NCBI GenBank assembly: GCA_024278855.1
Contig: JAJRSJ010000021.1
Span: 4,181-68,180, forward strand
Direction: 5' to 3'
DNA from: Alphaproteobacteria bacterium
Lineage (GTDB): Bacteria > Pseudomonadota > Alphaproteobacteria > Caulobacterales > Maricaulaceae
Length of the DNA stretch: 64,000 nt
Shown: positions 1-64,000 of the stretch, one piece after another
Position numbering within the stretch: the stretch's first letter is position 1
Layout of the letters: every line of letters starts with the position of its first letter
Made by a program: the position numbers and the translations under genes
Notes under the pieces: generated by a model
What the model was told of the DNA's origin: nothing
The model's database searches: none
The model's input: only the letters and a program-made list of their open reading frames with translations

Positions 1-346
1 CCCGGTGAAATGTTATGTCGTTATAGAAGCCTTGCCGGGTCAAAGCCTTGATTTGCGCCACATGTTTTGGGGCAAATTCCGGGGCCATTTCTATGACAAA
101 TGTACCGTATTTTGTCTTGATATATAGCGTATTTTCCAGGTCAGGTTCACGCCAATCCGCATCGGTTGTTGCGGGAAGATTAGGATCAACCGCCGCCGCT
201 TGTCCATATGCCGCTTGTCCAGACGCAGGCTTGGCTTGGGCATCATGTTTTTGTTCTGGACTTTGCACAGGTGTTTGTTCGGCGGCACAAGCCGTAGCGA
301 ACAAGAATAGAGCCGTTACAAACCCTAGAGTTAATCGAGCCATCAT
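1..346 (-). CDS. cyclophilin-type peptidyl-prolyl cis-trans isomerase (partial; C-terminus lies outside the window)
   Basis: Absent from the ORF track because it runs off the window. My minus-strand translation from the ATG at 346 gives MMARLTLGFVTALFLFATACAAEQ (signal peptide), then ...LYIKTKYGTFVIEMAPEFAPKHVAQIKALTRQGFYNDITFHR, a cyclophilin core. The start overlaps the coaD stop (ATGA). Confidence 0.75.
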   Translation of the reverse strand, partial: MMARLTLGFVTALFLFATACAAEQTPVQSPEQKHDAQAKPASGQAAYGQAAAVDPNLPATTDADWREPDLENTLYIKTKYGTFVIEMAPEFAPKHVAQIKALTRQGFYNDITFHR

Positions 347-831
347 TTAAATTTATCCTCAAGTTTTTGTTTCACAGATACACTGACAAAAGGCGAAACA
401 TCGCCGCCAAGCTTGGCAATTTCCTTGACCAATCTTGACGCAATCGCCTGATTTTGCGCATCCGCCATCAAAAAGACCGTCTCGATATCCGGGTTAAGCT
501 TGTGGTTCATCCCAACCATCTGAAACTCGTACTCGAAATCGGACACGGCCCTAAGACCGCGTATTATCACACTAGCCCCGACACTTTCAACAAAATGTAT
601 CAGTAAACCTTCAAAAGAAACCACCTCCACCTCACAGTCCCCTGTGATGCCCACTAAAGCCTCTTTGACCATTTCTGTGCGTTCTGAGAGATTAAACAAC
701 GGGTTTTTGCCCGTGTTGATGGCCACGCCAATCACCAGTTTATCACAAAGCTTACAAGCACGGCGAATAATGTCCAAATGCCCATTGGTCAAAGGATCAA
801 ATGTCCCAGGATATAAAGCAGTTCTTTTCAT
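343..831 (-). CDS. coaD: phosphopantetheine adenylyltransferase
   Basis: TALYPGTFDPLTNGHLDIIRRA nucleotidyltransferase motif. It is 162 aa from the ATG at 829-831. The ORF-track start at 867 is an unlikely upstream extension that overlaps the gyrA end. Confidence 0.9.
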   Translation of the reverse strand: MKRTALYPGTFDPLTNGHLDIIRRACKLCDKLVIGVAINTGKNPLFNLSERTEMVKEALVGITGDCEVEVVSFEGLLIHFVESVGASVIIRGLRAVSDFEYEFQMVGMNHKLNPDIETVFLMADAQNQAIASRLVKEIAKLGGDVSPFVSVSVKQKLEDKFK

Positions 832-850
832 GGACGTGTTATAACCGCAT

Positions 851-3655
851 TCAGCTTTGGCTGTCACCCTTTAATGCAGTGGCGCTCTCCTCATCATCCC
901 CGCCGTCGTCCGTCTCTTCGATCCGCTCCACGGACACCACATGTTCCTCGTCTTTGACGCGGATGACCATGACGCCTTTGGAGGAGCGGCTGATTATGCT
1001 GATGTTTTTCACCGGGCAGCGGATTAGCTGACCGCCGTCGGTTACGATCATTAGCTGATCATCATCGGATATGGACAAGGAGCGCACCAATTTGGCATCA
1101 TCTTTATCTTTACGGCCCAAATCCTGGGCGCTAACGCCCTGCCCGCCTCTATTCATACAGCGGTAATCATAGCTTGAAGAACGTTTTCCGTAACCATCTT
1201 CGGCCAAGGTCAGCAGGAATTGCTCGGCGGCTTCCAGTTCGATTTTGCGCTCCATGGACAAGGAATTGTCGTCTAGGCTTTCGACTTTCACGCCCGGCTC
1301 AGCATTCAGTGCCCGGCGTTTGGTATTGGCGTATTTCATATAGGCGCGGGCTTCGTCGGTTTCTATGTCCACATGACGCAGAATAGCCATGGAGATAACC
1401 TCGTCCCCGTCCGCCAGCCTGATGCCGCGCACACCGCTCGACGTGCGCCCAACAAAACGGCGAATATCGGTAGTTTTAAAGCGGATGGATTTGCCGTTTT
1501 TCGTGGTGAGCAAGACATCATCATCTTCGGTACAAAGACGCACAGCGACAATACCGTCGTCCTCGCCCGGTTTCATGGCAATTTTACCGCCCCGGTTAAC
1601 GCGGGTGAAATCGGCCAGTGAATTACGGCGAACCCCGCCTGAGCGCGCCGCAAACATGATGTCCATGTTTTTCCATGCGTCCTCGTCCTCGGGCAGAGAC
1701 ATGATCGAATTGATCTGCTCGCCTGCGTCCAACGGCAATATATTGACCAAAGCTTTGCCGCGTGTGTTGGCACCGCCTACGGGCAATTTCCAGACTTTAA
1801 GCTTGTAAACTATACCCGTGGAGGAGAAAAACAGCACCGGGGTATGGGTCGAGGCGACAAATACCGTGGTGACATAATCCTCGTCCTTCATGGACATGCC
1901 GGAACGACCACGTCCGCCGCGTCTTTGGGTGCGGTAAGTGTCGAGCGCCGTACGCTTGATATAGCCGGCCGCCGTGACCGTTACCACCATGTCTTCCACG
2001 GTGATCAGGTCTTCGTCCTCGAAATCCAGCCCGCCTTCGACGAATTCCGAGCGGCGCGGCGTGGCAAATTGCGCTCTTATCTCGCCAAGCTCTTCTTTGA
2101 TAATATCCTGAACCCGGCCGCGTGACCGCAAAATATCCAGCAAATCAGTAATGCGCGCCGCCAGTTTTTCGGCTTCGGACGTAATGTCTTCCATGCCAAG
2201 TCCGGTAAGGCGGTGCAGGCGCAACTCAAGAATGGCTCGTGCCTGCTCTTCGGTCAGTTGGATATTACCGTCGTCCAGCAATATGGAGCGCGGATCTGCC
2301 ACCAGAGCAATCAGCGACGCCATAGCTTGGGCTGACCAAGTGCGGCTCAACAGATTTTCGCGGGCATGCTTAGGTGTGGCTGAACCCCGGATAATTTTAA
2401 TGATTTCGTCAATATTGGAAACCGCAGTTGCCAAGCCGATCAAAATATGCGCACGGGCACGGGCTTTGGCCAAATCAAATTTGGAACGTCTGGCAATGAC
2501 TTCTTCGCGAAATACCAGAAAAGCTTCCAGCATTTGGCGCAAATTCATTTGCTGTGGCCGGCCACCATTAAGGGCTAGCATGTTGGAGGCAAAATTGGTT
2601 TGGAGCTGCGAGAACCGGAATAATTGGTTTAAAACCACATCAGGAACGGCGTCGCGCTTTAGCTCGATAACAATGCGCATACCGTCGCGGTCGCTCTCGT
2701 CGCGCATGTCGGAAATGCCCTCAATGCGTTTTTCGCGCACATGCTCGGCGATTTTTTTGATCAGATTGGCCTTGTTGACCTGATAGGGAATTTCCGTAAA
2801 TACAATCGCAGTGCGGTCTTTCTTGAACTCTTCAAGATGATGCCGCGCACGCATAATCACCGAGCCGCGCCCGGTTAAGAGCCCTGACCGTGCGCCGGAT
2901 TGGCCCAAAATCAGCCCGCCCGTCGGGAAATCCGGCCCCGGTACGATCTCGAGCAATTCTTCATCGCTAATATCACCCTTGTCCATCATGGCCAGGGTGG
3001 CATCAATTATCTCGCCCAGATTGTGCGGTGCGATATTTGTCGCCATGCCGACGGCAATCCCGCCCGCACCATTGACCAAAAGATTAGGATAACGGGCCGG
3101 CAAAACCGTAGGCTCGCTTTCGGACGCATCATAGTTTTCTTGAAAATTGACCGTGTCTTTTTCAATGTCGGCAAGGAGTTGCGCTGCCGGCCTGTCCATG
3201 CGCACTTCGGTATAGCGCATGGCCGCCGGACGGTCACCGTCCACCGAGCCAAAATTGCCCTGACCTTGCAATAAAGGCAGGCGCATGGAAAAATCCTGGG
3301 CCAGCCGCACCAAAGCATCATACACGGCCGTATCGCCGTGGGGATGGTATTTACCAATTACATCACCGACCACCCGGGCAGATTTTTTGTAAGGTTTTTC
3401 GCGGGTAAAGCCGTTCTCAAACATGGAGTATAATATGCGCCGATGCACGGGTTTGAGACCATCGCGCACATCCGGGATAGCCCGGCTGACGATGACACTC
3501 ATGGCATAATCGAGGTATGAGCGGCTCATCTCGTCTTCGATATCTACCGGGCTGACGCCTAATTCACGCGGCGGCTCATCCCCGTCCCCATTGTTAGTTG
3601 GGGGGGGGGTATTCCCGTTTTCAACTTCGTCGTTTTCAGTATTCTCGTCGGACAA
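851..3655 (-). CDS. gyrA: DNA gyrase subunit A
   Basis: 934 aa. Contains [31 protein letters not shown], the active-site region AAMRYTE and a C-terminal repeat domain. An acidic N-terminal extension of about 30 aa contains a C10 tract. Confidence 0.97.
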
Positions 3656-3792
3656 TTTGTACGCCTGTAACTAGTCTGGAGCCTATATGCTCAATAACAC
3701 CGAATCGTGCATTTTCCGTAAGAAAACCTAGCATTTCCTGTTGGCTACAGCAATCATATGTATTGGAATTTTTTTGTCGGTTTCGGACGGAT

Positions 3793-5583
3793 TCAAGCTA
3801 CAGATTTTGCGCGGCTAGCTTGTCCGTTGACCGCATCCAGAATGACTTGTGTTAATTTTACGCGCGCCAAGGGCTTGGAGATATAGGCATCCATGCCTGC
3901 GTCCAAACATTTGGTTTTGTCCCCGGTCATCGCATTTGCCGTCATGGCAATAATCGGGACACCGGCAAAACCCTTGCCGCTTTTCCTTATTCTCTTGGTG
4001 GCTTCCAACCCGCCCATGATCGGCATTTGTACATCCATCAAAACGAAATCTATATGCTGGACTTCCAACACATCAATGGCTTCACGGCCATTATAGGCAA
4101 TCACAATATCAAGCTGGTACGGTTCCAGCAATAACAAGAGAACCTCCAAATTAATTTCGTTGTCCTCAACAACAAGACAGCGCAGTCCCATAAATCCGGC
4201 GCTCGGCAATGGGGCTGCGGCGCGCGAAAGAGGCTCTATGCGTTTCACATCCGCAATCTTGGTCATAATATTCAGGCGAAACACGGATCCTTCCCCCAAC
4301 ACACTTTGTACCGTTACATCACCGCCCATTAAACGAGCAAGTTTTCGGGTAATGACCAAGCCAAGACCTGTGCCGCCAAATTTACGGGTTGTTTTGCTGT
4401 CCGCTTGCTGAAACGGCTTGAATATAATTTGTAAATTTTCTTTGCAAATGCCAATACCCGTATCTTGGACTGCCAATGTTAATGAATATTGCTCGCCCAC
4501 AAGTTTGCCAGTCGCCGTCACTGTGACTTGCCCATTTTGCGGCGTAAATTTGAGAGCATTATTGATCAAATTATTAATACATTGCCGGATGCGCGTCGGG
4601 TCTGCAATTATGTGCGCCGGCAGGCTTTTTTGTTTCTGAAAAGACAGTTTAATGTGGTTTTTGTCCGCAACAGGCTTCCAAAATGCGAAAGATTTCTGCA
4701 ACATTGTTTCCAAATCAACATCAATATTCTCAAGCTCAATACCGTCCGCTTCTATTTTGGATATATCCAAAATATCATTGAGCAAGGCTAGCAATGTATT
4801 ACCGCTGTCTTGGATCAGGCCAAGCTTTCTTTTTTGCGGCCCGGCTGCCACTTCATTCAAAAGCACATCCGACAACCCCAAAATTCCGTTGAGCGGCGTT
4901 CTAAGCTCGTGGCTCATATTTGCCAAGAATGCAGATTTCGCCTGATTGGCTTGCTCGGCTTCATCCCGTGCCGCTATCAGCTCTTGCTTTAATTTGTCCT
5001 GGTTGATTTTATATTGAACGATCGCCATTTTGGATTTTTGCCCGGCCCAGACGAAACCAAAAAGTGTCATCAAATACGCCAAGGTTATGACCAAAGCGAT
5101 GATAAAAGTCGTGCTCATGCGCGATTGATATAAAAACCAACCAATCAGCAAAAAATACGGTATGGCGACCAAGAGCGCGGGTCGTGGCTCGGAGCGATAT
5201 TTATTGATTACTTGTAAAAACCCGATCCCGATCATGGTTATGGCTATGCTGTCATAATTACCCTGGCCGGATTGCCAGACAATAAATGGGGCGACCCCCC
5301 ATATTGAGGCCACCAACAGGCCCAATATCTGGCTACGAATACTATAGGGGCTGAGCTTAACCATTGCCCGAAATGTGCCGAGACGGGGAATAACCACAGC
5401 AGACATGATCAACACAAACCAGACACTGGCGGTCAACAAACCCAGCGCCAAATAAATACCACCAGCCCAAAGGATCGCCAATAATGCCTGTTTCGGCAGT
5501 GGTTCCTCAACCTGTATAAGTTTTTCTACAAACTGGTTAGCCTGATTATCTTTGGTTTTATTGCTGTTTTTGTTCTTGGCCAT
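3793..5583 (-). CDS. hybrid sensor histidine kinase / response regulator with multi-pass membrane N-terminus
   Basis: H-box SHELRTPLN, HATPase region [18 protein letters not shown], and a C-terminal receiver ([11 protein letters not shown]...[10 protein letters not shown]). The start is set at MAKNKNSNK (ATG 5581-5583). The ORF-track extension to 5895 reads through REP-like repeats. Confidence 0.85.
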
Positions 5584-5706
5584 GCGAGTCCCATTTATCT
5601 CACTCGCAGGTTTATAGCCGTAATCCCCTAAAATTTCCCTAACACAACCACCATAGATTTTGAATACCCCCCTATGGTGCAGATGAAGTGGTGGGGCCTC
5701 AACCTG

Positions 5707-6019
5707 CACCAAAGGGCTACGACCGTAGCCCCGGCGACCATTTGCCGCCCTACCGGAGGCGCTTCTTCGCGCCGTGAGGTCAATAAATGCAGCGGAGGAG
5801 GGAGGTAACCGAAACCTACACCAAAGGGCTACGACCGTAGCCCCGGCGACCATTCGCCGCCCCATCGGAGGCGCTTCTTCGCGCCGTGAGATCAATAAAT
5901 GCGGTAAGCAAAGGGAAAACCCTCAACCTACACCAAAGGGCTACGACCGTAGCCCCGGCGACCATTCGCCGCCCCACCGGAGGCGCATCTTCGCGCCGTG
6001 AGGTCAATAAATGCAGCGG
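5707..6019. repeat. three REP-like intergenic elements (about 86-89 bp core, 112-bp period)
   Basis: Copies start at 5707, 5819 and 5931. The core is caccaaagggctacgaccgtagccccggcgaccatt.gccgccc.accggaggcgc.tcttcgcgccgtgag.tcaataaatgc. Each copy has two hairpins (GGGCTACG/CGTAGCCC and GGCGC/GCGCC). Confidence 0.85.
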
Positions 6020-6028
6020 GTTTACCGC

Positions 6029-6529
6029 TTAAAACGGGATATCGTCGTCCATATTGACATCTGCTCTTTTAACATCTGCCATTGGGCCGTCCTGACCTGA
6101 AGCCGAGCGCGAACCACCACCACCAGATCCACCGCCGTAACCCGGATCTTGGTTATAACCACCGCCGCCGCCAGAACTGCGGCCATCGAGCATAATCAAC
6201 GTGCCGCCAAAGCCCTGAAGCACAACTTCGGTGGTATATTTATCATTGCCGTCGCGGTCTTGCCATTTGCGGGTCTGCAATGAACCTTCAATATAAATTT
6301 TCGAGCCTTTTTTCAGGTAGTTTTCAGCAACGCGGACAAGACCGTCGCCAAAAATTACCACACGGTGCCACTCGGTTTTCTCGCGTTTTTCACCGGTGCT
6401 TTTATCTTTCCAACTCTCGGTTGTCGCTACACTGAGCGTACAAACCTTACCACCATTATTCATGGAGCGAATTTCCGGATCCGCGCCCAAATTACCAATC
6501 AATGTCACTTTATTCAATGAACCAGCCAT
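6029..6529 (-). CDS. ssb: single-stranded DNA-binding protein
   Basis: N-terminus [19 protein letters not shown] (OB fold), a Gly-rich linker and the acidic tail DDDIPF. Confidence 0.95.
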
Positions 6530-6697
6530 ATCATCTCACCTTTATATTTCTCTTCTATACGCTTTTGGCGCACTAACGCGCCGCGCCTCTTGTTATTTAT
6601 GTTCCCATAACCTTCCAACGCCGCAAACGAGTCAAGCACCAGACTTCCCTCATGGTTTGCCGCAATTTTACAAACCTGTCCATGCTAAATTCAAAAA

Positions 6698-7492
6698 TCA
6701 GTCCTGCTCCACCATACGGATATTGCCATTGCTGACTTCATACAGATCATCAATTTTTGATATTGCTACATATAAGCTAAGACCGTGGCTTAGGCTTATG
6801 AATACGTGATGTTCTTGTGGGGTATTAGCGCGCAAATGTGTGACCATAATGGCAGCAGCATCGGGGTTTTTACCAAGCTCTAGACAGCTATTACTAAACG
6901 CGATATTGGACAGTATTTTTTTTCCGTCCCCCGACACTGTATAGCGGTAATGCCCACCCATAACAATTTTTGACGCGTCGGTTGTCGAGGCAAATAGATA
7001 CACATAGAATTTCTCGACACCACCACCATCGTACGGAATAACCACCGTGTTATACTTGGCGGAACATGGCTTAAACTTTTGTGCCATAGCCAATTTTCGC
7101 GCCGACCACATAGCCATTTGCTTTGGGCTAAGCGCCATACCCTGTTTATGGGTTTTGGTTTTCTTGACCTTCTTGCCCTTTGTCCAGGCTTGGTAATATA
7201 TTTTACTCTCGCCTTTGTTTTCGCCAATAAAATTGACCCTATAACGACTAGCATCTTTGTCTGTCACCCAACCCCGTAATGGCAGACCAGATATATCATC
7301 ACCCAATTCCGCCAACATTTTATCCGTCGCAACCCAGGCAGCGATGTCTTTTTCGTAAATCAATTGGCCAAGTTTTTCGGCCTTAGTAATCTCGGCGGTG
7401 TATTTACCGGGTGAATTATCGTCGTTCGCATAACTCACACCTGCGAACATCACCAAGGCCAACACAATACTTACGCATATTTTAAACCGCAT
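6698..7492 (-). CDS. hypothetical secreted protein
   Basis: 264-aa ORF with an N-terminal signal peptide MRFKICVSIVLALVMFAGVSYA. I recognise no family motif. Confidence 0.6.
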   Translation of the reverse strand: MRFKICVSIVLALVMFAGVSYANDDNSPGKYTAEITKAEKLGQLIYEKDIAAWVATDKMLAELGDDISGLPLRGWVTDKDASRYRVNFIGENKGESKIYYQAWTKGKKVKKTKTHKQGMALSPKQMAMWSARKLAMAQKFKPCSAKYNTVVIPYDGGGVEKFYVYLFASTTDASKIVMGGHYRYTVSGDGKKILSNIAFSNSCLELGKNPDAAAIMVTHLRANTPQEHHVFISLSHGLSLYVAISKIDDLYEVSNGNIRMVEQD

Positions 7493-7583
7493 AAAACCCT
7501 CACAACACTTATGTACAAGCTTAGCTTAGAAACAATCCAAACGCAACGCAGGCGATTGCGAGACATAATGACACCTTGATGTC

Positions 7584-9002
7584 TTAAACCTCCGATAAAA
7601 CCCTTATCTCGTCCAGAGTTTGGTCGCGCACGAGTTTGCCGTCCCGCCATACATCTTCGAGCAGGTTTTCGGCCCCGCCCAGATCGGAATTGCGGATGGT
7701 TTTGTACTGACCGCCCTGCCTGATCAAAGCCTGGCGGCCACGTTTGGAAACTTTACCAGGGTCAGTGATCGGTTCTTTATAGACATCCGTCCAGTCGCTA
7801 TCCCCGTTAAACTTGATGGCATTGGCTTTCATAGCCCAGTTCATGGTGTCGCGGTGGATGTCGCGTTGCAACAATGCCCCGCCCATACCGAACGCTATGT
7901 TCTCCGCGCTCCAACCTTTTTTCTTGAGGCGTTGCAAAATAGCTTCGATGGACAAAGCATGGACGCCGTCGCCCTGTATCACCCGGATATAGGGCGGCAG
8001 GACTTTATAGCCGCGTGTGTTGATCTTAAACCCAAAAATATCGCCGAGGCTCTCGACCACATCCACGCAGACTTTGATGGGGTTACCGCTATCGGGGCGC
8101 ACCACCAATGTGCCGCCGTTGTCCATGACTTTCTGTTTCAGCGTGCCACCCCAAATTTTCTTAACCGCCGCAAACAGATCATAGCTATCAGAGACAACTG
8201 CGAACACTTTGTCCTTACCGCCGAATTGCTCGACCATATTGGCATAGGCGTCGGTTTCGCCGGCCCTGCCCCAGGCCGTCATGGTCGAATGCTCAGAGGC
8301 CGGAATGGAAAACCCGGCCATGTCTGCGCCGTAAAACGCCCGCCCGGCCAGCAAGGCACTGACCGTATCCGTGCCTTGAAAATTGACTAAATGAGCCAGG
8401 CCGCCAAGGGACGCGGCCTCATAACTGGTCGAGCCGCGTGCGCCAAAATCATGGAGTTTAAAGGGTAATTCGGCTTTCGGATTTACGCAGGTTTGGCGCA
8501 AATATTTGCCGATGATCTGTTTGACCGACCATGACAATGTCGCCACGGTGGTCGGATACCACACGGCCCGCAGTAGCGCCGTCTCAATATAGCTGGTCAA
8601 CCACGGCACGGCTGGGTCAGTATTTTCCACCTGCACCACAGCGTTTTTAATCGGCAACACCGTGCCCTCGCGCACGGCTTTGATCCGCAGCGGCAAGACG
8701 CCCTTGTGTTTCTCTAAAATATGCAGCCACCCGGCCCGGTTAAACGGTACGCCGTGGGCTTGCCAAAGGTCTTCAGCATAGTCGATTTCGGCCAGTGTTA
8801 TGGCCCGCGACAGATATTTTTTCAAATAGGCTTGGAGCCCGAAAAACAACATGTGATCAAAATCCCCGCCCCGCGCCTCAATATAAGAGGACACATATTG
8901 CGTCCCTGTCGGGTATTGCAGATAATGGGACGCCTTATAGCTATCCACATCGGTAAGGAGCGAAAAGTCTCCGGGTTTCCATGTCGGGTTTGTGTTATTC
9001 AT
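7584..9002 (-). CDS. nadV: nicotinamide phosphoribosyltransferase (NAMPT/NadV family)
   Basis: 472 aa. The N-terminal LLTDVDSYKASHYLQYP motif and the overall length are typical of type II NAMPT-like phosphoribosyltransferases. Confidence 0.8.
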   Translation of the reverse strand: MNNTNPTWKPGDFSLLTDVDSYKASHYLQYPTGTQYVSSYIEARGGDFDHMLFFGLQAYLKKYLSRAITLAEIDYAEDLWQAHGVPFNRAGWLHILEKHKGVLPLRIKAVREGTVLPIKNAVVQVENTDPAVPWLTSYIETALLRAVWYPTTVATLSWSVKQIIGKYLRQTCVNPKAELPFKLHDFGARGSTSYEAASLGGLAHLVNFQGTDTVSALLAGRAFYGADMAGFSIPASEHSTMTAWGRAGETDAYANMVEQFGGKDKVFAVVSDSYDLFAAVKKIWGGTLKQKVMDNGGTLVVRPDSGNPIKVCVDVVESLGDIFGFKINTRGYKVLPPYIRVIQGDGVHALSIEAILQRLKKKGWSAENIAFGMGGALLQRDIHRDTMNWAMKANAIKFNGDSDWTDVYKEPITDPGKVSKRGRQALIRQGGQYKTIRNSDLGGAENLLEDVWRDGKLVRDQTLDEIRVLSEV

Positions 9003-9104
9003 GCGGGCTTATTCGCATAGAAAGGCAGAGGTGAAAACAAGTATTATCTCCGCCAGATATTCCAGTACTATGATACAAAGTGAACGGAAAATCAGTTAAT
9101 CAAC

Positions 9105-9767
9105 TTATTTGCCATTTAATGGAATTACCTCTTCAATACACTCTATAAACTTTGAAGAACTTGCGATAAACGGCACTATTTCTTGTACATGTATATTTGC
9201 GTTTAGATAAACGAGCCTATATTCTTTTTCCCATGCCAAATTTGGGTTTTTGTACAAATATATATCCCCTGTTTTTGGCGTTTCATTTTCAAGATAAATA
9301 ACACCACGCCCATCATACAATGGTTTACCACACATAACTTTTCCATTTCTATGCTGTATATCAATTTTGTGAGCAAGGAGATTAAGGAATGGAGACGACC
9401 TTAGCTTTATACATAAGTCATAATTGCACCCCTTTCTCGCAAACCATTTTTTGTGATCGTTTTTAGAATAATGGCTTGATGCGCTAAATACATAAGCATT
9501 GACATTGCGGTCTATAATAACACCACCCTGCTTGCCTACACTACGTCCCGAAATTTCAACAGGACCACGTTTGAATACAGCTTCATTTCCCTCATAATAA
9601 TCTCCATATTCTGCACCTTTTTCCTCAAAAGCAGTTCTATAGTCTGCTAAGGTTCCCATACGAAATTCTCCGGCTTTAATATGTTTATCATAAACATTAC
9701 GGGTGCAATATTTGTACAAATATTCAGGAGCTTCATCCCTGTAGTATATAGGTGGCCACCACGTCAT
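9105..9767 (-). CDS. hypothetical protein in a low-GC islet (weak DUF2971-like features)
   Basis: 220-aa ORF. A spot GC count of 9121-9180 is 35 percent. The motifs LYKY near the N-terminus, VFSAS...KKWF and WEKEYRL resemble the DUF2971 pattern only loosely. Confidence 0.55.
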   Translation of the reverse strand: MTWWPPIYYRDEAPEYLYKYCTRNVYDKHIKAGEFRMGTLADYRTAFEEKGAEYGDYYEGNEAVFKRGPVEISGRSVGKQGGVIIDRNVNAYVFSASSHYSKNDHKKWFARKGCNYDLCIKLRSSPFLNLLAHKIDIQHRNGKVMCGKPLYDGRGVIYLENETPKTGDIYLYKNPNLAWEKEYRLVYLNANIHVQEIVPFIASSSKFIECIEEVIPLNGK

Positions 9768-9883
9768 ATATTTCCATTTCTATCAGTAAGGACAAGTAAA
9801 AATCACCACAGTTTATGCTGATATACCATTCTTATCAGCAGCCAAAACTTTCAAGCATATATAGTAATTTTACGTTGAATGTT

Positions 9884-9904
9884 CTGGCTTGCCGAGCCGT
9901 AGCC
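9884..9904. repeat. 21-bp direct repeat, left copy (ctggcttgccgagccgtagcc)
   Basis: Identical 21-mer to 10258-10278. It lies 4 nt beyond the GIY-YIG stop codon. Confidence 0.9.
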
Positions 9905-9908
9905 TTAC

Positions 9909-10151
9909 CTACAACCGCTTCTTTGCGAATGCGCGGCCAGAACTTGATTTTAGGTATTTTTCAAATTCAACGGCTTGGCCAACATTAGAGAAACCGATGT
10001 ACGTTTTGATGCGCCATGGTCTGAATTTAGCGGTGTGTTTGACCGCGCCGGAATTGTGCTTTGCTAAACGCTCTTCAATTTTATCAGTGATGCCTGTGTA
10101 ATAGTGCGACGTGTCGAGTTCACTTTGTAATATATAGACATATTTTTGCAT
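9909..10151 (-). CDS. GIY-YIG nuclease family protein (small, about 80 aa)
   Basis: MQKYVYILQSELDTSHYYTGITDKIEERLAKHNSG contains the GIY...YIG-type N-terminal motif (YVYIL...YYTGIT) and the conserved R...H. Confidence 0.8.
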   Translation of the reverse strand: MQKYVYILQSELDTSHYYTGITDKIEERLAKHNSGAVKHTAKFRPWRIKTYIGFSNVGQAVEFEKYLKSSSGRAFAKKRL

Positions 10152-10257
10152 ACTGAACCTATCTTAGTTTTCGATAACCCGGTAGTCCGCCTACGCCAAG
10201 GCTTCGGCGCGACAGCCTCCGCCCCTCATGCTCCATAACAGTATTGCATTTACCTAG

Positions 10258-10278
10258 CTGGCTTGCCGAGCCGTAGCC
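10258..10278. repeat. 21-bp direct repeat, right copy
   Basis: Identical to 9884-9904. It sits 20 nt from the 3-prime end of tRNA-Val. Confidence 0.9.
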
Positions 10279-10298
10279 CCCTTTTTAGGGGCGAAGGC

Positions 10299-10374
10299 TG
10301 GTGGGTGATAACGGGATCGAACCGCTGACCCTCTCCGTGTAAAGGAGATGCTCTACCATCTGAGCTAATCACCC
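10299..10374 (-). tRNA. tRNA-Val (anticodon UAC)
   Basis: The reverse complement folds as a cloverleaf: GGGTGAT TA GCTC AGATGGTA GAGC A TCTCC TTTACAC GGAGA GGGTC AGCGG TTCGATC CCGTT ATCACCC A CCA. It is 76 nt with an encoded CCA. Confidence 0.9.
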
Positions 10375-10433
10375 CCATTGCGTACCTATGGGTATTGCCT
10401 ATTTTGGATCAGTGCCGACTTTAATAAAACTGC

Positions 10434-12847
10434 CTAATGTGCAGTAAGCCCGCCTTGATCTTGTGAACCGTCTTTGGAGAACATCCCTGACAGTTCGGCC
10501 TCGTCTTTAGCCGTCCATATTACCGGTGTCAAAGGTTTCGTGAGGGCTTTTTGCAAAACTTCATCGACCGTTGCCACCGGGATAATTTCCAACTTGGATT
10601 TAACGTTGTCGGGGATATCGGCCAGGTCTTTGGCATTGTCAATGGGAATAAGCACGGTTTTGACACCGCCGCGCAGAGCCGCCAGTAATTTCTCCTTGAG
10701 CCCGCCGATTGGCAGCACACGCCCGCGCAAAGTAATCTCGCCGGTCATGGCAATATCCTTGCGCACTTTGATACCCGTAAGCACCGAAACCATAGCCGTG
10801 GCCATGGCGACACCGGCAGACGGGCCGTCTTTGGGGGTTGCGCCTTCTGGGACATGAACGTGAATATCCGTGGTACGAAAGGCTTTGGGGCTGATACCGA
10901 ATTCCGGTGCGCGAGCTTGCACATAGGAATTGGCGGCAGAGATGCTTTCTTTCATCACGTCTTTGAGGTTTCCGGTAATGGTCATCTTGCCGCGCCCGGA
11001 CATGGAGACGGCCTCGATGGTCAGAATATCGCCGCCCGCTGCCGTCCAGGCCAGCCCGGTGACAATGCCGATTTGGTCTTTTTTGTCGGTCTCGCCGAAG
11101 CGGAATTTCTGAACCCCGAGAAAATCTTCAATATTTTTTGAACTAATGATGATTTTTTTTGCTTCCTTGGCGACGATCTTGGCCACGGATTTACGGGCCA
11201 GGCGGGCCAGTTCGCGCTCCAGATTCCGAACCCCGGCTTCGCGGGTGTAATAGCGGATAATATCGCGCACGGCTTCTGTCTTGATGGCAAATTCACCTTT
11301 TCTAAGACCGTGATCCTTGACTTGTTTCTTGATCAAATGCCGCTCGGCGATTTCGATTTTTTCGTCCTCGGTATAGCCGGGGATGCGAATAACCTCCATG
11401 CGGTCAAGCAAAGGCGGTGAAATATCTAGCGTGTTGGCCGTGGTCACGAACATCACATCGGACAGATCGTAATCCACTTCCAGATAATGGTCATTAAAAT
11501 TGGCGTTTTGCTCCGGGTCAAGCACTTCCAAAAGCGCCGAAGACGGATCGCCGCGCATATCACTGCCCATTTTGTCGATCTCGTCGAGCAGAAACATCGG
11601 ATTGGTATATTTGGCCTTTTTCATACGCTGGATAATACGGCCGGGCATGGAGCCAATATAGGTGCGGCGGTGGCCGCGAATTTCGCTTTCGTCGCGAACC
11701 CCGCCCAAGGATACACGCACAAATTCGCGCCCCGTAGCTTCGGCGATAGATTTACCTAGGGAGGTTTTACCAACGCCGGGCGGGCCAACCAAACACAAGA
11801 TCGGGCCTTTCAATTTTTTCATGCGGGTCTGGACGGCCAGGTGCTCAATGATGCGCTCCTTAACCTTGTCCAGACCATAATGATCTCGGTCAAGAATGGT
11901 TTGCGCTTCGCCCAAATCCTTGCGCACCCGCTTTTTCTTGCCCCACGGCACAGACAAAAGCCAGTCGAGATAATTGCGCGACACATTGGCCTCAGCTGAC
12001 ATGGGCGACATTTGCGATAATTTTTTAAGCTCGGCCTTGGCTTTTTTGCGGGCTTCTTTGGAAAATTTGGTCTCGGTGATTTGTCCCGCCAGATCGGAAA
12101 TTTCGTCAACCTCTTCCTCGCTCCCAAGCTCGGTCTTAATGGCTTTCATTTGTTCGTTGAGGTAATATTCGCGCTGGGTTTTTTCCATCTGGTGTTTGAC
12201 CCGGCCCCGGATCTTCTTCTCGACTTTCAGAACGCTAATCTCGCCTTCCATGAGCGCAAACAGCAGCTCAAGGCGAGTGACAACACTAGTCTGGGCCAGC
12301 AATTTTTGTTTTTGGTCGATCTTTACGCCCAGATGCACGGCGATGGTATCTACCAATTTCCCGGGGTCTTGAATATCCGCCACCGCCGTTACAATATCTT
12401 CGGAGATTTTATTGTTTAGCTTCACATATTTTTTAAACTGATCGGACACACTGCGCACCAATATCTTGGTGTCTTTATTTGCTTTTCCCGTGGTTTTCAA
12501 CGGTGTCAGTTCAGCCTCAAAATAGTCCGGATTATCGGTAAAATGAACGACTTTTGCCCGCAAACCGCCTTCGACCAAAACCCGCACAGTACCGTCTGGC
12601 AGTTTCAGCAATTGCAGAATTTTGGCAACACAGCCAATATCGTGAATGTCCTGGGTGTCCGGATCTTCGGTATTGGCACTTTTTGGGTCAGGAGCAGTAT
12701 TTTCTTGTCCGACTTCATCACTTCTTCAAGGGCTTTGATGGACTTTTCGCGGCCAACAAATAACGGTACAACCATAAAAGGAAACACCACAATATCGCGT
12801 AAGGGGAGGACGGGTAATATTTGCGGTGTGTTTTGCGTATCGGTCAT
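10434..12847 (-). pseudogene. lon: ATP-dependent Lon protease; reading frame broken by a 1-nt deletion near codon 55 (possibly a sequencing artefact)
   Basis: The 725-aa ORF (10434-12611) carries Walker A GPPGVGKTS and the protease site DGPSAG. The 80-aa ORF (12605-12847) carries the Lon N-terminus [27 protein letters not shown]. Adding one A at the T5/A5 run 12680-12684 restores ...[37 protein letters not shown]. Confidence 0.9.
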
Positions 12848-12884
12848 GCTGTTTCTTCATGTTAAATGTTTGGTATTCACCCGA

Positions 12885-12912
12885 ATATGGGGAAGTTACA
12901 CGCCCATATCAA
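12885..12912 (-). promoter_or_regulatory. sigma-32 (RpoH)-type heat-shock promoter upstream of lon
   Basis: The minus strand reads TTGATA-N14-CCCCATAT, close to the CTTGAAA-N13-15-CCCCATNT consensus. It lies about 38 nt upstream of the lon ATG. Confidence 0.5.
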
Positions 12913-12972
12913 CCCATACATCTGTAGAAATGAATAAAATCATACACGAAGGTTATATTTGCCTCGCCGTGC

Positions 12973-13542
12973 TCACGACCCTGCCGGGCGCAAGGCAGCT
13001 AGCAAAGCTACCATTTCGCGATTGCCTTGTTGCTTTGCAAGAGAAATAGCGCTGTTGCCCAACCGATCTTTTCTGCCGACCTCTGCACCTTCGGACACGA
13101 GCCATTGCACTTGCTTTGTCCGCCCAAACAGCGCCGCCATCATCAATGCGGTTTGGCCGTTATTATTTACGGCATCAACGGCGCACTTATAATCCAGCAA
13201 CTTACGCGCCATATCATCATGGCCGGCAAATGCTACGCCCATTTGTGCGGTATTACCCTTGCGGTCTGCGGCGCAAATATCTGCGCCGTGCGCCGCTAGA
13301 TACGTAACGGTTTCAGCCTGGTTGTTATAGGCCGCCAAAATAAAAGCCGTATAGCCCTTTTTGTTGTGCGCTTCAATGGGCGCACCCGCCTCGATCAAAC
13401 CTTGTAATATATCCACCCGGCCATTGCGGGCCGCATCGAAGTAAAAAGCGGCCAGTTTTTCGGGCGTATATGTTTCGCCGCTATGTGCATGCGTGGGCAA
13501 TGTACTGGCGAGTAAGAAAACTATCGTCAGAAAATATTTCAT
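12973..13542 (-). CDS. secreted ankyrin-repeat protein (AnkB-like, catalase-associated)
   Basis: Signal peptide MKYFLTIVFLLASTLPTHA. Repeated ankyrin motifs are present (GYTAFILAAYNN, GNTAQMGVAFAGH, GQTALMMAALFG, GNSAISLA). It lies immediately downstream of the catalase. Confidence 0.85.
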   Translation of the reverse strand: MKYFLTIVFLLASTLPTHAHSGETYTPEKLAAFYFDAARNGRVDILQGLIEAGAPIEAHNKKGYTAFILAAYNNQAETVTYLAAHGADICAADRKGNTAQMGVAFAGHDDMARKLLDYKCAVDAVNNNGQTALMMAALFGRTKQVQWLVSEGAEVGRKDRLGNSAISLAKQQGNREMVALLAALRPAGS

Positions 13543-13557
13543 AATACACCTCTTGTG

Positions 13558-13592
13558 AAAAAATGGCGCAACATTAGGGCGAATGTTGCGCC
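13558..13592 (-). terminator. intrinsic terminator/attenuator between the catalase and ankyrin genes
   Basis: Perfect 11-bp stem GGCGCAACATT/AATGTTGCGCC with a 6-nt loop. On the minus strand it is followed by A then TTTTTT. Confidence 0.7.
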
Positions 13593-13608
13593 TCAGAATG
13601 ACTGCGAG

Positions 13609-15162
13609 CTACTGCGAAGCCTCCTGAATACTGTTGGCGCGGCGCTTGACCGCTGTCAAATTGACGTTAACGGCTTTGGCCAGGCGCATACCGTAATCTT
13701 TGTCCGCTAGGAAAAAATGCGTCACCATGATTTGTTTCACTTCAGCATTTTTCACCTGCCCCAAATCACCCGCAAGATTGCTGATCAAATTGGTTTGTTG
13801 CCCAGCGTCCAAGGAGCGGTAAAATTCACCAGCCTGCTTGAACGGTGCTTTGATACGAATAGCCTTTTTCTCCGCCGTGCCGGTAATGACATAGGTCGCC
13901 GTGGTGATTTTTGCATTGTCAGAATAGGCATTGTCATTGCGCGTGCGCGATGGTTGATAATTCACATCTCCGCTTGGCTTGCCAAAGTTCAGTGCGCCGT
14001 CTTGGCTACCATTGCGGACCGTCACACGCGGTGCATTTACGGGCAACATCTGGTAATTGGTACCAACCCGGTAGCGCTGCGTATCAGAATATGAGAACAA
14101 ACGCCCTTGTAAAAGCCGATCAGGCGAAGCGGCAATGCCCGGAACAAATACACCCGGTGAAAATGCGACTTGCTCCGTTGAGGCAAAGAAATTATCCGGC
14201 ACTTTATTGAGGGTCATCGTGCCAATTTTGATAGTTTTGAACACTGAACCTGCCTCGGCCCAATCTTTCGTGGCATCAAAAGGATTGAAATCTAGCTTGC
14301 CAATATCTTTGGGGTCAAGGATGATCGCGTTCAAATCCCATTTGGGATATTTCCCGGCCGAAATATCGCCGTAGAGAGATTTGGTGGCAAAGTTAAACGG
14401 TTTGGCAGACGCCTCCGCAGCTGTAAGGGTTTTAACGCCTTGGCGACTTTTCCAGCGAAATTTGGCAAAGACCGTATCGCCGCTTTTGTTAATCAAACGC
14501 AAAGCATGCACAGAATTTCCGTCCATATATTGCAAGCCGGCAGGGGTGCCGAGGTCTGTATAAACCTGGGTGAGCATATTGGTCGATTCTGGAATATGGG
14601 AGAAAAAATCGAAAAACCGGTTCGGGTCTTGCTGATTGGTCACCGGGGAGGGTTTTAGGCTATGCACCATATCAGGAAATTTTATTGCATCACGAATAAA
14701 GAAAATCGGAAGATTATTGCCAACCAGATCCCAATTGCCTTGGTCCGTGTAAAATTTGGTGGCAAATCCGCGTGGATCGCGCAAAGCTTCAGGCGAACCT
14801 TTTGGGTGAATAACCGTGGACATCCGCACAAATACCGGCGTTTTTTTGCCCTTCTTCGCAAACAGGGACGCTGTGGTATAGTCACTAATTTCAGAATTTG
14901 TGACTACAAACTCGCCCTCTACACCGGTGCCGCGTGCATGCACGACCCGCTCGGGGATGCGTTCACGATCAAAGCGGGCCAGTTTTTCAATCAAGTGAAA
15001 ATCTTCAAGCAAAACGCCGCCAAACTCACCTGCGGTTTTGGAATTTTGATTGTCAGAAACGGGCGCACCGGAATCCTGGGTTAGCTGTGGGTTTTGTGCA
15101 AATGCGCTCCCGCTTATCATTAAGGTGCTTATGGCTACCGTTATTAAAAAATTCGTTTTCAT
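13609..15162 (-). CDS. monofunctional haem catalase with Sec signal peptide
   Basis: FDRERIPERVVHARGTG, VRMSTV and RLFSYSDTQRYRVG are catalase signatures. The start is set at MKTNFLITVAISTLMISGSAFA (ATG 15160-15162, GGAGA RBS). Confidence 0.93.
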   Translation of the reverse strand: MKTNFLITVAISTLMISGSAFAQNPQLTQDSGAPVSDNQNSKTAGEFGGVLLEDFHLIEKLARFDRERIPERVVHARGTGVEGEFVVTNSEISDYTTASLFAKKGKKTPVFVRMSTVIHPKGSPEALRDPRGFATKFYTDQGNWDLVGNNLPIFFIRDAIKFPDMVHSLKPSPVTNQQDPNRFFDFFSHIPESTNMLTQVYTDLGTPAGLQYMDGNSVHALRLINKSGDTVFAKFRWKSRQGVKTLTAAEASAKPFNFATKSLYGDISAGKYPKWDLNAIILDPKDIGKLDFNPFDATKDWAEAGSVFKTIKIGTMTLNKVPDNFFASTEQVAFSPGVFVPGIAASPDRLLQGRLFSYSDTQRYRVGTNYQMLPVNAPRVTVRNGSQDGALNFGKPSGDVNYQPSRTRNDNAYSDNAKITTATYVITGTAEKKAIRIKAPFKQAGEFYRSLDAGQQTNLISNLAGDLGQVKNAEVKQIMVTHFFLADKDYGMRLAKAVNVNLTAVKRRANSIQEASQ

Positions 15163-15295
15163 AGAAAATCTCCGCTTCAGTTTAACATTCAAAAGCACAA
15201 AGCGCGCTGATGTTGTTTCTCTATAGAGGCGGCGAATTTGAATTTGAAATTGGTAGTTACGATGTGATTTATCGGCGAAACCAATAAGTGTATGA

Positions 15296-16213
15296 TTACA
15301 GCCCTAATGCCAAGTCATTATTTAGGCTCGGCGCAGAGGAAATGAGTTTGGCCAATGCGGCCAGACATGATTTGCGGGGAAAAGATTTTCGGAAAATTAT
15401 CCGCACAACTCTTTGCGGCTTTGGGGAAAAATGCCTAAGGAAAGTCGAGCCTGTTTGATCATTCAGAGCGCCTGTGGCCAGTTTGGGCAAAAATGTATAG
15501 CCTCTGCCGGCGCGAACCAACTCAATCACGGTCTGTAGGCCCGCATCTCGTAAGTCCGCCTGCCCGCTTACGGCGTCGTTGTTTAGCTTGCAAAGCTCCA
15601 AGGTTTGATCGCGCAAGCAGTGGCCATCTGGCAATAACAGCAAATCTTCAGGGTTAATATCATGAGCCTCTATGCTGGATTTACGACTTAGGGGGTGGCC
15701 CTGCGGACATAAAAGCAGAAATTCTTCGCGGTACAACTCTATTTCTTCGATGTTCTCAGGCGGTATTTCTGTGGCGATTATGGCTGCGTCAATTGTAAAA
15801 TTAGCCAACATTTCGTACAATGCCTCCGTCTTGTCCTCGTGTAGCGAAAGGGCCAATTTGGGATGATCCGCTAAGGCTTGGGCTAGAAAATGCGGGACAA
15901 GATAGGGAGCGATGGTCGGAATAATACCAAGCTTTACCTCCCCGCACAATATATCCGATTGGGCAGCGGCCAAATTTTCAATATTTTGCGCATGGGCCAT
16001 GATCTGGCGGGCTTCGGCAATAATCTTCGCGCCGATGGGCGTGATATTGACACCGCGTGTGGTGCGTTCAAATATTGTGACCTGCAACCGTTCTTCCAGC
16101 TTTTTGATCTGGCCGCTCAGTGTTGGTTGGGAAATAAAAACCGCATCAGCCGCCTTGCCAAAATGCTGATGATCCGCCACCGCTACAAGATATTTCAGGT
16201 CTTTTAAATTCAT
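15296..16213 (-). CDS. oxyR: LysR-family transcriptional regulator, OxyR-like
   Basis: N-terminus MNLKDLKYLVAVADHQHFGKAADAVFISQPTLSGQIKKLEE. Two Cys lie in the co-inducer domain (LLCPQGH and DGHCLRDQ), as in OxyR. The gene is adjacent to the catalase. Confidence 0.75.
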   Translation of the reverse strand: MNLKDLKYLVAVADHQHFGKAADAVFISQPTLSGQIKKLEERLQVTIFERTTRGVNITPIGAKIIAEARQIMAHAQNIENLAAAQSDILCGEVKLGIIPTIAPYLVPHFLAQALADHPKLALSLHEDKTEALYEMLANFTIDAAIIATEIPPENIEEIELYREEFLLLCPQGHPLSRKSSIEAHDINPEDLLLLPDGHCLRDQTLELCKLNNDAVSGQADLRDAGLQTVIELVRAGRGYTFLPKLATGALNDQTGSTFLRHFSPKPQRVVRIIFRKSFPRKSCLAALAKLISSAPSLNNDLALGL

Positions 16214-16374
16214 GATAGCTCATATTATAATCATTCTAAAATTAAAAGATACGAAATAATGTAGAGGCGTCCATTGATTAAAGACTTCCGATTAATATAG
16301 CTAAACCACCATACTTCCGCCGCAAAACAGAGGCCGAAATATTACTTATTTGAACCAGACTATGAGCAGGGTCT

Positions 16375-17640
16375 TCAAGAAGCTTTACCGGCCTTTTTGC
16401 CCTCTTTGGTGTAGATCAACAGCGGCTTGGCACTACCGTTCACCACTTCTGCATTGATCACAACCTCTTCGACGCCGTCATAAGTTGGCAGATCATACAT
16501 GGTATCGAGCAAAATACTTTCCATAATGGAACGTAAACCCCGCGCCCCTGTTTTGCGCTTAATAGCCCGCTTGGCAATGGCTTTGAGGGCGCCCTCGTTA
16601 AAGCTGAGGCGAACATTTTCCATATCAAACATAAGTTGATATTGCTTGACCAAAGCGTTTTTTGGTTGACTTAAAATCGTCACCAAAGCCGCCTCGTCCA
16701 AATTGGTCAAAGTGGCAATAACAGGTAAACGGCCTACAAATTCCGGGATAAGCCCGAATTTCACCAGATCCTCAGGTTCTATCCCCTGCAGGATTTCGCC
16801 CGTATTGCGGTCGTCCAACTCTTTAAGATCACCGCCAAACCCGATGCTGACATTACTGCCCCGGGCCGCAATAACCTTTTCAAGCCCGGCAAATGCGCCG
16901 CCGACCACAAACAATATATTGGTGGTATCCACCTGTAAAAATTCCTGCTGCGGGTGTTTGCGCCCGCCTTGGGGTGGTACGGAAGCAATTGTGCCTTCCA
17001 TGATTTTCAAAAGAACTTGCTGCACGCCCTCGCCCGAGACATCACGGGTGATGGAGGGATTGTCAGACTTGCGGCTAATTTTATCAACCTCGTCAATATA
17101 GACAATGCCGCGCTGGGCCCGCTCCACATTATAATCAGCGGATTGCAACAATTTGAGGATAATATTTTCAACATCTTCGCCCACATAACCCGCTTCGGTC
17201 AAGGTGGTCGCGTCCGCCATGGTGAACGGCACATCCAAAATCCGGGCCAACGTTTGCGCCAGCAATGTTTTACCACAACCGGTCGGACCAACCAGAAGGA
17301 TATTTGATTTCGCCAATTCAACATCATCGGCCTTGCCTGCATAATTCAGGCGTTTATAATGGTTGTGGACGGCCACAGACAACACCCGCTTGGCATGGTC
17401 TTGTCCGATAACATAATCATCAAGCGTGTCGCAAATTTCCTGAGGTGTCGGTACACCCTCTTGGTTTTGGGAAATACTGGCCTTGCCCTCTTCGCGGATA
17501 ATATCCATGCAAAGTCCGACACATTCATCACAAATGAACACGGTCGGGCCTGCAATCAATTTGCGAACCTCATGTTGGCTTTTGCCACAAAAGGAGCAAT
17601 ATAAAGTGTTTTTTGCGTCTGTGCCGCCTGATTTACTCAT
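16375..17640 (-). CDS. clpX: ATP-dependent Clp protease ATP-binding subunit ClpX
   Basis: Zinc-ribbon [26 protein letters not shown], Walker A GPTGCGKT and Walker [10 protein letters not shown]. The start is taken at MSKSGG. Confidence 0.97.
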
Positions 17641-17656
17641 TCGTACTTCCACTTCT

Positions 17657-17798
17657 GTTGTTGTTTTTCCCGGTCACTCGCTTACGCTCGCTCCACGCCT
17701 CTTGTTGTTTTTCCCGGTCACTCGCTTACGCTCGCTCCACGCCTCTTGTTGTTTTTCCCGGTCACTCGCTTACGCTCGCTCCACGCCTCTTGTTGTTG
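17657..17798. repeat. tandem repeat, 44-bp unit x about 3.2, in the clpX-clpP intergenic region
   Basis: The unit cttgttgtttttcccggtcactcgcttacgctcgctccacgcct repeats at 17657, 17701 and 17745, with a partial copy at 17789. Copies 2 and 3 are identical. Confidence 0.9.
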
Positions 17799-17962
17799 CT
17801 GTTCATCGTTTTTGTCATAAACTAGCCGATTTGCAAATCTGTTTTGCAAGAGACATGCCGAGATATATCTTAATAACTGTTCTAAAATACAACAATTTCA
17901 TTACAAATAGCTTATTAAATCCCACTTAGAAACATTTTTTCGCATATTCTCTGACCAACTGG

Positions 17963-18618
17963 CTATTTTGCGTCCGCTCTTGAGGTGTAAACATGGTCAA
18001 CAATACCAAATTTCAGCGCATCCTCCGAGGTCATAAAGAAATCCCGATCCAGTGTCTTTTCAATGGTCGCATATTTTGGCCCGTATGTTTCACATAAATC
18101 TCGTTAAGGCGTTTCTTAAGGGCCAAAATATCATTAGCATGGCGCTGAATGTCCGAAGCCTGACCGCGAAACCCGCCGGACGGTTGATGTACCATAACAC
18201 GAGCATTTGGCAGGGCGACGCGCATGTCTTTGTGGCCAGCGCACAACAGCAGCGACCCCATGGATGCAGCCTGGCCCGTACACACGGTCGATACCGGGGA
18301 TTTAATATATTGCATAGTGTCGTAAATCGCCAAGCCGGAGGTGACAATACCGCCGGGCGAATTGATATACATATATATCTCTTTTTTCGGGTTTTCCGAT
18401 TCCAAAAACAAAAGTTGCGCCGTAATCGACATAGCCATGGCATCATCAACCGGCCCGGTTAAAAATATAATCCGGTCTTTGAGTAGGCGCGAATAAATAT
18501 CAAAGGCCCGCTCGCCCCGGCTGGTTTGTTCAATAACGGTGGGAACGAGATAGGAAGTTGGTTCAGAAAAGTCGTGCATAATTTCATCCAAAGTTTTTTC
18601 GTTGTCCTGCGACAACAT
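17963..18618 (-). pseudogene. clpP: ATP-dependent Clp protease proteolytic subunit ClpP; C-terminal frame broken by a 1-nt deletion (possibly a sequencing artefact)
   Basis: The 195-aa ORF has the ClpP core ([23 protein letters not shown]) but ends aberrantly at ...[18 protein letters not shown]. Shifting one base at the T4/A4 run 18074-18077 restores [38 protein letters not shown] with a stop at 17963. Confidence 0.9.
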
Positions 18619-18799
18619 TATATGGTTCGTCCCTACAATCGCGGGGAATAGTTACCTCAATGTGTATATTATCAAATAAATTTCAAGAGGGCGGGGAAAT
18701 TGCAATCCCTCTCCCCGGTTTACACCGCAAGAGTACTCCCAAGGGATCGCGGGGGAGGCGAATTTACAACGGTCCAGTCAATCGAAACCCAAAACCAAG

Positions 18800-20140
18800 C
18801 TACTCAAATGCGTCTTCTTTGAACAACTCGTCGCGGTCAACTTTTTTGTCTGTGATTTTCGCAGTTTCGATGATTAGATCGACCACTTTTTCCTCAAAAA
18901 TAGGTGCGCGTAATTGTGCGACCGCATCAGGGTTTTTCTGGAAAAATTCTAAAACTTGCTGCTCTTCGCCGGGATAACGGCGCGCTTCGGCGACCATGGC
19001 TTGTTGCAATTCTTCATTCGTAATCTGAATTTCAGCCTTGGCACCCATTTCGGCCAAAACCAAACCAAGGCGCACGCGGCGCTCGGCGATTTTTTTATAA
19101 TCAGCCTTTAGCTTTTTGTCGGATTTCTTGGCATCATCTTCGTCGAGCTGCCCGGCTTCTTTTTCCTGCTCAACCTGTTTCCAGATATTTGAAAACTCGG
19201 CTTCCACCATATTGGGCGGCAAATCAAAATCGTGTTTTGTATCAAGATCATCCAAAATAGCCCGCTTAAGCTTCATGCGCACCTGGGTTTCAAGTTCGCT
19301 TTCGGCTTGCTTGCTCACCACATCTTTGAGGCCTGCAAGATCGTCAAAACCAAATTTCTTGGCCAATTCATCGTCGAGCTCGGCCGGCTTGGCCCCTTGC
19401 ACTTCCAAAACCTCGGTTTCGAACACGGCTTCTTTATTGGCCAAATCCTCGACTTGGTATTCTTTGGGGAAGGTCACCGTCACATCAAGCTTGTCGCCTG
19501 CCTTGGCGCCAATCAACTGTTCTTCAAATCCGGGAATGAAACTGTTTGAACCCAGAACCAATTGATGTCCCTCCATAGCCCCGCCGTCAAAAGCGTCACC
19601 GTCCACACGGCCAACAAAATTGATCAGCACCGCATCATCTTTTTTGGCTTTTGCGGTCTTGGCTTTTTTCTTGTAACTAAGCTGATCCTTGGTCAATTCG
19701 GCCAAACGCTCATCCACATGTTCGTCGGTTAAATCACAGCCAAGACGGGTGAATTTTAGGGTCTTGGGATCGACGGGCTCAAATTCAGGAATAGTTTCCA
19801 CTGCAATGGTGTATTGCAAGTCGGCCTTGCCGCTCGTGACTTCGGCGCCATTAGCCCTAAGTTCGATTTTAGGCTGTCCGGCAGGGCGGATTTTATTCTC
19901 GTCCAAAGTATTTTGGGTTGTCTGTGTAACCACCTCTTGCACCACATCATTCATAATGCTCTGGCCGAACATTTTGCGGATATGGGTGATGGGGACTTTG
20001 CCGGGGCGAAAGCCTTTAAGGCTGACTTTCGGCTGCATTTCTTTGATTTTAGCCGCCAGTTTTGTTTCCAAATCAGCCTTGTCTACCGTGATTTCAAAAG
20101 TGCGGGAAAGCCCTTTAGGTTTTAATTCTTTAACGTTCAT
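18800..20140 (-). CDS. tig: trigger factor
   Basis: N-terminal ribosome-binding region with GFRPGKVP, a central FKBP-like domain and an acidic C-terminal arm. The start is taken at MNVKELKP. Confidence 0.93.
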   Translation of the reverse strand: MNVKELKPKGLSRTFEITVDKADLETKLAAKIKEMQPKVSLKGFRPGKVPITHIRKMFGQSIMNDVVQEVVTQTTQNTLDENKIRPAGQPKIELRANGAEVTSGKADLQYTIAVETIPEFEPVDPKTLKFTRLGCDLTDEHVDERLAELTKDQLSYKKKAKTAKAKKDDAVLINFVGRVDGDAFDGGAMEGHQLVLGSNSFIPGFEEQLIGAKAGDKLDVTVTFPKEYQVEDLANKEAVFETEVLEVQGAKPAELDDELAKKFGFDDLAGLKDVVSKQAESELETQVRMKLKRAILDDLDTKHDFDLPPNMVEAEFSNIWKQVEQEKEAGQLDEDDAKKSDKKLKADYKKIAERRVRLGLVLAEMGAKAEIQITNEELQQAMVAEARRYPGEEQQVLEFFQKNPDAVAQLRAPIFEEKVVDLIIETAKITDKKVDRDELFKEDAFE

Positions 20141-20359
20141 GTCCATATCCAAATGTGTTCGTGTGCTGCTCAATATCTCGCCTATGGGCAGCTTGTATGT
20201 CTAAAATAACTAAAACCGGGCCTTGGTGCGAGTTTGGGGCCGAGTTTGTGCCGCGCCTTATGTCATGCCTTAACACAATGTGCAACGGGGTTTTTACCCA
20301 TTTACAATTTGGGTGCATATGCCACAAAGACCCCTAAAACAGGCTATGAGACGACGATT

Positions 20360-20914
20360 ATGGATTTTATCCCCGAAGGCAGTATGTGGCTTGTCTATCT
20401 GGCCCTGTTTATCGGGCCATTTGTGCAAGAAGATACCGCCGTAATCGGCGCGGCCCGTCTGTCTTTGTCCGCGTCCCACCCTTGGTTAGCCGTATATGTC
20501 GCCGTTTTAGCCGGGTTGATTACCAGTGATTCGTGGAAATACTGGCTCGGTTGGGCCGCTAAACATCACGGTTGGGCTAAAAAATTCGCCGAGCGCGAGC
20601 GCGTCACCAAAATGAAACACGCCGTTCTAAACAATGCCGTAAAAACCTTGGTCACGGTGCGCTTCCTGCCCATGGCCCGCATTCCCACATACTTGGCCAC
20701 CGGATTTTTCGGCGTGAATTATCTTAAATACTGGCTGTCCATAGCCTTTTCAGGTTTTTTATATGTGAGCGTCATTTTCACAGCCTTTCATTTGCTCGGC
20801 GAAGTCTTGGGCGAGCGGCTAAAATCCTACATACCATTTGTGGCGGTCGGTTGGGTGGTGACTTTGCTGGGCGTGCTGTTTTTACAAAAACGTTTTTGGC
20901 GAAAAACACAATAA
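20360..20914 (+). CDS. DedA/SNARE-associated family membrane protein
   Basis: MDFIPEGSMWLVYLALFIGPFVQEDTAVIGAA followed by multi-pass hydrophobic segments. The ORF-track start at 20234 is an unlikely extension. Confidence 0.65.
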   Translation: MDFIPEGSMWLVYLALFIGPFVQEDTAVIGAARLSLSASHPWLAVYVAVLAGLITSDSWKYWLGWAAKHHGWAKKFAERERVTKMKHAVLNNAVKTLVTVRFLPMARIPTYLATGFFGVNYLKYWLSIAFSGFLYVSVIFTAFHLLGEVLGERLKSYIPFVAVGWVVTLLGVLFLQKRFWRKTQ

Positions 20915-21126
20915 TCCGAAAATTCACTGCACTTTCCTTCCCCCGTAAAAATGGGGGAAGGAATTACACGCCAACCCCCTATACATCCTAGCCAAACCCG
21001 TATACCCTCCCCCTATGCAATTGATTATTCACATACCTTTAGCACAACATGTCTTGCGCCACTGGCTAACCGGGCACGCCTAGCACCTCTCTCTTTTTTT
21101 GCTTTAACAACAATTTGGAGAGACTT

Positions 21127-21873
21127 ATGGATAAGAAACATTATTTGGAAATACTACGCGGGGCCGGCAAGCTGGACTACGAAATTTATTTAAACACCGA
21201 GCAATTACTGGCTTGCCAAAAAGAACCGGACGAGCTTTGTAACCCCGACGAGCTGATGTTCATGATTGTACACCAGATCGAGGAATTGTGGATGAAGCTC
21301 ATGGCCACCACATTGCTTGAAATCAACGACGAAATGCTGGCAAGGCGCAGCTATAAAGTCCTGACACTGTTTAGGCGCGTCGAAATGTGCCAGGAAATGA
21401 TGACCCAGCAATTGCGTCTTTTGGAAACCATGTCACCAAAAGATTATCAGGAAATCCGGCTTTTGCTCGGCAACGGGTCGGGGCAGGAAAGCCCGGGGTT
21501 TCGGGTTTTGCTGAAAATGCCTGCGGATATTTGGGCGACATTTGCCAAAATATATCTGGAGGGCGGCACCAACAACCTTGAGCAGATTTATGACAGCGAA
21601 TACGACCACGGCGACGCTTATATGGTAGCGGAAGCTTTGGCCGAATTTGACGAACAGTTCCAGAAATTCCGCCATTCCCATATGCAGTTGATCTACCGCT
21701 CAATCGGCGTCAATGCCAATTCGCTCAAAGGCCGTTCGGTGGAAATTCTGCGAACCGGAATGCGGCAAAAATTCTTCCCGGACTTATGGCAAATCCGGGC
21801 CGATATGACCGACAGATGGGGCGGAACCTACGGCAAGACCCGCGACAAGCTAGACCCGAAAGCCAAACCATAA
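21127..21873 (+). CDS. kynA: tryptophan 2,3-dioxygenase
   Basis: LDYEIYLNTEQLLACQ...DELMFMIVHQIEELWMKL and GSGQESPGFR are typical of bacterial TDO. A GGAGAG RBS precedes the ATG at 21127. Confidence 0.8.
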   Translation: MDKKHYLEILRGAGKLDYEIYLNTEQLLACQKEPDELCNPDELMFMIVHQIEELWMKLMATTLLEINDEMLARRSYKVLTLFRRVEMCQEMMTQQLRLLETMSPKDYQEIRLLLGNGSGQESPGFRVLLKMPADIWATFAKIYLEGGTNNLEQIYDSEYDHGDAYMVAEALAEFDEQFQKFRHSHMQLIYRSIGVNANSLKGRSVEILRTGMRQKFFPDLWQIRADMTDRWGGTYGKTRDKLDPKAKP

Positions 21874-22967
21874 ATGCACAAGCACTACCACGTCCCGAAA
21901 ACCTATTTTCTCACCCACAGTGTCGGATGCTTGCCAAAGCAAACTAGCAGTGATGTGGCCAATAGCTTTTTGGGGCCGTGGCAGGCTTTAGGCGGCAATG
22001 CCTGGCCGGACTGGCTAGGTATCATTGATGATTTTCGCGCTAGTACTGGCGCAATTCTGGGCGTTGACGGGGACACGATCTGTCCCCAAATCAATGTCTC
22101 CAGCGCCTTGACTAAAATCATCTACGGCCTTCCCATCAATCCAAAACGCAATGTGATTTTACTCTCGGAACAAGACTTCCCGACCATAGGCTTTGCCCTC
22201 AAACAAGCCGAGCGGGCCGGGTATCAACTGAAATTTATCACCGGCGATATTACGGACGCGCAGGTCTGGGCCGATGCAATGGACAACACCGTCGCCGTCG
22301 CCCATATCACCCATGCCCTGTCCAACACCTCGCATCTGTTGCCAGTTGCCGACATCTGCAAAACCGCCAAAGCATCGGGCATCATCACCATCGTCGACAT
22401 CGCCCAATCGGTCGGCATTGTCCCCATACATATCCCCGACTGGCAAGCGGATTTTGTGATCGGCACCAGTGTCAAATTTATGTGCGGCGGGCCGGGGGCT
22501 TGTTTTATGTACGCCGCCCCGGACATCATACCGAATTGCCGTCCCGTAGATGTGGGCTGGTTCTCCCATGAAAACCCGTTTGAAATGGATATACACGATT
22601 TTCGCTACGCCGATGATGCCATGCGGTTTTTTGGCGGCACCCCCTCCCCGGCCCCCTTTGCCGCCGCTTTGTCGGCCCAAAAACTGCTCAATAAACCCGG
22701 TATTGCCGCCGCCCATGCACATGTGCAAGTCATATTGGACAAATTGATTACTGGTCTGGACGACAAGGTTTTGGTTTCGCCGCGCAGTGCTACCAAGCGC
22801 GGCGGCACATTGGTCATTGCACCCAAAACCGTCAGCAATTAACGAAAGCCCTGAACGCCGCCAATATTTTATTTGACGAACGCGCCGAAGGTTTCCGCTT
22901 TTCTTTTCATCACTACACAAGCAAACAAGATGTAATGACGCTCAATAACGTGTTAAGCGAATTGTAA
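21874..22967 (+). pseudogene. kynureninase-like class V PLP-dependent enzyme; C-terminal frame broken by a 1-nt deletion (possibly a sequencing artefact)
   Basis: The ATG directly follows the kynA stop. The protein has an aminotransferase class V-like core with the candidate PLP lysine in GTSVKFMCGGPG. The ORF stops at 22842, but adding one A in the A4 run 22825-22828 gives IAPKNRQQLTKALNAANILFDERAEGFRFSFHHYTSKQDVMTLNNVLSEL with a stop at 22965-22967. Confidence 0.65.
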
Positions 22968-23026
22968 ATACTGCTCGCTTTTGCGGCGCACCTCTATTAA
23001 GCATTAGGAAAACCTTTGGGGAAATT

Positions 23027-24271
23027 ATGGAAAAATATATTGGTATTTTAGGTGTCGTGGTTTTGCTTGCAATCGCTTACGGGTTTTCAAGCAACCGAAA
23101 ACATATTAACCCGCGCACTATATTTTCCGCACTTGCTTTGCAATTCGCTATTGCTTTGTTCGTGTTCAAAACGCCCTGGGGCAAAGTGGTTTTGGAAAAA
23201 GTCACCTTTTATATTGAGCATGTTCTCAATTATTCCATGAAAGGCATCGGGTTTATCTTTGGCGACTGGGCCAATAGCGGCAATGTTATGCTGAGTTTCG
23301 CCACCGTAGTTTTGCCGGTGATTATCTTTGTCGGTGCCTTGATGACCGTGTTGTTTCATTTGGGCATCATGCAACTCATCATGCGCGGGCTTGGCTTTGT
23401 GTTGCGTAAAACCATCGGCATTAACGGTATTGAAGCCATTGCCGCCAGTATGAATATTTTTGTTGGCCAGGATAGCGCCCCCTTTGCGGTGCGGCCTTAT
23501 CTGGAAACCATGCCGAGATCGACCTTGTTTTTGATTATGGTCACAGGCATGGCCACTATCGCCGGCTCTATTTTGGCCGGTTTAATGGCTTTGGGCGTTG
23601 ACGGGCAAAGCTTGATCGTCGCCAGTTTCATGGGCGCGCCGGGCGGTATTCTTATGGCCAAAATGCTGATGCCCAGCGACCCGGCGGACGCGGATACGAC
23701 ACCTGAAAACATCGACATTCAAACCACCAAACATTCCAATGTCATCGAAGCCGCTGCCGTGGGCGCGTCCGAAGGTGTCAAACTGGCCATCACCATTGGC
23801 GCCATGTTGATCGCCTTTATCTCGCTCATTGCGCTTCTCAACGGTATATTAGGCGGTGTTGGCGCTTGGTTCGGCTTTGACGGCTTGACCTTCCAAAGCC
23901 TGCTTGGGCAAATTTTCAGACCCTTGATGTTTGTCGTCGGTGTGCCGTGGGCCGAGGCCGGAATTTCCGGGACATTATTCGGCGAAAAACTGGTCCTAAA
24001 CGAATTTGTCGCTTACTCGACCTTCGTGGAAATGGACAAAACCGCCGTGTTGGAGACGGGCAAAGCCTTGCTGAGTGACCGGGCCAACAAAATCACTACA
24101 ATTGCCCTGTGCGGTTTCGCCAATTTCTCCTCCATAGCCATTGTCATTGGCGGGGTCGGCACATTGGCACCCGGACGCCGCAGTGAGTTAGCCTCATTTG
24201 GTCTGAAAGCCGTACTGGCCGCCTCAATGTCCAATCTACTAAGTGCAGCAATTGTCGGCTTGATGCTTTAG
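23027..24271 (+). CDS. NupC/NupG-family concentrative nucleoside transporter
   Basis: 414-aa polytopic membrane protein. The motifs NEFVAY and CGFANFSSIAIVIGG are typical of the CNT/NupC family. Confidence 0.8.
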   Translation: MEKYIGILGVVVLLAIAYGFSSNRKHINPRTIFSALALQFAIALFVFKTPWGKVVLEKVTFYIEHVLNYSMKGIGFIFGDWANSGNVMLSFATVVLPVIIFVGALMTVLFHLGIMQLIMRGLGFVLRKTIGINGIEAIAASMNIFVGQDSAPFAVRPYLETMPRSTLFLIMVTGMATIAGSILAGLMALGVDGQSLIVASFMGAPGGILMAKMLMPSDPADADTTPENIDIQTTKHSNVIEAAAVGASEGVKLAITIGAMLIAFISLIALLNGILGGVGAWFGFDGLTFQSLLGQIFRPLMFVVGVPWAEAGISGTLFGEKLVLNEFVAYSTFVEMDKTAVLETGKALLSDRANKITTIALCGFANFSSIAIVIGGVGTLAPGRRSELASFGLKAVLAASMSNLLSAAIVGLML

Positions 24272-24498
24272 GCTTAGAACCTAGGCCCAGAACCTAGGAT
24301 CAGGGCCTAACGCCTTTCCAAAAATTCACAAACCAGGCCTTTAATTATACACGCACCGTCCTATATGTAAGCTTCATGCCTTTATAGTGGACAGCTTTGG
24401 AGAATGTTTTGTCAAAAGATACATCAAAGACCATTAAAAAAACCGCCATCAAGAAGACGGCAAAGACCAAATTGAAAGCCGGTAAAACCACGGGCAAT

Positions 24499-25389
24499 AT
24501 GAGCCTGTCGGTTGCCCTGTCGCCGGAGCAGGGATTGTCGAGCTATCTTAACGAAATTCGCAAATTCCCCATGTTGGAGCGCGACGAGGAATTTATGTTG
24601 GCCAAACGCTGGGTCAAACACCAGGACAGCTCGGCGGCGGAAAAAATGGTAACATCGCATCTACGGCTCGTCGCCAAAATTGCTATGGGCTATAGGGGTT
24701 ACGGCCTCCCGATCGGCGAAGTGATTTCCGAAGGCAATGTCGGACTGATGCAGGCGGTTAAAAAATTCGATCCCGATAAAGGCTTTCGCCTCTCCACCTA
24801 TGCCATGTGGTGGATCCGCGCCGCTATTCAGGAATATGTTTTGCGGTCATGGTCTTTGGTCAAAATGGGCACCACGGCGGCCCAAAAGAAATTATTTTTC
24901 AATCTGCGCCGCATGAAAGGCGAAATGAAAGCCATTGATGACGGGGATTTGCACCCGGATCAGGTTAAAAAAATCGCCACACGTCTGAATGTCAAAGAGG
25001 CAGAAGTGGTCTCCATGAACCGCCGTATGGGCGGGGGCGGCGATGCGTCCCTCAATGTAAAAATTGGCGGCGAAGACGGCGGCGGGGAATGGCAAGATTG
25101 GCTGGAAGACGACAATTATATCAGCCAGGAAACAGTGGTCGGTAATTCCCAGGAACATGATGCACGCATGGAACTTCTGAAGGATGCTATGAAAGATTTG
25201 AACGCGCGTGAGCAGGACATTCTCACCCAACGCCGCCTGTCCGATAAACCAAAAACTCTGGAAGAATTAGCCGGCGTTTACAAAGTTTCCCGCGAGCGCA
25301 TCCGCCAAATTGAAGGCCGGGCGTTTGAAAAACTACAAGCCGCCATGCTCGCCGCCGCCCAAAGTGCAGGTCTGGCTGAAACGGGTTAA
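24499..25389 (+). CDS. rpoH: RNA polymerase sigma-32 factor RpoH
   Basis: Region 2 reads GNVGLMQAVKKFDPDKGFRLSTYAMWWIRAAIQEY, and the RpoH box reads AQKKLFFNLRRMK. The start is uncertain: ATG 24499 (MSLSV...) versus TTG 24397, which would add a Lys-rich extension. Confidence 0.88.
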   Translation: MSLSVALSPEQGLSSYLNEIRKFPMLERDEEFMLAKRWVKHQDSSAAEKMVTSHLRLVAKIAMGYRGYGLPIGEVISEGNVGLMQAVKKFDPDKGFRLSTYAMWWIRAAIQEYVLRSWSLVKMGTTAAQKKLFFNLRRMKGEMKAIDDGDLHPDQVKKIATRLNVKEAEVVSMNRRMGGGGDASLNVKIGGEDGGGEWQDWLEDDNYISQETVVGNSQEHDARMELLKDAMKDLNAREQDILTQRRLSDKPKTLEELAGVYKVSRERIRQIEGRAFEKLQAAMLAAAQSAGLAETG

Positions 25390-25394
25390 GCGGG

Positions 25395-28300
25395 TTAAGC
25401 GGGTTTGGGCTTTGCCTTTTTATTGGGGTTGGGTTTTGGTGTCGGGGTTAGCTCTTCCAATATAGCCTTCAGCCCTTCCGGGTTTTTGATGTTTAAATCC
25501 CTTTGCGGGAATGCGACCTCGATACCGCCGTCGCGCAAAGCCGCGTCCAAAGCCATATGAAGCTCATGGGAGACAATAAATCTCTGGGTAAAATCACGCA
25601 AGAAAGTCCGCAATTCGAAATCCAGCGTGCTATCACCAAAGCCCAAAAACAACACTCTCGGTTCGGGGTGCTCAAGCACATTCGGATTTTTCTTAATGGT
25701 CTCCAGCATGATACTGTGGGCTTTGTGCGTGTCCGATCCGTAAGCAATCCCGACCTTGATGATCAGGCGCGTGACCGGATTATCCAAAGTCCAATTGACG
25801 ACTTGCTGGCTGATCAACTCTTGGTTCGGGATTAAAATTTCCCTGTTATCTAAATCCAAAAGTGTGGTGGCCCGGATTTGGATACGGGTAACGGTACCGC
25901 TAATGTCGCCTATGGTGATATAATCGCCTATCCTGACCGGGCGTTCAAACAATATAATGAGACCTGAAATAAAATTCCCAAAAATTGCTTGCAAGCCGAA
26001 ACCGATACCAACACCGAGCGCCGCGACAACCCATTGTAACTGCGACCATTGTGTCCCCAATTTGTCAAAAGCCACCAACACCCCGATGATAAAAATTATA
26101 TAGCCAAGCACCGTGACAATAGCAAAACGGGAGCCTTGTGCCATTTTAAAGCGCTTGAGAACAAACATTTCCAAAAACCCCGGCAGGTTACGGGCCGCCA
26201 ACCATGTGATCAAACCAATACCGAGGGCCTGCATGACATTCCATAATGTGATCGAAATTTTTTGCATTCCGGCACCTGCGGACGCGTCCATATAAGACCA
26301 TAATTTCACCTGATCAAACACCGAAAGCGCCGGCAATATTTTGCCCCAAAGCGCCCATAGCACCACGATTGTCGCCACAAATACGACCACATCGACCAAT
26401 TGTTGGGATTGCCGGTTGATGGTTTCCAGATCAATACTGGCCGTGTCCAGTTTCGGAACCGGTATTTCGCCGCGCTCTTCGGCGGCCGCCTTGTCCATGC
26501 GTTCTTTTACGGCCCGGTCACGGCGCTCCCGGGCTTGCTCTAATGCCAGACGGCGCTGTGCAATCACGACCGACCGCCGCATGAGCCCGTGGATTAGATA
26601 GGCACCGAGCAAAGTACAAAATGTGGCAAAAAACCTCCCCATCAGCAAAAGTGCAGTTTCAAAATAACCAAGCGCGGCGACGATAGCCAAGCCTACGGGC
26701 ACGAAAACCGCCAAACCAAGTAGCCATCTTTCATTACGCAGGTAAAATCCTTCGGCTTGAATATTGCGCTTGATATAGCTTTTGGAGCGCGCCCGGGCTA
26801 TTTTAAATGAGAACCAACTCACACCAAAAGCGCCGAGCATAAATCCGAAAACGCCAAGAACTGCAATACCGGAATCAAACTCCAACCCGTCTCTAGTCAA
26901 ACTGACCAAAAACACACTCACCCCAATGATCGGTAATAAAGGGAGTGTGTAGGTTTCGAGCCGGGAGCGCAATTGTTTGTCGACCCGAAAATGCAGATCA
27001 AACAAGGCGCCCTTGGCGCTCCATGCCCGCAAGGATAAAAGCACAAAAACCGGAATTGCGGTCACAAAAAACGTCCGTTCCAAGGCCTGAACAAAACTGG
27101 AATTAGTTTCCGACATAGCAAAAACCATACCCAAGATTATGAGAACCCCGGTTGGAATTGCGGCACGAGACAGACCGTCAAACATGGCCAGAGGTGTTAA
27201 GCCAAACCCGTCTTTTTGCACCCGGCTAACCCGCGCGGACATATTGGCCATAATCGGCTTGAGCCGTTCGCCGAGCGCATAAAGCGCCGCCAGTAAACCT
27301 AAAGATAAAAACACCAAAAAATACACATTTTTCAACCCGCTAACAAAGGATCGCCCACTCGCCCCAAGGTTTGCCGCCGTAAAGGTTTGGCGAACCCCCT
27401 GCACCAGTTTTTTAGGCCATGCCAAACTAATGGTTTGCGTGCTTGGCAACCACAGCAATCGACTATCCAGTAATTGGCCCAAGTTTTTAACCTCGAACAA
27501 TAATTTATTGTGAAGGGCATTGACCTCCTCAAGTTTTCGCGCCCGCAAAGACGTAATCGCCGCCAATTCGCTTAAATGCCCGCGCCGGCTATCATAGGCC
27601 CGCTGCAAATGTTCAATATCGGTTTCGGTTAATGGTGGGCTTTCTGCATTCTCCATATCATAAACCTGCTTGAGGGCCTCAACATCCAATGAGCTTGCCA
27701 AAAATATCCCGAGAGCTTCCTGATTGGTAATTTTTTGAAACAGGACGTCTTGTAAATCAATTTCGCGGGCTTTTATGGCTTGTGCGATCAGGGCAATATT
27801 GGGCTGGTTCTTGCGCAATGACCGTAAATGTTCCCCGTAAGCTTGGCTAACTTTCTTGCTCCCCAAAATTTGATCCGTTACATTTTTGTCAAGCTGCACC
27901 TGTTGCAATTGGATGCCTATGCCTCTTTCCACATTCGGCAAATTACCCTCCGACAGGGCTATTTTGTAATTTCTGGCAGCCAGTTCGACATTCGCGTTTG
28001 CATAGTCCTGCACCAAAGCATGGTCTTCTAAAAACTCCTCGGCTTCATTTTTGGCATCTTCCAAACGCAAAAGAGCATCATCCGTGCGGGCCGAACCGGT
28101 GCGCGCACTCAGCGCCGATACCAGATCGCTTGATTGGGTAATCAACGCTGCCGTATAGCTGATCTGTTTATCCAAAATCGTCCGCCGCGCCCCGATGCTG
28201 GCAATTTCTTGCTCCAATGCCCGTTTTTTTTGCCTGTCCGCATAAAAACTGGCCCGGCTAAGGGCCAAGACGGCACTATCGAGCGGGGCCGGATTTTCGC

Positions 28301-28871
28301 TAGTTTGGTTTTTCAAAGTCGCGGCCCGCTCCGCAATGGCTTGATCCAAATTGGCGATTTCTGCCAATGCCTGGGCCGGGCGGCTGTCCAAGGTTTGTTG
28401 GTCTACATCATATTGGCTTCTCAGGCCGCGAAATGTCGAAAGTTTGGCTTGTTCAGCAACCAGACTTTGTTCCAGTTCCTGCACGCTTTTACCTTCATAC
28501 TCGCCCATCAATTTATCCCGGGAACGGCGCAAGGCTTTGCGCACATCTGTGGTTTCGTGTTCCAGATTATCTATGAGCTCGGGGGCGTTATCTTGTTGGT
28601 CTTTGAAGGTTTTGGCGCGGGCCTGATTGGCTTTTCCCTCAGCCAGTTTCGTGAGTGCCGTCTTGTACAGGTTTATAATTTGCTCTTTTTCCTCGGCGGC
28701 AATATCTACCGAATTTTCTACGGCTTTAATCCGGGCATTGATGTCGTTTTCGCTAAATGGTAATTGTATCGGGGCTTGTTGAGGTGTGGCTTGGCCAAAT
28801 GCGGGCGTAGATATCCAGGCACATGCCAACAGCATGGTCACAAAAATAACAATAAGCTTGCGTGCAAACAT
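25395..28871 (-). CDS. large MscS-family mechanosensitive channel (MscK/KefA-like)
   Basis: 1158 aa with a signal peptide, a long coiled-coil periplasmic domain, many TM helices, and a C-terminal MscS core (GNFISGLIILFERPVRIGDYITIG). Confidence 0.88.
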   Translation of the reverse strand: MFARKLIVIFVTMLLACAWISTPAFGQATPQQAPIQLPFSENDINARIKAVENSVDIAAEEKEQIINLYKTALTKLAEGKANQARAKTFKDQQDNAPELIDNLEHETTDVRKALRRSRDKLMGEYEGKSVQELEQSLVAEQAKLSTFRGLRSQYDVDQQTLDSRPAQALAEIANLDQAIAERAATLKNQTSENPAPLDSAVLALSRASFYADRQKKRALEQEIASIGARRTILDKQISYTAALITQSSDLVSALSARTGSARTDDALLRLEDAKNEAEEFLEDHALVQDYANANVELAARNYKIALSEGNLPNVERGIGIQLQQVQLDKNVTDQILGSKKVSQAYGEHLRSLRKNQPNIALIAQAIKAREIDLQDVLFQKITNQEALGIFLASSLDVEALKQVYDMENAESPPLTETDIEHLQRAYDSRRGHLSELAAITSLRARKLEEVNALHNKLLFEVKNLGQLLDSRLLWLPSTQTISLAWPKKLVQGVRQTFTAANLGASGRSFVSGLKNVYFLVFLSLGLLAALYALGERLKPIMANMSARVSRVQKDGFGLTPLAMFDGLSRAAIPTGVLIILGMVFAMSETNSSFVQALERTFFVTAIPVFVLLSLRAWSAKGALFDLHFRVDKQLRSRLETYTLPLLPIIGVSVFLVSLTRDGLEFDSGIAVLGVFGFMLGAFGVSWFSFKIARARSKSYIKRNIQAEGFYLRNERWLLGLAVFVPVGLAIVAALGYFETALLLMGRFFATFCTLLGAYLIHGLMRRSVVIAQRRLALEQARERRDRAVKERMDKAAAEERGEIPVPKLDTASIDLETINRQSQQLVDVVVFVATIVVLWALWGKILPALSVFDQVKLWSYMDASAGAGMQKISITLWNVMQALGIGLITWLAARNLPGFLEMFVLKRFKMAQGSRFAIVTVLGYIIFIIGVLVAFDKLGTQWSQLQWVVAALGVGIGFGLQAIFGNFISGLIILFERPVRIGDYITIGDISGTVTRIQIRATTLLDLDNREILIPNQELISQQVVNWTLDNPVTRLIIKVGIAYGSDTHKAHSIMLETIKKNPNVLEHPEPRVLFLGFGDSTLDFELRTFLRDFTQRFIVSHELHMALDAALRDGGIEVAFPQRDLNIKNPEGLKAILEELTPTPKPNPNKKAKPKPA

Positions 28872-29022
28872 TTAGCCCCTTTCTTTATTCATGCCTACAT
28901 TAACTAGGGATTGGTAAAATAATAGTGATTAAACGTAAATTTGCGTTTAAGCTGGTTTTCTCTTGGCAAAACTCATTCGAAGCCGCATATACACTTTTTT
29001 GCATATCAAACTGGAGCCTATC

Positions 29023-30198
29023 ATGAGACAAGCCGTTATCGTATCCACCGCCCGCACCCCCATTGGCAAAGCGTATAGAGGCGCGTTTAACGCCACCCCG
29101 TCCCCGACCATGACCGGACACTGTATTGACGCGGCGGTGAAACGCGCCGGACTTGAGGGCGGCGAAGTGGATGATGTGATTATCGGCTGTGCCATGCAAC
29201 AAGGTGTACAAGTGACCATTGGGCGAAATTCCGTTTTGGCCTCGTCCCTGCCCGTCACCGTCTCGGCCCAAAGCGTTGACCGTCAATGCTCCTCCGGCAT
29301 GATGGCTATTGGTATCGCCGCCAAGCAAATCATTTGCGACGGCCAACAGATCGCCATTGGCGGCGGTGTTGACAGTATCTCCATGGTTCAGACGGCGGAA
29401 ATGCGCTACGCCGTTGACCCAACCGTTCTTAAAAACCACCCCAACGCCTACATCCAAATGATCGACACGGCGGAACTTGTTGCCAAGAAATACGGCGTTA
29501 GTCGGGACGCCATGGACGAATACGCGGCCCAGAGCCAAAACCGCACCCACGCCGCCCAGGAAGCCGGAAAATTCGACGATGAAATTGTACCGCTCACGGC
29601 AACTATGAAAATTCAAAACAAAGAGACAGGCGAAATTTCCGAAGCGAAGTACACTCTGGACAAAGACCAGGGCAATAGACCCGGCACCACCGCCGAAGGC
29701 CTGTCCGGTCTCAAACCCGTGCGCGGGCCTGATTTCACCATCACCGCCGGTAATGCCAGCCAGCTTTCGGACGGTGCTTCGGTCAGCGTTCTGATGGAAG
29801 CCGGCGAAGCCGAAAAACGCGGACTGGAACCGCTCGGCATATATAGGGGCATGGCCGTCGCCGGACTAGAGCCAGAAGAAATGGGCATAGGCCCGGTGTT
29901 CGCTATCCCCAAATTGCTAGCCGCTAACGGGCTGAAAATGGACGATATCGATCTATGGGAGCTGAACGAAGCATTCGCCGTGCAGGTCATATACTGCCGC
30001 GATAAATTAGGCATCCCCAACGAAATCATGAACGTAAACGGCGGCGCCATAAGCATCGGCCACCCATATGGTATGAGCGGCGCAAGAATGGTCGCGCATA
30101 GCTTAATCGAAGGCAAAAGACGCGGCGCGAAATATGTTGTGTCAACAATGTGCGTAGGTGGTGGTATGGGGGCTGCAGGCTTGTTTGAGGTTGTTTAG
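29023..30198 (+). CDS. acetyl-CoA C-acyltransferase (thiolase)
   Basis: [22 protein letters not shown], active-site VDRQCSSGM, and C-terminal [19 protein letters not shown]...[15 protein letters not shown] lies upstream of the ATG at 29023. Confidence 0.93.
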
Positions 30199-30342
30199 AC
30201 CGTTTGGAAAATCTGATAACCATCTATTCCTCACGATATTCATGACTCTATTTTAATGGTGACAGCACTTAAATAATGTGTTTTAACGCTTATATAATAA
30301 ATATATGCGAATAAATTGCACAAACGGAGCTTAGGGAGCGCT

Positions 30343-31662
30343 ATGTTAATTGAATTTTCAGTGGAGAATTTTCGATCCTTTGCTGAAAAGCAAACATTTT
30401 CAATGGTGCCTGCCGTTGGTTCAAGCCGTATCCATAGTCTCGACAATAACTTTTACCCAGAAGTTTTGAAAGTATCAGCCATTTATGGGGCGAATGGTTC
30501 TGGAAAATCTAATCTTGTTGATGGTTTGAGTTATTTTCAGCATGTTTTAAGGCGGAGTGCAAAACTTAATTCCACCGACAGCGTTGCATATGATCCACAT
30601 GTCCTTGATAGGTATTATCGGCACAGCCCATCACGTTTTGAAATCACTTTCTTTTATGAAAAACAATTTTGGCGCTACGGCTTTAGTGTGACCGCCACAC
30701 AAGTTCACGAAGAATGGCTTTATGTTCGCAAAGAAAACCCTGGCTCACGGGAACGGCATTTGTTTAAAAGAACCGTGGATGAACCAGTTTTTCTGCATGC
30801 TTCGCTAAATAGATATAAAAAATTTCTGAATGAGGATATGAACCCCAACCAGCTTTTGTTATCCAAACTTGATCAGAGCAACGCGGAACTTGTAAAGCCC
30901 GCTTTTCGCTGGCTTGTTTTTTACTTGCGCCCCATTGGCAGGTTGGATAGCGGTTACCAGTCAGTTACCGCGGAGAAATGCTTGGAGCCGACGTCAAGAA
31001 AAGCAGTCGTCGAGTGTTTGCAGTCAGTCGCTATTGATCTAATGAGCATCCATGTTGATGTTGACAGACGTGAATATAGTCCCGAAAATCTTAAAAAGAT
31101 GTTCGAGAGGAACGTATCTAATACTGGCACATTCAGCATTGTAGATGACAAGCTTGTAACTCATGATATTTCTTTTATTCATCAATCTCGGCAAAAGAAC
31201 GATGTTTCCATCAGTCTAAGCGAAGAATCAACTGGCACACAAAATTTATTTGCTTTAGCAGGTCTCCTCCTTGATGCTTTAGAGCATGGTTTGACGTTCA
31301 TCGTGGACGAGCTAAACCAAACGTTCCACACCAAGGCATTAGAGCAAATTATCAGCTTGTTCTATAGTGATGAGGTAAATACTAATGGCGCACAGCTCAT
31401 TTTCACATCCCATGATACGGCGATTATGGATATGATGGAGCGCGACGAACTCTGGCTTGTTGACAAGGATTCAAACGGCGCCTCCAAACTATTCAGTATT
31501 GCAGACTTTGGCACGATTAGACAAGGTGGTGCGCGAAGGCATGAAGCATTTGGAAGGCGTTACCTTGCTGGACGATATGGAGCACTTCCTGATATTGATC
31601 CCATCGGCGCTATCAGTGCGCTAAAGAAAAGCCAAATGCGGCGCGATGAAGAATTAAATTAG
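30343..31662 (+). CDS. AAA_21/ABC-like ATPase (AbiLi-like partner of an RloB protein)
   Basis: MLIEFSVENFRSF, Walker A GANGSGKS, signature-like SEESTGTQNLF, Walker B TFIVDELNQTFH and H-loop TSHD. The gene is AT-rich; a spot GC count of 30361-30420 is 43 percent. Confidence 0.8.
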   Translation: MLIEFSVENFRSFAEKQTFSMVPAVGSSRIHSLDNNFYPEVLKVSAIYGANGSGKSNLVDGLSYFQHVLRRSAKLNSTDSVAYDPHVLDRYYRHSPSRFEITFFYEKQFWRYGFSVTATQVHEEWLYVRKENPGSRERHLFKRTVDEPVFLHASLNRYKKFLNEDMNPNQLLLSKLDQSNAELVKPAFRWLVFYLRPIGRLDSGYQSVTAEKCLEPTSRKAVVECLQSVAIDLMSIHVDVDRREYSPENLKKMFERNVSNTGTFSIVDDKLVTHDISFIHQSRQKNDVSISLSEESTGTQNLFALAGLLLDALEHGLTFIVDELNQTFHTKALEQIISLFYSDEVNTNGAQLIFTSHDTAIMDMMERDELWLVDKDSNGASKLFSIADFGTIRQGGARRHEAFGRRYLAGRYGALPDIDPIGAISALKKSQMRRDEELN

Positions 31663-31666
31663 GCCT

Positions 31667-32329
31667 ATGGCACGCCGCAGACCGAGAAATCAACGCCAAG
31701 AAAAACCCTTGCTTTTGATATTGTGTGAAGATCAGGGGGGCGTCAAAACTTATATTGAACAAATAGCCAAAAGCATTTTACTTAGGAGTGCAATAGCGGT
31801 CGATATTCAAGGCATCGGAGAGGGACCGGGCAAACTCTACCAATATGCCAATATGGCGCTGAGGGGAAGCTCACGCAAATTTCCAAATAAAGCAGACATG
31901 GTATTCCTAGTGTTCGACAAAGATCGGCATGAAAGCTTTGATGAAGTGCTTGTGAAATCAAAAAATCATGACCGTATTCATTTATTTGCCAGTATACCCT
32001 GCATTGAAATGTTTTTTATCCTGCACTTTCAATATTGTTCAATGCCTGCAAATTGTTATGATGATTTATTGGGAGTGCTAAAGGCTATCCCAGAATTTAA
32101 AAAATATAACAAAGGAAGTGGTTCGGTGCCCGTAGCAAAAATGCGAGACATTCAAGCAGATGCTTTGGTAAATACAGATAGATTGAGAACCGAACGTCGT
32201 AAAACCAGAAGCAAAAACCCCATGACCGATATGGATATTTTTATTGAATTTCTAGAAGACATAGCAACTAATGGTTTAGTCAACATTATTGGCAATAATG
32301 ACCAAAAATTTCTACATAACGACCCCTAA
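31667..32329 (+). CDS. RloB-like (AbiLii-like) Toprim-type protein
   Basis: LLLILCEDQGGVKTY (Toprim Glu), VFLVFDKDRH (DxD) and ASIPCIEMFFILHF match the RloB family pattern CEGE.TE ... D.D ... SNPCFE.W.LLHF. It starts 4 nt after the ATPase stop. Confidence 0.75.
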   Translation: MARRRPRNQRQEKPLLLILCEDQGGVKTYIEQIAKSILLRSAIAVDIQGIGEGPGKLYQYANMALRGSSRKFPNKADMVFLVFDKDRHESFDEVLVKSKNHDRIHLFASIPCIEMFFILHFQYCSMPANCYDDLLGVLKAIPEFKKYNKGSGSVPVAKMRDIQADALVNTDRLRTERRKTRSKNPMTDMDIFIEFLEDIATNGLVNIIGNNDQKFLHNDP

Positions 32330-32331
32330 CC

Positions 32332-33447
32332 TCACCCCAAAACGCTATCTGCCTCCACATACGCCAAGCCAAGCGCCTCTCCCACAGCCGCATAGGTCAA
32401 CTTACCCTCCGCCACATTCAACCCATTTTTCAAATGCGCATTATCGCGCAGGGCTTGCTTCCAGCCTTTGCCCGCAATATTTAATGCGTGGTGCAATGTG
32501 ACTGCGTTTAGGGCGTAGGTGCTGGTTCTGGCGACGGCGCCGGGCATGTTGGCTACGCAGTAGTGGACTATGTCGTCTACGATATATGTCGGGTCGGCGT
32601 GGGTTGTGGCTTTGGAGGTTTCGAAACAACCGCCTTGGTCGATGGCCACATCAACCAGAACCGCGCCCGGCTGCATGGTTTTTAGCATGGCACGGGTAAT
32701 CAATTTTGGCGCGGCGGCGCCCGGTACCAACACGGCACCAATCACCATGTCGGCGGTTTTGATCAGTTCCGTCAGCACGGCAGGGGTGGAGCGCACGACT
32801 TTTGCGGACGCTCTGAAATAATTGGACACTTGCTCCATGACATCCGGACTGCGGTCAAGAATGGTCACATCAGCTTGCAGGCCCACGGCCATTTGCGCCG
32901 CGTTAAAGCCGACAACCCCGCCGCCGATGACCACGACTTTGGCCGGAGCAACCCCCGGAACCCCGCCGAGCAATACGCCGCGCCCGCCGTTGGATTTCTC
33001 TAGCGCCGTCGCGCCCGCCTGCACCGACAAACGCCCGGCCACCTGGCTCATGGGTTTGAGCAGCGGCAAATCGCCGCCGTCGCTGGTCACGGTCTCGTAG
33101 GCAATGCCGATACAGCCGGATTTCAGCAGTGCCTTGGTCTGTTTTGGGTCGGGTGCCAAATGCAAATATGTGTACAGAATTTGCCCCTCGCGCAGCATTT
33201 TGCACTCGGTAGGTTGCGGCTCTTTGACCTTAACAATCATATCAGCACGGGCAAATATTTTTGCTGCCGATTTGGAGACAGTGGCTCCAGCGGCGCGGTA
33301 CGCCCAATCGTCTGCCCCGATACCGTTCCCGGCACCAGCCTGCACAACGACCTTATGGCCAGCGGCCACAAGCTCCGATACACTTTCCGGCGTCAAGCCA
33401 ACCCGGTATTCATGGTTTTTAATCTCTGTTGGCACACCGATAAGCAT
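32332..33447 (-). CDS. ald: alanine dehydrogenase
   Basis: [20 protein letters not shown] and the NAD fold [14 protein letters not shown]. 371 aa, with an AGGAGA RBS. Confidence 0.93.
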
Positions 33448-33579
33448 GTGCATCTCCTCTTGATTTATAAAAATAATTAGCAAATTCGGCACGGCAACAC
33501 ATCCGGTTTTGCTTGCATTTTGTCGATTTAATCATAAATTAACCCGCATATTTAGATAAATATGGGATAATATTCGAAC

Positions 33580-34038
33580 ATGGACACAATAGACAAGAAA
33601 CTACTCCTCGCGGTGCAAAAGGATTGCCGCCGCCCGATTTCAGATTTGGCGCTTGAGGTTGGCCTGTCCACATCCGCTGCCCACCGCCGTATTGGCCTGT
33701 TGGAAAAGGCCGGAATTATCGAGGGTTATCATGCGCGCCTGAACGGGCCAAAGCTTGGCTACCAGATCGAATTTTATGTGGAGGTGTCGTTGGAAAGCCA
33801 GAGCGAACAAGTTCTTGAAGCCTTTGAGCAAGCCGCATTGGCGCGCCCGCAAATCCTTGAATGTTATCTGATGACCGGCACGGCGGATTATTTGCTCAAA
33901 GTGGCGGTGGAAAACACCCGCGAATATGAACGGGTCTACCGCCGTATCATCGCCGCCCTGCCCCATGTGTCGCGCATCCAGTCGTCCCTGGTGATGAAAG
34001 CCGTAAAACGCTGGGCCGGGTATCCGGCCAGAGATTAA
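33580..34038 (+). CDS. Lrp/AsnC-family transcriptional regulator
   Basis: MDTIDKKLLLAVQKDCRRPISDLALEVGLSTSAAHRRIGLLEKAGII is an HTH_AsnC motif, followed by a C-terminal RAM-like domain. It is divergent from ald. Confidence 0.88.
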   Translation: MDTIDKKLLLAVQKDCRRPISDLALEVGLSTSAAHRRIGLLEKAGIIEGYHARLNGPKLGYQIEFYVEVSLESQSEQVLEAFEQAALARPQILECYLMTGTADYLLKVAVENTREYERVYRRIIAALPHVSRIQSSLVMKAVKRWAGYPARD

Positions 34039-34127
34039 AGGTGGGACTAAAGGCGGGATTAAATTTATACCCTCTACAAAACTGCAAATAATTCTGGTAT
34101 CTTCGCGCCCAGTATTTATGAAAGCCT

Positions 34128-34805
34128 ATGACCAAGTTTTTCTCTTACATGGCGGTATCATTGTGCATTTTGATCTTGCCTGTAAAAAGCCACGCCCAAC
34201 TCACCGACCACATAGATGCTGAACTGCTCACCTCTTCCAACCGCCCTCTTTTGGACGCCGGGCAGGTGTTGATTGAGGTCAAAAAAGAAACTAACGGCGG
34301 CAGAAAAATCGCTTTTATTCAGTCGGTGGTTCTGATCCCCGCGCCGCCGCAGGCCGTCTGGTCTGTGCTTACGAACTGCGCCCGTGCGCCCAGCTATATA
34401 CCGGGTCTCAAATCCTGCGAAATCCTTGACGCCGCCCCGGACGGCACATGGGATATACACCGCCATGTCACGAAAATATCCGCGTTTTTACCCAAGATGA
34501 TATCCGAGGTTAGGAGCGAGTATGACTATCCAACATCCATCCGCTTTAAGCGCATTGGCGGCAATGTAGATGTCAATCAAGGCAGTTGGACACTGCGCCC
34601 ATATGTTTCTGGCGCATCTGGCGCATCTGACGCAGACGGAATGGCGACCATTGTAATTTATAGATCACATGTGTCTTCGAAATCCGTGGTGCCAGCCAAA
34701 ACCATCCGCAAAAGCATGGAAAAAAACATCCCCAAAGTCATGACGTCCTTAAGGGCGGAAATTGTCAAAGACTTGGAGTTAAGTACAAAGAAACAACCAC
34801 TTTAG
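34128..34805 (+). CDS. secreted SRPBCC/START-fold (polyketide cyclase-like) protein
   Basis: Signal peptide MTKFFSYMAVSLCILILPVKSHA. The pattern VWSVLTNCARAPSYIPGLKSCEIL is typical of the SRPBCC N-terminus. The assignment is tentative. Confidence 0.55.
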   Translation: MTKFFSYMAVSLCILILPVKSHAQLTDHIDAELLTSSNRPLLDAGQVLIEVKKETNGGRKIAFIQSVVLIPAPPQAVWSVLTNCARAPSYIPGLKSCEILDAAPDGTWDIHRHVTKISAFLPKMISEVRSEYDYPTSIRFKRIGGNVDVNQGSWTLRPYVSGASGASDADGMATIVIYRSHVSSKSVVPAKTIRKSMEKNIPKVMTSLRAEIVKDLELSTKKQPL

Positions 34806-34836
34806 GCGGCATTGGCGCGCGCCATAGTTGCGGCGT

Positions 34837-35217
34837 TTACGCCGCTTCCATACGGATGATTTGCAACTCCAAACGTTTGATCTCGCGCAGTGTCCGGTTG
34901 GTTTCCATGCGCATCCAACTCCACAGCTTGATCATCATTTGGGATGTGCCTGCAATCCAGGTCAGGCCGCCCCAACGCAACATAGAGGCTATATCATCCG
35001 CAATGATAAATTGCCAAGCTGCGTAGACGGCTATGATCGTTAATATGGTGCCTATGATGAAGGTCGCAATCGATAGCCAGGCCAGCTTGCCTTTAAACAA
35101 GCCGCCGAGCTGGCCAAGCAATCCTTGTTCTTCAAAATGGGCCATAAGTGCGCGGTCTTCTTCGCCGAGGGCTTCGCGTATTTTAGCATCAAGTTCATCT
35201 ATATTGTGATTGGGCAT
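34837..35217 (-). CDS. putative membrane anti-sigma factor / ECF-associated membrane protein
   Basis: 126 aa with a cytoplasmic N-terminus, two hydrophobic segments and a coiled C-terminus. It overlaps the end of the upstream ECF sigma gene. Confidence 0.5.
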   Translation of the reverse strand: MPNHNIDELDAKIREALGEEDRALMAHFEEQGLLGQLGGLFKGKLAWLSIATFIIGTILTIIAVYAAWQFIIADDIASMLRWGGLTWIAGTSQMMIKLWSWMRMETNRTLREIKRLELQIIRMEAA

Positions 35218-35770
35218 GATTGTCTCCTTCAAGTATTTGGCGCAGTTTTTTTCGCGCGTGCATGAGGCGGGTTTTTACGGTGCCCGCCGGAACCGAGAGC
35301 GCTACGGAAATTTCCGTAACACTAAATTCTTCAAGATAGTAAAGCCCAATAACCGCCCGTTGCTTGACCGGAAGCTCGGTTATGGCGCGGCTTAGCGGCC
35401 CTGCATCGGCGCTTGCTTCCATGCGCTTTGCCGTGGTGTTGTGGGCTTCTGGCTCCAAAGCATAGGCCGCTTCCGTGCGGCGTTTTCGCTGGGCCCGACC
35501 GATAGCATCTGCGGCGCGGCGCGTAATTATCCGGTAAGCCCAAGCGGGAAAGACGGACGGTTCTTTCAAGCCCGGTAATCCCCTCACAATATCAGCCCAA
35601 CCGTCCTGCACCACATCAAGGGCCAGATCGGCGTCTCCGGTCAGACGGTAAGCATGGGCCAATAAGCGCTTTTGCCAGCTTTCAGCCAAACGCGCAAATG
35701 CGGCCCGGTCGCCTGCCTGGGCGCTGACCACCAGATATTCGTCGTATACACGTGATAAACGGCGCCCCAT
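35195..35770 (-). CDS. ECF-family RNA polymerase sigma factor
   Basis: Region 2 (DLALDVVQDGWADIVRG...FPAWAYRIITRRAAD) and region 4 (LPVKQRAVIGLYYLEEFSVTEISVALSVPAGTVKTRLMHARKKL). Confidence 0.88.
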   Translation of the reverse strand: MGRRLSRVYDEYLVVSAQAGDRAAFARLAESWQKRLLAHAYRLTGDADLALDVVQDGWADIVRGLPGLKEPSVFPAWAYRIITRRAADAIGRAQRKRRTEAAYALEPEAHNTTAKRMEASADAGPLSRAITELPVKQRAVIGLYYLEEFSVTEISVALSVPAGTVKTRLMHARKKLRQILEGDNHAQSQYR

Positions 35771-35973
35771 ATGCGCACCCTCCTAAACAAGTCCTATACA
35801 ACATAAGTCAGTAAAAAGCGCGTTTTGGTTCAAAAAAAATTTGGCTTATTTCGGCTGCCTTCTCTAAACGATCCAAATCAGACGGGTTTTAATGGGTTTA
35901 GACTTGCGCGTATTTGCATATATACATATAGGAACGGCCAACGAAATTCTCTTAAATTCGAACTGGTGTTTTC

Positions 35974-36720
35974 ATGAAAAAATTTATTTCCCTAAAATTT
36001 ATTTCCCTGCTGGCTGTCTTGCTGATATGCGCCGCCGCGCCTGTCTATGGGCAAACAACTGCGGGGGTTTTTGGCCCCAATATTAGCGAGGGGGACAGCT
36101 CAGCGCAGTTTCGCATCGCCGCATCACCGGGGCAAAACGGCGGGTTCGACCGTTGGGAGGCCCGCGTGCATTACCAACAGGCTTGAAAAGATAATGTGCG
36201 GGCCAGAATAGTTTTGCAAGGCAGTGATATTGAAACTGGGAAATTCGAAACTAATTTCATACAGGCCGAGCTGCAATGGCAATTTAAAACAGCAGATCAA
36301 CACTCATCATGGGCCAGCGCCCTTAGGCTTGATGCACGCCTTGTGGAAAAAGACGACGATGTTAACAGGATGGGTGTCAATTGGACAAATCAATGGAACC
36401 CCGGCCAGAACTGGCAATTTAACAATGTTGTACTGGTCGGGACGGAAATCGGCACCAATGCAAGGGACGGTCTTATTTTGGAAATCCGCAATGGCGCGAA
36501 ATACAAAATTGGGGCCAATACCCGCATCGGCGTGGAAAGTTTCAGTGCTTTGGGACGCAGTAATGCCTTGGGCAATTTCAACACCCAAAACCACCGCCTC
36601 GGCCCGGTTGTGACCGGAAAAATAGGTGCGGAGACCAAATACCTGATTGGTGTATTGTTCGGCGCGTCCAGACCGGCCCGTGATGTTGATTTTCGCCTTT
36701 GGCTTACGCGGGGATTTTAA
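35974..36720 (+). pseudogene. outer-membrane beta-barrel protein interrupted by an in-frame TGA
   Basis: ORFs 35974-36186 (signal peptide MKKFISLKFISLLAVLLICAAAPVYG) and 36196-36720 (alternating beta-strand pattern, C-terminal ...RLWLTRGF) are in the same frame. They are separated only by the TGA at 36184-36186. Confidence 0.6.
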
Positions 36721-37196
36721 TCTTTTAAGCGCTCGTATTGCTTGTTCAGACCGTCATGACGTTTCTGGATATTGTGCGGCCACTGGCTTTTTATATAGGA
36801 CAGCACGGCGATTATCTCGGTGTCTGTTAATGTGTCCGCATAAGCCGGCATATCGCTTTTGTAATCCGCACCGGCAAATTTCTGCACACCGTATTTGGTC
36901 ATGTCAAACAACATCTGGTCTGGGTGATGCCAGGTGTGGCCGCTTTCGTCGTGGGGCGGCGCCGGCAGCAGACCTTCGGGACTTCTGATTTTCCAATCCC
37001 CCTGGCCTTCAAGATCTGCCCCGTGACAAGATGCGCAATCTTGAAAATATATCTGCTTGCCGCGCAAAACCAGTTGTAGATTATCCGGTTGTAATGTGGC
37101 GCGGTCGATATCTTGTTGCACCGCCCCGTCTCTAGAACAAGCGCCCAATAGGGATGTAGCCATAAGCCCAACCAAGATTGAACGCACATATTTCAT
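36717..37196 (-). CDS. c-type cytochrome lipoprotein (monohaem)
   Basis: Lipobox LLGAC and haem motif CASCHG. It starts 1 nt after the stop of the upstream ECF sigma gene. Confidence 0.8.
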   Translation of the reverse strand: MKYVRSILVGLMATSLLGACSRDGAVQQDIDRATLQPDNLQLVLRGKQIYFQDCASCHGADLEGQGDWKIRSPEGLLPAPPHDESGHTWHHPDQMLFDMTKYGVQKFAGADYKSDMPAYADTLTDTEIIAVLSYIKSQWPHNIQKRHDGLNKQYERLKD

Positions 37197-37197
37197 G

Positions 37198-37770
37198 CTA
37201 ATGTCCCATATTAAGTGCAGCAGACAAGCTATGCCGGGCTCTATAAATTCGCGTCTCGACCGCCTTGGTGCTGATACCCAAAACAGCCGCCGCCTGTTTA
37301 TGGCTCATGTCTTCAAGCGTACATAATATTAGAGGCGCTTTCAAATTTTCCGGCAACAGGGCAATTTTTGCCACCAGATCATCAAGTTTTCGCTTGGCGT
37401 CAATACTAGCTTCCGGGTTTTCGTCGGCCTGAACCTCGGTCAATTTTGCTTCCATAAACGGCGTAACCCTTTGCATAAATGCACGGGTTTTGCGCTTACG
37501 ACCAAGATCGCGGCATTTGTTTTTGGTAATTTGAAAGGCCCAGGTGGAAAATTTATATCCAGGGTTAAACCGGGATAAATTACGGTGCATGGCAATGAAT
37601 GTGTCTTGAACTATGTCTTCGGCGTCGTCCGGGTCGTTGACATAACGGTAGGCAAAACCGTAAAGCGGCGATTTATATTTACGCATAATCTCGCTAAAGG
37701 CCCGGTCGTCCCCCGCAACGGCTCTTTGGACGAGAGCCTTGTCTTGCGCATCTGATTCCAAAGAGACCAT
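37198..37770 (-). CDS. ECF-family sigma factor (CnrH-like position)
   Basis: Region 2 is DAEDIVQDTFIAMHRNL...FSTWAFQITKNKCRD and region 4 is LPENLKAPLILCTLEDMSHKQAAAVLGISTKAVETRIYRAR. Confidence 0.88.
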   Translation of the reverse strand: MVSLESDAQDKALVQRAVAGDDRAFSEIMRKYKSPLYGFAYRYVNDPDDAEDIVQDTFIAMHRNLSRFNPGYKFSTWAFQITKNKCRDLGRKRKTRAFMQRVTPFMEAKLTEVQADENPEASIDAKRKLDDLVAKIALLPENLKAPLILCTLEDMSHKQAAAVLGISTKAVETRIYRARHSLSAALNMGH

Positions 37771-37784
37771 GAAAACAGTATGAA

Positions 37785-38231
37785 CTAATTTGCCATATCT
37801 TGAAAGGAGCGCTGCACAATATTATCAAATTTTTCTGCTTGCCCCGCGTCGAGCAAAGCCCGCATGGCAAAAATATGCTCAATGGTCAGGGTTTGCATCT
37901 CGTCCAAAACCTGCACATATTGATCTTTGGCCTCTATAACATTTGGGGCCAAACTGTGCGCCTCCTGCATAGCCCGGCTCAACCCCGCACTTGCCGCTTT
38001 CATGCGGGCTTCCAGAGCCGCTTTGTTTTGACTAAAACCCGTTTCCAGATCGTGCAGTTTTTCGTCCTGGGCTTTATCCAAGACCAATTCTGCATGGATT
38101 TGCTCGTGCAAACCAACAGTGCGCACCGCATCTGGCATGATATATTTGTGGCCAAGCAATATACCAACAACACCGGCTAGAAAGCTAAGCCCGATAATCA
38201 GTAAAGCCGTCCGGATACCACTATTACCCAC
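37785..38231 (-). CDS. periplasmic heavy-metal sensor (CnrX/Spy-CpxP-like, Metal_resist family)
   Basis: One TM segment followed by a helical domain HEQIHAELVLDKAQDEKLHDLETGF...QTLTIEHIFAMRALL. I propose a GTG start at 38231 that overlaps the upstream stop (GTGGGTAA), giving 148 aa. Confidence 0.6.
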   Translation of the reverse strand: MGNSGIRTALLIIGLSFLAGVVGILLGHKYIMPDAVRTVGLHEQIHAELVLDKAQDEKLHDLETGFSQNKAALEARMKAASAGLSRAMQEAHSLAPNVIEAKDQYVQVLDEMQTLTIEHIFAMRALLDAGQAEKFDNIVQRSFQDMAN

Positions 38232-38505
38232 AACACGGCACCATGATTTTGCTGATGCTATAGGACGGGGTGCTGGAGAATGCGTCCATCTCATTATAGG
38301 CGGGGGTCGCATTGGCGCCAATCGTGCCGCCAATCAGCAAAGTCGTGGCAATGGGCAGGCTTTTGAGCCAAATCGGCATGGCGGAAAAATAGGCGAACGG
38401 TCTCGAGTTTTCAATCCGTTGCCATACCCGTGTTTCAAGTCCGTCTAACTGGCCTTGGTCCGGCGGGGAAAGCTCACCTAGCAATATGTCGAGTTTTTCT
38501 GTCAT
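38224..38505 (-). CDS. small membrane protein, putative anti-sigma factor (CnrY-like position)
   Basis: 93 aa with a cytoplasmic N-terminus and one TM segment (MPIWLKSLPIATTLLIGGTIG). It is the first gene of a Y-X-H-ordered triplet. Confidence 0.5.
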   Translation of the reverse strand: MTEKLDILLGELSPPDQGQLDGLETRVWQRIENSRPFAYFSAMPIWLKSLPIATTLLIGGTIGANATPAYNEMDAFSSTPSYSISKIMVPCCG

Positions 38506-38530
38506 TATTTTTCCTTAATTAAATATCTGA

Positions 38531-39076
38531 CTAAGATGTGTGCAGATGGGCTACTTTCCAGCTGCCGTCCACATTTTTCAAAATAGCCGTGCCGTTGCGG
38601 GTCACATCACTGGCCTTGCCTTTATAGGTATAAGCCATGTTAATTAAAAACGTGGCCGTGGCCAAATCACCCGATACATTGGTTTTATAATTACTGTACT
38701 CATATTTGGTAAATACCAAATCCGGGTTGTCAAATTCAGGCGCCAAATGGTTGTCACGGTAATCAGCCCAACCGATATTTTTGCCTTTACCTTCAAATAT
38801 GGTAAAATCCAACTCGTCTGGCAGCACATAGGCTTCCATGCCGGCCACATCTTTTGTATTAATCAGTTTGGCATAACTTTCAAGGGTCGCCTGCACGGCT
38901 TGACGCGCCGCAGCAATGTCCACTTCTTTTACCATTTCGACGGCTTCAACAATGCTAGTTTCCGCCTTGGTTTCCATATTTGCATCATCAGCTTGGGGGG
39001 CTTGCGCACCGGAACACGCCGCTAACGGCAAAGTGAAAACTGTAGCCATGATAAATGTTTTTGTAATAATCTTCAT
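38531..39076 (-). CDS. SnoaL/DUF4440-like (NTF2 fold) lipoprotein
   Basis: Lipobox LPLAAC. The C-terminal NGTAILKNVDGSWKVAHLHTS is typical of NTF2-like DUF4440 proteins. Confidence 0.6.
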   Translation of the reverse strand: MKIITKTFIMATVFTLPLAACSGAQAPQADDANMETKAETSIVEAVEMVKEVDIAAARQAVQATLESYAKLINTKDVAGMEAYVLPDELDFTIFEGKGKNIGWADYRDNHLAPEFDNPDLVFTKYEYSNYKTNVSGDLATATFLINMAYTYKGKASDVTRNGTAILKNVDGSWKVAHLHTS

Positions 39077-39111
39077 AATTTTTTCTCCAAATTAAATTTC
39101 ACCATATGCCT

Positions 39112-39843
39112 TTAGCCAAAACCGGGCAAGAGATGTTTTATACCGCCGTGGGCGAGCGCGCCCCCCAAAAAACCGTTTAAGGCTACGGCCAATGCGCCGC
39201 CGAACAACAGCACATTAAAGACCGTGTTTTTAGATAGGCCACCTTCGGCCTTTGCCGCTTTTTGCATGAAATAAGCGATAACAAAACCGCCGAACAACAG
39301 GCTCGTCCCGACCCATCTATCGATTGACATGACGGCGTTTTCACCCGTCTGCACCGGCCCGGAATGCATCCAGCCAAGCACACCGGCGCCCAAAGCACCC
39401 AAGGCACCCGTCCACACCAAAACCGTGACCGCATTGTCATAAGCGCCTTTTTTGGAGCGAATATTAAGCACCTGGGCAAAACCGGCCGTTAACAAGAGGG
39501 CGATCGGGAAGTGGACAATCAGCGGGTGATATTTACCAAAGGCCGCCATGATTTTAGAGAATGTTGAACTATCCGGATCGAGCCCCCAATGGGAATGTGC
39601 GCCGCTATCATCTGCTGCAGCTTCGTCGTGGGGCATAGTTTCGTCGTGGGCCGCGCCATTATTTGCATCATGAGCGGGCATTTCGTCTTTACCGTCATTG
39701 CCATGGCCGCCATTGGTCTGTTGAGTTTGGGTTTGCTCTTTCTTGACTTCGTGCATTTTTTGCGGATGTGCGGACGCAATTTGCGCCGTGAACAGTGCCG
39801 TTAAAATGAGACTGGCGATGATGATGATGAATTTAAAACGCAT
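39112..39843 (-). CDS. His/Asp/Met-rich periplasmic region fused to a DUF2231-like 4-TM membrane domain
   Basis: Signal peptide MRFKFIIIIASLILTALFTAQIASA, then HPQKMHEV...GGHGNDGKDEMPAHDANNGAAHDETMPHDEAAADDSGAHSHW, then four hydrophobic helices. Confidence 0.6.
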   Translation of the reverse strand: MRFKFIIIIASLILTALFTAQIASAHPQKMHEVKKEQTQTQQTNGGHGNDGKDEMPAHDANNGAAHDETMPHDEAAADDSGAHSHWGLDPDSSTFSKIMAAFGKYHPLIVHFPIALLLTAGFAQVLNIRSKKGAYDNAVTVLVWTGALGALGAGVLGWMHSGPVQTGENAVMSIDRWVGTSLLFGGFVIAYFMQKAAKAEGGLSKNTVFNVLLFGGALAVALNGFLGGALAHGGIKHLLPGFG

Positions 39844-39944
39844 GGTGGATTTCCCCAATATTTTTAGTTGAGATTTTTAAGTTGAAATTTTGACTTCAAA
39901 CCTAATACGCACCGCCAAGCTCAACCCCTCAAAAAATTTCGCAA

Positions 39945-39965
39945 AATGTGACTTTTTGTCACATT
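39945..39965. promoter_or_regulatory. perfect palindrome AATGTGAC-N5-GTCACATT (candidate operator) upstream of the His-rich membrane protein gene
   Basis: Read directly: 8-bp arms with a 5-nt T spacer. It lies about 100 nt upstream of the ATG at 39843 on the minus strand. Confidence 0.4.
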
Positions 39966-40037
39966 GATTTACTCACCCCTAAAAACTGGGATTTAACTGT
40001 TCCAAAAATTGGGACTAGCCTGCCCTAAAACCGGGAT

Positions 40038-40526
40038 TTATTTGCCGGGATAACTGGCATAAACCTCGGTTTTCCCGTCTTTGAAAAAGACGATCACATC
40101 ATAGGGGTCAAATCTGCCGTTTTCCATGCCCGGAGAGCCGCTCACCATGCCGGGAACCGCAAGACCAATGGCACCGTCCGGTTTTTCCTTTAACAGGCGT
40201 TCAATTTCGCGCATGGGTACATGGCCTTCAATCACATAGCCGTCCACCAAGGTCGTGTGACATGATTGTAAATTATCTGGAACATTGGCGGCGGTTTTAT
40301 ATTTCCCAAGCTCTTCCGTATCGTGGGCCGTGACCTTGTATCCGGCCTTGTCGGCATGGACAATCCAGCCGCCGCAACACCCGCACGTGGCCGATTTATA
40401 AACCACCATTTCCTTGGAACTCGCCGAAGCCTCAGGTGTCAGGGACGGCACCAAAGACGGTTTAACCATCCAAACACCCGCAGCAATCACCAATACCGCA
40501 ATCAATCCAATTAAATATTTTTTCAC
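40038..40526 (-). CDS. copG: DUF411 / CopG-family metal-binding protein
   Basis: The SATCGCCGGW motif and HVPMREIERLL are typical of DUF411 (CopG). The GTG start at 40526 has a GGAGAG RBS. Confidence 0.8.
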   Translation of the reverse strand: MKKYLIGLIAVLVIAAGVWMVKPSLVPSLTPEASASSKEMVVYKSATCGCCGGWIVHADKAGYKVTAHDTEELGKYKTAANVPDNLQSCHTTLVDGYVIEGHVPMREIERLLKEKPDGAIGLAVPGMVSGSPGMENGRFDPYDVIVFFKDGKTEVYASYPGK

Positions 40527-40656
40527 ACTAACTCTCCAATTAAATTCCAAACTTTCGCAAGCCTAACATAAGCCTCGCGCAAAACATATAGATTACCACA
40601 TAATACGCAACGCAAGATAAAACCCCTCAAATAGCAGGTGATGGATTAACGTTTCT

Positions 40657-42834
40657 TCACTTATAAGGATCAAACCTTAGCAATCTGAGCGCATTCAATG
40701 TCACAATGACCGTCGCGCCTGTGTCTGCCAAAATCGCCATCCATAAGGACGTTGCGCCCATCATGGTTGTGACCAGAAACACGGCTTTCAAAATCAGCGA
40801 GAAGGCTATGTTTTGGTGGATATTACGCATAGTGGCTTTGGACAGGTTGACCAAAGCCGGGATACCGGTGACGCGTTCTCGCAACAGCGCCGCGTCTGCG
40901 GTTTCCAGAGCAACATCTGTGCCGCTGCCCATGGCTATGCCCACGTCTGCTCTCGCTAGAGCCGGGGCATCGTTAATACCGTCGCCGACCATGGCGACAC
41001 TGCCCGCTTGTTTTAACACTCCAATGGTTTGCAGCTTGTCGTCGGGCATAAGCTCGGCCTGCACATCCATGCCGAGCTGCGCGGCGATGGCTTTGCCGGT
41101 ACGGGCATTGTCACCGGTCAGCATGATGGTTTTAATCCCCATAGTGCCGAGCTTGTCCATGGCTTCTCGTGCGTCCCTTCGCAGTTCGTCGCGCATGGCG
41201 ATAACGCCGAGCATGGTTTTATCCTTGACCACCACGCCCAGAGTTTTGCCTTGCTCTTCAAACGCTAGGAATATCTGCTTCGCCTCGTTGCTGATTTTGG
41301 AAATCTCCGCCGCGTATCTCGGCGAGGCGATGGTCACCAAGGCTTTCCCGACCCTGCCGGCAACGCCGCGCCCGGACAGTGCTTTGGCGTCTTTGGCGCG
41401 TTTGAATTTAAACCCGCGTTTTTCGGCTTCCTCGACAATTGCCACAGCCAGCGGATGTGATGAAGTCACCTCCACCGCCGCTGCCAAAGACATCATGTCG
41501 GCTTCATTTCCCTTGAACACATGCACATCCGTGACCTTGGGCGTGCCTTCGGTCAGGGTTCCGGTTTTATCAAAAGCGATTGTGGCTACCTTGCCGATAG
41601 CCTCCAATACCACGCCGCCTTTCATCAACAGCCCGCGCCTTGCCCCCGCTGCAATGCCAGACGTAATCGCTGCCGGGGTCGAGAGCACCAATGCGCACGG
41701 ACAGCCAATCAGCCAGATGGCCAAGCCTTTATATATCCAGCCTTCATCGCCGGGACTACCAAGCCACTGCGCCCCGAACAAAAGCGGCGGAATAGCTGCG
41801 ACCAATATGCCGACCACCAAAACACCGGGCGTATAATATTTGCTGAAATTATCAATGAACCGTGCCGTCGGGGATTTCCCGGCTTCGGCTTCCTCGACCA
41901 AATTCATGATGCGGGCGATCATATTATCTTCCGCCGTTTTATCGACGCGCAGACGGATCACCCCGTCGGCATTTATCGCCCCCGCATAAACCGCATCACC
42001 GACACCCCGGCGCACCGGGATGCTCTCGCCCGTAATGGAGCTTTCGTCCAACGAAGTAGAGCCGGAGACAATTTCGCCGTCCGCAGGTATGCGCCCGCCG
42101 GGCTGTATCTCAACGACATCGCCAATCACAAGCGTGTCCGCCGCCACTTCATTGACGTCTTCGCTCCCCTTTTTAGAGATGACCAGAAAGGCCATTTTAG
42201 GCGCGAGATCAGCCAAAGCCTGCACGCTTTTACGCGCCTTTGCCGTCGCCATGCTTTCGAGCATTTCGCCGAGCGCAAACAAAAACACCACGACAGCCGC
42301 CTCGACCGAAGCCCCAATGGTAATCGCGCCGACCACCGCAAATGTCACCAATGTGTCAATGGTAAACGGACTGCCTGCGAGCGCCGACATAAGGGCTTTT
42401 CTCGCCATGGGCATGAGCGCCACCAACGCCGCTACGGCGTAGCCAAGTTCGTAAACTTCAATCTCGAACCCGCCAAGACTGATAACCGCATGTTTGGCAA
42501 ATATGAAAACCAGGGTGGCCAACACCAACATGACACCGGTAAAGACCACCAATTTGCCGCGTTTGGTTTTATACCAAACTTCTAGCCCGCCGGACGCATG
42601 TCCAGTACCGTCTTTGGCGATTTTATAACCAAGCTTGTTGATGGTTTTTTCAACCATTTTTGTAGTGGCAGCCACATCCCCGCCGCCCTCTTCAAAATTG
42701 AGTTTGATTTTACCACTGCCGTAATTGACGCTGGCATCTTTCACACCCGGCAAAGCGCAGACCGCCTTTTCAACCGGCCCAGCGCAGGACGGGCAGTCCA
42801 TGCCCTCGATTTTCAGTGTAAGTTCATTGCTCAT
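40657..42834 (-). CDS. heavy-metal P1B-2-type ATPase (Zn/Cd/Pb; ZntA/CadA-like)
   Basis: N-terminal HMA domain GMDCPSC, TM CPC (GCPCALVLSTP), DKTGTLT, GDGINDAP, and subtype signatures N-x7-K (NIAFSLILK) and DxG (LADTG). Confidence 0.92.
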   Translation of the reverse strand: MSNELTLKIEGMDCPSCAGPVEKAVCALPGVKDASVNYGSGKIKLNFEEGGGDVAATTKMVEKTINKLGYKIAKDGTGHASGGLEVWYKTKRGKLVVFTGVMLVLATLVFIFAKHAVISLGGFEIEVYELGYAVAALVALMPMARKALMSALAGSPFTIDTLVTFAVVGAITIGASVEAAVVVFLFALGEMLESMATAKARKSVQALADLAPKMAFLVISKKGSEDVNEVAADTLVIGDVVEIQPGGRIPADGEIVSGSTSLDESSITGESIPVRRGVGDAVYAGAINADGVIRLRVDKTAEDNMIARIMNLVEEAEAGKSPTARFIDNFSKYYTPGVLVVGILVAAIPPLLFGAQWLGSPGDEGWIYKGLAIWLIGCPCALVLSTPAAITSGIAAGARRGLLMKGGVVLEAIGKVATIAFDKTGTLTEGTPKVTDVHVFKGNEADMMSLAAAVEVTSSHPLAVAIVEEAEKRGFKFKRAKDAKALSGRGVAGRVGKALVTIASPRYAAEISKISNEAKQIFLAFEEQGKTLGVVVKDKTMLGVIAMRDELRRDAREAMDKLGTMGIKTIMLTGDNARTGKAIAAQLGMDVQAELMPDDKLQTIGVLKQAGSVAMVGDGINDAPALARADVGIAMGSGTDVALETADAALLRERVTGIPALVNLSKATMRNIHQNIAFSLILKAVFLVTTMMGATSLWMAILADTGATVIVTLNALRLLRFDPYK

Positions 42835-42861
42835 TTTAGTCCCCTTTACAAAATTTACATG

Positions 42862-42892
42862 ACCATAAAACCTCTAGTAGCTTGAGGTTCAA
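42862..42892 (-). promoter_or_regulatory. MerR-type promoter (19-bp spacer with dyad) for the Zn/Cd/Pb ATPase gene
   Basis: The minus strand reads TTGAAC-CTCAAGCTACTAGAGGTTT-TATGGT. The spacer is 19 bp and contains the imperfect dyad CCTCAAGCTACTAGAGG. It lies about 28 nt upstream of the ATG at 42834. Confidence 0.6.
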
Positions 42893-42910
42893 GCGAAATT
42901 TGATGACCGT

Positions 42911-43219
42911 TTAAAATTGATGATAAGCCGTGATATCGCTTAAATATATCGCGCCGGATCTTTCGCGTCCGGTTTGTGCATTGTCCTTGATAAGCTGCAC
43001 CACTTCGTCCACTTGCGCGTCCGTGCAAACCAGTTCCAGTTTTATTTCCGTGATAACCCGCGCGCCTAATTCTGTCGAGTATTCCTGTTCCTGGGCGCCC
43101 AAGGCTTCAAACGTGCCCTTGACCTCCGCCATCATCAGCGAGGTAAACCCGGCTTTCCTAAGTACCTGCACGACATCTGCCGCCCGGTTTACGTGGATAT
43201 ATGCTTTGACTTCTTTCAT
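42911..43219 (-). CDS. P-II (GlnB)-like small protein encoded in the czc operon
   Basis: 102 aa. MKEVKAYIHVNRAADVVQVLRKAGFTSLMMAEVKGT...IKLELVCTDAQVDEVVQLIKDNAQTG...GAIYLSDI follows the PII beta-alpha-beta pattern. An ATGA overlap joins it to the czcA stop. Confidence 0.7.
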   Translation of the reverse strand: MKEVKAYIHVNRAADVVQVLRKAGFTSLMMAEVKGTFEALGAQEQEYSTELGARVITEIKLELVCTDAQVDEVVQLIKDNAQTGRERSGAIYLSDITAYHQF

Positions 43220-46200
43220 GATAACATCTCCTGTTTTTGTAACAATTTACGCTCTCTGCGGCCTTCAACAAACTCGTAGATCAGCGGCAATAATATTAGC
43301 GTCAGGAATGTTGACGTAATGAGACCGCCGACAACCACTGCTGCCAATGGCCTTTGGGTTTCCGCGCCGACCCCGCTGGACAGCAGCATGGGGATCAGCC
43401 CCAATATGGTTGAGCTGGCCGTCATCATCACCGGGCGCAGGCGTAGTTCTGCGCCTTTCCTTACGGCCTCGGACACGCTCATACCTTTGTCGCGCAGCTC
43501 GTTGATAAAACTTAGCAGCACAATCCCGTTCAGCATAGCCACACCAAATACCGCAATAAAACCAATGGCCGACGGCACTGATAGATATTGCCCGGAAATA
43601 TAAAGCGCGACAACGCCGCCGATAGCGGCAAAGGGCACATTGGCAATAATCATGCCCGCATAACGCAAGGAATTAAACGCCGTGTATAAAAGCACGAAGA
43701 TAAAGAAAATCGTGATGGGAACAATAACTCCGAGCCTTTTCATGGCGCGCTGTTGATTTTCAAAGGCACCGCCCCACTCCACCCAATACCCGACCGGCAT
43801 CTCGACGGATTTTTCAATGGCGGCATTAGCATCACTGACAAAGCTGTCAATATCGCGCCCGCGTACATCCATCTGGATAACGGCGTAGCGCTGTAATTGC
43901 TCACGCCGGACGAATGAGTATCCTTCCGCCGTGGTGATATTGGCCACTCTGGACAACGGAATAATCGCCCCGTCGCCAGTGCGCATGGGAATATTGCCAA
44001 TAGCTTCAACGGACGCCTTGGAGCTATCCTGGTAACGGGTGGTTATCTCAAACCGTTTCACCCCGTCGATCAAAGTGCTGACCGGCTCGCTGCCGATACC
44101 CGTGCGCACAATGGTCAGCACATCGTCTGCGTCCATGCCGTAGCGGGCCAGTGCGGCGCGGTCTACTGCGATACGGATTTGCGGCTTGCCGATATTGGCC
44201 TCTAGGGACAAATCCGCCACGCCGTCTATGCCCTCAAGAACCTCCTTGATTTCAGCAGACAGCCTGTCCAACTCTTGCAAATTTTCGCCGTAAAGCTTGA
44301 CCGCCAAAGTGGCGCGAACCCCGGAAATAAGTTCCTCAACCCGCATTTGGATGGGCTGTGTGAAGGCGATGACCGATGTGGGCGCAACCACCTCCAGGGT
44401 TTCGCGCATATCTTCGGCCAGTTCGGTGATATTACGGTTGCCCGGCCACTCATCTTCGGGTTTTAGAGCGGTGTAAACTTCCATATAATTAACATCCGCC
44501 GTTTCGCCTTTTTCGGCCCGGCCAATCATAGAGATCGTGGTTTCAACTTCGGGGTATTCGCTCAGTGCAATCTCAATACTTTTGGCGATTTTGATAGATT
44601 GGTCAAGGGAGGTGGACGGAATAGACGACACCCGCCACATGATCGAACCTTCTTCAAGTTGTGGCATAAACTCCTTACCCAGCAATGGAAACAGGCTAAG
44701 CGAACCAATGAGTAAAACAACCGCACTGCCCATAACCAGAGCTTTGCGCCTCAGAGAAAATGCTAACAAAGGCAGATAGCCGCGCTTGAGCACACGCACA
44801 ATCCATGTGTCTTTTTCCGCCTTTGGCTTGAGGATTAAAGCCGCCAAAACCGGGATTAAGGTCAAAGTTAAAAACAAAGACCCGGCCATGGCAAAGCTGA
44901 TATTAAAGGCCATAGGCTTGAACAATTTACCCTCCAGACCCTCAAGGGTGAACAAAGGCATGAACACGATAATGATAATGGCAATGGCGAATGTCATGGG
45001 GCCGGCAACTTCTTTGGCCGCCGTTAATACCGCCGCCGTTCTATTGACCGGGCCATTATTTTCCGCCTTTCGCTCCGCCATAATGCGAAACGAATTTTCC
45101 ACCATGACAATGGCCCCGTCCACCATCATCCCGATCCCGATAGCAAGACCCGCCAGCGACATAAGATTGGCCGACAAGCCCATCTGGTTCATCATTATAA
45201 AAGCAATCAACATAGCAATGGGCAAGGCGGTGGTGACCACAATGGCCGAGCGGATTTCGCCCAGAAACAAAAACAACACAATGGCAATCAATATAGCCCC
45301 CTGGATCAAGGCTTTTTCAGCGGTATCAACCGCTTTTTCAACCAAATCCGTGCGCTGGTAAATTGGCTTGACCACCACGCCAGGCGGCAAAGCTTTCTCT
45401 ACGGTTTCAAGCTTGGTTTTGACATTATCAACCACCGTTTTGGCGTTCTCGCCCATGCGCGACAAAGCCATGCCAAGCACAACCTCCTTGCCGTCGCGGG
45501 TCACTGCGCCAAAGCGCAGTGCGCCTGCTTGTTTTACCGTGGCCACATCGCGAATATAAACGGCGGTGCCGTCCACGGATTTCAGTTTGATGGCGCCAAT
45601 GTCGGCTTCGTTTTTGACCAGGCCAAGCCCGCGTACCAAAAATTGCTCCGAACCCTGGTCGATATATTGACCGCCGACTTGTCTATTATTGGCCTCAATG
45701 GCTTCCATGACTTCGGTAAAACCTAGACCATATTTTATCAGTTTGAGCGGATCAATTTGCACTTGGTATTGGCGTTCCTGACCACCCCAGGAGGTGACAT
45801 CATCAACGCCGGGCGCGGTTCTAAGGATAAGCCGCACCGTCCAGTCTTGCAGCGTGCGCAAATCCATATCAGTTATATCAGCGTTCAGTTTTTCGTCGGC
45901 GCGCTCTAGCGTGTACCAAAATACCTGCCCTAGCCCGGACGTATTGGGGCCAAGTTCGGGCGTGCCGTAGCCCTCCGGGATACGGTCGCCGACCTCTTGC
46001 AAACGCTCACCCACAAGGCGGCGGGCGAAATATATGTCCATATCGTCTTTGAAATACACCGCCACATAGGACAGGCCAAACAGACTGACCGAGCGGATTT
46101 CTTTGACGTCCGGCAAGCCGGCCATAGCGGATTCGATGGGGAATGTGAGGAGTTCCTCGACATCCTCAGCCGCCAATCCGGGGCTCTCCGTATAGATATT

Positions 46201-46341
46201 GACCTGGGCCGGGGTGACGTCCGGGAAAGCGTCAATGGGGATTGTGTTGATGGCGCGCACGCCCAAAAAGGCGATGACGCCAAAAGTAATGAGTACAAGC
46301 ACTTTGTATTGAAGCGAAAATTCTACGAGTTTATTTAACAT
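43216..46341 (-). CDS. czcA: CzcA/CusA-family heavy-metal efflux RND pump
   Basis: 1041 aa with 12-TM RND architecture. The N-terminus MLNKLVEFSLQYKVLVL...IDAFPDVTPAQV is typical of the HME-RND family. Confidence 0.92.
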   Translation of the reverse strand: MLNKLVEFSLQYKVLVLITFGVIAFLGVRAINTIPIDAFPDVTPAQVNIYTESPGLAAEDVEELLTFPIESAMAGLPDVKEIRSVSLFGLSYVAVYFKDDMDIYFARRLVGERLQEVGDRIPEGYGTPELGPNTSGLGQVFWYTLERADEKLNADITDMDLRTLQDWTVRLILRTAPGVDDVTSWGGQERQYQVQIDPLKLIKYGLGFTEVMEAIEANNRQVGGQYIDQGSEQFLVRGLGLVKNEADIGAIKLKSVDGTAVYIRDVATVKQAGALRFGAVTRDGKEVVLGMALSRMGENAKTVVDNVKTKLETVEKALPPGVVVKPIYQRTDLVEKAVDTAEKALIQGAILIAIVLFLFLGEIRSAIVVTTALPIAMLIAFIMMNQMGLSANLMSLAGLAIGIGMMVDGAIVMVENSFRIMAERKAENNGPVNRTAAVLTAAKEVAGPMTFAIAIIIIVFMPLFTLEGLEGKLFKPMAFNISFAMAGSLFLTLTLIPVLAALILKPKAEKDTWIVRVLKRGYLPLLAFSLRRKALVMGSAVVLLIGSLSLFPLLGKEFMPQLEEGSIMWRVSSIPSTSLDQSIKIAKSIEIALSEYPEVETTISMIGRAEKGETADVNYMEVYTALKPEDEWPGNRNITELAEDMRETLEVVAPTSVIAFTQPIQMRVEELISGVRATLAVKLYGENLQELDRLSAEIKEVLEGIDGVADLSLEANIGKPQIRIAVDRAALARYGMDADDVLTIVRTGIGSEPVSTLIDGVKRFEITTRYQDSSKASVEAIGNIPMRTGDGAIIPLSRVANITTAEGYSFVRREQLQRYAVIQMDVRGRDIDSFVSDANAAIEKSVEMPVGYWVEWGGAFENQQRAMKRLGVIVPITIFFIFVLLYTAFNSLRYAGMIIANVPFAAIGGVVALYISGQYLSVPSAIGFIAVFGVAMLNGIVLLSFINELRDKGMSVSEAVRKGAELRLRPVMMTASSTILGLIPMLLSSGVGAETQRPLAAVVVGGLITSTFLTLILLPLIYEFVEGRRERKLLQKQEMLS

Positions 46342-46364
46342 GATTTATTCCTTGACCAAGTGAT

Positions 46365-47561
46365 CTAGTGACCGTGGCCTGAACCCATTTTTGATTTGAG
46401 GATGAGCGATTTAAGCAAGAAGATTTGCGAGGTGGCGATTTCGGTGCCCTCGCCAATCCCGCTTTTGATCTCGACCCAGTTGCCGCGCTTGGCACCTAGC
46501 TGCACGGGTGTCGGATGTAGCTCGTCTCCTTCAACGGCGAAAACCACGTCTTGCCCTTCCATAAAAGTCACGGCTTCTATGGGCACAGCCAGAATTTTTT
46601 CCGCTTTTCCGACTTGCAAATAAGCCGTGACAAATTGGCCCGCATGCAGGCTGTCCCCGGCATTATCCATCTGGGCGCGAACTGGCAATGTGCGCGTGGT
46701 CTCGTCGATCTGGTGACCCATTTGCAAAACCTTGCCGTATTTCCAGTCATTTTTTCGGATACTTCCACTGGCTTTCACTCTTACCACTGCGCCGATTTCA
46801 ATGTTCTCGGCGTCCGCTGCGGAGACCTTTACATTGACCCAGGCTTTACTCTCGTCGCTGATTTCAAACAGCACCCTGCCCGGATCGATAATTTCGCCTA
46901 TGACAAAATCATCCTGCATCACCGTACCGGACTGTCCAGAATAGAGGGTAAATACACCAATGGCTTTAGCCGCATCTCCGCCCGCCAGCAGTCTTTTAAC
47001 TGCCCCCGGCGTCATGCCAAAGGCGGTGATTTTTGCCTTGCTAAGCTGGGCGGCAATTTGTGCTTCAACATAACGACGTTTTGAAACAACATCCTTGCCA
47101 AGAGCCTGTACCCGTCGCCATTCCTGATGATCAACGATTGCATTACCCTGTGCCTCGGCCAGTTCTACACTGGTTAAGGTCGCAAGGGGAGCGCCCCGCT
47201 TGATATGTTGGCCGAGCCGCGCATGTCTTTTGGTGATTTGCGCAGAAATACGCGGCGTGACCCGGCTAGTTTTATATTGGTTGAGAATAATTTCGCCGGG
47301 CGCCGATATTTCACTGCCAAGGGATTGCAAAGAAACCCTGGCCGTGGTCACACCGTTTTTTGCCCGTTCCTCAGCGTTCATGTCTATAACGCCTTCTTCT
47401 TCGCCGTGTTCACCGCCTGCTTTTTCGTCGTGGTCATCATGATTTTCAGCCGCTTGCGCATAAGCCTGCGGAGCGATTGTGAAAGATGTATTGTTAAATT
47501 GCGTGCTGGCCCCCAAAAGCAGGGCCGTAGCGAGTGTTAAATATAATTTTGTATGTTTCAT
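46365..47561 (-). CDS. czcB: RND efflux periplasmic adaptor (CzcB-like) with His-rich N-terminal region
   Basis: Signal peptide, ENHDDHDEKAGGEHGEEEG, and HlyD-like barrel-sandwich/beta-barrel segments. An ATGA overlap joins it to the upstream czcC. Confidence 0.88.
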   Translation of the reverse strand: MKHTKLYLTLATALLLGASTQFNNTSFTIAPQAYAQAAENHDDHDEKAGGEHGEEEGVIDMNAEERAKNGVTTARVSLQSLGSEISAPGEIILNQYKTSRVTPRISAQITKRHARLGQHIKRGAPLATLTSVELAEAQGNAIVDHQEWRRVQALGKDVVSKRRYVEAQIAAQLSKAKITAFGMTPGAVKRLLAGGDAAKAIGVFTLYSGQSGTVMQDDFVIGEIIDPGRVLFEISDESKAWVNVKVSAADAENIEIGAVVRVKASGSIRKNDWKYGKVLQMGHQIDETTRTLPVRAQMDNAGDSLHAGQFVTAYLQVGKAEKILAVPIEAVTFMEGQDVVFAVEGDELHPTPVQLGAKRGNWVEIKSGIGEGTEIATSQIFLLKSLILKSKMGSGHGH

Positions 47562-48862
47562 CGGACTGTCTCCAACCATAGGGGAATAGAATTACTTGCA
47601 TCAAGGCGCTCAAACCAACTGCGCCACAGGGTAGCTTTCAGTTCTGCGGACGCGCTTTCTGCATCAAAAGTCTGGTTAAACCCGATGAGGTAATTAACGG
47701 CATTAAGCTCGCCTGCTTCCCACAAACGCTTGAGCAATGAGCGTTGGGTTTCCAGATGCAAAGCCCCGGAAGCCTGCCAATCTTGCCAAGCTTGCTCGGC
47801 GGCCATAAAGCGCAGCTCGGTGCCGCGCATCCGGGCAATGGTCTGTCTACGGACACGGGCTAATCCGGCTTCCGCCTCCAGGCTCTCGGCTTTGGCCACA
47901 TCTATGCTGTCCGTATATTTATTGTTAATTTGCAACGGGATGGCCAGACTAACGCCGAACAATACACTGGAGCCTTCCATGCCCAAACGCCCGCCGACCG
48001 TCGGGTCGGTTTTGCGCATTTTTTTAGCAACCGCAATGCGCGACCTGAAGACCTGCGACCGGGCGCTGGCGAGACGGACTTCCGGTAAATCTTGCGGGCT
48101 TGTCTGGCGCCCGACCGCCCTGCTGCCATTTGGTGTTCCTTCCAAGAGTGGCCAGCCGTTGAAACTAGCGCCGCTCAATGTGGTCAAGGCTTGAACTGCA
48201 CGGGATTGTTCGGATTTCGCACGGGCCAAATCCGCTAAGGATCCGGCCAGTGACACCTGCGCCGTCAAAACTTCAGAACTGGATAAATCCCCCGCCGCCT
48301 TGCGCCGTTCGGCCAATTTCAAAAAATCACGGCTAAATGTAACCTTGCGCCCGGCCAGTGCCACCAGATCAGTATTGATCTGATATTCGGACAAAGCCTG
48401 TAACAATTCAGCTTGCAAGGTTTTTTCGACCAACTCCAATGCCGCCTGAGCCGCAAATACATTATCGCGTCCGGCGTCTTGCAAAACTTGCCGTTTGCCG
48501 TGGCGGTCAATGGTTTGGGACAGACCTATTGTGGCGGTCTCGACCTCCGCCGTTTCCAAGTCCACTTCCAAATTGGGATTATACAGCTTACGCCCCATGC
48601 CGCGTGCCCGGGCTTTTTCGGCTTCAAGGGCCGATTTAGCCGCCTGCATGGCCGGATGCCCGTCTATAGTTTTATTGACACACCCGACGACATCCGGCCT
48701 TGAAGCCGTAACAAATTCACGGGTTTGCACCGGCGTTAAGGTGATAAGTTCAGGAAAATCATTTCCGCCTCTGGTATTCGTTTGTGCCAATGCGCCCGGT
48801 GCTACACTTAGCACTAGCACCGCACTCAAAGTGCCAAACAGCACACAAGTTCTCGTATTCAT
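47558..48862 (-). CDS. czcC: TolC-family outer-membrane factor (CzcC-like)
   Basis: Signal peptide MNTRTCVLFGTLSAVLVLSVAPGALA and two repeated OEP helical/barrel halves. It is the first gene of the CBA operon. Confidence 0.85.
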   Translation of the reverse strand: MNTRTCVLFGTLSAVLVLSVAPGALAQTNTRGGNDFPELITLTPVQTREFVTASRPDVVGCVNKTIDGHPAMQAAKSALEAEKARARGMGRKLYNPNLEVDLETAEVETATIGLSQTIDRHGKRQVLQDAGRDNVFAAQAALELVEKTLQAELLQALSEYQINTDLVALAGRKVTFSRDFLKLAERRKAAGDLSSSEVLTAQVSLAGSLADLARAKSEQSRAVQALTTLSGASFNGWPLLEGTPNGSRAVGRQTSPQDLPEVRLASARSQVFRSRIAVAKKMRKTDPTVGGRLGMEGSSVLFGVSLAIPLQINNKYTDSIDVAKAESLEAEAGLARVRRQTIARMRGTELRFMAAEQAWQDWQASGALHLETQRSLLKRLWEAGELNAVNYLIGFNQTFDAESASAELKATLWRSWFERLDASNSIPLWLETVR

Positions 48863-48980
48863 TTTTGGTATCTCTTGATTTTGGCTATAGGTCTCCATAG
48901 CCATTTATAGATGTCGCGGTGGCCGGTGTGTGCATACAATTAGCTCGTAAACACAAACAGACTCCGCCCGTCAGGCAGGA

Positions 48981-49346
48981 TTAAATCAAGATTATAGGGG
49001 GGTGGGGAATATCGTCCACCGGCTCGGGGTGGGGCAAATTCGTGCCAAGATCATTTATGTTCAAACCATAATTGCCCAAGGACAATTCGCCTGGTGCCAA
49101 CAACAAAAGGATATGAGCGGTGTGGCAAACATTGCATTCCGAGCTTGTTATGCTTTCAGATGGCAATTGGTCATCGTTCATATCTGCATTTTTAGGTGCG
49201 TTTTTATCTGCTGTTTCGCTCGCCTGCACCTGCTCCATTACCGTATAACTATCTATAGGTAATTGCGTGTACTCATTGGCCAATGCAGAATGCATTGTGA
49301 CCAACAACAAGCTGAGAACCAAAAATTTTGACACTATAAAACGCAT
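48981..49346 (-). CDS. small secreted protein upstream of czcC (CzcI-like position), contains CxxCH
   Basis: Signal peptide MRFIVSKFLVLSLLLVTMHSALA and motif SSECNVCHTAHI. About 122 aa, on the same strand as czcCBA. Confidence 0.5.
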   Translation of the reverse strand: MRFIVSKFLVLSLLLVTMHSALANEYTQLPIDSYTVMEQVQASETADKNAPKNADMNDDQLPSESITSSECNVCHTAHILLLLAPGELSLGNYGLNINDLGTNLPHPEPVDDIPHPPIILI

Positions 49347-49537
49347 ATGCTTTGAATCCATAGCCAGAACTTTTCCTAAGTCAAGTGCATTTGCCAACAA
49401 ATATCATGACATTTTATTTATGTTAAAATTGCGAATTTTTAGTGAAAACTTTGAGGGATTATGGATATATATGCGTATTAGCTGTAATATTTTGTCGAAC
49501 TAAACCCCTTTCAACCTATTAATTTACCGGAGCTTTT

Positions 49538-51409
49538 ATGCTAAATCGCAGACGTCTCATACAAACCGCCGCAGGAGGCGGTGCTTTCCTTGGCCTGTCC
49601 GGCCTTGTTCCCGCTTGGGCCAGATCTGCCGACGAAGGCAATCTTGGTATCCCCGTTCTCTCTGGCACCGAGTATGATTTGACGGTCGGCGAATTTCCCG
49701 TGCGTATCAATGGTCGGCCCGGTATGGCGGTTGGCATCAATGGGACTATCCCCTCGCCGCTGATCCGGTTCACCGAAGGCCAGGAAATTACGCTTAACGT
49801 CACCAATACATTACAGGCTGACACCTCAATCCACTGGCACGGGCTTTTGGTTCCGTTCCATATGGACGGAGTTCCGGGCGTATCATTCCCCGGCATTAAA
49901 CCCGGCGAGACCTTCCAGTATAAATATTCTGTGCCGCAAAACGGTACCTATTGGTATCATTCCCATTCCGGTCTGCAAGAGCCGCTCGGCATGTACGGGC
50001 CGATGATTATCGATCCTAAGGGTACCGACCCGGTAAAATATGACCGGGAATATGTAATTGTTATTTCCGACTGGACATTTGAGCATCCTATGAAGCTGTT
50101 TCGCAAGCTGAAAAGCATGGCTGATGGTTTCAATTTCCAAAAACGTACATTATCTGATTTTAGAAGGGACGCCAAAAAGAACGGCTTTGGCGCCACCATG
50201 AAACAGCGCGCCGCTTGGAATAAAATGCGGATGTCCCAAACCGATATTTCCGACGTGACTGGTGCTACATATACATACCTGATAAACGGACGCGGTACCG
50301 ATGACAACTGGAACGGTGTGTTTACACCGGGCGAGCGGGTGCGCTTGCGGATTATCAATGCTGCGTCCATGTCCATGTTTAACATCCGTATTCCCGGCCT
50401 GCCCATGACGATTGTGCAAGCGGACGGTTTGAATGTTAGGCCTTTGGAAGTCGACGAGTTTCAGATGTCTGTAGCGGAAACCTATGATGTGATTATTGAA
50501 CCCAAAGAGGCTAAAGCATTCGCCTTTGTCGCGGAAAGCATTGACCGCTCGGGACAAGTGGTCGCGACATTCGGCCCGCGTCCCGGCATGCGGGCAAGCG
50601 CTCCAACTCTGCGCGCAAAACCACTCCTGACCATGAAAGATATGGGCATGGGCGATATGGATCATGGCTCTATGGATATGGGTGGTGGGGATATGTCCGG
50701 CATGGATCATTCCAAAATGGATCATTCCCAGATGGACATCGGGCCTAGAGAGGTTTTAGAGAAAAAAATCAAACGCGGGCCTGGCGTGGCCAATGTCGCC
50801 GTGAACCCTGTTAGCCGCCTACACGAAGCGGGCATTGGGCTGGAAAATGTTCCGCACCGGACTTTGAAATATAGCGATTTGCGGTCGCTAGATCCCAACC
50901 CGGATACGCGCGAACCAGAACGGGAAATCATCCTGCATCTGACCTCCAATATGGAGCGCTATATGTGGTCATTTGACGGTGAAAAATTTATCTATAACAA
51001 TGACCCGATTAAATTTTATGAAGGCGAACGGGTTAGGTTGACCTTGATCAACAACACAATGATGCCCCACCCTATTCATCTGCACGGCATGTTTTTTGAC
51101 GTCGTAAACGGGTCGAAAAATCACAAACCGCGTAAACACACCATGATCGTCAAGCCGGGCGAAAAACAATCGTGGGATATTTCAGCCGAACATGTGGGCG
51201 ACTGGGCTTTCCATTGTCATCTATTTTTTCATATGTTGGCCGGCATGTTCCAGGTTGTATCGCTTTTGCCCCAAGACAAGCATAGCAAGCACGAGACGAG
51301 AATAGACCATTCAAAGATGGATCATTCCAAAATGAATATGAGGATGGAAGAAATGGATCACAGCAAAATGAACCACGGAAATATGGACATGGGAGGGACG
51401 AGCAAATGA
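49538..51409 (+). CDS. copA: multicopper oxidase CopA/PcoA with Tat signal and Met/His-rich insert
   Basis: Twin-arginine signal MLNRRRLIQTAAGG, copper ligands HWHG, WYHSH, HPIHLHG and HCHLFFH, and an MDH-rich loop (GMGDMDHGSMDMGGGDMSGMDHSKMDHSQMD). Confidence 0.93.
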   Translation: MLNRRRLIQTAAGGGAFLGLSGLVPAWARSADEGNLGIPVLSGTEYDLTVGEFPVRINGRPGMAVGINGTIPSPLIRFTEGQEITLNVTNTLQADTSIHWHGLLVPFHMDGVPGVSFPGIKPGETFQYKYSVPQNGTYWYHSHSGLQEPLGMYGPMIIDPKGTDPVKYDREYVIVISDWTFEHPMKLFRKLKSMADGFNFQKRTLSDFRRDAKKNGFGATMKQRAAWNKMRMSQTDISDVTGATYTYLINGRGTDDNWNGVFTPGERVRLRIINAASMSMFNIRIPGLPMTIVQADGLNVRPLEVDEFQMSVAETYDVIIEPKEAKAFAFVAESIDRSGQVVATFGPRPGMRASAPTLRAKPLLTMKDMGMGDMDHGSMDMGGGDMSGMDHSKMDHSQMDIGPREVLEKKIKRGPGVANVAVNPVSRLHEAGIGLENVPHRTLKYSDLRSLDPNPDTREPEREIILHLTSNMERYMWSFDGEKFIYNNDPIKFYEGERVRLTLINNTMMPHPIHLHGMFFDVVNGSKNHKPRKHTMIVKPGEKQSWDISAEHVGDWAFHCHLFFHMLAGMFQVVSLLPQDKHSKHETRIDHSKMDHSKMNMRMEEMDHSKMNHGNMDMGGTSK

Positions 51410-52269
51410 ATATTTTAAAACAAACTCTCCTTGTCTCCGGTATTTCTTTGTTCGCAACGGCAAATACAGCCTTGGCGAGTGACCCACATGCTGGACACGA
51501 TATGGCCAAGACAGAAACCGCCGAACCCACATCACCAGAAACTGAAACTACGGACAAACCCTGGTCTATGGCTGATAAGTATTGGGACCAAGAAGCCATG
51601 GATGAAGCCCGCGATATGGAAATCGCCACGCTCGGCGGCGTGAAAACCTCTTTCGTGATCGCTGACCGCTTGGAAACCCAGATCGCCGACGGTGAAGATA
51701 CGTTTATCTGGGACGCCCAAGGTTGGTACGGTACGGACGAGAATAAGCTATGGATCAAAACCGAGGGCAAATACAGCTTTGCCGATAACGCCATTGATGA
51801 TGCGGAAATTCAGGCATTGTGGTCAAAACCAATATCCAGATTTTGGGATCTACAAACCGGTATACGCTATGATTTCGTCCCCAAAGGCCGCACTCACGCC
51901 GTTGCCGGCATCCAAGGTCTGGCACCCTATTGGTTTGAGGTTGATGCGGCCGCTTTTTTAAGCACCAAAGGTGAGCTGACATCCTCCGTCGAGGCCGAGT
52001 ATGATTTCTTCCTGGATCAGCGGCTTATCCTGCAACCACGCGGCTCCCTAAAGTTCTCCGCCCAGGACATAACTGATCTTGGTATTGGGGCCGGGCTTAC
52101 CAATCTTACCCTAGGTTTACGTTTGCGCTATGAGTTTAAACGCGAATTTGCGCCCTATATTGGTGCATCGTGGCAAAGAAGCCTCGGCGAAACCGCCCAA
52201 ATTGTCCGCGCAGGCGGCGGCGACCCGGGTAAACTAAAATTGGTAATAGGTGTCCGCACTTGGTATTAA
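51406..52269 (+). CDS. copB: copper resistance protein B (outer membrane)
   Basis: An ATGA overlap joins it to copA. It has a signal peptide, and WDAQGWYGTDENKLWIKTEG and the C-terminal ...VIGVRTWY match the CopB/PcoB pattern. Confidence 0.88.
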   Translation: MNILKQTLLVSGISLFATANTALASDPHAGHDMAKTETAEPTSPETETTDKPWSMADKYWDQEAMDEARDMEIATLGGVKTSFVIADRLETQIADGEDTFIWDAQGWYGTDENKLWIKTEGKYSFADNAIDDAEIQALWSKPISRFWDLQTGIRYDFVPKGRTHAVAGIQGLAPYWFEVDAAAFLSTKGELTSSVEAEYDFFLDQRLILQPRGSLKFSAQDITDLGIGAGLTNLTLGLRLRYEFKREFAPYIGASWQRSLGETAQIVRAGGGDPGKLKLVIGVRTWY

Positions 52270-52302
52270 AACAGGTTGCAACAATCCCCAATCACAAAAA
52301 CA

Positions 52303-52336
52303 AGACCGTTCATTTTTAAAATGAACGGTCTTTTTC
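52303..52336 (+). terminator. rho-independent terminator after copB
   Basis: AGACCGTTCATTT / AAATGAACGGTCT stem followed by TTTTT. Confidence 0.8.
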
Positions 52337-52431
52337 TATAAAATATTTGGGTCTTTTCAAATCAAAACGCAAACCCAAGATACCCGCTGCCCCGAATTTT
52401 ATGGGGCAGGTTTTCCCCGCTACCTGTAACA

Positions 52432-52478
52432 CCCCTCACCTTGTTCCTCTCCTTTTGGGAGAGGAACAAGGTGAGGGG
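52432..52478. repeat. perfect 21-bp inverted repeat (47-nt hairpin)
   Basis: cccctcaccttgttcctctcc-ttttg-ggagaggaacaaggtgagggg. It lies in the copB / cytochrome c intergenic region and is not followed by a T-run on either strand. Confidence 0.85.
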
Positions 52479-52560
52479 TAAAGAACTCAGTTGGCAAACC
52501 GATAGCCCCAGTACAAAGTAATCCAGGAAAATTCGGGGTCGCGAGGGTTTTTGGTATAAA

Positions 52561-52917
52561 TTATTTTGGTTGAAAATTGTCCCTAATATATTCTAAAACT
52601 TTCTTCACGTCTGCATCTGTCAATTCGTCATTGCCGCCGAGGGCCGGCATTTCCATTTGCGAGCCTTCGCTCTCATACCCGTCCGTAATATGTTTAATGA
52701 GCACTTTGTCTGATTTGGACAGCGGGCCTTTTTTGCTGGTGAAATCCGGCGTGATACCGGGGAAAGCCCCTTTGCCATCATCACCGTGACATGCGGAGCA
52801 GTTTTCCGCGTAAATTTCTTTTCCGCTGTCTGAGCTGTCCGCAAAGGCAATGACCCCGGCAAACACTGTAAAAGATATCGTGATTCCCATAGCTGTTATG
52901 ACAATAAATTGTTTCAT
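52561..52917 (-). CDS. class I c-type cytochrome (monohaem), secreted
   Basis: Signal peptide, haem motif CSACHG, and a distal Met region (EMPALGG). Confidence 0.8.
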   Translation of the reverse strand: MKQFIVITAMGITISFTVFAGVIAFADSSDSGKEIYAENCSACHGDDGKGAFPGITPDFTSKKGPLSKSDKVLIKHITDGYESEGSQMEMPALGGNDELTDADVKKVLEYIRDNFQPK

Positions 52918-52933
52918 AATTTTCTCCTTAAAG

Positions 52934-53272
52934 TTAATTACTGCGTTGTAAAAATTCTAAAATATCGCGGGCATCCTGCCCACTTAACCCGGCGCGAATG
53001 CGCATATGCATCATGGTCGCTTTCCATTCACTATCGGTCAAATCCTTGGGTGCGCGAATATTATGGCAACCCGTACACCGGTTGGCCCATAATTTTGCGC
53101 CCCGTGCAAAGTTGGGTTTTTTTGATTTTTTCTTAGCAACAGCCTTATCCGCAGCTTTAGGTTTTTTCGTCTCCGTTGCGGCTTGTTTCTCAGCGGCATA
53201 GCTTGTCTGGGAGAGGCCCAGACTTGCCCCTGACAGGGCCACTGCAATCAATATAATTGTAAAGTTTTTCAT
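52934..53272 (-). CDS. small c-type cytochrome-like protein with Lys-rich linker
   Basis: The start at MKNFTIILIAVALSGASLG has an AGGAGA RBS. It has the motif CTGCHN and a Lys/Ala-rich region KKPKAADKAVAKKKSKK. Confidence 0.65.
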   Translation of the reverse strand: MKNFTIILIAVALSGASLGLSQTSYAAEKQAATETKKPKAADKAVAKKKSKKPNFARGAKLWANRCTGCHNIRAPKDLTDSEWKATMMHMRIRAGLSGQDARDILEFLQRSN

Positions 53273-53294
53273 GTTGTTTCTCCTAAAACCTTTC

Positions 53295-54590
53295 CTAAAA
53301 ACCATAGGCCAGTTGAGCCAAGAATCTGTTATCATCAGTATCTCTGCCGACAACACCTGCGTTAAATTCATAGGCAATTTTGGCAATGACTTGCGGCGCG
53401 ATCAAATAATTCAGGCCGACTGCCCATTGTTCTTGTCTCTGGCTTGAATGGGGCGAGTTATAATCCGTATAGCGCACAACGGCTTCGAAATTACGCGGTA
53501 ATCTATATGCTCCTTGCATATACCATGATTCCCACATCCATGTTTCCGGCGCAACACTGCTTGATAATGCTCCGACTTCTTGCTGAACATATTCACCGCG
53601 AAAATCAAATTTCTTCCATTGATAGGCAAAGTCGGCACCCAATATGCGGTAGCTTCTGTCCGCTTCCATAGGGATGGCCGTGTCGCCCATGGCACCCGAC
53701 AGACCAATTTCCAATTTGGGGATTGGGATAAAGCCGACCCGGCCGCCGGCAACCTTGTTACCGTCTATATCGCGGCCAAAACCTGCGGTTCCAATGCCGT
53801 GGATTTCCGTTACACCGCCTTCCACTTCAAGTTCAAGCTCTGGGCCATTGCCAACGTAAACCGCATAATTCATGCGCAGGCCGCTATCGCCCACGGCGCC
53901 CAATGGCACGGCACCGCGAAGCTGTATACCTAACTCCGCAGACGGCGCAGCACCGTCATGACCAAATCCGGATGGGGCGGACGGTAATTTGTTAATCCAC
54001 GAGGGATGGATGTTTTGCCGAAACTGGCCGACCGGGCTGATAAACCTGCCCATCACCAGTGTGGCATAGTCGTTTAAATTCACATCAATTGTCAGATATT
54101 CTAGCCCGACCGATGTGCTACCGTCCTCCAACACCTTAAACTCCACCTCGCTTTCCAGCAAAACCTTGTCTTTGTACTGGTAATGGAAAATCGGGGAAAA
54201 CTGCACCTGATTAAACGTATCATTTGCATTTTGCTTGTTGGTATATCCGGCCGACGCATAACCGGCCAGATGGATTATAGAATTGGTGTTTTTCCATTCC
54301 TCGGCGCTCTTGGCCACTTTGGCAACTTTCTTGACGGCTTTTTGGGCCTTGTTGGCCGTCGCTTGCGCCTCATCAGCGGTCTCTATGGCAGTCGTTATAT
54401 TTTGTGTGGATTGCTGTACGGCAGTGCGCAAGGCGGCTAGTTCTGCCTCAAGTCTTTCGATGCGGGACAATAATTCCTGATTGGCCTGGAATTCCTGATT
54501 GTCTTGGGTACCGCCCGTCTGCGCCAGTGCCGGAGTAGCTCCAAGCATTATAATGGCAATTGCTGAAGTTCGGAATAATAAGTTTTTCAT
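53295..54590 (-). CDS. outer-membrane porin with N-terminal coiled-coil segment
   Basis: Signal peptide MKNLLFRTSAIAIIMLGATPALA, the coiled coil LLSRIERLEAELAALRTAV, an alternating beta-strand pattern, and a terminal ...AQLAYGF. Confidence 0.7.
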   Translation of the reverse strand: MKNLLFRTSAIAIIMLGATPALAQTGGTQDNQEFQANQELLSRIERLEAELAALRTAVQQSTQNITTAIETADEAQATANKAQKAVKKVAKVAKSAEEWKNTNSIIHLAGYASAGYTNKQNANDTFNQVQFSPIFHYQYKDKVLLESEVEFKVLEDGSTSVGLEYLTIDVNLNDYATLVMGRFISPVGQFRQNIHPSWINKLPSAPSGFGHDGAAPSAELGIQLRGAVPLGAVGDSGLRMNYAVYVGNGPELELEVEGGVTEIHGIGTAGFGRDIDGNKVAGGRVGFIPIPKLEIGLSGAMGDTAIPMEADRSYRILGADFAYQWKKFDFRGEYVQQEVGALSSSVAPETWMWESWYMQGAYRLPRNFEAVVRYTDYNSPHSSQRQEQWAVGLNYLIAPQVIAKIAYEFNAGVVGRDTDDNRFLAQLAYGF

Positions 54591-54758
54591 GATTAACTCT
54601 CTCAACTTTGTTTCCTTAACAAAAAGTAATACGTGGTGGTTTGGTTCAGCCCTCAAAGTTTTTTGAGGGAACAGTGATTAACAAAACATGAGGGCTAAAT
54701 CGCCTGCCTGCGTATAAAGTTATGAGAACTTATTCTCGAAACAAAACAGGAGGCTGAA

Positions 54759-54980
54759 ATGCTTATGTTTATGGCGGCGCTTGTGTTCCAAGTGGAACTG
54801 GCGGTAATCGCGGGCGGATTGTTCGCATTGTACAAAGCAACAAAAGAAGACAGCAAACATTTGAAGTGGGCCGGGTGGATATTAACCATCGGCGGTGTGC
54901 TTGGCGTTTTATGCACAACTTATTTTTCGCTTATATATATGGGCCAGGGTGGCTTTGATATGGCGACAATGATGCAATGA
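54759..54980 (+). CDS. small two-TM membrane protein (hypothetical)
   Basis: 73 aa. A strong AGGAGG RBS lies 7 nt upstream of the ATG, and there are two hydrophobic helices. It is directly upstream of the CDF transporter gene. Confidence 0.55.
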   Translation: MLMFMAALVFQVELAVIAGGLFALYKATKEDSKHLKWAGWILTIGGVLGVLCTTYFSLIYMGQGGFDMATMMQ

Positions 54981-55073
54981 CTGGCATTGCCAGTTTAATG
55001 AAATTGAACTATGATCTGCTGCACTGGTAGCAATAAAAATAAACCAAATAAATAAAATCAGGGGACGGTGCAT

Positions 55074-56018
55074 ATGCAAGACCATTCAAAACACGCGGCT
55101 AAAAAACCTGGGCAACATTCTGGCGGCGGCGGTAGCTTTCACGGTATCAATGCGGATGCGCGCATCCTAAAAATCACCGGCTGGCTGACGGGCATATATT
55201 TTATCATCGAGCTTGGGCTTGGGTTTTATTCGCAATCTATCGCGGTTATCTCGGATGCGTTTCACACATTTTCTGCGGTCGGCGGTATATTGATTGCTTT
55301 TGTAGCCAACCGGATTGCCAATAAAGCCGCCAGCGTGGCTGCGACTTACGGCTTTAAGCGGGCCGAAATAATCGGGGCGCTGCTTAACGGGGTGTTCCTA
55401 TTCCTCATGGCGGGTTATGTGCTTTATATGGGTTATACACGGCTCGGCAAAGAGTTTGCACTGCCAACCAATATCATGTTCCTGGCCGCCTTTGGCGGGC
55501 TGATTACCGAAGCTATAGCCTTCAAACTGATCTACCAAAGCCAGAAAACCAATATGAATATGAAGGGTGCCTATTGGCACATCATGCAGACTTTCGTTGG
55601 CTCCATTTTGATTATTATTGCCGCCGTCATTATCAAGCTCACCGGATATACGCCTATTGATGCAATCCTTGGCATGGCCTTCGGTCTGGTGCTGTTCTGG
55701 GCTAGCTATAAAATCATCAAAGACGCTCTGGATATTTTCATGCAGACTGTGCCGGGGGATGTGGACATAGAAAAAACCAAAGCCGCTCTTTTGGATATAC
55801 CGGGCGTCAAAAGCGTCATGCCCCTCCATGCCTGGGTGCTGACGTCCAACCAAAATATTTTCTCGGCTCATATTCAGATCGAAGACCAGAAAAACGCCGA
55901 AGACATATTACGCAAAGCGGAAACTTTGCTCAAGGATGAGTACGGTTTCTATTTCTCGACCTTGCAATTGGAGTTGGAACACCGGGACATGGGCGCCGAG
56001 GATATAAATTTCACATAA
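55074..56018 (+). CDS. czcD: cation diffusion facilitator (CzcD/ZitB-like) transporter
   Basis: His-containing N-terminus, the TM2/TM5 motifs SQSIAVISDAFHTFSAV and HIMQTFVGS, and a C-terminal cytoplasmic domain. Confidence 0.85.
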   Translation: MQDHSKHAAKKPGQHSGGGGSFHGINADARILKITGWLTGIYFIIELGLGFYSQSIAVISDAFHTFSAVGGILIAFVANRIANKAASVAATYGFKRAEIIGALLNGVFLFLMAGYVLYMGYTRLGKEFALPTNIMFLAAFGGLITEAIAFKLIYQSQKTNMNMKGAYWHIMQTFVGSILIIIAAVIIKLTGYTPIDAILGMAFGLVLFWASYKIIKDALDIFMQTVPGDVDIEKTKAALLDIPGVKSVMPLHAWVLTSNQNIFSAHIQIEDQKNAEDILRKAETLLKDEYGFYFSTLQLELEHRDMGAEDINFT

Positions 56019-56031
56019 CCAATAAAAGTCT

Positions 56032-56063
56032 TGACTCTGGACTATAGTCCACAGGCTATAAGC
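56032..56063 (+). promoter_or_regulatory. MerR-type promoter (20-bp spacer with perfect dyad) upstream of the merR-family gene and Cu ATPase
   Basis: TTGACT (56032-56037), a 20-bp spacer and TATAAG (56058-56063). The spacer contains the perfect 14-bp palindrome TGGACTATAGTCCA (56039-56052). Confidence 0.65.
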
Positions 56064-56091
56064 AGGGAATTGAAGCTAAATAGGAGAGCAA

Positions 56092-56505
56092 ATGTCAAGC
56101 ATAGCAATCGGACAACTGGCAAAGGCGGGCAATGTCAATATTGACACCGTGCGCTATTACGAGCGCAAAAACCTGCTCATGCCAGAAGCCCGCACGCCGT
56201 CTGGCTATCGGCGCTATTCCGGGGATAGTATCCGCCGGTTACGCTTTATCCGCAAAGCCCAAGGGCTCGGTTTCAGCCTCAAGGAAATCGGCAATATGTT
56301 GGACATGAGCAGTGCGCACGACGCGGAATGCGGTAATATCAAGCAATATGCCGAGAAAAAGATCGACGACATTCAAGTCCGCATATCGGACCTGCAAAGA
56401 ATCCGCGACGGTCTGAGACAGATCGCTGCGTCTTGCCCCGGCGGCGACAGCCCGCTGGAAAACTGCACAATATTAGAACATTTTTACAAAAATGAGGCCC
56501 AATAA
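56092..56505 (+). CDS. MerR-family heavy-metal-responsive transcriptional regulator (three-Cys CadR/ZntR/PbrR-like pattern)
   Basis: HTH motif IGQLAKAGNVNIDTVRYYERKNLL. Cys80, Cys115 and Cys125 are positioned like the metal ligands of divalent-metal MerR sensors. Confidence 0.85.
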   Translation: MSSIAIGQLAKAGNVNIDTVRYYERKNLLMPEARTPSGYRRYSGDSIRRLRFIRKAQGLGFSLKEIGNMLDMSSAHDAECGNIKQYAEKKIDDIQVRISDLQRIRDGLRQIAASCPGGDSPLENCTILEHFYKNEAQ

Positions 56506-56531
56506 ATTAGGCTCCCAAGAAAGGAATTCCC

Positions 56532-58901
56532 ATGAGCACCCATCCTGAGAAAAGTGAATACGACAAAGTCCCAGAAGGTTTTGACGGTACGGTCTTCACA
56601 TGCCCCATGCACCCGGAAGTGCGCGACGTCGAGAAAAGCAATTGCCCCATATGCGGTATGTTTTTGACCGAAGAAGGACAAAGCAGTGATGAGAAACACG
56701 GGGAACACGACTGTTGCGCGACAAACCCGGACGCCGAAAACGCCCCACCAGGCAAATATGATTTGGTACCTGCAGGGTACGAAGGCACCATCTATGTCTG
56801 CCCCATGCACCCGGAAGTGCGCGACATCAAGGCCTCCGCCTGCCCCATATGCGGCATGGCCATAGAGCCGGCAGGCGTTGTCACGGGCGAGGCTGACACC
56901 ACCGAGCTTGACGATTTCACCAAGCGGTTTTGGATCGGGCTGATTTTAACCATCCCGGTTGTCATCTTGGCTATGGGACCGTTTATCGGCATTCCCATCG
57001 AAAAATTTATCCCCAAACGCATTACGGTCTGGATAGAGCTGGTTCTGGCCACACCCGTCATCTTGTGGAGCGGTTGGCCGTTCTTCACGCGGGGTTGGGC
57101 CTCGGTTAAAACCCGTAATCTCAACATGTTCACCCTGATCGCCATGGGGGTCGGGGCGGCGTGGCTGTACTCGGTTGTAGCCACTATTGTGCCGGACATT
57201 TTCCCGGACGCTTTTCGCAAAGACGGCATTGTCGAAATTTATTTCGAAGCCGCCGCCGTAATCGTCACCCTTGTTTTGCTCGGCCAGGTGCTTGAGCTAA
57301 GGGCGCGAGAACAAACCGGCGGCGCGATCCGCGCATTACTTGACTTGGCCCCCAAAATGGCCCGCATTGTGCGCGCAGACGGCGAGGAAGAAGAAATCCC
57401 GTTAGACGACGTGCAGGTCGGCGATCATTTACGTGTCCGTCCCGGCGATAAAGTCCCGGTAGACGGCGCGGTATTTGAAGGCCGCTCCAGTGTGGACGAA
57501 AGCATGTTAACCGGCGAACCACTGCCGGTGGAAAAAACCAAAGGCGATACACTAACCGGCGGCACCATTAACGGCACGGGCAGTTTTATCATGGAAGCCA
57601 AACGGGTCGGCGGCGATACGACCCTGTCGCAAATCGTCAATATGGTGGCGGAGGCGCAACGCTCCCGCGCCCCCATCCAAAAGCTGGTGGACAAAATTTC
57701 CAGCTATTTCGTCCCCGCCGTAATCGTCATCGCCATTACCGCCTTTATCGCTTGGTCGATCTGGGGTCCGGCGCCGGCTATGGCCTATGCTTTGATCTCG
57801 GCTGTATCCGTGTTGATTATCGCTTGCCCTTGTGCGCTCGGCTTGGCCACGCCCATGTCAATTATGGTGGCTACGGGCAAAGGCGCACTGGCGGGTGTTT
57901 TGGTTAAAAACGCCGAGAGTTTGGAGAACTTTGCCAAGGTAGACACGCTGATCGTCGATAAAACCGGCACTCTTACTATGGGCAAGCCTGCCCTTACGGA
58001 TGTGCTGCCCGTAGACGGCATGGACAAGACGGAGTTTCTGGCCCTAACCGCATCATTGGAAAAAGGCAGTGAGCATCCCCTCGCCGAAGCCATTGTACGC
58101 GGCGTTGAAGAACGCGGCATAAAACTATCCAAAACCAAGGACTTCGAGGCCGTCACTGGCAAAGGCGTCCAAGGTATTGTGTCTGGCAAGAAAGTAGCCA
58201 TCGGCAATGCCCGCATGATGGCCGATCTTGGCCTTGACCGGGACGCGCTGATTAGCGAAGCGGAAGCCATGCGCAAGCAAGGCAAAACCGCCATGTTTGT
58301 CGCCATAGAAAACAAACTCGCAGGGCTAGTCGGCGTGGCCGATCCCATCAAGGAAACCACCCAGGAAGCCATTGACGCCTTGCACAAGGCCGGGCTTAAA
58401 ATCATTATGGCCACCGGCGATAACGCCACCACCGCCCAGGCCGTAGCTGATAAACTCGGTATTGACGAGGTACGGGCCGACATGTTGCCGGAACACAAAT
58501 CCGCCCTAGTCAAAGAGCTACAGGCGGCTGGTGCCAAAGTCGCCATGGCCGGAGACGGGGTTAATGACGCCCCTGCCCTCGCTCAGGCCGAGGTCGGGAT
58601 AGCTATGGGCACGGGCGCAGATGTGGCGGTGGAAAGCGCCGGATTTACTTTGCTGCGCGGTGATCTGCGCGGTATTGTCCGGGCGCGAAAATTGTCCAAA
58701 GCCACTATGGGCAATATCCGCCAAAACCTGTTCTTCGCTTTCATATACAACGCGGTTGGTGTACCCGTGGCGGCAGGGGTTTTGTACCCGGCCTTGGGCT
58801 TGTTACTATCGCCGATCATTGCTGCCGCCGCCATGAGCCTGTCGTCGTTTTCGGTGATTATGAATGCACTTAGGCTCAAAGGTTTGAAGTTGAACGATTA
58901 A
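56532..58901 (+). CDS. Cu(I)/Ag(I)-type P1B-1 ATPase (CopA/ActP-like) with two N-terminal CPxHPE...CPxCGM metal-binding modules
   Basis: CPC ([11 protein letters not shown]), [16 protein letters not shown]-x6-YN-x4-P ([14 protein letters not shown]) and P-x6-M-x2-SS ([12 protein letters not shown]). The N-terminus has [22 protein letters not shown] and [22 protein letters not shown] instead of a GMxCxxC HMA domain. Confidence 0.92.
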
Positions 58902-58909
58902 GGGCAAAT

Positions 58910-59323
58910 ATGCTTTTGCAAATAGTTATCGGAATGGCATTGGTCGGTGTCACGGTATTTATCCAAGTGGTATTTATCCAACTGGCCTTTAACCGGATAA
59001 AAAGCCACCCGCCCACACATCTGCAAGGCTCTGGTATCATGGCACCCGTAATGCTGATGACCGGGGCCACCATGTGGCTATTTTTGGCCTTGTGCATTGC
59101 CGTACTGATATGGGCATTGGCATTTTTGGTCTTGGGTATATTCGAGACATTTGCACAAGCCATGTATTTCTCGGCAATCGCATTTACCACGCTCGGGTTT
59201 GGCGATGTTCTCCTGCCGCAAAACTGGCAATTGCTCTCGGGGGTTTCCGCCGCCAACGGCCTGTTATTGTTCGGCCTCAACACAGGTTTTTTGATCGAAT
59301 CTATTCGCAAAATTTGTGAATAG
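58910..59323 (+). CDS. minimal potassium-channel-like pore protein (Ion_trans_2-like)
   Basis: 137 aa with three hydrophobic helices and a pore-loop/selectivity-filter-like motif AIAFTTLGFGDV. It starts 8 nt after the ATPase stop. Confidence 0.65.
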   Translation: MLLQIVIGMALVGVTVFIQVVFIQLAFNRIKSHPPTHLQGSGIMAPVMLMTGATMWLFLALCIAVLIWALAFLVLGIFETFAQAMYFSAIAFTTLGFGDVLLPQNWQLLSGVSAANGLLLFGLNTGFLIESIRKICE

Positions 59324-59577
59324 GCGCGATCACGGACGTGGGTTTACCAACAATCTAATCCATGATGCGTACAACTGCCCTATAGTACAAATGTTCTTTC
59401 GCTCATGGATAAGCAAAACGCGTTGGTTTGTTGGAGCGAGGGACGGTGTCGGACTGAGGCTTGGCCTAACACGCTAGGCGGCCCGGGTCCCGTAGCGTGA
59501 GCTGAACGTTGCTGAGATAGTTTTCCCCTATCAAAACTGCTTCGAAAAAACCGGCCGTTACGCATAAACACCGCCGT

Positions 59578-60144
59578 GTGGCTTTGCCCTCACGAAACAT
59601 TTTTGCTAGCTCTCCTTGGTATTTCCAGTGGAGGCAAACCACACGGGCCGTCCATTTAGGCGACCAGACAAAACCAAAACCACCGCTTTTTAAAGGCGGG
59701 CCAAAGCGCCTGCAAAAAACGAAAAAGAAAAATTATATACCCAGAAAACAAATCAATACGGCGACAGATGAAAAACTGAAACGGACAAAATTGGCCTTAG
59801 AACAGCTAAAACTGGAACAGGCCCGCCGTGATTGGAAACGGACAACAACCCCGCGCCCGCCGGGCATGGCCAGGCATGAACTTCAGGCACAAACAGTCTA
59901 CAAGCAGATGGTTCAAAAACTGGACAATATCCGCTATATGACAATGCTATTTGAGCTGTCAAAACTCACCGCGCAAAAGGAAAAAGAAATGGTCGAGGGG
60001 GAGATCGCCGCCCTTCATATGGCCAGACAAACCCGTGCTTGGATAGAAAACCATAAACCTGACCCTACAGCCGGGACGCAACTTATACCAAGCCCCGCAA
60101 CAGACGGTATTGACGATATCAAGCCAAGGCCGAGCGGCGTTTGA
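59578..60144 (+). CDS. hypothetical Lys/Arg-rich coiled-coil protein (doubtful; start unclear)
   Basis: 188-aa ORF opening with GTG. It has no recognisable motif and no obvious RBS. The first in-frame Met is at MARHEL. Confidence 0.3.
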   Translation: MALPSRNIFASSPWYFQWRQTTRAVHLGDQTKPKPPLFKGGPKRLQKTKKKNYIPRKQINTATDEKLKRTKLALEQLKLEQARRDWKRTTTPRPPGMARHELQAQTVYKQMVQKLDNIRYMTMLFELSKLTAQKEKEMVEGEIAALHMARQTRAWIENHKPDPTAGTQLIPSPATDGIDDIKPRPSGV

Positions 60145-60164
60145 ACTTGAAATACAATACAGTT

Positions 60165-60206
60165 ACAGATATTCCATTACAGGTATTCCATTACAGGTAT
60201 TCCATG
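60165..60206. repeat. 3 x 14-bp tandem repeat (caggtattccatta) directly upstream of sdaA
   Basis: The copies are cagatattccatta, caggtattccatta and caggtattccatgt. The last ends 14 nt before the sdaA ATG at 60221. Confidence 0.85.
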
Positions 60207-60220
60207 TAAAAAGGTTTCTC

Positions 60221-61600
60221 ATGCTTTCAGTTCTCGATATTTTTCGTATCGGTATTGGCCCGTCGAGCTCCCACACGGTGGGGCCGATCCGGATTGCCAA
60301 ACGCTTTGTGGATATGCTGGACAGCTTGGGTGTTTTGGCGGACGTCGCGAATGTCCGGGCGGAATTACAAGGCTCACTGGCCCTGACCGGAGACGGTCAT
60401 GCGACGCCCAAGGCGGTAATTTTAGGTTTAATGGGGTTGGAGCCGGAAACCTTAAACCCCGCACAAGCGGACAACCAAATGGCCCAGGTGTATAAAGACA
60501 AGACAATATCCCTGTGTGGCCGCAAGCTTATAAATTTTGACCCGCACACGGACATTGTATTTGACTATGAGACCCCGCCTGATCTGCATCCCAACGGCAT
60601 GAACATGGTGGCCCGAGACCGACAAGGGACGGTGATTAGCCAACAGGTTTATTATTCCACGGGCGGCGGGTTTATCGCGACCCGCGAACAACTCTTGACC
60701 CCGCTCAAAGACGATATTGTGCCGGGGCAAATACATGTGCAATATCCGTTCGGCTCGGCGGCGGCGCTTTTGGATTTATGTGCGCGGGAGAACAAACACA
60801 TTCACGAAATAATTTACGCCAATGAAGACGGGTTTCGTCCGCGTCCCCAAACAGGTGCTATGCTCGACAAAACTGCACAAGTGATGATGGACTGCATTGA
60901 GCGGGGTCTGCACACTGAAGGCATTTTGCCGGGCGGGCTAAAGGTCAAACGCCGTGCGCCCGACATTTGGCAAAAATTGATGGCCAACCCGACCTCCAAT
61001 GAACGCGAGCAATTGTTCGACTGGCTTAATGTCTATGCTATGGCGGTCAACGAGGAAAATGCGGCCGGCGGCCAAGTGGTCACCGCACCCACCAATGGCG
61101 CGGCAGGTATTATTCCCGCCGTTATTCGTCATTACTGCCTAGAGGGGGATAAAAAATGCCCGCAAAACCTGCGTAAATTTCTGCTAACGGCTGGCGGTAT
61201 CGGGCTTCTTTACAAACAACGGGCTTCCATATCCGGGGCCGAAATGGGCTGTCAGGGCGAGGTTGGTGTGGCCTGCTCCATGGCGGCGGGCGGTTTGGCG
61301 GCGGTGTGGGGCGGCACGCCTTTACAAGTGGCCAGCGCCGCAGAAATCGGCATGGAGCATAATCTCGGTCTGACCTGCGATCCGGTCGGCGGGTTGGTGC
61401 AAATCCCGTGTATTGAGCGCAATGCCATCGGCGCGGTAAAAGCCGCCAATGCGGCCCGCCTTGCCCTGCACGCCGCCGACCAGAGGAAAGTTAGTCTGGA
61501 TCAGGTGATTGAGACCATGCGCCAGACCGGACTTGATATGTCGTCAAAATACAAAGAAACTAGCCAAGGCGGTCTCGCGGTCAATGTGGTGGAGTGTTAG
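60221..61600 (+). CDS. sdaA: L-serine ammonia-lyase (iron-sulfur dependent, single chain)
   Basis: [22 protein letters not shown] is the N-terminal signature, with ...[14 protein letters not shown] and [18 protein letters not shown] at the C-terminus. The ORF-track start at 60110 is an extension. Confidence 0.93.
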
Positions 61601-61612
61601 CGTATTTTGCGG

Positions 61613-62623
61613 TTATTTACCGGGATAAAACACAGGAACCATATAGCCGGTCTTTGGGTCGATGATATACGACCCGCTTGCACCCGGCGGCAAAGGTGCG
61701 CCGCCCGCACCCAAAGAGCCAGGACCGCCGTCCGGCACATAGGGAATGGGTGTTACGCCTTCAGGGATGATGACGCGCTCGCCAGTCACAGGGTCGCGGT
61801 AATATGGCTCGCCGCTTTCAATGGCATCATTATCCAAACCTGTAGACGGGGCGCTTGTATTGGGGGTTTGCGCCTCTCCAATCGGCGGCAAATCTACATC
61901 GAGCGGAAACACCTCCGAAACGCCGCTTCGGGGCGGCCCAGTGTAGGTCTGGCTGCCGGCAACTCTGCCGGCTTGGGCGTATGGATCTGGGTATGGATCT
62001 GGGTATGGCTGCGCGCTTGGTTGGCCATTAAATCCTGGGCCAGTCGCGATATTCCGCGAACGGTCATCTGCCAATTTAATATAGGAAATCACTTCGCTCG
62101 TGCCGCGTGTCGTACTGGCAATATGGGTTGTCAGAGCCAATTCTTCGGGGGTTCGTGCCACGCCGAGCAAATATACAACCCCGTCATTAACCTCAATACT
62201 GATATTACGGGCCTTGACGGACTTCGCTGCAATCAGACGCGCGCGAACCGAACTGTTAAGCACACCGTCTTTGGTGTTGCGCACCATGCCTTGGCGGCCT
62301 TTGATCAATATCTCATTGCCCACTTGAACCACTTGCGGGCCTGACCAGGCTATGCGCTCGGCTTCAATACGGTCTTCGTTGCGCGGCACATTGCCGGATA
62401 AGACCACTATGCCCTCTGCAACCTCAACATCGACGCCGGCGAGCTTAAAGCCCTCCACCCGGCTCATGCGGGCCTTTATGGCGCGGCCGGCACTGACATC
62501 ATTTAAGGAACGGGCGAAATTGCGCTCGTCGCCTTTCTTGACGCCTGCCGTCAGTGCAGTGGTGCATCCGGTTGAAATCAGCGCAAAACTGCTAGCGAAC
62601 AAGAGTATGGTTAATTGTTTCAT
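61613..62623 (-). CDS. BON-domain lipoprotein with Pro/Tyr-rich C-terminal region
   Basis: Lipobox LISTGC. Two BON-like segments are present (VDVEVAEGIVVLSGNVP and ISIEVNDGVVYLLGVART). The C-terminal half is low-complexity with PYPDPYPDPY. Confidence 0.75.
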   Translation of the reverse strand: MKQLTILLFASSFALISTGCTTALTAGVKKGDERNFARSLNDVSAGRAIKARMSRVEGFKLAGVDVEVAEGIVVLSGNVPRNEDRIEAERIAWSGPQVVQVGNEILIKGRQGMVRNTKDGVLNSSVRARLIAAKSVKARNISIEVNDGVVYLLGVARTPEELALTTHIASTTRGTSEVISYIKLADDRSRNIATGPGFNGQPSAQPYPDPYPDPYAQAGRVAGSQTYTGPPRSGVSEVFPLDVDLPPIGEAQTPNTSAPSTGLDNDAIESGEPYYRDPVTGERVIIPEGVTPIPYVPDGGPGSLGAGGAPLPPGASGSYIIDPKTGYMVPVFYPGK

Positions 62624-62707
62624 AAGGGTAAATTACCGCCATCCCTTTACCAAAGTGTTACCAAAATGGCGGCTTTACATTAAATTTGTGATAGTTATTC
62701 TTGGATT

Positions 62708-63064
62708 ATGAGTGCAAAAATCATCCCGATTCCCGTTTCAAATCGCAGGCAAAGCCGCTCTAATCTCGCACCCGTCAGCTTTGAACGCAAAGAACTGGCT
62801 ATTATATTAAACATTTATGGCCAAATGGTCGCACGGGGGGTCTGGAAAGATTATGCCGTCGATATGCTAGCCGAGCGGGCGGTGTTCTCGGTCTATCGCC
62901 GGGCCACAGAAACCCCGCTCTACCAGATTAACAAACGCCCGCACATGCGGGGGAAACAGGGACAATACAGTGTGGTCGCGCCCGACGGGCTGATCCTCAA
63001 ACGCGGCCATGATCTGAAAAACGTGCTGCGCATATTCGACAAAGCAAGGTTTAAGAGCCTGTAA
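62708..63064 (+). CDS. DUF2794-family protein
   Basis: SFERKELAIILNIYGQMVARGVWKDYAVDMLAERAVFSVYRRATETPLY matches my memory of the conserved alphaproteobacterial DUF2794 pattern. Confidence 0.65.
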   Translation: MSAKIIPIPVSNRRQSRSNLAPVSFERKELAIILNIYGQMVARGVWKDYAVDMLAERAVFSVYRRATETPLYQINKRPHMRGKQGQYSVVAPDGLILKRGHDLKNVLRIFDKARFKSL

Positions 63065-63081
63065 TCCCCCGATTCGGCATG

Positions 63082-63112
63082 AAAAACCCCGCCAACCGAA
63101 AGGCTGACGGGG
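63082..63112 (-). terminator. rho-independent terminator (minus-strand T-run; hairpin possibly shared with the convergent plus-strand gene)
   Basis: CCCCGCCAACC-GAAA-GGCTGACGGGG stem (9 of 11 pairs). It is flanked by AAAAA on the plus strand, which is UUUUU on the minus strand. Confidence 0.65.
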
Positions 63113-63144
63113 TAAATTTAGTGATTTTGGTAAATTGGCTAAAC

Positions 63145-63471
63145 TTAGCCTTCGGCTTTACCAAGAACAACGCGCTCCAATAGCCTGCGCAGTACGGCAG
63201 TGACACCAGCCGCAGCCAAAACAGCACCAATGCTAGTAAGTATGGCCGTTAGATGTTTACCGATTTCAGGAATACCGTTCAATGCTGCGGCACCACCAGC
63301 CATCAAAAAGATAGCGGCGACCAACAGGCCAAGACGGTGTTCTTTGTCAACGAACCAACCCGAAACAAGACCAAGTACAGCCAGAATGGCTGCATCATAA
63401 CCGGTACTTACGAAAGCCAGAACGATGGCAGCCAACAGGCTGACGATCCAAATTATACGTGCTATAGACAT
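63145..63471 (-). CDS. small three/four-helix membrane protein (hypothetical)
   Basis: 108 aa, almost entirely hydrophobic helices (MSIARIIWIVSLLAAIVLAFV...). Confidence 0.55.
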   Translation of the reverse strand: MSIARIIWIVSLLAAIVLAFVSTGYDAAILAVLGLVSGWFVDKEHRLGLLVAAIFLMAGGAAALNGIPEIGKHLTAILTSIGAVLAAAGVTAVLRRLLERVVLGKAEG

Positions 63472-63612
63472 ATTTTCCCCCTTAAAGGTTTTGTGATACG
63501 GGCGTTTTGCCCGTTAGTGTTAGGCGTTTTGCCCATTGTTATTAGTTGCGCCGGGCTCTTCGGCACGTACACAACAAGTGCTTCTTAACACTTTTTTAAT
63601 GTTTATGCAAAG

Positions 63613-63640
63613 AAAAAAGCCCCGTTTTGGGACGGGGCTT
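63613..63640 (-). terminator. rho-independent terminator after the BI-1/YccA-like gene
   Basis: AGCCCCGT / ACGGGGCT stem. An A-run lies on the plus strand (U-run on the minus strand) and TTTT lies on the other side. Confidence 0.7.
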
Positions 63641-63675
63641 TTAAACGTTAATTTGGTAGTGTATTCAGTGAATAC

Positions 63676-64000
63676 TCAATCGCCGCCGAACATACTCATC
63701 AAAATTGAGAAAATATTGATAAATGACAGCAATAGAGACGCCGCCCCAAATACAGACATTTTCTCTGCCATAGCCGCATCACCGACCGTGCCGTAATATA
63801 TCCGCTTTAATGACTGGGTTTCCCAAGCGGTAATACCGCAAATAGCCACTAAACCGACCAAATTAAACAAAAACCCGGCCATGCCTGTAAATGCCAACGC
63901 AGGAATAAACATGCCCAGAATATTTATGACGATAAAGCCGACAAATAACATGATGAAAAACTTGGCAATACCGCCCAGGTCTTTCTTGATGGTATAGCCA
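63676..64000 (-). CDS. Bax inhibitor-1/YccA-family membrane protein (partial; N-terminus outside the window)
   Basis: The frame stays open to the window edge (GYTIKKDLGGIAKFFIMLFVGFIV...), and the C-terminus is ...FGAASLLLSFINIFSILMSMFGGD. Both are typical of the BI-1 family. Confidence 0.75.
   Translation of the reverse strand, partial: GYTIKKDLGGIAKFFIMLFVGFIVINILGMFIPALAFTGMAGFLFNLVGLVAICGITAWETQSLKRIYYGTVGDAAMAEKMSVFGAASLLLSFINIFSILMSMFGGD

Follow-up and report, generated by a model that had tools for sequence, protein, structure and literature searches.

A probable AbiL-type anti-phage gene pair in the thiolase–alanine dehydrogenase spacer of a marine Robiginitomaculum bacterium

What is a clearly AT-rich pair of genes doing between two housekeeping genes of a marine Robiginitomaculum bacterium? 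In the window, that is, the whole 64,000-nucleotide stretch of DNA that we analysed, the left flank of the pair is an acetyl-CoA acetyltransferase gene (thiolase, thl; 29023-30198, + strand; Pfam Thiolase_N and Thiolase_C), a conserved host gene whose orthologues are 89-97% identical in Robiginitomaculum MAGs. The right flank is a convergent alanine dehydrogenase gene (ald; 32332-33447, − strand; Pfam AlaDh_PNT_N and AlaDh_PNT_C). The original prediction placed two co-directional ORFs 4 nt apart in this spacer, and this layout was recovered: abiLi (30343-31662, + strand, 439 aa from its ATG) ends in a TAG stop and, 4 nt further on, abiLii starts at an ATG (31667-32329, + strand, 220 aa). The ATG of abiLi, not an upstream TTG at 30316, was taken as its start because the family alignment opens with MLIEFS. 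As predicted, the abiLii stop (TAA, 32327-32329) is separated by only 2 nt (CC) from the ald stop (32332-32334), so the hairpin of empty thl-ald sites is missing here, and the scanner found no terminator-like site in the cassette. The predicted spot GC contents were reproduced (43.3% at 30361-30420 versus 63.3% at 29041-29100), and the block 30199-32331 has a GC content of 41.1% versus a window mean of 50.0%, the lowest among 1238 windows of 2133 bp (s.d. 2.5%).

The pair had been proposed to be AbiL-like, with HMM searches as the check. These matched all the expected Pfam families: AAA_21 (1.6e-29, 104 bits, cut-off 27) and AAA_15 (1.3e-9, 38.6 bits, cut-off 32.1) for AbiLi, and RloB (PF13707; 2.7e-20, 73.8 bits, cut-off 31.5, profile positions 2-195 of 195) for AbiLii. 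In PADLOC, the best match of AbiLi was the AbiLi model (1.2e-86) and the only match of AbiLii was the AbiLii model (1.3e-12), which sharpens the assignment from AbiL-like to AbiL proper; a plasmid pair annotated abiLI has the same PADLOC and Pfam scores. No NCBIfam model reached its cut-off for either protein, and a PDB sequence search with either returned nothing relevant. Since both proteins lie above curated Pfam cut-offs and other genomes conserve the pair, the cassette is not a chance feature. By these sequence matches, the gene pair at 30343-32329 is classified as an AbiL-type anti-phage module, one further example of an established type of defence system. It is probably a functional two-gene module of the abortive-infection or toxin–antitoxin-like type, lodged in the Robiginitomaculum chromosome as an accessory cassette of ~2.1 kb in the thl-ald spacer.

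The four motifs predicted for the first protein were all found, on the + strand: Walker A GANGSGKS (aa 49-56; 30487-30510), the signature SEESTGTQN (aa 293-301; 31219-31245), Walker B FIVDEL (aa 319-324; 31297-31314) and the H-loop TSHD (aa 355-358; 31405-31416). Residues invariant in 61 homologues are present in AbiLi throughout, namely G49, N51, G54 and K55 of Walker A, S296, G298 and T299 of the signature, D322 and E323 of Walker B and H357 of the H-loop. The AF2 model of AbiLi (pLDDT 90.2) matched Rad50/SMC heads (1e-12), PtuA (4e-11) and the retron-IA ATPase (3e-10) in Foldseek. AbiLi is an ABC/Rad50-SMC-like ATPase. By segment-wise pN, its alleles differ most in the central part (aa ~60-280).

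An ATPase fold of the Rad50/SMC/RecF type would also suit an RloAB-type accessory of a restriction–modification (R-M) system, or a DNA-transaction factor in OLD-/RecF-like repair, instead of stand-alone defence. Some AbiLi homologues do carry the annotation RloA, and RloA/RloB were first described within Campylobacter type I R-M loci (cited in PMC10440598 and PMC13064643). However, hsdR, hsdM, hsdS or other R-M genes were found neither beside the pair here, which is surrounded by genes for an MscK-type channel, thiolase, AlaDH and Lrp/AsnC, nor at related loci, and a housekeeping repair role is opposed by patchy presence and low GC. We regard an R-M or repair role as very improbable and keep to the anti-phage reading.

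AbiLii is a putative nuclease, RloB-family and Toprim-like. The predicted motifs LLILCED (aa 16-22), VFLVFDKDRH (aa 79-88) and ASIPCIEMFFILHF (aa 108-121) were all located. They contain motif I, C20-E21-D22 (31724-31732, + strand), D84-x-D86 (31916-31924, + strand) and S109-x-P111-C112-x-E114 with H120 (31991-32026, + strand); further conserved residues on the same strand are Y147/K149 and P185/T187. All 154 sequences compared have D84, E114 and H120, while E21, D86, S109, P111, C112, Y147, K149, P185 and T187 reach at least 90% conservation in the RloB family. AbiLii thus has the entire RloB core, with Glu after β1, DxD after β3, SxPCxE...LLHF, Y.K and NP.T. In its AF2 model (pLDDT 93.6), a four-stranded parallel sheet (β 15-20, 44-49, 78-84 and 104-110) alternates with helices, and E21 is predicted to follow β1, the DxD (D84/D86) β3 and SxPCxE β4. 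The sole significant fold match was a phage RloB-like protein (E 4.6e-8, TM 0.68-0.70).

The proposed parallel to Toprim and OLD proteins stood in part: the literature and the correspondence of motifs and topology speak for it, whereas fold and profile searches stayed below significance. A Foldseek search of the PDB with the AbiLii model gave no Toprim or OLD match (best E 5e-3, generic flavodoxin-like folds), and a search of PDB sequences with the RloB family profile returned nothing. The Pfam OLD-like_TOPRIM model was touched by only 4 of 81 family members, at E values of at least 0.07. In hhalign, the RloB profile aligned to the P2 Old Toprim at E = 0.26, which is not significant because the template was built from only 4 close sequences. 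To our knowledge, no structure or mechanism of an RloB protein has been determined so far.

Motif I of AbiLii reads CEDQGGV, with D in place of G22 and V in place of E26, and so departs from the canonical CEG..TE. The suggestion that this marks a divergent subfamily was borne out by a sub-clade that has (C/S)(E/Q)D..G instead, together with an 18-aa C-terminal tail specific to it; the N-terminus is short. The nearest relatives outside Robiginitomaculum are only 37-46% identical, and the sub-clade is kept across several genera together with the partner ATPase. The D22-type motif itself occurs in 59 of 150 sampled RloB representatives and is therefore common in the family, not unique. All 91 sequences with G22 have E26, and 57 of the 59 with D22 are non-acidic at position 26 (counts without phylogeny correction). 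This near-perfect covariation suggests a relocated metal-B carboxylate, and D22 probably replaces the missing E26, the equivalent of the metal-B ligand E404 of BpOLD, in the sub-clade. The deviant motif I, a state shared by 57 of the 150 sampled representatives, is a sub-type difference, not an exclusion from the RloB family. Gln occupies the canonical Toprim Glu position (21) in 8 sub-clade representatives, which would be unexpected if this Glu were essential.

Could the deviant motif I instead betray a catalytically dead nuclease, in a decaying or inactive cassette on its way out? The lost E404 equivalent, the E21Q variants, the lack of a terminator and the 2-nt convergent junction with ald are what such a remnant might display. 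However, abiLi and abiLii are both full length, pN is far below pS (see below), D84, E114 and H120 do not vary, D22 appears systematically (57/59) and not as random decay would have it, and the sub-clade with its partner ATPase is conserved in several genera. A remnant is hence a highly unlikely reading, and a functional AbiL-type module is the one we follow.

The pair had been predicted to be an insertion, and comparison of thl-ald junctions upheld this, as the pair is patchy among Robiginitomaculum relatives. The spacer is empty in L009 (154 bp) and L013 (95 bp), both with a hairpin; it holds an AbiD gene in L010, unrelated cargo in L007, L011 and L014, and the same AbiL pair in some other relatives. 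L006 and L007, the nearest to the window in their thiolase sequences (97% identity), are without the pair. The cassette, with its leader, also occupies a second site (L004, L005, L087 and L088), where the neighbours are GST and aldolase/SDR genes. The varied contents of the spacer and this second locus indicate that the cassette is accessory and mobile; relatives were also found on 166 plasmids. As predicted, no integrase was found among the neighbour genes and no flanking repeats were detected, with only short chance-level direct or inverted matches and neither terminal repeats nor a target-site duplication. The cassette has probably spread through homologous recombination within the conserved genes on either side, not by a site-specific recombinase. 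In the junction comparison, the cargo starts directly after the thiolase stop codon. An 8-nt match, CCATCTAT, between the empty site of L009 and the spacer of the window was considered as the left junction and dropped, because all variants diverge right at the stop codons.

The cassette is under purifying selection (pN 0.14-0.17 versus pS 0.73-0.82). The idea that its alleles are older than the host split was abandoned: the initial baseline, thl and ald (pS 0.47-0.52), consists of two codon-biased genes (GC3 0.63-0.65), and the contrast vanished against the fairer baseline of MscK (0.78, excluding the mis-framed L008 MscK row) and AsnC (0.64). The data are compatible with vertical descent from a single insertion.

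The cassette leader (30199-30342, + strand) was examined by aligning 5-7 copies of the cassette drawn from two genomic sites. Positions 30199-30249 are common only to copies at the thl-ald locus, and the leader from ~30250 on accompanies the cassette to other loci. On the + strand it contains a conserved element, ATTTTAATGGTGACA (30250-30264), a perfect -10-like TATAAT (30293-30298), a palindrome-like element, ATGCGAATAAATTGCAC (30305-30321; GTGCA-N7-TGCAC in other copies), and an RBS-like GGGAG (30334-30338). Its last 93 nt are 97% identical to L008, though silent sites elsewhere are saturated. The scanner called no consensus sigma-70 pair in the leader; by eye, a weak -35 accompanies the TATAAT. 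Promoter and operator roles of these elements are putative. A structured RNA in the leader or the 5′ coding sequence found no support (folding z = 0.29, no Rfam match even at E ≤ 1).

The conserved leader palindrome could serve as an autoregulatory operator, as might be expected of a selfish toxin–antitoxin (addiction) module, in which AbiLii would be the toxin and the AbiLi ATPase the antitoxin, with no significant anti-phage role in the host. The pair is tightly coupled with the ATPase gene first; in all relatives examined (L001, L004, L008, L086, L087, L089 and L091), the two genes lie 3-4 nt apart or overlap by 8 nt. Minimal 3.5-kb plasmids bear the pair alone, and NetFlax places AAA ATPase plus TOPRIM_OLD/RloB pairs within a type II toxin–antitoxin network (PMC10440598). 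Yet a chromosomal copy has little to stabilise, and AbiD in the same chromosomal slot of L010 fits selection for defence. Lactococcal AbiL gives abortive infection (Deng 1999, cited in PMC13064643), and the two roles are compatible, PARIS being both. A primarily selfish module thus seems unlikely, and anti-phage defence remains our preferred reading.

The covariation and the leader also allow a more far-reaching proposal, which we consider possible but doubtful: that D22-type RloB proteins form a mechanistically distinct AbiL subtype, with the metal-B carboxylate moved from position 26 to 22 and catalysis independent of the classical Toprim Glu, and that the integrase-free Robiginitomaculum cassette travels with an unrecognised regulatory element, in which the leader and the first ~150 coding nt would be constrained at the nucleotide level.

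How might the two proteins act together? The literature places AbiL alongside PARIS and OLD among systems that combine an ABC ATPase with TOPRIM (PMC11464382), and predicts that the AAA partners of TOPRIM_OLD/RloB toxins serve as antitoxins (PMC10440598). In PARIS, AriA senses the trigger and AriB is released (PMC13064643, PMC11464382). By analogy, AbiLi is likely a sensor and antitoxin that restrains a Toprim-like nuclease. Following PARIS and OLD, this ABC/Rad50-like ATPase would oligomerise and keep AbiLii inactive, its variable central region would act as the infection sensor, and a phage cue would lead to ATP-dependent release or activation of AbiLii. AbiLii, as a two-metal Toprim-like nuclease, would then stop phage production by cutting a nucleic acid of the host or the phage, either tRNA, the PARIS target, or DNA, which OLD and Gabija cleave. 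A 2026 review describes the mechanism of AbiL as still untested and reports that models of AbiLii and AriB superimpose poorly (PMC13064643), so that PARIS may mislead as to target and stoichiometry.

As the AbiL family is already catalogued by PADLOC and DefenseFinder, one more AbiL is in itself a modest gain. The thl-ald slot, on the other hand, is a clean natural integrase-free defence slot, useful for the study of defence-gene turnover in marine Alphaproteobacteria. The covariation of G22/E26 versus D22/non-acidic 26 and the Gln21 variants yield concrete, testable predictions on the RloB active site. The cassette, compact at 2.1 kb and complete with its native leader, would also make a convenient construct for asking whether all ATPase plus Toprim systems work like PARIS.

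The reference AbiL system (AbiLi/AbiLii), modelled in PADLOC and DefenseFinder, is that of the Lactococcus lactis plasmid pND861. The pair described here shares with lactococcal AbiL two tightly coupled genes with the ATPase first, an AAA_15/AAA_21 ABC-type ATPase joined to an RloB-family protein, and carriage on mobile or accessory DNA. It differs in being chromosomal, in a marine alphaproteobacterium, and in having (C/S)(E/Q)D..G for CEG..TE, a short N-terminus and the 18-aa C-terminal tail. [quoted passage not shown] 6c). A logic of sensor/antitoxin and released nuclease is probably common to both. The effector, however, is RloB (PF13707) here and DUF4435 in AriB: PADLOC gives AbiLii alone, and Pfam gave no DUF4435 (PF14491) match for AbiLii at E ≤ 0.1. 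PARIS is triggered by Ocr and targets tRNA-Lys.

The OLD family (P2 Old in class 1, Gabija GajA in class 2) likewise couples an ABC ATPase to a Toprim nuclease. The metal ligands of BpOLD are E400/D455/D457 and E404/T506/E508, plus K562 (PMC6755086); by position and order, E21, D84, D86, (E26), S109, E114 and K149 of AbiLii would correspond to E400, D455, D457, E404, T506, E508 and K562. In contrast to OLD, the domains here lie on two polypeptides and the E404 equivalent is missing in the AbiLii sub-clade. Unlike in Gabija, ATPase and Toprim are not fused as in GajA and there is no UvrD/GajB helicase partner, no helicase being found among the neighbour genes. RloA/RloB of Campylobacter jejuni, from type I R-M loci, comprise the same two Pfam families, but hsdR, hsdM and hsdS are absent from the neighbourhood here. 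Finally, the AbiLi model superposes on Septu PtuA and the retron type I-A ATPase (E 4e-11 to 3e-10), which share the AAA_15/21 sensor-ATPase theme; Septu has an HNH nuclease as partner and retron I-A has RT/msDNA and HNH, whereas the partner here is RloB.

The cassette at 30199-32331 consists of an abiLi-like ORF (30343-31662, 439 aa counted from the ATG) and an abiLii-like ORF (31667-32329, 220 aa), both on the plus strand and separated by 4 nt. A TTG upstream, at 30316, was not taken as the abiLi start because homologues begin with MLIEFS. Both ORFs lie where the original prediction placed them, its two spot GC counts were reproduced (43.3% and 63.3%), and every peptide motif that it quoted (8/8) is present. 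The GC content of 30199-32331 is 41.1%; of 1238 overlapping 2133-bp windows taken across the 64 kb, which average 50.0% GC (sd 2.5%), none is lower. As had been noted, only 2 nt separate the stop codon of abiLii from that of the convergent ald gene, and no terminator, flanking repeats or integrase were found on checking. No terminator-like hairpin is present at the cassette, so that any transcriptional read-through from the cassette would run antisense to ald, and vice versa. At these convergent stops (32327-32334), the hairpin of empty sites is displaced by the cassette. The sole Rfam or ARAGORN match in the window, a tRNA-Val(TAC) on the minus strand (10299-10374), is not associated with the cassette.

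Both proteins belong to the families proposed for them, as seen from the HMM searches. Protein 1 matched Pfam AAA_21 (1.6e-29, 104 bits, cut-off 27) and also AAA_15; by a wide margin, its top PADLOC model was AbiLi (1.2e-86), followed by AriA of PARIS (1.1e-30). Its motifs are intact: in a 61-sequence alignment the Walker A residues G49, N51, G54 and K55, the signature residues S296, G298 and T299, the Walker B residues D322 and E323 and the H-loop His357 are invariant. The AlphaFold2 model of AbiLi is confident (pLDDT 90.2) and resembles the head domains of Rad50 and SMC (E down to 1e-12). Protein 2 matched the full Pfam RloB profile (2.7e-20, 73.8 bits, cut-off 31.5). No NCBIfam model reached its cut-off for either protein. 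The sole PADLOC match of protein 2 was AbiLii (1.3e-12). An accessory of a restriction-modification system (RloAB) is a less likely reading of the pair. The AbiLii model, also confident (pLDDT 93.6), presents four beta-strands alternating with helices, with E21 ending strand 1, D84-x-D86 ending strand 3 and S109-x-P-C-x-E114 following strand 4; in the model, this order of elements is that expected for a Toprim domain (as defined in PMC6755086). The one significant structural match of the AbiLii model was to a phage protein annotated as RloB-like (E 4.6e-8, TM about 0.7).

The source of the window is a Robiginitomaculum species, a marine alphaproteobacterium, and all thiolase orthologues at 89-97% identity came from Robiginitomaculum MAGs. 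The flanking genes are housekeeping genes (MscK-type channel, thiolase, alanine dehydrogenase, Lrp/AsnC regulator and SRPBCC protein). Survey of the spacer between the thiolase (thl) and ald genes by tblastn over 85 loci, followed by ORF and HMM analysis and junction comparison, revealed that it varies among relatives and includes empty sites. Two related loci have an empty spacer with a hairpin (L009, 154 bp; L013, 95 bp). The AbiL pair is present in L001/L002/L003 and L008 (76% identity to the window's AbiLi and 71-72% to its AbiLii), while L010 carries a single AbiD/Abi_2 gene (Pfam 8.9e-53, PADLOC AbiD 1.6e-62), also of low GC. Other spacers contain YCII plus an ECF-type sigma factor (L011), a small ORF of no assigned family plus DUF4345 (L014) or a 5.2-kb block of glycosyltransferases, an outer-membrane-like protein and an M23 peptidase (L007). 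In L006 (11177-12950), a short ORF after thl reads by eye, in translation, like a transposase C-terminal fragment; this locus looks like a local rearrangement, because unrelated genes follow and ald is missing there. All variants diverge directly past the thl stop and directly before the ald stop, and no recombinase is present. The thl-ald spacer is thus a cargo slot in Robiginitomaculum, occupied by AbiL in at least three lineages, and the distribution of the pair is accessory: the closest relatives by thiolase identity (L006 and L007, 97%) lack it. Upstream of the MscK orthologue, L001 also contains phage-like large terminase and portal genes (1-3650; Pfam Terminase_6N/6C and Phage_portal), which may be a prophage or gene-transfer-agent cluster; the window's counterpart encodes a sigma-70 family factor, a nucleoside transporter and tryptophan-catabolism genes.

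In L004/L005 and L087/L088 the same cassette has a different location, flanked by a GST gene on one side and an aldolase/SDR gene on the other. Reuse of this site in L087 and L088 makes it a second recurrent slot for the cassette. The L004 copy (8629-10615) shares contig JAJFFN010000016.1 with the L011 thl-ald junction, about 25 kb apart; a single Robiginitomaculum MAG therefore has AbiL at the GST site and YCII plus an ECF sigma factor at thl-ald. AbiLi relatives are encoded by 166 plasmids, some of 3.5 kb holding just the pair, annotated abiLI. The coupling of the two genes is conserved. That they form a pure addiction module is a less likely explanation. The horizontal acquisition originally proposed is supported by the variable slot, the nearest relatives devoid of the pair, the second site and the plasmid copies. 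Since neither recombinase nor repeats are present, we infer, as the most economical mechanism, that the cassette is exchanged through homologous recombination within the flanking conserved genes.

Comparison of the cassette genes of the window with the L008, L001 and L004 alleles gave pN of 0.13-0.18 and pS of 0.73-0.87. As pN is far below pS, both genes are under purifying selection, and a decaying remnant is a less likely interpretation of the pair. A cassette pS above that of thl/ald (0.47-0.52) had first been read as alleles older than the host split; this was withdrawn because MscK, a less codon-biased flank gene, reaches 0.78, and AsnC 0.64.

Only two features go beyond routine annotation, a nucleotide-conserved leader and a motif covariation. 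The leader accompanies the cassette to the second locus from about 30250 onward. Six copies have in common ATTTTAAT..TGACA, a perfect TATAAT (30293-30298), a GTGCA-N7-TGCAC-type palindrome (30305-30321) and the RBS, the TATAAT and palindrome being kept even at the different genomic site; identity between the window and L008 leaders is 97%. Conservation extends into abiLi, whose first 150 coding nt are 83-94% identical to five related copies versus 64-81% in the rest of the gene (third codon positions, 0.56-0.86 in codons 1-50 versus 0.40-0.61 elsewhere). Nucleotide conservation of 30250-30500, the leader plus the first ~50 codons, is thus far above that of the rest of the cassette or of host silent sites. 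No structured RNA was predicted in the leader or 5' coding end, nor was there any Rfam match. One candidate explanation is a promoter/operator, together with some constraint that reaches into the 5' coding region; the other is local gene conversion that has occurred repeatedly.

An exhaustive HMMER search of 1.84 billion representatives found 1138 RloB relatives, only 7 of them at E < 1e-30; the nearest sequences beyond the 50%-identity cluster of the window protein are 37-41% identical. About 20 representatives make up the sub-clade that includes the window AbiLii. It is marked by a short N-terminus, a C-terminal tail of 18 aa (the family median is 2 aa) and a motif I (aa 20-27, 31724-31747) of the form (C/S)(E/Q)D..G, replacing CEG..TE. 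Among 150 aligned RloB sequences, position 26 was acidic in all those with G22 (91/91, also recorded as E26) and non-acidic in 57/59 of those with D22 (Fisher p 1e-39, sequences counted without phylogeny correction). Gln21, replacing the canonical Toprim Glu21, is confined to D22 sequences (8/8). Of the divergent subfamily originally suggested, the sub-clade with its deviant motif I was confirmed; the D22 state itself is widespread in the family.

In Burkholderia OLD, metal A is bound by E400, D455 and D457 and metal B by E404, T506 and E508, the site being completed by K562 (PMC6755086). Judging by order and spacing, E400, D455, D457, E404, T506, E508 and K562 would correspond to RloB E21, D84, D86, E26, S109, E114 and K149, so the sub-clade would lack an E404 equivalent and has probably moved its metal-B carboxylate to D22, a relocation that the covariation also suggests.

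Taken together, these results provide good support for an AbiL system in an integrase-free variable slot. The only phenotype reported for AbiL concerns the lactococcal system, whose action follows phage transcription (Deng 1999, via PMC13064643). Structural matches of the AbiLi model include the defence ATPase PtuA of Septu and the ATPase of retron type I-A. The most variable part of AbiLi, aa 60-280 (pN 0.16-0.26 versus 0.01-0.03 in the first 60 codons), has Walker A on one side and the signature motif on the other; it is here that AriA has the insertions proposed to recognize triggers (PMC11464382). This fits a sensor role, though it does not prove one. By analogy with PARIS and OLD, AbiLi may oligomerise, sequester AbiLii and sense infection, and ATP-dependent release or activation would then allow AbiLii, as a putative two-metal nuclease, to destroy nucleic acid (tRNA or DNA) and abort the infection.
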